From assembly GCA_040384765.1 (NCBI GenBank), contig JAZKIQ010000005.1, positions 64,490 to 87,547 on the forward strand: DNA of 23,058 nt, in the 5' to 3' direction. Every line of letters begins with the position of its first letter. Position 1 is the stretch's first letter. The notes beneath the pieces are model-generated. The model was given only the letters and a program-made list of their open reading frames with translations, had not been told where the DNA came from and ran no database searches. Origin of the DNA: Patescibacteria group bacterium. Lineage in GTDB: Bacteria; Patescibacteriota; Minisyncoccia; Phycocordibacterales; JBBUBG01. The translations under genes and the position numbers were made by a program. Below, in pieces: positions 1 through 23,058 of this stretch.

Positions 1-543
1 ATATCAGCGCAAGGAATGCCAGCAAAAAACTGGGTTATTTTTCCCGAGAAGATCCGAGGGAAGTATGCGGTGCTCCAAAGCGTCGTTCCCTCCATCGAGA
101 TCTCGTATGTAAACGATCTCGATAGCATCATGAAACCACTTGCAAGCGCTCGGCATATGGGCCCCCAGCCTGGAAGGGCCGAGTACTGGGACACCTCGAT
201 GCGAGGAGCAGGTGCGCCTCCGATAAAGACAGATCGAGGCTGGCTCCTTCTGTATCACGCGATGGACAAGCGTGACCCGAACAGATACAAGCTGGGTGCG
301 ATGCTTCTTGATCTCACCGATCCCACCAGAATTTTGTACCGTTCCCCAAGTCCGATTCTTGAGCCCGAGATGCCATACGAAAATGATGGGAAGCCCGGTG
401 TCGTGTATGCATCAGGCACAGCAGTTATCGAGGGCATCCTATACGTCTACTATGGTGGAGGCGATAAGCATGTGTGTGTTGCCGAAACAAATCTCCGTGC
501 GCTTCTCGACTGGCTTACTACCTATGGAAAAGTAGAGGTATAA
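1..543 (+). CDS. GH130-family glycosidase/phosphorylase, C-terminal part (5'-truncated by window edge)
   Basis: Frame is open from base 1. Motifs KNWVIFPEKI, GAGAPPIKT..GWLLLYH, YKLGAMLLDLTDP, PILEPE..YE..G..PGVVY..G, YVYYGGGD are typical of GH130 beta-propellers. Confidence 0.85.
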   Translation: MSAQGMPAKNWVIFPEKIRGKYAVLQSVVPSIEISYVNDLDSIMKPLASARHMGPQPGRAEYWDTSMRGAGAPPIKTDRGWLLLYHAMDKRDPNRYKLGAMLLDLTDPTRILYRSPSPILEPEMPYENDGKPGVVYASGTAVIEGILYVYYGGGDKHVCVAETNLRALLDWLTTYGKVEV

Positions 544-558
544 CAAAACTGATAACCA

Positions 559-2451
559 ATGTTCACAGTCACCCGCAGCGAAAATAATCCAATCCTCTCA
601 CCCGACCGCGAGCATCCCTGGGAGGCAGCAGCGTCATTCAACTGGAGTCCTGTTAAACACGGCAAAGAGCTGCTCGTGGCATACCGCGCACTCTCGGAGC
701 GAGAGCTGCTCGAAGAACCCAAGATCCATCGCTCTATTATTGCTCGCGCAAAAGTTGAAAAAAGTGGAAAGGTGGTAGATCGCGCACCACTCATCGTACC
801 CATGGAACCGTGGGAAAAATTTGGCTGCGAAGATCCGCGAGTGACGAAGCTCGGGGATAGTTTCTATATTTTTTATACCGCAATCGGCAGCTACCCTTTT
901 TCTGCCGATGGGATCAAAGTCGCCGTGGCAAAAAGCTCTGATATGAAAACAATCGACGAGCGCCACCTCGTGACACCTTTCAACGCAAAAGCGATGGCGC
1001 TTTTTCCTGAAAAAATACGCGGGAAATATGCGGCGCTAGTAACACTCGATACCGACCACCCTCCTTCAAATATCGCATATGTGGAGTGCGACAAAATAGA
1101 GGACCTCTGGTCTCCTGCGTTTTGGAAAACATGGAACCGCGAAGCAAATATCATTAACTTTCACCGTCTTCCAGACGACCATATCGAGCTCGGCGGAGCG
1201 CCCATTGAGACCCCCGAAGGATGGCTCATTCTCTACTCCCACATCAATCACTATCCCACAGAGGATCGGCGCACGTTTGGGATAGAGGCTGTGCTCCTTG
1301 ACCGACGCAATCCACGCATGATCATTGGTAGGACGAAAGGTGCATTTCTTGTGCCGGAAACGTATTACGAAACAACCGGCATGGTCCCCAACGTCGTCTT
1401 CCCAAGCGGTGGGATGGTAGAAGGGGCCTATCTTGATATCTACTATGGCGCAGCAGACACGCACGGAGCTACTGCTCGTATCAGGCTCACCGATCTCCTG
1501 CGCAGCATGCTGCCAACGGCCCCAAAGCTTCTTGCCCGATTCCCAGGCAACCCAATCTTGGCGCCGCGCCCAGGGGTGGCATGGGAAGCCCATGGCGTAT
1601 TCAACGCCGCTGCACTGCGACTAGACGACACGACACACCTCTTCTATCGCGCAATGGGAGATGATGACACCTCGACGATCGGGCACGCTACCACTCGCGA
1701 TGGCTACGTCATCGACGAGCGCTCTCCAAAACCTGTCTATGTGCCACGTGCAGATTTTGAAACAAAGCATCATCCTGGGAACTCCGGCTGCGAGGATCCA
1801 CGACTTGTCGAACTTGATGGAAAGATCGTGATGGCGTACACCGCATACGATGGAGAGGTGCCGCGCGTGGCCGTCACAAGCATCAGTACCGACGACTTCA
1901 AAAACGAGCGCTGGGATGCCTGGGCAATGCCAGTAGTCATCACCCCACCCGATGTTCCCGACAAAGACGCCTGCATCATTCCCGAAAAGACAGAGCACGG
2001 CTATGTATTCTTGCACCGCATCGACACCTCAATCTGCGCCGACATTCTCCCCACTTCCGATTTCACGAAGGAAAAAGTGCGACGCTGCATAGAGCTCTTT
2101 TCTCCACGGCTCGGCATGTGGGACGGAAGTAAGGTTGGTATTTCAGGCCCACCGATCAAAACCAAAAAGGGCTGGCTTCTTTTCTATCATGGTGTTTCGG
2201 AAACACGCACCTATCGCATGGGGGCAGTGCTCCTTGATCTTAAAGACCCTACCGTACTCCTTGCACGCACGGCAGTACCGCTTCTTGAACCGCTCGAAGA
2301 CTATGAGTTAAAAGGCGTGGTGCCCAAAGTGGTATTTCCCTGCGGAAATGTTCTCGAGGATGACATGATATATATCTACTACGGCTGCACCGACTTCACG
2401 ACGGCCGTTGCAACAGCCAGTCTGAAAGAAATTCTCGCAATCCTTACTTAG
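559..2451 (+). CDS. Tandem two-domain GH130-family glycosidase/phosphorylase (630 aa)
   Basis: The GH130 motif set occurs twice: NPIL.P...WEA...FN, GCEDPR, FPEKI/IPEK, PI.T..GWL..Y, YE..G.VP.VVFP.G, IYYG..D. Confidence 0.9.
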   Translation: MFTVTRSENNPILSPDREHPWEAAASFNWSPVKHGKELLVAYRALSERELLEEPKIHRSIIARAKVEKSGKVVDRAPLIVPMEPWEKFGCEDPRVTKLGDSFYIFYTAIGSYPFSADGIKVAVAKSSDMKTIDERHLVTPFNAKAMALFPEKIRGKYAALVTLDTDHPPSNIAYVECDKIEDLWSPAFWKTWNREANIINFHRLPDDHIELGGAPIETPEGWLILYSHINHYPTEDRRTFGIEAVLLDRRNPRMIIGRTKGAFLVPETYYETTGMVPNVVFPSGGMVEGAYLDIYYGAADTHGATARIRLTDLLRSMLPTAPKLLARFPGNPILAPRPGVAWEAHGVFNAAALRLDDTTHLFYRAMGDDDTSTIGHATTRDGYVIDERSPKPVYVPRADFETKHHPGNSGCEDPRLVELDGKIVMAYTAYDGEVPRVAVTSISTDDFKNERWDAWAMPVVITPPDVPDKDACIIPEKTEHGYVFLHRIDTSICADILPTSDFTKEKVRRCIELFSPRLGMWDGSKVGISGPPIKTKKGWLLFYHGVSETRTYRMGAVLLDLKDPTVLLARTAVPLLEPLEDYELKGVVPKVVFPCGNVLEDDMIYIYYGCTDFTTAVATASLKEILAILT

Positions 2452-2469
2452 AGTACCTACTGCACCGTT

Positions 2470-3228
2470 ATGAACGACTACCGATCAAAAAAGCTATTTA
2501 TCTTCGACCTCGACGGGACACTCGCCCTTTCAAAATCGCCGATTGATGACGAGATGTCTACCCTCCTCCGAAAACTGCTCGACACAAAAAAGGTGCTGGT
2601 GCTCTCGGGTGGCGCATGGCAACAGCTCCAAACACAGCTGGTGAGTCATCTTACTGCAAGCGCAGATGAGCTCGCCAATCTTACAATCGCCACAGGCAGT
2701 GGCTCTGCCATGTATCGCTTCGAAAATAGTACTCCGCTCGCAATCTACCAAGAGTTAATTTCAGAACCCCTCAAAAAAAAGGTGTTTGAAGCTTTTGAAT
2801 ACGCGACTACACACAGTGAGTATCTGCCTCCGGAGGAAACTTTTGGAGGAATCCTCGAGGACCGTGGAACGGAAATTACTTTTTCAGCGCTCGGTCAGGA
2901 TGCACCCCTTTCACTCAAGGAAACATGGGACCCAGATCATACGAAACGCACCGAGATTATTAAGCAGCTCCTCGAGAAGATTCCCGAGCTTGAAATACGC
3001 ATCGGAGGAACAACCTCCATCGATGTCACCAAAAAAGGTATCGATAAAGCGTTTGGTATCCAAAAAGCGTCCGAGATCCTAGGTATCTCAACAGACGGAA
3101 TGGTGTACATTGGCGACGCTCTTTTCCCTGGTGGCAACGATGAGCCAGTCCGAAAAACAGGAGTGGAGTGCGTAGAGGTGCGAACGGTCGAAGATACCAA
3201 AACGTTCATTCGATCTCTCGTCGAGTAG
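2470..3228 (+). CDS. HAD-superfamily IIB hydrolase, phosphomannomutase-like
   Basis: Motif I FDLDGTL, SGG, EDRGTEITFSALG, GGTTSIDVT..GIDK, YIGDALFPGGND match PMM-like HAD enzymes. Confidence 0.85.
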   Translation: MNDYRSKKLFIFDLDGTLALSKSPIDDEMSTLLRKLLDTKKVLVLSGGAWQQLQTQLVSHLTASADELANLTIATGSGSAMYRFENSTPLAIYQELISEPLKKKVFEAFEYATTHSEYLPPEETFGGILEDRGTEITFSALGQDAPLSLKETWDPDHTKRTEIIKQLLEKIPELEIRIGGTTSIDVTKKGIDKAFGIQKASEILGISTDGMVYIGDALFPGGNDEPVRKTGVECVEVRTVEDTKTFIRSLVE

Positions 3229-3237
3229 CCCATATAC

Positions 3238-3273
3238 AAAAGAAGGCGTCTCGTTTGTCACGAGACGCCTTTT
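3238..3273. terminator. Bidirectional intrinsic terminator
   Basis: 12-bp stem AAGGCGTCTCGT/ACGAGACGCCTT between convergent genes, with A- and T-rich flanks. Confidence 0.75.
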
Positions 3274-3295
3274 GGTCGAACCGAGCCGCCTTCTA

Positions 3296-3550
3296 CTAGA
3301 CGTTCGCGGGAAGCCCGGGGCGGGGCGGCATAGGCGTTTCCTTGCGCGCCGCGACCTCCCTGAGGATCGCAACGATCTGCGCGCTGAAAACCCTCTGCAT
3401 CCCTGTCGGCAACCGGGCAAACCCCCGAAGCTCCTCATGTGTAGCGCCCGCTTCGAGCAGGATGCGCGCGAACTCGCGCTCGATGCACGCAGGCCGCTGC
3501 TCGTTTGCAGCAACCTCGTTCACCAAGTGCAGTGCCAGCAAGTCCCTCAT
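3296..3550 (-). CDS. Hypothetical protein (84 aa)
   Basis: SD-like GAAGGGAG before ATG, sigma70-like promoter upstream, terminator downstream. Confidence 0.55.
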   Translation of the reverse strand: MRDLLALHLVNEVAANEQRPACIEREFARILLEAGATHEELRGFARLPTGMQRVFSAQIVAILREVAARKETPMPPRPGLPANV

Positions 3551-3626
3551 CTTCAGTTTCTCCCTTCAAATAATAGCCGTACCGTTGTGGATCGGCATAC
3601 TATCTGACAAAATCTTCCGTACCCGC

Positions 3627-3655
3627 ACAATACTGAGTAAGTGCAATTTCGTCAA
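3627..3655 (-). promoter_or_regulatory. Sigma70-type promoter for 3296-3550
   Basis: TTGACG-17 nt-TATTGT on the minus strand. Confidence 0.55.
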
Positions 3656-3672
3656 GTAGTGGTTGCTGTAAG

Positions 3673-3700
3673 AAAAAAACCGGCCCTCACATGAGCCGGT
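3673..3700 (-). terminator. Intrinsic terminator after 3720-3956
   Basis: ACCGGC...GCCGGT stem followed by a T run on the minus strand. Confidence 0.6.
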
Positions 3701-3719
3701 CTCCACCCCTCCACCCTAT

Positions 3720-3956
3720 TCAGGGAGCGATATACGCAAAATAGAACAAGGCACCGAGAACCCACAGAACAAACCTCTGTGCCATGGAGACAACAACACG
3801 TGACCAGCGCCGATTGCGACGCTCCTTCCGAGCCTGCTCTACCCGCTCCAACTCTTCGTCTGTCGGCACATATCCTCGGCACGACGGAGAGCACGGCTCG
3901 TCATCGTGATCGTAGAGCATGCAGTCGTCTTCATTCCACGGATCGATTCCTCCCAC
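3720..3956 (-). CDS. Small hypothetical protein with C-terminal transmembrane helix (78 aa)
   Basis: SD GAGGTG before GTG. Acidic Cys-containing N-terminus, hydrophobic C-terminus, terminator downstream. Confidence 0.5.
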   Translation of the reverse strand: MGGIDPWNEDDCMLYDHDDEPCSPSCRGYVPTDEELERVEQARKERRNRRWSRVVVSMAQRFVLWVLGALFYFAYIAP

Positions 3957-4081
3957 AAATCACCTCTTTCCTTCCAATCTGACTCTGCTCGAAAAGAAGA
4001 TATTTGTCCAGAATACCTCCAAAATCTCTTTCTTTTACGAAAGAGATTTTGGAGTTTTACGACGAGAGCGGATGAGAAAAA

Positions 4082-4144
4082 CTATTTCTTATCCTTCTTC
4101 TTCGCCTTCTTTTTTTCTTTTCGGTGTCCGTCTCCTTTTGCCAT
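4082..4144 (-). CDS. Lysine-rich 20-aa peptide MAKGDGHRKEKKKAKKKDKK
   Basis: Translated by hand. TATACT (4151-4156) lies 6 nt before the ATG, the leaderless geometry seen at other genes in the window. Confidence 0.55.
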   Translation of the reverse strand: MAKGDGHRKEKKKAKKKDKK

Positions 4145-4174
4145 ACAGGAAGTATACCTTATTGCACTCTCCAC

Positions 4175-4183
4175 TTATCCACA
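4175..4183 (+). promoter_or_regulatory. DnaA-box consensus
   Basis: Perfect TTATCCACA in intergenic DNA. Confidence 0.45.
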
Positions 4184-4184
4184 A

Positions 4185-4222
4185 AAAACAGAAGCCGCCC
4201 CTACAGGGGCGGCTTCTGTTTT
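4185..4222. terminator. Intrinsic terminator downstream of 4245-4919
   Basis: Inverted repeat AAAACAGAAGCCGCCCCT/AGGGGCGGCTTCTGTTTT. Confidence 0.8.
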
Positions 4223-4244
4223 AAAACCTATCTAACTGGACCTC

Positions 4245-4919
4245 CTACTGCGTCTTGAACGAAGAAGGATTTGTTGACCAGCTAAAGTTTCCCTGGGCAT
4301 CAAGCGACTCGACTACATAGAAGTAGGTCGTGTTCGACTGAAGATTTCCGATCAGCACGCTCTGAGCATTAGCAAATACTGCAGTGTTGGTTACACTTGC
4401 GGCTGTCTGATAGTTAAAGGGCCATACCGTGCTGTACATCACGCGAGGAGTTGCGGCCATGTTCGAGTTCCATGTGATCGTTGCAGAATTTACCGTAGGA
4501 GTAGCGACTATGCCCGAGAGGGTCGGCTGCTGGGGACCATAGTTTGTTCTCTTGCCTGCTCCTTCAGTTGTGTCCGTGTTCACCACTGGATTTCCCATCT
4601 GAGCGTTGATCGCGACAAGCGTGATTGGACCTACGCGGCCAACAGCTGAAATACCGTTGCGTACCTGGAAGTTGGAAACGGCTGATTTTGTGAGATACCC
4701 AAAATAGCTCGTTACCAATCCTTGAGGATAGATACTCGCATCCTTTGCGAGAAATGACTGAAGTGTACCTACATCGCTACCAGACATACCAAACTGGAGC
4801 TGACGAGTAAGCATTTCGGCATAAGCCGATCCGCCCATAGAAAGCACGAGGGCAATTGCGAGACCTGTTCCAAAGAAAGCTCTAACTCGGCCCATAGTCG
4901 AGGGTTGTGTGTGCGTCAT
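4245..4919 (-). CDS. Secreted protein with peptidoglycan-binding domain and C-terminal FN3-like domain
   Basis: Signal peptide (..SAYA). PG_binding_1-like LQFGMSGSDV..LQSFL...YFG.LTKSAV..FQ...GI..VG.VGPIT. FN3-like SATITW..N...L..NTTYFYVVES.D..GN. Confidence 0.8.
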   Translation of the reverse strand: MTHTQPSTMGRVRAFFGTGLAIALVLSMGGSAYAEMLTRQLQFGMSGSDVGTLQSFLAKDASIYPQGLVTSYFGYLTKSAVSNFQVRNGISAVGRVGPITLVAINAQMGNPVVNTDTTEGAGKRTNYGPQQPTLSGIVATPTVNSATITWNSNMAATPRVMYSTVWPFNYQTAASVTNTAVFANAQSVLIGNLQSNTTYFYVVESLDAQGNFSWSTNPSSFKTQ

Positions 4920-5218
4920 ATTTTATTTTTTAGACTGAGAAGTAAACCTCGGCGCCCGTTCTCGTTGAGTTCAGCACTCCTTGCGAAACGGGACGATGTC
5001 TAAAGTACACTCTCTAGCTCGTGACGCCCCACTGTGGGTTAAGTGACTTAAACAGTCGACTTTAGGGCGTAAGCTGATATGTACCGTTTATTAGATACCC
5101 TTGAGTAGACGTAGTATACCCTATATCTTGACAAAACAATAGTTGAATTGTTTTATGACACAACTCATCGGTTACGCCTAATCGCGACGAGTACTGAAAA
5201 AAGTTATTTTTTCGGATT

Positions 5219-6034
5219 TTAAAAGTCACACTTCGTAAACACCTCCTGATTAGTGAGATCGAACGACTGGGGGTTTATTGTAAATTCGGAAAGCATTGAC
5301 TGAAGCGGGACGTGCTCGTTGAGAGTGATCAGCTTACTGTTGAGCGCTAGCACCGCCTGATACTTATTCGCATCGAACGGCAAAAGCTTGTTGACCACTT
5401 TTCTCGCCCTTACCGGGCCGATACCCGGAACTCCTTGAATATTATCGGCAGTATCCCCCATGAGCGACTTATAAAATACATACTCACTCGGTAGCACGCC
5501 AACTTTTTGCACAACGTAGCTCTCATCAATGATATCCACCTCACCTTGGGTCTTCAGTTTCAAGATAGAAACACCCTCACGCACAAGCTGGAAGAAATCA
5601 GTATCCCAGGAGACAATGTAGCATTCCCCTTTCGCTTCGGTAGAAAAGAGCCGTGCGAGAGATGCAACAACGTCATCAGCCTCGTAGTTTGGAACCTCGA
5701 GATACTTCACTCCAATAGTATCAAGCGCTTTCTGCACACGGGGAATATGCTTATACGGAGACTCTTCTTCGTCCGTAAACGATCTCCTGTTCGCCTTATA
5801 CGCAGGCGAAAGCTCACTATTTGCATTAGGAGTATCAGTATCAAACACGACGACGAGTCGGTCGCTTTTGGTAAATCCTGGCGCAGCTGCCACCGCACTA
5901 CGAAGCAACTTCAGATACATGGTCACCACATGAAGCGGGGTGCCTTTTCTTGAGTGAAAAGAGAACGGAACAGAGTACGCCCGCCAGAGGAAGTTGTGGC
6001 CGTCTATGATAACCAGTTTTGGGTTGCTATTCAC
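5219..6034 (-). CDS. Stand-alone 5'-3' exonuclease / flap endonuclease (PolA N-terminal-like)
   Basis: IIDGHN, VVFD, YKANR, YEADDV, S.D.D..QL and H3TH motif MGDTADNIQGVPGIGP. No polymerase domain. Confidence 0.88.
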   Translation of the reverse strand: MNSNPKLVIIDGHNFLWRAYSVPFSFHSRKGTPLHVVTMYLKLLRSAVAAAPGFTKSDRLVVVFDTDTPNANSELSPAYKANRRSFTDEEESPYKHIPRVQKALDTIGVKYLEVPNYEADDVVASLARLFSTEAKGECYIVSWDTDFFQLVREGVSILKLKTQGEVDIIDESYVVQKVGVLPSEYVFYKSLMGDTADNIQGVPGIGPVRARKVVNKLLPFDANKYQAVLALNSKLITLNEHVPLQSMLSEFTINPQSFDLTNQEVFTKCDF

Positions 6035-6064
6035 TACACGCGAAGTGTAGCAAAAGGCTGTTGG

Positions 6065-6098
6065 AAAAAGAAAAGCCAGTACTCTTTCGAGTACTGGC
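6065..6098 (-). terminator. Intrinsic terminator after 6129-7247
   Basis: GCCAGTACTC/GAGTACTGGC stem followed by TTTTCTTTTT on the minus strand. Confidence 0.75.
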
Positions 6099-6128
6099 GG
6101 AAAATCAAAACAACAACTGGCGTGCTTC

Positions 6129-7247
6129 CTAGGAGGAACGCATCATGCCGCGGCACGAGGCAGCGAACGCCTTGTGCTCGAGCTCCTCGATCCTACGCGC
6201 GATGCTTTCGCAGTCGACCTGCGCAAAGGAGACGACCTCGGCATGCTCCGCTTCGAGGCGAGCGAGCTCAACCCCGAGCCGTTCGATCTCGGCGCGGACA
6301 TCCACGATCCGCTCCTCGAGACCGGCGAGCTTTGCCCCATGCTCCTTCCCCTTCAGCCGAACATCGGCGAGCTCGAAGCACCAGTCGAGGTAGTTGTCGA
6401 GAGAACCCGCGAACATTTTGGTATCCGGCGGGATCACCTTCGACGTGAAGAAGTACCGGCTGCCGACCTTGCGCACCCACCCAGCCTTCTCAAAGGCCGC
6501 AATGCAGAACTCGTCGCCGAGAACCTTTCGGAGGAACCCGTTGACCTTCTTCTCCCCCTGCTTCTTGCCAGGGTGAGCGTGCCTTTCGATCTCCTTGCGG
6601 ATCTCGGGCGCGGGCGTCAAGACCGCCCACCAGAACGAGTCTCTCACCCCCTGAGCGAGATCAGCAGCGCAAACACCCTCCTTGGTGTTTTTCTTGAACG
6701 TCGCCTCGTCCGTCTGCTTCTCCTTGAGCGAGAGCCGCGCAAGGGTGCCGATACCGAAAAGCGAGTTCTCGAGGGACCTCTGAAACACCTCCCGCGTGTA
6801 GTCGACTGGCCCGAGCGTCTTTGGGACACTGGGGTTCGACCTTACGCTGGTATCGAACTCCCCGATCTGGAGCAGCGACATCACCTGCGTCGTAGCGGGC
6901 GCCGCCTCTGCAGCAAGGGCTACAACGAGGAGCTTGTAGTAGGAAGGTGCGGAGAGCTCCTTCGGAACGTAGAGCCACGCAGCAACCGGCGCTTGCGAAT
7001 CTTTGGCGAGCAGCGCCAAACCGATGTGGGTCTCACGTTCGGCCGGCGAGCTACCCACCGCCATCTGCGCACCCTTCGCAAGCCGGTAGTCGAGGTCACC
7101 TCCGATCACGACCCTAAAGGTACCGGCAATGCCGACCTTCGCGAGGAAGCCGAGGACGATCTTTTCGTACTCGACCGCCTTCGCAATGGTGATAGCCCGT
7201 GCCTGGTTGCTGAATGCAACTTCGATCCACAACACTTTCGGGTACAT
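6129..7247 (-). CDS. Hypothetical protein with C-terminal coiled coil (372 aa)
   Basis: Strong SD AAGGAGG before ATG, GC3-rich codons, own terminator. No family recognised. Confidence 0.7.
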   Translation of the reverse strand: MYPKVLWIEVAFSNQARAITIAKAVEYEKIVLGFLAKVGIAGTFRVVIGGDLDYRLAKGAQMAVGSSPAERETHIGLALLAKDSQAPVAAWLYVPKELSAPSYYKLLVVALAAEAAPATTQVMSLLQIGEFDTSVRSNPSVPKTLGPVDYTREVFQRSLENSLFGIGTLARLSLKEKQTDEATFKKNTKEGVCAADLAQGVRDSFWWAVLTPAPEIRKEIERHAHPGKKQGEKKVNGFLRKVLGDEFCIAAFEKAGWVRKVGSRYFFTSKVIPPDTKMFAGSLDNYLDWCFELADVRLKGKEHGAKLAGLEERIVDVRAEIERLGVELARLEAEHAEVVSFAQVDCESIARRIEELEHKAFAASCRGMMRSS

Positions 7248-7314
7248 CTTGAGCCTCCTTGGGCTTCAACACTACCTAAGGTCTACTACTCTTTTTACAA
7301 TAATTTTCAATAAA

Positions 7315-7397
7315 GTCAATCCCGTTAGAGCGAGGCCGCCTCTAGGCGGCCGAAACCGCTGCCCATACTTGGGCAAGGCATGCTCTAACGGGGTCAA
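7315..7397. repeat. Short palindromic MITE/REP-like element
   Basis: 11-bp terminal inverted repeat CCCGTTAGAGC (7321-7331)/GCTCTAACGGG (7382-7392), two internal hairpins, GTCAA on both sides. Confidence 0.6.
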
Positions 7398-8855
7398 CTA
7401 CTTCCCAAGATCAAGTGTTTCGTCGATACGCACCTTTTCGACAAACTCCGGCACGTGGGATACAAGGATCATCGCTCCCTGATATTTTCCAAGCGCCTCA
7501 GCAATTACTGGCAGGTGGCGAAAGTTGATATGGTTGGTCGGCTCGTCGAGAATCAGAAGCCCCGGGCGCTCGAGCACGAGGCGAGCAAAAGCCACGAGTC
7601 CCTTCTGCCCTTCTGAAAGCGAGCCGATCTTTGTATGCATCACATCTGCAGTGATCAAAAATCCTGCAGCAACCTTGCGCATATCCTCCTCGATCTTGCG
7701 ATCCATGACAGCCATGAGCGAGTCGTGCACCGAGTCTTCAAAATTGAGTGTAGAAAAATCCTGTCGGTAGTAGCCCACGCGGATGTCGGGCGCGATCTTC
7801 ACTCCCTTGGCAGCCCCCGTTGCAATCGCTTCAAGAAGCGTGGTCTTGCCGATGCCATTTGGGCCACGCAGGAGGAGATGGCGGTTGCGGGAAAGCGAAA
7901 TCTTCGCGCTGTTATTGATTGGCTTGTGGCTTTTTGGATTGAGTGTTGTATACGAAGTGATGGCAATTCGCTCGCCCGAAAAATCTTCTTGCGAAGGAAT
8001 AGTAAACGGACGAATCGTCCTATCCTCGCGGCGCACATCCACTTTCTCTTCTTCCATCTCTTCTGCGAGGTCGCGCATGCGCTTTGCCACGAGGCGGAGG
8101 TTGCCACCTTTATGTGCAAAAAAGTTCGCTTTATCCTTTTTCTCCTGAATCTGTTTTGAAAGGAGCGCGTTTTTTGTATTCTCCTTTTCGATACGCGCCG
8201 ATATCTCAGCTACCACATCAAAATAGTTGCCTGCATACTGCTCCACTTTGTTCGTAAAAATATCGAGATAGAGCACGCCCTGTGTAAAGGCGTTTAAAAA
8301 CTGGGCATCGTGAGAGATAACGATGCACGTTTTTTTGTAGTTGACCAAAAATTTAGTGAGGTGGTCGATGCCCGCTGCGTCGAGGTTGTTTGTCGGCTCG
8401 TCGAGCAAAAGGAGGTCTGGGTCTTGGATGAGCGCTGATGCGAGGAGGAGGCGTGCCTGCTGGCCACCTGAGAAGCTCTGCACGATGCGATCGTGTGGTG
8501 CATGGAGGTTTACTACCTCAAGCACCTCATCGATGCGAGGGTCGATATCGTACACCTTCTGCTTGAAGCATTTGAGGAAAAAATCACGGATCGTGAGCTC
8601 GCGCTCGGCGCGAGGGATCACCTGGCGAGCCGTAGCGATGGTTACTCCATTCACGATATGCACGTCGCCCTCTTCTGGAGTGAATGCTCCGGTGAGCAAA
8701 CCAAAGATAGTGCTTTTTCCTGCACCATTCTGTCCCATGAGAGCCACCTTCATCCCCTGACGCACAGAAAAAGAGACGTCAATTAAGATCGGCTTGTTGG
8801 GTCCATATTCAAATGTCACTCCATCAAAACTAAGGAGTACGCCGTCTTTTGCCAT
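7398..8855 (-). CDS. ABC-F family ATP-binding protein (485 aa; start MAKDGV)
   Basis: Two ABC cassettes (GQNGAGKST/FSGGQ/LLLDEPTNNLD and GPNGIGKTT/LSEGQ/LILDEPTNH), helical linker, no TM segments. The track's upstream extension crosses a terminator and another gene. Confidence 0.92.
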   Translation of the reverse strand: MAKDGVLLSFDGVTFEYGPNKPILIDVSFSVRQGMKVALMGQNGAGKSTIFGLLTGAFTPEEGDVHIVNGVTIATARQVIPRAERELTIRDFFLKCFKQKVYDIDPRIDEVLEVVNLHAPHDRIVQSFSGGQQARLLLASALIQDPDLLLLDEPTNNLDAAGIDHLTKFLVNYKKTCIVISHDAQFLNAFTQGVLYLDIFTNKVEQYAGNYFDVVAEISARIEKENTKNALLSKQIQEKKDKANFFAHKGGNLRLVAKRMRDLAEEMEEEKVDVRREDRTIRPFTIPSQEDFSGERIAITSYTTLNPKSHKPINNSAKISLSRNRHLLLRGPNGIGKTTLLEAIATGAAKGVKIAPDIRVGYYRQDFSTLNFEDSVHDSLMAVMDRKIEEDMRKVAAGFLITADVMHTKIGSLSEGQKGLVAFARLVLERPGLLILDEPTNHINFRHLPVIAEALGKYQGAMILVSHVPEFVEKVRIDETLDLGK

Positions 8856-8965
8856 GACTTGACAATGTACCGTGTCCGCGATGTTTAGGCAAACAAAAAA
8901 ACCGCCCGTCACATTCATCATCTCTGATGTTTGCAACGGACGGCAAAACGCTCTCCCAAAGCCGG

Positions 8966-9865
8966 CTAGAAGCCGAAAGCCCTGTAGAGCTGAGGCGTGC
9001 TCATCTCGGCGCACTCCTTATTGCGCGCCTGCTGGAGCTCCATCGAATCCTTGCACGACGAGAACAGCTTGCGCGTCTCGTCCTTGGCCGGGCCGGGGAG
9101 CCCTTCGAGCTCGCGCTCGAGGAGGTTCCAGCGGCCCATCGGGAACTTGGCCTGGCCTTCGAGCCAAGCCATCATCCGATCCCGGTAGTAGAGCTCCTGG
9201 CGCCGGCTCATCTTCGTGAAGTCGAGCCCTTCCTTCATGTCGGTGTTATCCTCCACGAACAGCTGCTCGCCCTCCTTCACGTAGTTGCCAGCCGGTCCCA
9301 TGACGGCCGTCCCGATGTCTGCGAGCATGACAGCCCGTGATACCGGGAGGCACTCGGGCGTCAGCGCCTTCTGCACCACCGTCATCACAGACGGGTCGAA
9401 GACCGCGACCGTACCCATGATGGCATCGTCCACGACCTTGTAGTGCTCGTCGGTGAAGTTCACGTCCGGAAGCGCCTCGTTCGCGATCCGCATCTGGCGA
9501 ACGGCGAACTCCACAGAGCCGCGCTCGTTTTCGCCCGAATGCCGCTTGCGAAAGGTACGTCCGAACTCCTTGTCCTCCGCCGTCTTGTGCATGTTGACGA
9601 TCGTGAACTTCTGCTCAACGTCGTGGCAGGTCGCCGCGATCATCGCGAGGCACAGGTCGATGTAGCTCACATAGCCAGTCTTGCCGGCGCTGAAAGCCAC
9701 GATCAACTTGCGCGCTCGCTGCATCACCCCGAGCGAGTGGTTGAACTGGTGGAAAGCCATCGGCCCTCCACCGATCCCAAACCGCTGCTGGACGATCTGA
9801 AGCGCGAACGCCGAGATCGCAAACACGGCGTGGGAATGGTTGTTGTCCTCGAGATTCTCCCGCAC
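8966..9865 (-). CDS. HD-domain metal-dependent phosphohydrolase (PDEase-like)
   Basis: FHQFNHS...AATCHD...ENERGS...LADIG. SD GGAGGTG before GTG. Confidence 0.65.
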   Translation of the reverse strand: MRENLEDNNHSHAVFAISAFALQIVQQRFGIGGGPMAFHQFNHSLGVMQRARKLIVAFSAGKTGYVSYIDLCLAMIAATCHDVEQKFTIVNMHKTAEDKEFGRTFRKRHSGENERGSVEFAVRQMRIANEALPDVNFTDEHYKVVDDAIMGTVAVFDPSVMTVVQKALTPECLPVSRAVMLADIGTAVMGPAGNYVKEGEQLFVEDNTDMKEGLDFTKMSRRQELYYRDRMMAWLEGQAKFPMGRWNLLERELEGLPGPAKDETRKLFSSCKDSMELQQARNKECAEMSTPQLYRAFGF

Positions 9866-9934
9866 AAAGCACCTCCGAAACTATTCGCACTATTCAATGA
9901 CAAAGCCCGAAACGGGCAAACGTATACAGTATAT

Positions 9935-9962
9935 ATTATACCATATTTTGTATAAAAAGCAA
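9935..9962 (-). promoter_or_regulatory. Sigma70 promoter for the HD-domain gene
   Basis: TTGCTT-16 nt-TATAAT with extended -10 TG. Confidence 0.6.
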
Positions 9963-9976
9963 GTCTCCTGAAGGCT

Positions 9977-10624
9977 TTAGGAAGTGAGTCTTTTCAACAC
10001 TGAAAAGGCCGGTTCAACATCCTTTTCTTCAAAAAGAATCGTGAGCTCGGTATCGACAGAGATGATCTCGACAAAGTTGATCCCCTCCCAGGCAAGGGCT
10101 TTCAGTATCGGATAGTAGACTCCTGGCACATCAAGGCTCGCCACAGGCAAACGCATAGTGATTGAAGCAAGGTCGCTCATTGTTCTAAACCCTGGCTCTT
10201 TCTTTAGTATTTTTGCAATATCGCTTGCGCGCTCTTTGCTCACAACCACCACAGACGCGTGGTGCCCATGAGAGATGTTAAGAAAGTCTCGATCGCTCCT
10301 TGCAGCTTCGAGAACCTTTTTGTGAAGCTCCGGGGTACGCGGGGTAGAGGAAAAGATAAACTCAACAAGATGAGATCGAACTGTTATGTCACCAAGCTGC
10401 TTAAGAAAACGGCTCCCGTAGGATGATTTCTTAAAACGAGGCGAGAGGCGGTGAATCGCCATTGAAACAGATGCCAGCGACACCTCTTCGTACAAACGTT
10501 CCTCAACCTGCTTTTGTATCTTTCGCGCGATCTTGGCGCTATTCCCCACCCCCTCTGCGAGTACATCCGCGAGAAAAGGCGATTTTTCCAATATATCGAG
10601 CACTGCCTGGCTAACGGTTATCAT
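9977..10624 (-). CDS. ACT-domain protein (aspartokinase regulatory-domain-like) with helical N-terminus; putative regulator
   Basis: C-terminal ACT motif LASITMRLP....VPGVYYPILKALAWEGINFVEIIS..TELTILF. No kinase domain. Confidence 0.75.
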   Translation of the reverse strand: MITVSQAVLDILEKSPFLADVLAEGVGNSAKIARKIQKQVEERLYEEVSLASVSMAIHRLSPRFKKSSYGSRFLKQLGDITVRSHLVEFIFSSTPRTPELHKKVLEAARSDRDFLNISHGHHASVVVVSKERASDIAKILKKEPGFRTMSDLASITMRLPVASLDVPGVYYPILKALAWEGINFVEIISVDTELTILFEEKDVEPAFSVLKRLTS

Positions 10625-10931
10625 GTTAGAAAACTAACAAAATGTAATAAATCTGTAAATAACCGTTAAAAAATATACCTTTGCATCTCCCCGGATTATC
10701 CTCAACTACAGATCCTGCACAGTTCCCCAAAGAGAGGCCATCCATGTCTCGCACCTCACAGAGGAAGTTCGCTCAATCCTCCCTCACACTCGTCTTCAGC
10801 ATCTCCTTCTGGATCGCTGATCCGTCGGAGCGGCAAGAGACAGCAAGCTCCAAGCCCGAGACGAGTGAGGCGTCCGCACAAGAACGCAACAAGTGCGGAT
10901 AGAACCTACCACTGAAAGGAGGTGAACTCTC

Positions 10932-11060
10932 ATCTGCTCTTCTGGCATTCCTGTGAGGAATACGCCCCTCACTACTCGTGAGAAGATGCTGTTCGGTATC
11001 TTCTACGGAACACTGTTCTTTGGCTGGCTTGGGGGCCTGCTGTGGCTCACCTGCCGCTGA
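10932..11060 (+). CDS. Putative small membrane peptide (start uncertain: ATC 10932, GTG 10953 or ATG 10986)
   Basis: Perfect SD AAAGGAGGTGA at 10915-10925. Hydrophobic tail MLFGIFYGTLFFGWLGGLLWLTCR. Terminator at 11089-11114. Confidence 0.4.
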   Translation: MCSSGIPVRNTPLTTREKMLFGIFYGTLFFGWLGGLLWLTCR

Positions 11061-11088
11061 GAGGCCAGAAAGGTCGTTAAGAAGAACG

Positions 11089-11114
11089 AGAGAGCCTGAC
11101 CAGCTCTCTTTTTT
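11089..11114 (+). terminator. Intrinsic terminator
   Basis: AGAGAGC/GCTCTCT stem followed by a T run. Confidence 0.6.
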
Positions 11115-11121
11115 CTTACAG

Positions 11122-11160
11122 AAAAACCCACTCTCCAAAAAAAACAGAGAGTGGGTTTTT
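11122..11160. terminator. Intrinsic terminator downstream of the GH6 gene
   Basis: 14-bp inverted repeat AAAAACCCACTCTC/GAGAGTGGGTTTTT. Confidence 0.75.
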
Positions 11161-11182
11161 GATCTTTTTTAGCAGCTACAGA

Positions 11183-12226
11183 TTACCACCCAGCGCTCTT
11201 TGCAAGACCGAGCGCGTAGTCAGCCCACCATGATCCAGCCGCGGGGCCGCCATTGCATGGGCCATCAGACTCGCCAGGAATCTTGATCCAGAGATACGCA
11301 TCCACAAGCGCATTGCTCGATGATGCTATTGGGGTCTTGCCGAGAGCGCGGCCAGCAGGGTTGCACCACTCGCCATTCGAGCCTATACCGTTCCTGCTCG
11401 TATCGACGACATAGTGAACACCGCGAAGTTTTTTTGAGATTGCATTCCCAAATATCTCACTTTCAGCTGTCGTGAAAAAGTTGGATACGTTGAGAGAAAA
11501 ACCTGAGGCATTTTTAATACCCGCGTTTGTTAGTCGTGTCGCCATGACGTCGGCACTTGTCCATCCGTTGTTGCCTGCATCGATATATACCGATGTCGAG
11601 CCAAGGGCTTTCAGTACCGACACCGCATCGTTGATGAGCGCCGTACGCGCGGTCTGCCCTTCGAGTGGAATGCACGACATTGATGCGAGCGCGTCCGGCT
11701 CGAGGATCACCACGGCCGGCCGATTACCAATCCCGAGAGCAAAGTTTCTGATCCACATCTTGTACGCATCCGAGGTTTCAGAACCTCCACTTGAATACAA
11801 GGCACAGTCGCGATATGGGATGTTGTACGCAACCAAGATAGGGATGGTGCCGTTTGCTCTTGAGGCATCTACCGTACTTTTTACCGCCGCAGTAACATCT
11901 GGAATCCAGTTGCCAAACCATTCACCTACAGGCTGAAGCGCGAGCTTATCCATCACTGCAGCGTCAGCCGGACGCGAAAGTCTCCAATCGGCTGCTTGTA
12001 GCTCTGCATGTGAACCCGGCTTCACATAGAGCTTCGCACTTTTAATAATCGCCGAATCCACAGAAGTGTTAGCACTGCCGCCCTTTCCCGCCGCAAAGCT
12101 GTCAGACCCAAAAATGAGCACACCCACAACAATGAGAGCACCCAACACAAACAGGTGGTTGCTGTAGGCAAAACGTACGGGAGAAACAGAGGCCGTACGC
12201 TTTTGACGTGATTTATTCTTTTTCAT
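11183..12226 (-). CDS. Glycoside hydrolase family 6 (endoglucanase/cellulase), exported or membrane-anchored
   Basis: VAYNIPYRDC, VILEPDAL, VYIDAG, FSLNVSNF, VDTSRNG, WCNP.GR.LG, YLWIKIPGESDG.C. Basic plus hydrophobic N-terminus. Confidence 0.92.
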   Translation of the reverse strand: MKKNKSRQKRTASVSPVRFAYSNHLFVLGALIVVGVLIFGSDSFAAGKGGSANTSVDSAIIKSAKLYVKPGSHAELQAADWRLSRPADAAVMDKLALQPVGEWFGNWIPDVTAAVKSTVDASRANGTIPILVAYNIPYRDCALYSSGGSETSDAYKMWIRNFALGIGNRPAVVILEPDALASMSCIPLEGQTARTALINDAVSVLKALGSTSVYIDAGNNGWTSADVMATRLTNAGIKNASGFSLNVSNFFTTAESEIFGNAISKKLRGVHYVVDTSRNGIGSNGEWCNPAGRALGKTPIASSSNALVDAYLWIKIPGESDGPCNGGPAAGSWWADYALGLAKSAGW

Positions 12227-12299
12227 TTAAAACCAGAACTTAAGGAAGATATACTAAGGCTACAGCATACCTCGAAAGCTCAGCCTTAGGGCTTCGCGC

Positions 12300-12308
12300 T
12301 GTGGATAA
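12300..12308 (-). promoter_or_regulatory. DnaA-box consensus
   Basis: TGTGGATAA on + (TTATCCACA on -), intergenic, upstream of GH6. Confidence 0.4.
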
Positions 12309-12341
12309 GGGAAAGAAAGAAGCGGCCCACGCTAGTACTCT

Positions 12342-12635
12342 TTATTTTATAGCCTGGGCGAGCTCGGCCTTCATTGCTTCGATCTCCTTTTCGAGTGCAG
12401 TTTTTTGTTCTCCGAGCTTCGTGACTTCAGCCTCGCTTGGCGCGAGGGCGGCGAGTCCTTCCTCGAGCTTGGCTTTTTCTTTCGTGAGCTCGGCGATCTT
12501 TTCCTCAACTTTCCCTTTCTCTTTTTCGAGCTCCCCTTTCTTTTCAGTAAGGCGCTCTTGTGCCCGTGCAAAGTCGCGCAGAACTTCGGCAAGCTTTCCT
12601 TTGAGACTTTCGAGTGCTTCTATCGAGGTAGACAT
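12342..12635 (-). CDS. Coiled-coil hypothetical protein (97 aa)
   Basis: Heptad repeats of type L..EK..LE.EK, E/K rich. Confidence 0.75.
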   Translation of the reverse strand: MSTSIEALESLKGKLAEVLRDFARAQERLTEKKGELEKEKGKVEEKIAELTKEKAKLEEGLAALAPSEAEVTKLGEQKTALEKEIEAMKAELAQAIK

Positions 12636-12834
12636 AGGGAACAGATGCTAGGGTAATACTGGCAGTGTACCATCTAGCCATCGAAAATCCCGAGTGCTGG
12701 CCACTGAAGGCAGAAGGAATAGGTATATTCATGAACCTGTGTTGTAAAACAATATATTCTCTTTTTTGTCAAAAATAAGCGTATACTAACGTCTACGAGT
12801 TCATATCAATAACATAAGAGGTACAACACAACAT

Positions 12835-13029
12835 ATGGCAGACACAATCATCAACACGCCTCCCCAAACTCCCCGAGAGGACGCCACGGGAGGATGGGCA
12901 GTCGCAGTGATCGTCCTCCTTGGAGTAGTTGGCGGGTTCATCTGGTACACCTACTACCGCACTCCAGCCAAGCCAGGTACTACGAATATTAATGTGACCC
13001 TCCCAACAGGCGGCGCGAAATCACAATAG
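12835..13029 (+). CDS. Small single-pass membrane protein (64 aa)
   Basis: TM helix WAVAVIVLLGVVGGFIWY. TATACT upstream. Adjacent to the next gene. Confidence 0.7.
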   Translation: MADTIINTPPQTPREDATGGWAVAVIVLLGVVGGFIWYTYYRTPAKPGTTNINVTLPTGGAKSQ

Positions 13030-13031
13030 AT

Positions 13032-13277
13032 ATGGATCTCATCATCTGGATCATCTTCGGCGCAATAGTTGGATGGGCCGCAGGTAGAGTGATGGGCACA
13101 GGAGGAGGGCTTCTCTGGGATATCGTTGTCGGCATCGTCGGCTCGGTGATCGGCGGATTTTTGCTAAGCGGTGGAGGCCGCGGCGGATCAGGGGGTGTGA
13201 GCGTCTATGGCTTCATCGTCTCGCTCGTCGGCGCCTGCATTTTTATTGCCATTGCGAGAGCACTCCGAAAGGGATAA
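13032..13277 (+). CDS. GlsB/YeaQ/YmgE family (transglycosylase-associated) stress membrane protein
   Basis: IIWIIFGAIVGWAA...DIVVGIVGSVIGG...IVSLVGA pattern. Confidence 0.88.
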   Translation: MDLIIWIIFGAIVGWAAGRVMGTGGGLLWDIVVGIVGSVIGGFLLSGGGRGGSGGVSVYGFIVSLVGACIFIAIARALRKG

Positions 13278-13293
13278 CTCACCCATACGGCCT

Positions 13294-13330
13294 AAAAAGA
13301 AAAACACCCGTCCTGGGTGTTTTTCTTTTT
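13294..13330. terminator. Intrinsic terminator
   Basis: AAAAAGAAAAACACCC/GGGTGTTTTTCTTTTT inverted repeat. Confidence 0.75.
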
Positions 13331-13372
13331 GCGCGTAACCAATATGCCGAACTATGTGTTACAAAGACTGAT

Positions 13373-13678
13373 ATGACTAAAAACCCACTCACCAACGCCC
13401 TTACAGCAGCTCTCTATATTGTTGGGATAGTATCGCTTATGTACTTCGGGAGCACCTTCGTAGAGTCGGAAGACACGGTACTCATCCCTATGGCGATGCT
13501 CTCGCTTTTCACCCTTTCTGCGGCAGTCATGGCAACCGTATTCTTCTACCAGCCAATCTCCCTACTCCTTGAAGGCGAGAAGGAGTCTGCCTTCAAGCTG
13601 GCACTCCACACCATCGGATACTTTGCTGTTATCACGGCACTCTTTTTCCTCACGTTCCTCACTCTCTCATTTTTCTAA
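13373..13678 (+). CDS. Three-TM hypothetical membrane protein (101 aa)
   Basis: Three hydrophobic segments, clean ATG-TAA ORF. Confidence 0.75.
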   Translation: MTKNPLTNALTAALYIVGIVSLMYFGSTFVESEDTVLIPMAMLSLFTLSAAVMATVFFYQPISLLLEGEKESAFKLALHTIGYFAVITALFFLTFLTLSFF

Positions 13679-13682
13679 ATAG

Positions 13683-14105
13683 CTAGGCCAGCGTAGCTCG
13701 AGCACATTTGGAGCAGCGACAGCCAACCGGCTTGATGTGCACATCAAAATATTCTGTACCGTAATCAAAGAACAGTTCGGTGCCGGCCTTGATACGCTTG
13801 AGTGAAAAAATAAACACTTTTCCTTTCGGGCCAGTTGCTTCACAGTTAGGTGCACACGAGTGGTTGATATATCGCGCAATATTCGATGGGATATTTCCAT
13901 CGATCGTTTTGCCCTTATCAACTTCGAAAAGGTACTTACCCCAGTCGCGATCTGCCGTCTCATCACTGACGAGTTTTCCTGTGTACTCGATGATGCACGC
14001 TCCTTTTGGAATATCCTCTTCGGTAAAAAGGCCCTTTCCTGTACCCGACCGGCGCACCCGGAGCGCGTAGCCACCTGGCGTATATTTTGATCTCTTCGTT
14101 GTCAT
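13683..14105 (-). CDS. SET-domain protein-lysine methyltransferase
   Basis: GKGLF, IIEYTG, ARYINHSCAPNC, ELFFDYG and post-SET CRCSKC. Confidence 0.92.
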   Translation of the reverse strand: MTTKRSKYTPGGYALRVRRSGTGKGLFTEEDIPKGACIIEYTGKLVSDETADRDWGKYLFEVDKGKTIDGNIPSNIARYINHSCAPNCEATGPKGKVFIFSLKRIKAGTELFFDYGTEYFDVHIKPVGCRCSKCARATLA

Positions 14106-14154
14106 CGCTCACTGACCTTAGCATTCATATGCCACTCTCCGCTATACTAGCGGC

Positions 14155-15390
14155 ATGAAATCTCGCCGTTATCCGCCTGGATTTTTTGATATCCCTCAAG
14201 ATATCTCGGCAACGCTGCCGGTCGATATTATCGCCGAGTGGAATCATGGCGCTCAAACAGAAGAGGCCGCACGGGCGATACTCAGCAAAACACTCGTGCG
14301 CGGCACCATTGTCTCCTCAGACTCTTCCGGCCTCACCCGGCTTTCCGGGGAGATGGGGCTGATCGAAATACTAGCGGTCATCAACAAACCCAAAGAGCTC
14401 ATCTACGCGCACGGCACTGCAAACGGCGGAGAAGGGGTCGGCATCTGGGCTGCCGACAATACGCAGATGTTTTACCCTGAGTCCATACCTGCCGAAAAGA
14501 TTGTCGAGATGCTTGCGTACTTACGAAGCGACCTCGAAGAGAGCTGCGGCATCAAGCTCGGCATTGGAGCACACTTCGGCTCATTTTATTCGCTCGGCGG
14601 CGGCCTCTACGGCCCCGAGGCAGACGCCATCGAGGAGATCACCGAAAACCATCTAAGCGGCGGGCAGGTGCTCCTCTCTCACTCGTTCTGCGCACGCCTT
14701 CCGAAAAGCCATTCGTTTGAGATAACAGCAGTCGAAGAAGGTCTCGAGCATCTCGGCACCTCGCACTATCTGCACACAAAAAAAGTGGATGCTTCCTACC
14801 AGCTTGGCAGCCACCAGTACCCTATTCCCTATTCACAACCGTTTTATGAGGGGCTACACGCGTACCAAAAATCAAAAGATGCAAACCTCCTTGCAGATCT
14901 ATACGCAAGCTACACCGAAACAAAATGCGTCGTACTCGTCGAGCGCGAGCGAGAGGCCTCGGGCGCGGCAGAGTTGCTCCTCCTAAACGAGCTCGCTCTC
15001 ACCGCGGCAACAAAAAAGCTACTTGCACCCCTTATTGCCGCACACGAAGGCGAAGAGATAAAAACTGCTGGGAATATTACGATTGCTGTTTTTGATAGCG
15101 CGGCTCGCGCAGTCACGTTCTCACTTCTAGCGCGGACAGCACTGCGCGAAGTAGACATCGAGAGCCGCACAGGCATCGATACTGGCCCAGTACTTCTGTT
15201 TGATATACGAGATGGGATCAGAGATATCGCCGGCATGCCGGTAAACGTAGCTTCCAAGCTGGCCCAAGACAAAGGAGACAGCGGAAAAATATATGCGAGC
15301 GCAAGCGTAGCCCGCGAAACCACGCTTGAGCAGTTCACCGAACGAACATTTCAGGTGTCCGGTGTCGAGATCACCGCCTACGAGGGGTAG
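14155..15390 (+). CDS. Class III adenylate/guanylate cyclase with two cyclase domains
   Basis: N-domain SSDSSGLTRLS, AADN, GIGAHFG. C-domain IKTAGN, GIDTG, RDIAGMPVNVASKL. Confidence 0.75.
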   Translation: MKSRRYPPGFFDIPQDISATLPVDIIAEWNHGAQTEEAARAILSKTLVRGTIVSSDSSGLTRLSGEMGLIEILAVINKPKELIYAHGTANGGEGVGIWAADNTQMFYPESIPAEKIVEMLAYLRSDLEESCGIKLGIGAHFGSFYSLGGGLYGPEADAIEEITENHLSGGQVLLSHSFCARLPKSHSFEITAVEEGLEHLGTSHYLHTKKVDASYQLGSHQYPIPYSQPFYEGLHAYQKSKDANLLADLYASYTETKCVVLVEREREASGAAELLLLNELALTAATKKLLAPLIAAHEGEEIKTAGNITIAVFDSAARAVTFSLLARTALREVDIESRTGIDTGPVLLFDIRDGIRDIAGMPVNVASKLAQDKGDSGKIYASASVARETTLEQFTERTFQVSGVEITAYEG

Positions 15391-15405
15391 AGCAGGCCGA
15401 GCGAG

Positions 15406-15825
15406 CTAGGCTCCGGCCAGTCCCGGATTTTTAGCAGCTGCCAGCAACACCTTCTTCAGCGTAGGCAGGTTGAGGTCCTCGATCTTCTTAAAGCGAATGC
15501 AGCTTTTGCCTACGCTCACCTTCCCGAGCTCAGCTTTGTACTTATCGGCAACGTACTGGCCACCATTGACAGCACATACGTACAAACTAATATAATTTTT
15601 CTGGTTGGCGAGAGCTATTACCGGCCAGGTGATCGGCTCTTTTTTGTGGTTTCTATAGGGGAATGAGCCGTACCCAAGCATATTGGCCGCAAAGTGGGAT
15701 TTCAGCTTTGGCACCGTTTTCTCTATAAACGCATGCATCTGCAGTATCGTATCTTTTCGCTCCAAAGGCACCGCCGCAATATATTCGGCGACTGTCCGCG
15801 CCTTTGTCGGCTTGAACATGTTCAT
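15406..15825 (-). CDS. DUF1801 (YdhG-like) protein
   Basis: V.EYI...P......, MLGYG, ALANQKNYISLY, LGKVSVGKSCIRFKK.EDL. Confidence 0.85.
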   Translation of the reverse strand: MNMFKPTKARTVAEYIAAVPLERKDTILQMHAFIEKTVPKLKSHFAANMLGYGSFPYRNHKKEPITWPVIALANQKNYISLYVCAVNGGQYVADKYKAELGKVSVGKSCIRFKKIEDLNLPTLKKVLLAAAKNPGLAGA

Positions 15826-15848
15826 GGGTGACGTTCTCTCTAGAAACC

Positions 15849-16259
15849 TTACTTCTGTGCGGTAATGTTTACGAGCCAGGAAATTCCAAAATGGTCAGTC
15901 AGCATACCAAACATGTCTCCCCAAGGAGCTTTATCGAGTGGCACAGCGATAGATCCACCCGAAGAGAGCTTGTCCCAATACCCCTTTAACTCTGCTTCAT
16001 TTTCACCGCTCAGTGAAATCGAGATATTCGTGCCAGGATTGTAAGGCATACCAGGAGGAGTATCAGACGCCATGAGGGTCATCCCATTTTCGGCAATGAG
16101 CATACCGTGCATGATCTGATCAGCCACGGACTCATCAGGAACGCCGCCCTCTTTAAAGGTGGTCAGCGTGAGCGTGCCGCCAAAAACAGTCTTGTAAAAT
16201 TCGAGAGCCTCTTTCGCTTTACCATCGAAACTGATATAGGGGTTAAGTTTAGTCTGCAT
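15849..16259 (-). CDS. VOC-family protein (PhnB/YjdN-like)
   Basis: LNPYISFDG.AKEALEFYKTVFGG, IMHG, LMASD, PWGDMFGMLTDHFGISWLVN. Confidence 0.9.
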   Translation of the reverse strand: MQTKLNPYISFDGKAKEALEFYKTVFGGTLTLTTFKEGGVPDESVADQIMHGMLIAENGMTLMASDTPPGMPYNPGTNISISLSGENEAELKGYWDKLSSGGSIAVPLDKAPWGDMFGMLTDHFGISWLVNITAQK

Positions 16260-16270
16260 GGTTTTTAAGT

Positions 16271-16441
16271 TTAATTCTTTTTCCTGTTCTTTATGAGGTA
16301 CCTAACTCCAAAGATACCAGCTAGGAGCCCAAGCAGCTGCGCGCCAGGACTGTCATCATAGCCACCGTATATAAACATAAATACCCCGAAAAGTATTGCG
16401 AGGACCGAGCATAGTATTCTTTTTGTATTTATGGCAACCAA
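16271..16441 (-). CDS. Small two-TM membrane protein (56 aa; below track cutoff)
   Basis: Hand translation from TTG: MVAINTKRILCSVLAILFGVFMFIYGGYDDSPGAQLLGLLAGIFGVRYLIKNRKKN. TM-loop-TM with basic tail, co-oriented with neighbours. Confidence 0.65.
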   Translation of the reverse strand: MVAINTKRILCSVLAILFGVFMFIYGGYDDSPGAQLLGLLAGIFGVRYLIKNRKKN

Positions 16442-16522
16442 TACAGTTCTACCTTAGCACCTTCTTGTACTATCTGACCCTAAATGGTCAGACGAATCAG
16501 GAGCTTAATTGCGACGTAAGTA

Positions 16523-16852
16523 CTATCTAAAACGAGCTGCGGCAAGAAGAGCTAAGTAAAACAAAATTCCTGCTACGCAACCATACAGTACAGCCCCTTT
16601 AACGAAAGACCTGACCCGCGCTCGATCTTTTGGGACGAAGAGGTCGTCGTAAAGGAATACCTGCATTACGCCAACGTAGATCCATGTAAACATAAATAAA
16701 ATGGCGAACAACAGAAGATTTTGAGATACGCCCGCAAAAGTAAAAGCTACAACTATCAGAGGAATTCCCAAAACGCCTCCAACGATTACTGAAGTTAAGC
16801 GTTGCTTCAACCGATACGACTCTTCATCAAATAGTGCTTTCAAATGAGACAT
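16523..16852 (-). CDS. Three-TM hypothetical membrane protein (109 aa)
   Basis: Hydrophobic helices. Promoter TTGACA-17-CATAGT ends 6 nt before the ATG. Confidence 0.7.
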   Translation of the reverse strand: MSHLKALFDEESYRLKQRLTSVIVGGVLGIPLIVVAFTFAGVSQNLLLFAILFMFTWIYVGVMQVFLYDDLFVPKDRARVRSFVKGAVLYGCVAGILFYLALLAAARFR

Positions 16853-16858
16853 GCATTG

Positions 16859-16887
16859 ACTATGTAGCTATGTATAAGCCATGTCAA
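16859..16887 (-). promoter_or_regulatory. Sigma70 leaderless promoter
   Basis: TTGACA (16882-16887)-17 nt-CATAGT (16859-16864)-6 nt-ATG. Confidence 0.55.
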
Positions 16888-16928
16888 ATCTGCTCCAGGT
16901 TTTCCGCGCTCTGAGAAGAATATGGCCA

Positions 16929-16948
16929 CCACCAGTTTCACCAAAAGG
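16929..16948. repeat. 20-bp direct repeat, copy 1 (pairs with 17623-17642)
   Basis: CCACCAGTTTCACCAAAAGG vs CCACCATTTTCACCAAAAGG, 19/20 identical. Confidence 0.7.
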
Positions 16949-16951
16949 TGA

Positions 16952-17584
16952 TCACTTGATCAAAAAATGCACTGCGGCATCAAGCTGCCCGTGAAAGTCT
17001 ACATCCATATCGAAGTACGAAAATCCGCGTGCATCTGCTTGATTCTTGAAATAGTCTGAGTACAGAGAAAGCATTTGGGCAATTCTAGGATAGGTAGCAG
17101 CATCCAACGTCTTTTCTGTAAACCAATCTCCAATACCCGGATACCCCGAAGCGGATTTCACTATTGTCTCAATATCGGACCTGCCGAGAAAAACTGCTTT
17201 AACCTTTGAAGGAAAAGCGTCACTTATACGCACGGCAAGTTCTGGGTGTATCTGATGACCCTCAAGAATATAGTCATGTGCATATCTTTCTTCACGCTCA
17301 ACAAACATTTCCAGGGCTTTCCATGTCGCTTTTGCCTGCTGTGCATAAGCTTCAAAAATCTCCTTATCTGTATACCGTGAGTACATAAGATCATTCCCTC
17401 CGCCCGACTCTCTCCTCATCGCTGTTTTGGGAAAAAGTAAACGTAAATCCTCCACAGAATAATATGTGGCAACAATAGATTCTAAAGTATCTACCGAAAT
17501 CCAAGGAATACCAGTTTCCTTGGCTAGCTTTTTAGATAAAATAGTTTTTCCTGAACGCGGAGCGCCACCTATGAGGTAAAACAT
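16952..17584 (-). CDS. P-loop nucleotide/small-molecule kinase-like protein
   Basis: N-terminal Walker A GAPRSGKT, ISVD, ILEG..I.P. Confidence 0.78.
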   Translation of the reverse strand: MFYLIGGAPRSGKTILSKKLAKETGIPWISVDTLESIVATYYSVEDLRLLFPKTAMRRESGGGNDLMYSRYTDKEIFEAYAQQAKATWKALEMFVEREERYAHDYILEGHQIHPELAVRISDAFPSKVKAVFLGRSDIETIVKSASGYPGIGDWFTEKTLDAATYPRIAQMLSLYSDYFKNQADARGFSYFDMDVDFHGQLDAAVHFLIK

Positions 17585-17622
17585 TGGTTCATCCTATCAT
17601 GCAAAACGGAGGATGGAGGTAT

Positions 17623-17642
17623 CCACCATTTTCACCAAAAGG
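17623..17642. repeat. 20-bp direct repeat, copy 2
   Basis: See 16929-16948. The pair brackets the kinase gene and its promoter. Confidence 0.7.
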
Positions 17643-17694
17643 CCTGTTCTAATGTAGTGGCACCTATCTTTTTTTCTTCACAAATTACCGCTCG

Positions 17695-18084
17695 CTACCA
17701 CTCTACAATCGGCTGAAAGCCGCCATAGGAAAACTTTTTCATATCAAATGGCATCGCTTTGTCTTTCATCATCTCGGGGGTCATCGATGGGTCGTTCATC
17801 ACCTTCTTGTTCACCTCATCGCGGTGCGCTCGGTCGCGGTACACAATGTACGAAAATACCACGGTCTCATCATCGGATAGATTCAGGAGCTTCGGGAACG
17901 GCATCGTCTCTATCTTCTGTCCGTCGCCAATATCCATATTTGGGGAAAGATCATCGGCCACGCACTCCTTGTAGTCGAGAGCGCCATACTTCTTCCAGAT
18001 GACTGCACCCTCCTCTGCCATCTGCTTGTACGCGTCAATATTTTTCTTCGGTACAACGATCACAAATCCATCAACGTATGACAT
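17695..18084 (-). CDS. ybaA: DUF1428 (YbaA-like) protein
   Basis: MSYVDGFV..VP....AY..MA, GALDY.ECVADD, ETVVFSYIVY...HRD.VN.KVM.DP, MPFD.K...GGF. Confidence 0.88.
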   Translation of the reverse strand: MSYVDGFVIVVPKKNIDAYKQMAEEGAVIWKKYGALDYKECVADDLSPNMDIGDGQKIETMPFPKLLNLSDDETVVFSYIVYRDRAHRDEVNKKVMNDPSMTPEMMKDKAMPFDMKKFSYGGFQPIVEW

Positions 18085-18176
18085 AGATAGAGTAGGTTAA
18101 AAATAGATAGACCTCATACTACCAGACGTTTCAAGCTGACACCCAATTTCACTCCTGCACATGAGACACTTTACAC

Positions 18177-18485
18177 TCAAGACTTTTTTCGATTCTTTAA
18201 CACCACGTTTTGCACCGAAGGGCTGACCGGCTTATCGGGTCGATGAATACAGCCGTACCAGCAGCAGGGTCGGCGCTTCCCCTCTTTGAGTTCGCTCGTC
18301 GCCCGCACAATATGCTCCTGGCGCGTTTCGGATCTCTTCACAGAGATAGTCCAACAGATCCACTCGTTGCGCGCGAGTGGCGTAATATCCTCCCACGCCC
18401 CGAGCGCTTTGGGGTCGGAAGTGAGAGCTTTTCGTAAATCGGCAGGCAGCTCATGCACGACACCGCCTGAAATAGCCTTGGTCAT
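18177..18485 (-). CDS. YdeI/OmpD-associated family protein
   Basis: LPADLRKAL...W..ITPLARNEWICW...K..ETR..I.....L..GKRRPCCW.GC.H. Confidence 0.85.
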   Translation of the reverse strand: MTKAISGGVVHELPADLRKALTSDPKALGAWEDITPLARNEWICWTISVKRSETRQEHIVRATSELKEGKRRPCCWYGCIHRPDKPVSPSVQNVVLKNRKKS

Positions 18486-18523
18486 GGAGCTACTGTATCA
18501 AATTTTAAGCTCACCTCAACATT

Positions 18524-18573
18524 AAAAAAGAAAAGACCCCCGGAGAGACCGTGCGGGTCTTCTCTCGAGGGTC
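18524..18573 (-). terminator. Intrinsic terminator after 18589-19110
   Basis: GC-rich imperfect hairpin (GACCC...GGGTC) followed by TTTTCTTTTTT on the minus strand. Confidence 0.55.
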
Positions 18574-18588
18574 GTGCCCCTCCACTAC

Positions 18589-19110
18589 TCAAGTGAGGAA
18601 GCAGAGCTCATCGTCCTTCTTGTCGGAGCTCTCCATCCAGTCGTGATAGGCATAGCCGACGAGCATGTCGGCTATCATGCCCGAGACCATCCTGTCGAAG
18701 TGCGGCTGGACACCGGACATGGCGACCACGATCCCGTGCCGCTTCACACCACCCCAGAAGGGAGTGTCGCCTGCGAATAGGAGGTGCGGCTGGATGTCCG
18801 TCCCACCGTCGTTGCGCCCATCCCAGAGCTGGAGCGCCTTGCACCGCGCAATATCCTTGTACTTGTACTCCCACTTCTCCGGGTCGCCCTCGCTGTGCTC
18901 GTGGAGCACGGCCGGGGTGATCGGATAGTCGGGCCAACCACGGTAATCCGTAGCGCGGTCGTCCTTCATCTCGGGCACGAGGATCACGATGTGGCAATCC
19001 TTGCGCTTGAACACCGGACTGAGACGCAACGTCGTGTTGAGCACCAGCGGCACGATAACACGAGCGTTCTCCACGGTCAGGAACTTCGGGGTCAGCTTAC
19101 CTTGGGACAT
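18589..19110 (-). CDS. Hypothetical protein, possibly GlcG/HbpS-like fold (173 aa)
   Basis: SD AAGGAG. IA..KA and PFWGGV...GIVVAMSG....D resemble GlcG-type motifs. Confidence 0.6.
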   Translation of the reverse strand: MSQGKLTPKFLTVENARVIVPLVLNTTLRLSPVFKRKDCHIVILVPEMKDDRATDYRGWPDYPITPAVLHEHSEGDPEKWEYKYKDIARCKALQLWDGRNDGGTDIQPHLLFAGDTPFWGGVKRHGIVVAMSGVQPHFDRMVSGMIADMLVGYAYHDWMESSDKKDDELCFLT

Positions 19111-19140
19111 TTCTCACTCCTTGTGGTTAGATTCCACCTT

Positions 19141-19299
19141 CTAGCGAACAAGTAGATCGATACCTGCAAGAATGCCGAGGATAAAGCAGATGCCGAGGAA
19201 GTCGTGTTTATCTTCTGCCGTGTACACATGTGCATGCACGATCCTGTGATAAATGACCATGACATACACGAGAACTACCGGGATATCGGACAAGTCCAC
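19141..19299 (-). CDS. Small two-TM membrane peptide (52 aa)
   Basis: SD GAAAGGAGGTG (19308-19318) 8 nt before GTG. Product MDLSDIPVVLVYVMVIYHRIVHAHVYTAEDKHDFLGICFILGILAGIDLLVR. Confidence 0.5.
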   Translation of the reverse strand: MDLSDIPVVLVYVMVIYHRIVHAHVYTAEDKHDFLGICFILGILAGIDLLVR

Positions 19300-19316
19300 G
19301 AGTGGACCACCTCCTT

Positions 19317-19871
19317 TCAAATTTGCTCGACATCGTTCCATCTGATGATCGAGAGCTTGTCCAGCGAATCGGGAAACTGTTCGACCTGGGCTCCGAGCGA
19401 TCGATACCATGGCAGGAGTTCAGAGCGGGAGACCACGCCCCAGATTCGTGGATGTGCCGCGAGAATCGAGCGGAGCGCCCTGCGCATAAGCAGATCTCCA
19501 TTTCCTTCACCGCGGAGTACGTTACGTACCTGCAAACAGGAGACATAATCGTACCCTTCGTGCGTGAACCGCTCGACCACCTCATTGTTTCGGCGATCAC
19601 TGAATCGCTCAGGAGAGCGGGCAAAGCGTACGATCCCTCCCACATATTCACGCGATGCATCAGAAGTGACGAGCTGGAAAGGCGTGATCTCCTCCTTCCC
19701 CTTGCACCCCACCGACTTGAGAAACTTATCGCGAAAGTACACAGGGTTCGTCGAGTACGTGATAGAACGCACCGGCTCGAGCCACGGGATCTCATGCGCA
19801 AACTCGAGCATGATCTCACGGAACTGCAAGAGAAACGCACGACCCTCAAGACCACGTCTCACCAACTGCAA
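19317..19871 (-). CDS. GNAT-family N-acetyltransferase
   Basis: Acetyl-CoA motif YVSCLQVRNVLRGEGNGDLLM and WYRSLG. SD GAGGAGGTGA favours TTG at 19871 over the track's GTG at 19880. Confidence 0.7.
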   Translation of the reverse strand: MQLVRRGLEGRAFLLQFREIMLEFAHEIPWLEPVRSITYSTNPVYFRDKFLKSVGCKGKEEITPFQLVTSDASREYVGGIVRFARSPERFSDRRNNEVVERFTHEGYDYVSCLQVRNVLRGEGNGDLLMRRALRSILAAHPRIWGVVSRSELLPWYRSLGAQVEQFPDSLDKLSIIRWNDVEQI

Positions 19872-19975
19872 ATACCTCACCTCCTCTTCGTGTGTTGGGA
19901 CTAGCTTCTCTGGTTCAAACTGCTACATATTTCCATGCGTGTCAAGAATCCCCCTTCTCGCGATATTGGGTTAGC

Positions 19976-20836
19976 CTATCTACTGATATCGATAAACGGC
20001 ACCGTCGCGTTTGGAATCATCTGGGTAGGGAGCTTGCCGTCCCACTTTTCGACAGCCTTGAGCTGGACATAATCATCGCCTCCTTGAGCGGAGAGCGATT
20101 GCGCCTGAATACGCTGTGCCTCCGCTGTTGCGCGAGCAGTCTCGATTGTCTGCTGCGCTTCAAACTTAATCTGCTCAAGCTTGTTCTTTGCCGCCTCTGC
20201 GTTTTGCACCGCGGTCACCTTATTTTCGATCGCCTGGGTAAACGCAGCTGAAAATTGAAAATTCGTTACACTAAATCGCTCAAGCACGGCATCTTTTGAG
20301 GCGAAGCGTTCAGCGAGCGTAATATTTACCTTGTCACCAAACTCTGCACGCTTGGTAACCAGCTCCTCTGCGGTATATTGCGCCGAAGTCGACTTCACGA
20401 CCTCGCGAATGATAGGTTCGATCACATTTGCTTCGAAGTTTTCGACCGACTTGTACTGCGTATAGATAGCGGTCACCCGATCAGCGTTGACACGGTAATT
20501 GACCACTGTACCAATCCACACATCCTGAAGATCTTTCGATGCACCGGAGAGCTGTGAGCTATCAATCGCATCCCCTTCGTTCCCGTTGCGGTCATAGTTC
20601 ACGGTCCGCGTCTTCACCTCCATCAGGGTAACCTTTTCAACGAACGGCACCTTGAAATAGAGACCTGGATCAACCGTTCCCACCACGGCGCCAAGGCGAG
20701 TCTTCACCCCACGCTCGCCCGCGTTGATAGTACCGAACGAGCCAAACAAGACGAAAAGGACAAGAATGGCCCCAAAGAAATATCCAATCATCTTCGGACT
20801 AGCCGCCCGCTCACCCACAGATTGCAGTGTTGTCAT
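19976..20836 (-). CDS. SPFH/prohibitin (Band 7) family membrane protein
   Basis: N-terminal TM, AGERGV..RLG.V...PGL.FK.PFV, SKDLQ, VKS..AQY.AEEL.TKR, FS..F..AIE.KV.A.Q, EKWDGKLP. Confidence 0.92.
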   Translation of the reverse strand: MTTLQSVGERAASPKMIGYFFGAILVLFVLFGSFGTINAGERGVKTRLGAVVGTVDPGLYFKVPFVEKVTLMEVKTRTVNYDRNGNEGDAIDSSQLSGASKDLQDVWIGTVVNYRVNADRVTAIYTQYKSVENFEANVIEPIIREVVKSTSAQYTAEELVTKRAEFGDKVNITLAERFASKDAVLERFSVTNFQFSAAFTQAIENKVTAVQNAEAAKNKLEQIKFEAQQTIETARATAEAQRIQAQSLSAQGGDDYVQLKAVEKWDGKLPTQMIPNATVPFIDISR

Positions 20837-20949
20837 AATGCCTACAACACTACGCCCTCTCAGTACGGTCGTCTACTGGCGCAAAAACACTCCGGAAAGT
20901 GCAGAGAAGAATTAGCGGCTATCCGAGGAAGAGATCGCTCCGTTACCGC

Positions 20950-21330
20950 TTACATCAATTTTGCGCGTCGGTGTTGCAATTCAACGATAACACCAACCAA
21001 AAATAATGCGGGAAGAGCCCACATTGTGAATACAGCCACAGCGCTAAAGAAGTACAACGAGATTACATAAAAAATTCCCCACGGGGCGAAATACTCACCC
21101 AAGGCGTGCGAAAGTGGGAATATAATAAGAGTTTCCCATAAAATAAAAATCACTGGAACCAAGAAAATCTTGCGTGCAATTGGAGCTTTAATAAAAAGAA
21201 AAGAGATAAGAAAAATAATCTTACCTACGTATAGCATGAGACCAGCAAACCAACCGAGGGGTACTCCCACCAGTCGAGTGATCATACAAAAAGCTGCCAG
21301 CCCAATAAGAAGGTTGAAGGAATATCGCAT
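20950..21330 (-). CDS. Hydrophobic multi-TM hypothetical protein (126 aa), AT-rich
   Basis: Nearly continuous hydrophobic helices. Visibly lower GC than neighbours. Confidence 0.55.
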   Translation of the reverse strand: MRYSFNLLIGLAAFCMITRLVGVPLGWFAGLMLYVGKIIFLISFLFIKAPIARKIFLVPVIFILWETLIIFPLSHALGEYFAPWGIFYVISLYFFSAVAVFTMWALPALFLVGVIVELQHRRAKLM

Positions 21331-21405
21331 TTTTTAATTTTAGCAAATAGCCGAGAATATGCTTATTTTCTTCTCTAAACCCTAAGTTGATGTCTGACCC
21401 TTTTG

Positions 21406-21540
21406 CTACCAGGGTAGGAATTTCTCTCCCTACAGGAGCAGTACCCCTTTCCCATTTTCTCGAAGCACAGCTTCTCAAAAATACGGCAGAAGGGCTTCGA
21501 GTCCTACACGCGAGTCATGCAGATGACTCGCTCCGGGGAG
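21406..21540. repeat. tRNA-3'-end-derived inverted-repeat (MITE-like) element
   Basis: Ends are a degenerate direct copy (21406-21433) and an interrupted inverted copy (21496-21540) of the tRNA-Asn 3' end, with internal hairpins. Confidence 0.6.
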
Positions 21541-21547
21541 TTCACTC

Positions 21548-21583
21548 AAAAGAAAAAGCACCCTTTCAGGTGCTAATTCTTTT
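21548..21583 (-). terminator. Intrinsic terminator of tRNA-Asn
   Basis: AGCACC-TGAAAG-GGTGCT-TTTTCTTTT on the minus strand. Confidence 0.7.
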
Positions 21584-21588
21584 GGGAA

Positions 21589-21882
21589 CTCCCCGGGTAG
21601 GATTCGAACCTACGACCCTCCCGTTACGCTTTTTTCATCATTTCTGATGGAGCGGACTATATCATCATCCACAATCTAGTGGAGCAAGGCGCTTCCCCTC
21701 CTTTCGGAGAGTACTCTCTTTCGAGATAGTCTCTGAACCTTCCGGATAGTTCTATCCGGCTTGGCTGCGGATCGCCTTTGCTTTCGCAATAAGGGTTCCC
21801 GCAATTCACCTTGTTTTCGATCAGGATTACTCCTGAAAGCTGCCTTTGACAGCGGGGCGCTCTACCACTGAGCTACCGGGGA
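21589..21882 (-). tRNA. trnN: tRNA-Asn(GTT), intron-containing; exons 21882-21849 and 21626-21589; CCA not encoded
   Basis: Spliced sequence TCCCCGGTAGCTCAGTGGTAGAGCGCCCCGCTGT|TAACGGGAGGGTCGTAGGTTCGAATCCTACCCGGGGAG folds into a full cloverleaf with U1-A72, G73 and loop CT-GTT-AA. It has one C27/A43 mismatch. Confidence 0.93.
21627..21848 (-). ncRNA. Group I self-splicing intron (222 nt, no ORF) at anticodon position 35/36
   Basis: P1 GCTGT/GGCAGC with U.G at the splice site. Core elements P AATTGCGGGAA, Q GATCCGCAGC, R TTCAGAGACTA, S GATATAGTCC. P3 CAAGGTG/CGCCTTG, P7.1/P7.2 GAAA hairpins, P9 CATCA-GAAA-TGATG, terminal G. Confidence 0.93.
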
Positions 21883-21897
21883 ATATATTCCTTACTG

Positions 21898-21922
21898 CTC
21901 CCCAGGTAGGATTCGAACCTAC
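21898..21922 (-). repeat. Orphan tRNA 3'-end fragment (T-arm + acceptor strand), att-site-like
   Basis: GTAGGTTCGAATCCTACCTGGGGAG is 24/25 identical to the tRNA-Asn 3' end (21589-21613). No D or anticodon arm upstream of it. Confidence 0.8.
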
Positions 21923-22055
21923 ACGAAGAGCAGAAAGACAAGAAATAGTTTACGTCATTTTTGCGAGACCAGCAAGGCGGGGTTATTCCCTTTGCAAACC
22001 TGGCAGGATATTATGCAAACAGATCGGATACCCCCTTCTCTCTACGAAAGGAACG

Positions 22056-22625
22056 GTGCCCACGTTGCTCTTCTTTGAAAGGTCTGTGCCGAGCGCGCAG
22101 TCGGACGATGACGTGCGAAAGGCGGTCGAAAAGATCCGCGAGCTCTCCTGGCAACCCTGTGTTGCCGCCGCGATCGTTTCGCGAAGCCGCGAGCTGCTCA
22201 TCGTCGAGTCACGCTCCCACGGTACCGGTCAACTGCCAACCTTCGCCCTTCATGGCGACAACCCGCTCGAGGAGGTGACGCGCTATCTCGAGAGCCTCGG
22301 CGCCGAACGCGAGCAGTTCCGGCTCGCGGGTAGCACCTATCCCCTCTTCCGCGAGATCATCCGCCAGCCGGATGCGCATCGCCCGAATTTTCTGTTCGTG
22401 GTGGGGTTCGAGTACTGGGGCGATCCGAGATCGCTCCCACTCCCTCACTATCGGGAATGGCAGAAGTGGCTCGCAGATGATACGCCTATACCGGACGAAA
22501 AGCGGCAGACTCCGCTCGAGCTCGTCCGCATGACCCGCGAGTGGGGCCGCTCCTTCGACTGGTCGGACCAGAGCTCGCCGCGGCTTGCCGAAAGGCGCAT
22601 GGAAGAGCGCACCGCGCTGGGCTAA
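22056..22625 (+). CDS. Hypothetical protein, possibly degenerate Nudix-like fold (189 aa)
   Basis: SD GAAAGGA before in-frame GTG 22056. CVAAAIVS...LLIV...W/QLP resembles a Nudix N-terminus but there is no Nudix box. Terminator downstream. Confidence 0.55.
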   Translation: MPTLLFFERSVPSAQSDDDVRKAVEKIRELSWQPCVAAAIVSRSRELLIVESRSHGTGQLPTFALHGDNPLEEVTRYLESLGAEREQFRLAGSTYPLFREIIRQPDAHRPNFLFVVGFEYWGDPRSLPLPHYREWQKWLADDTPIPDEKRQTPLELVRMTREWGRSFDWSDQSSPRLAERRMEERTALG

Positions 22626-22696
22626 AAGCACACACCGCCGAGCAGCCGCTCGGGCGGAATGAGAAGACACCAACACGTCGAGGAGGATCAGTTTCT

Positions 22697-22724
22697 GGCG
22701 TACGAGCAATCGTGCGCCTTTTTT
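22697..22724 (+). terminator. Intrinsic terminator
   Basis: GGCGTACG/CGTGCGCC stem followed by TTTTTT. Confidence 0.65.
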
Positions 22725-22833
22725 GTATACGCCAAGCTCAAGGTTAGTAATGCTCATCTCGGCAATGCGTCTCATTTAGATGAGGCCCGACCTACTGTGG
22801 CCTCAGCCAATTTCATTTAACTCACCACTTTAT

Positions 22834-23031
22834 ATGGCAAACGACAATCGAAATAACGATAAACAGTCACGTGACCATAAGGATCGCCGAGGCTTCGCTT
22901 CGATGGACGAAGCAAAGCAGCGCGAGATCGCCTCAAAAGGCGGCAAGGCGGCACACGCCAAGGGCACCGCACACGAGTTTACCTCTGAAGAGGCTCGTGA
23001 AGCAGGCCGCAAGGGTGGTAGTGCCCGTTAG
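22834..23031 (+). CDS. KGG-repeat general stress protein (YciG/Con-10-like)
   Basis: RGFASMD..KQREIASKGGKAAH..GTAHEFTSEEAREAGRKGG. Confidence 0.9.
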   Translation: MANDNRNNDKQSRDHKDRRGFASMDEAKQREIASKGGKAAHAKGTAHEFTSEEAREAGRKGGSAR

Positions 23032-23058
23032 GGCACTAGCCCGAAACGCCTCTCGAAA

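What the first reader, a model, noticed from the sequence alone, without database searches (positions are those of the whole stretch)
21589..21882. Group I intron splits the anticodon (35/36) of a hidden tRNA-Asn(GTT)
Seen: two tRNA halves are separated by 222 nt carrying the full group I core. P is at 21796-21806, Q at 21764-21773, R at 21727-21737 and S at 21654-21663. P1 with a U.G wobble fixes the 5' splice site after U35, and the terminal G at 21627 fixes the 3' site. P2, P5, P6, P7.1, P7.2, P8 and P9 hairpins are all visible. Established: the classic bacterial tRNA group I introns are in Leu(UAA), fMet, Ile(CAU) and Arg(CCU) at other anticodon-loop positions. I recall recent reports of 35/36 introns in Patescibacteria Asn/Asp tRNAs but cannot verify them here. 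Inference: standard annotation would miss this gene. If it is the only tRNA-Asn, Asn decoding depends on ribozyme splicing. P7.1/P7.2 suggest an IA-like subgroup. No homing endonuclease is encoded.
Basis: partly seen in the sequence, partly recalled or inferred. Interest (0 to 1): 0.9.

Follow-up and report, generated by a model that had tools for sequence, protein, structure and literature searches.

The report
Self-splicing intron splits only tRNA-Asn
A 222-base self-splicing (group I) intron sits between the second and third anticodon bases of this tiny genome's only asparagine tRNA gene; it is real, but it is one of many such genes in related reduced bacteria.

Summary
Rfam's group I intron model matches window 21634-21858 (-) at 74.7 bits against a cut-off of 50. 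Removing 21848..21627 joins two exons into a 72-nt tRNA-Asn(GUU). Neither ARAGORN nor Infernal's tRNA model finds another tRNA-Asn in the 99.83%-complete genome.

The splice sites after U35 and after G21627 are fixed by comparison. 33 other genomes carry an intron at the same CUGU|UAA site. The U35·G wobble is kept in 26 of 26 aligned introns. 36 of 59 pairs show compensatory changes. A covarying 2-bp P9.0 sits directly before the terminal G.

The 3'-junction motif occurs in 69 of 401 genomes of the order. 68 of those 69 lack an intronless tRNA-Asn motif.

The intron has conserved P7.1/P7.2 hairpins. It resembles phage introns in polymerase genes, not the fMet-type tRNA intron of the same order. 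Eight relatives carry an HNH-type ORF in the P1 loop; the window's intron does not.

Verdict: a well-supported new member of a known kind. A 2020 preprint already raises bacterial tRNA intron types from 4 to 21. Splicing itself is untested.

The parts
21849..21882 (-). tRNA-Asn 5' exon (acceptor 5' strand, D arm, anticodon stem 5' strand, C32 U33 G34 U35), 34 nt
   Evidence: ARAGORN on the in-silico spliced sequence. Aligns with the 5' halves of 33 other intron-bearing tRNA-Asn genes.
21627..21848 (-). Group I intron, 222 nt, with no endonuclease ORF
   Evidence: RF00028 at 74.7 bits. Boundaries from the U35·G wobble, the terminal G and P9.0.
21589..21626 (-). tRNA-Asn 3' exon (U36 A37 A38, anticodon stem 3' strand, variable loop, T arm, acceptor 3' strand, discriminator G73), 38 nt; no encoded CCA
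   Evidence: The anticodon arm of the joined exons is identical to that of an intronless tRNA-Asn in G163.
21840..21853 (-). P1: exon C32-U35 plus intron C+1 (21852-21848) paired with the guide sequence 21844-21840; loop AAA; U35(21849)·G(21843) wobble at the 5' splice site
   Evidence: the four exon pairs are invariant in 26 of 26. The +1 base and its partner covary as C-G, G-C or A-U; I read this by eye from the alignment.
21821..21836 (-). P2 hairpin
   Evidence: 6 of 6 pairs show compensatory changes (helix 3).
21807..21813 (-). P3 5' strand (pairs with 21685-21691)
   Evidence: helix 4: 97.8% of cells paired, 3 pairs with double changes.
21768..21801 (-). P4 (21801-21798 with 21771-21768) enclosing P5 (21794-21792 with 21777-21775) and its loop
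   Evidence: helices 5 and 6. Coordinates.
21737..21765 (-). P6/P6a hairpin
   Evidence: helices 7 and 8: 6 of 6 distal pairs show compensatory changes.
21727..21731 (-). P7 5' strand (pairs with 21655-21659); by analogy this holds the guanosine-binding site
   Evidence: 5 pairs invariant in 26 of 26 (helix 9). Invariance is neutral as covariation evidence.
21715..21726 (-). P7.1 hairpin (4 bp, GAAA loop) between P7 and the P3 3' strand
   Evidence: helix 10: 95.2% paired, 2 pairs with double changes. It appears as an insertion relative to the Rfam consensus.
21696..21711 (-). P7.2 hairpin
   Evidence: helix 11: 4 of 4 pairs show compensatory changes.
21685..21691 (-). P3 3' strand
   Evidence: helix 4.
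21666..21684 (-). P8 hairpin
   Evidence: Rfam alignment, helix 12.
21655..21659 (-). P7 3' strand (within the conserved GAUGAUAUAGUCC block)
21652..21653 (-). P9.0 5' strand (G, C); pairs with 21629-21628, directly before the terminal G
   Evidence: Both pairs are kept in 26 of 26 with covariation (helix 13). By my reading they are kept in all 70 places, in five combinations. The window's G-C/C-G combination is unique.
21636..21649 (-). P9 hairpin (5 bp, GAAA loop)
   Evidence: Rfam alignment.
21627..21629 (-). P9.0 3' strand (21629-21628) and terminal omega-G (21627), followed by the 3' splice site
21557..21574 (-). Terminator-like hairpin plus T-run, 14 nt after the tRNA 3' end
   Evidence: This is a consensus match only: 2 found against 1.3 expected.

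Best explanation
The locus is the genome's single tRNA-Asn(GUU) gene. A 222-nt group I ribozyme interrupts it between anticodon bases U35 and U36.

Proposed mechanism, by analogy with characterised group I introns. The gene is transcribed as one precursor. The intron folds into P1-P9 with extra P7.1/P7.2 hairpins. Its guide sequence pairs with C32-U35 of the 5' exon, placing U35 in a U·G wobble. A free guanosine bound in P7 attacks after U35. The terminal G21627 is then brought into the same site with the help of the 2-bp P9.0. The 5' exon attacks after it, joining U35 to U36 and creating the GUU anticodon. The exon-exon anticodon stem stays paired and holds the exons together.

Only the spliced product can serve as tRNA-Asn, so reading AAU/AAC codons depends on this ribozyme. 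The genome has no AsnRS match above cut-off but does have GatB. The spliced tRNA is therefore probably also the scaffold on which Asp is converted to Asn.

The intron is an endonuclease-free member of a mobile family whose longer members carry an HNH-type ORF in the P1 loop.

Shown here: the intron's fold, the boundaries, the uniqueness of the gene and the family. Inferred: autocatalysis, expression and the transamidation route.
For: - Intron identity: RF00028 scores 74.7 bits against a cut-off of 50 over the full model. It is the only group I hit in the genome.
- tRNA identity: the spliced product is called tRNA-Asn(gtt). It has U1-A72 and G73, read.
- No other tRNA-Asn: ARAGORN finds 43 tRNAs and Infernal RF00005 finds the same 43, none of them Asn. 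Completeness is 99.83%.
- Same site in relatives: 34 distinct genes, 33 from other genomes, have CUGU|intron...G|UAA, and all 34 splice to tRNA-Asn(gtt). In 14 of the 34, only this register gives U at -1 and G at omega.
- Structure: of 59 pairs in 14 helices, 94.8% pair and 36 pairs show double changes. 0 of 500 shuffles reach these values; slid controls give 35-43%.
- 5' splice site: the U35·G wobble is kept in 26 of 26.
- 3' splice site: P9.0 covaries in five combinations directly before omega-G.
- The window's ribozyme looks intact. It departs from only 4 of 93 columns that are at least 90% conserved, and 2 of those 4 are the compensatory P9.0 pair.
- An intronless tRNA-Asn in G163 has exactly the anticodon arm predicted for the ligated exons.
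- Spread: 69 of 401 genomes of the order hold the 3'-junction motif, with 0 hits to the reversed control. 68 of those 69 lack the intronless motif; I compared the tables by hand.
- Relatives' long introns encode an ORF that matches Pfam HNH in the 3 of 8 tested (22 bits against a cut-off of 21.4).
- asnS best match is 104.7 bits against a cut-off of 342.6. gatB scores 491.8 against 314.8.
Against: - There is no RNA evidence of any kind. No RNA run was listed, and that is no evidence either way.
- Self-splicing, guanosine dependence and the ligated junction are untested.
- The simple sigma-70 scan found no promoter-like site in 21300-22200.
- The assembly has 12 contigs and 239 N, so an unassembled second tRNA-Asn cannot be strictly excluded.
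- In the window itself, a second register (after U33 and after G21629) also satisfies U(-1)/G(omega). ARAGORN's intron mode prefers that register.
- P7 and the four exon pairs of P1 never vary, so they carry no covariation evidence.
- The alignment and the structure were partly derived from the same sequences.
Confidence: 0.9

Rival explanations
1. The intron is spliced in another register, after U33 and after G21629. That would give a tRNA with anticodon CGU (Thr), as ARAGORN's intron mode reports.
For: ARAGORN -i calls tRNA-Thr(cgt) i(34,222) on the unspliced locus. This register also has U at -1 and G at omega in the window.
Against: - U33 pairs with A in P1, not with G. The wobble is at U35 in 26 of 26.
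- P9.0 covariation places omega-G at 21627. G21629 is itself one of the P9.0 paired bases.
- In 14 of 34 homologues the alternative register is impossible. In the other 20 it would give UGU, CGU or AGU, whereas 35/36 gives GUU in all 34.
- The genome already has a tRNA-Thr(cgt) and has no Asn.
- The body has G73 and matches intronless tRNA-Asn genes.
Confidence: 0.02
2. The gene is a disabled relic. The intron no longer splices, and the working tRNA-Asn lies in an unassembled part of the genome or is supplied otherwise.
For: The assembly has 12 contigs and 239 N. No expression data exist. A 25-nt ghost copy of the tRNA's 3' half lies just upstream, which hints at past rearrangement.
Against: - Completeness is 99.83%.
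- The window's intron keeps 89 of 93 highly conserved columns and shows a compensatory P9.0 change, which implies selection on the pairing.
- 68 of 69 intron-bearing genomes of the order also lack an intronless motif. Being the sole copy is therefore the rule, not an assembly accident.
Confidence: 0.04
3. It is a genuine group I intron that is not autocatalytic under cellular conditions. It would need a protein helper, such as a maturase or chaperone, so the dependence would be on a ribonucleoprotein step and not on the RNA alone.
For: Many group I introns need protein cofactors in vivo (established knowledge, recalled). The window's intron is small. Nothing here tests catalysis.
Against: The core, both splice-site helices and two GAAA-capped peripheral hairpins are complete. 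No maturase-like ORF lies in the intron. The closest phage relatives are of a kind reported in print as self-splicing; that is recalled and was not checked here.
Confidence: 0.12

Closest known systems
Classical bacterial tRNA group I introns: tRNA-Leu(UAA), tRNA-fMet, tRNA-Ile(CAU), tRNA-Arg(CCU). Per the database cited by Williams 2020, all are subgroup IC3 (main text read).
   Same: A group I ribozyme in the anticodon loop of a bacterial tRNA gene. P1 is built from anticodon-loop bases with a U·G wobble, there is a terminal G, and the anticodon stem is kept between the exons.
   Different: The host is tRNA-Asn. The site is 35/36, position '4' in Williams' numbering, against 3, 2, 5 and 5 for the classical four. 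The intron carries conserved P7.1/P7.2 hairpins between P7 and the P3 3' strand. The one fMet-type intron of the same order that I inspected (L018) lacks that insert. BLAST similarity of the window's intron to the two fMet-type introns is at most 20 bits.
The 17 new tRNA/intron settings of Williams 2020, bioRxiv 10.1101/2020.01.27.920355
   Same: That survey used the same logic as here (Rfam CM, ARAGORN with introns, then U-1/G-omega). It reports 0.49 interrupted tRNA genes per genome in metagenomic assemblies of unnamed phyla.
   Different: I could not see Table 1 or Fig. 3, which are images, nor the supplementary seed alignment. Whether 'Asn.4Ug' is one of the 21 settings is therefore unverified. 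'Asn' does not occur in the main text.
Phage group I introns in polymerase genes with HNH endonucleases: Shigella phage Moonfish RNAP2 gene, Aeromonas phage MQM1 DNA polymerase, and T7-like and N4-like phage DNA polymerase genes
   Same: 68.6% identity over 83% of the window's intron with the Moonfish intron. The core blocks are the same, and so is the P7.1/P7.2 insert after P7. HNH-type endonuclease ORFs are associated with both groups.
   Different: The phage introns sit in protein-coding genes, and their endonuclease ORFs lie elsewhere in or beside the intron. The window's intron sits in a tRNA and has no ORF.
Group I introns in rRNA and tmRNA genes of reduced (CPR/Patescibacteria-type) and other bacteria: Tsurumaki 2024 (listing and abstract only); tmRNA database paper PMC11915505 (passages)
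   Same: Self-splicing introns in essential structural RNA genes. 96 of 151 relatives hold at least one RF00028 match. The tmRNA introns also have a P7.1 region.
   Different: The host genes and insertion sites differ.

Membership tests
Group I intron (Rfam RF00028) | Covariance-model score at or above the curated gathering score over the whole model | tested here: met
   74.7 bits against 50, model positions 1-253.
Group I intron (Rfam RF00028) | P1 formed by the 5' exon and an internal guide sequence, with a U·G wobble at the 5' splice site | tested here: met
   U35(21849)·G(21843). The wobble is kept in 26 of 26 homologues.
Group I intron (Rfam RF00028) | Terminal guanosine (omega-G) before the 3' splice site, positioned by P9.0 | tested here: met
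   G21627. P9.0 covaries in five combinations.
Group I intron (Rfam RF00028) | Conserved core helices P3-P8 including the P3/P7 pseudoknot, supported by covariation | tested here: met
   P3, P4, P5, P6 and P8 show compensatory changes. P7 is invariant, so it is present but uninformative.
Group I intron (Rfam RF00028) | Guanosine-dependent two-step self-splicing | not testable with these tools
   No RNA data. A bench assay is needed.
tRNA-Asn | Cloverleaf with a GUU anticodon after intron removal | tested here: met
   ARAGORN calls tRNA-Asn(gtt) on the spliced sequence. All 34 homologues do the same.
tRNA-Asn | Discriminator G73. That this is an identity element is recalled knowledge. | tested here: met
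   The base after the 7-bp acceptor stem is G in the window. It is also G in relatives that encode CCA after it.
Classical IC3 tRNA introns (Leu, fMet, Ile, Arg) | Host tRNA and insertion position are one of the four classical settings | tested here: not met
   Asn, between positions 35 and 36. Classical settings are as listed in the text read.
Classical IC3 tRNA introns (Leu, fMet, Ile, Arg) | Compact core with no P7.1/P7.2 between P7 and the P3 3' strand | tested here: not met
   A 33-nt insert forms two covarying hairpins. The fMet-type L018 has no insert.
Subgroup IA-like introns (P7.1/P7.2 type, as in phage Twort; passage) | P7.1 and P7.2 hairpins between P7 and the P3 3' strand | tested here: met
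   Helices 10 and 11. The same insert is seen in the phage introns.
Subgroup IA-like introns (P7.1/P7.2 type, as in phage Twort; passage) | Formal assignment by subgroup-specific models or by the P7:P7' signature | not testable with these tools
   Rfam holds one pooled model and no subgroup CMs were on hand. The review states that P7:P7' is diagnostic.
Mobile (homing) group I intron | An intron-encoded homing endonuclease | tested here: not met
   The window's intron is 222 nt and its P1 loop is 3 nt. 8 of 34 homologues have a roughly 71-173-codon ORF in the P1 loop. The three I tested hit Pfam HNH.

The most novel reading that the evidence does not exclude
The Asn introns, and the related Asp and Phe tRNA introns, of these reduced bacteria may be an independent invasion of tRNA genes. 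They would be phage-related, of P7.1/P7.2 (IA2-like) type, and distinct from the classical IC3 tRNA-intron lineage. On this reading the lineage has not been described in print. It has become the sole tRNA-Asn gene in about one sixth of a whole order. Guanosine-dependent RNA catalysis would then be an obligatory, and possibly regulated, step in Asn decoding. Because AsnRS appears to be missing, it would also be an obligatory step in tRNA-dependent Asn synthesis.
Probability: 0.3. Interest if true: 0.55.

Novelty: new member of a known kind. Interest (0 to 1): 0.35.

Why it matters
For annotation: this genome would be reported as lacking tRNA-Asn, and so would at least 68 others of the 401 sampled. 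Default tRNA finders skip the gene.

For biology: an essential decoding function hangs on one ribozyme in a roughly 0.8-Mb genome. Probably so does asparagine formation on the tRNA, since there is no AsnRS match above cut-off and GatB is present.

For RNA specialists: the family offers a compact (212-300 nt), richly covarying tRNA intron with P7.1/P7.2. It has natural endonuclease-bearing, endonuclease-free and intronless alleles of the same site, which suits splicing and homing experiments.

None of this overturns current knowledge. [quoted passage not shown]

Tried and rejected
- ARAGORN with introns allowed places the intron two bases upstream and calls tRNA-Thr(cgt). Rejected; see the first rival.
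- At the E-value threshold Rfam also lists YrlA (31.2 bits against 69) and group-II-D1D4-4 (18 bits against 49) over the tRNA 5' half and the ghost fragment. Both are far below cut-off and are explained by tRNA-like sequence.
- The sigma-70 promoter scan found 0 sites. It is uninformative for this lineage.
- RNA evidence: no RNA holder was listed.
- Ghost 3' half. I tested whether the upstream region is a longer decayed copy of intron plus exon. Only the 25-nt T-arm/acceptor stretch is significant (score 45 against a shuffle maximum of 31). I then looked for an integrase to explain it as an att site. The genome's only Phage_integrase match is on another contig. None of the other 33 intron-bearing loci has such a ghost. 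It remains unexplained.
I analysed only the 80 listed loci, L061-L140. Most are chance matches in unrelated tRNAs. 14 have the Asn 35/36 junction, and 9 of those 14 reach the RF00028 gathering score. L093, L100, L122, L123 and L137 do not. The scan gives breadth, not a count.
- The motif counts need exact matches. 120 of the 401 genomes match neither motif. G001, in the window's own family, has an intron-bearing tRNA-Asn that the motif misses. So 69 of 401 is a lower bound.
- The count of 213 of 401 includes G251, which the tool flags as unpublished. Without it the count is 212 of 400. No other claim rests on G251.
- L055 (G323) was dropped by my script because ARAGORN chose a wrong 3' exon. 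G323 does match the 3'-junction motif.
- Literature. Searches found no paper that names a group I intron in bacterial tRNA-Asn. The Williams 2020 main text was read whole. Its Table 1 and Fig. 3 are images, and supplements are closed, so they may well list this type.

Full report
**1. What is there**

On the minus strand, window 21882-21589 reads as a tRNA 5' half, then 222 nt, then a tRNA 3' half. Rfam's Intron_gpI model matches 21858-21634 over its full length at 74.7 bits (cut-off 50, E 1.4e-17). It is the only family in the window that reaches its gathering score. It is also the only group I match in the whole 822,710-bp, 12-contig genome, which is rated 99.83% complete.

ARAGORN in default mode sees no tRNA in the window. 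When 21848..21627 is cut out by coordinates, ARAGORN calls a tRNA-Asn(gtt). By my reading of the sequence the mature RNA is 72 nt (34 + 38). It has U1-A72, discriminator G73 and no encoded CCA.

**2. Is this the only tRNA-Asn?**

ARAGORN finds 43 tRNA genes in the genome and Infernal's RF00005 finds the same 43. None is Asn, while every other amino acid is covered. A crude regular-expression screen for GUU anticodon arms gave no further tRNA-like site. The assembly holds 239 N, so strict proof needs a closed genome.

**3. Where exactly is it spliced?**

Two registers in the window give U at -1 and G at the intron's end: after U33/G21629 and after U35/G21627. ARAGORN's intron mode picks the first and calls Thr(cgt). 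Comparison settles it.

- Among 60 loci fetched from relatives, ARAGORN with introns made 48 calls. 34 distinct genes, 33 from other genomes, have CUGU|intron...G|UAA, and all 34 splice to tRNA-Asn(gtt).
- In 14 of the 34, the 35/36 register is the only one with U(-1) and G(omega).
- In an alignment of the 26 short introns (212-300 nt), U35 pairs with G in 26 of 26.
- The two bases just before the terminal G pair with the two bases just after P7 (P9.0). Both pairs are kept in 26 of 26 with covariation.
- By my reading, both pairs are also kept in all 70 places found by a junction motif. They occur as five combinations, and the window alone has G-C/C-G.
- An intronless tRNA-Asn in genome G163 has an anticodon arm identical to the predicted ligated product.

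**4. Is the ribozyme real and intact?**

RNAalifold recovers P1, P2, P3, P4, P5, P6, P7.1, P7.2, P8 and the exon-exon anticodon stem. I added P7, P9.0 and P9 and counted pairs.

| Measure (59 pairs, 14 helices) | Observed | Control |
|---|---|---|
| Cells that pair | 94.8% | 78.4% in shuffles; 35-43% with partners slid |
| Pairs with changes on both sides | 36 | mean 26.6 in shuffles |
| Covariation score | 0.468 | 0.157 in shuffles |

For each of these three measures, 0 of 500 shuffles reached the observed value. P7 and the four exon pairs of P1 never vary and so say nothing either way.

The window's copy departs from only 4 of 93 columns that are at least 90% conserved in the others, and two of those are the compensatory P9.0 pair. 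Its six 'unpaired' cells lie in P8 and P9, where MAFFT mis-registers it. The Rfam alignment shows both helices paired.

**5. How common is it?**

- RF00028 matches occur in 96 of 151 relatives; many of the places were not examined.
- A motif spanning P7', omega-G, UAA and the anticodon stem occurs in 69 of 401 sampled genomes of the order. That is 66 of 362 good-quality genomes and 53 of 223 genera, with no hit to the reversed control.
- An intronless tRNA-Asn motif occurs in 213 of 401 genomes. This count includes the unpublished G251.
- Only G154 has both motifs. So 68 of 69 intron-bearing genomes show no intronless copy by this test (my comparison of the two tables).
- 120 genomes match neither motif, so these figures are lower bounds.
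- In named public records the same junction appears in assemblies labelled Patescibacteria group, Paceibacterota, Parcubacteria and Saccharibacteria. It also appears in assemblies labelled Elusimicrobia, Blastocatellia, Clostridia and Gammaproteobacteria. That is 14 of the 80 loci I examined, and 9 of those 14 reach the RF00028 cut-off. Labels of metagenome bins can be wrong.

**6. What kind of group I intron is it?**

All 26 aligned introns carry two hairpins between P7 and the P3 3' strand, which is the P7.1/P7.2 position. The Asp and Phe introns of relatives have the same insert. The one fMet-type (classical) intron I inspected does not.

| Compared with the window's intron | Result |
|---|---|
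| Shigella phage Moonfish (RNAP2 gene split beside an HNH gene) | 68.6% identity over 83% of the intron; 71.6 bits |
| Nearest Asn intron of the order | 77 bits |
| Two fMet-type introns of the order | at most 20 bits |

In all, BLAST against phage records finds 38 records. Others include phage DNA-polymerase introns. A formal subgroup call needs models I did not have.

**7. Mobility**

Eight of the 34 introns are 532-590 nt long and hold an ORF starting 22-114 nt into the intron, that is, in the P1 loop. Five ORFs are 105-120 codons, one reads on to 173, and two are cut short at 71 and 79. The three I tested hit Pfam HNH just above cut-off. The window's P1 loop is 3 nt, so it is an endonuclease-free copy.

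Intron subtypes mostly agree within a family of genomes, but one family (f56) holds two subtypes. I read this and made no tree or test.

**8. Mechanism and consequence**

The standard two-step group I pathway is the best-supported reading. Guanosine attacks after U35, omega-G docks with the help of P9.0, and the exons are ligated to create GUU. Catalysis itself is inferred.

The best asnS match is 104.7 bits against a cut-off of 342.6, and gatB is present at 491.8 bits. Asn-tRNA is therefore probably made by transamidation on this same tRNA. This is an inference; the role of U1-A72 in that pathway is recalled.

**9. Literature**

- Williams 2020 (bioRxiv, main text read) raises the known tRNA settings from 4 to 21 and notes 0.49 split tRNA genes per genome in unnamed phyla. 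The table that names the settings is an image, and 'Asn' is not in the text.
- Lui 2021 (passage) says some tRNAs in circularised genomes had group I introns that made them hard to detect.
- The tRNAscan-SE 2.0 paper (passage) says the program was not designed to detect such introns.
- Six searches found no paper that names a tRNA-Asn group I intron.

**10. Verdict**

The observation and nearly all of the interpretation stand. The find is an ordinary member of a widespread, lightly documented class and not a rarity. Its points of interest are the sole-copy status, the phage-like P7.1/P7.2 architecture and the natural series of alleles.

Noticed in passing
window 21898-21922 (-): There is a 25-nt 'ghost' copy (24 of 25 identical) of the tRNA-Asn T arm plus acceptor 3' strand. 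It ends 15 nt before the gene's 5' end. None of the other 33 intron-bearing loci has one, and no integrase lies nearby. Its origin is unexplained; it could be a relic of a tandem copy or of an att site.
   Followed up: partly
L028:1691-2008 (-), L054:1180-1494 (+), L042:994-1353 (+); also L004, L010, L045, L052, L060: Long versions (532-590 nt) of the same Asn intron carry an ORF in the P1 loop, of 105-120 codons in five of the eight. The three tested match Pfam HNH at about 22 bits against a cut-off of 21.4. In L010 and L045 the ORF is cut short. This is a candidate homing endonuclease for the tRNA-Asn anticodon region.
   Followed up: partly
L005 (G119), L079, L118; L025, L026, L030; L018, L024: Relatives also carry group I introns in tRNA-Asp(GUC) at the same 35/36 position (CUGU|CAC), in tRNA-Phe(GAA), and in tRNA-Met(CAU) after U33 (the classical fMet setting). 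The Asp and Phe introns share the P7.1/P7.2 insert; the fMet one does not.
   Followed up: partly
own genome: C1:28354-29637 (-), C5:8177-8956 (-), C6:39876-41273 (-): No asparaginyl-tRNA synthetase match is above cut-off (best 104.7 bits against 342.6; the matches are probably AspRS and LysRS). GatB is present at 491.8 bits. Asn-tRNA is therefore probably made by transamidation on the intron-split tRNA.
   Followed up: partly
own genome: C5:175092-175178 (-), C6:1966-2039 (-), C10:76420-76493 (+): ARAGORN calls a tRNA-Ser with anticodon ACT next to tRNA-Ser(GCT), a tRNA-Ile(TAT), and only one tRNA-Val (TAC). This is an unusual, minimal tRNA set.
   Followed up: no
own genome: C10:79578-79700 (-): The genome's only Pfam HNH match (31.1 bits, in a 173-codon open frame) lies 18 nt from tRNA-Ser(TGA) at C10:79475-79560. 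It may be a free-standing endonuclease. I did not compare it with the intron-borne HNH ORFs.
   Followed up: no
window 21557-21574 (-): A terminator-like hairpin with a T-run lies 14 nt after the tRNA 3' end. The same hairpin also reads as terminator-like on the plus strand.
   Followed up: no
window 22071-22622 (+) and 20953-21330 (-): The two ORFs that flank the tRNA gene have no Pfam match. Further neighbours are ordinary: Band_7/SPFH at 19979-20836 (-), KGG stress repeat at 22780-23028 (+), OmdA and DUF1428.
   Followed up: partly
L186 (Shigella phage Moonfish, 1476-1719) and L187 (Aeromonas phage MQM1, 1390-1641 and 2017-2648): [quoted passage not shown] The gene is filed there as two separate CDSs with an HNH gene between them.
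   Followed up: no
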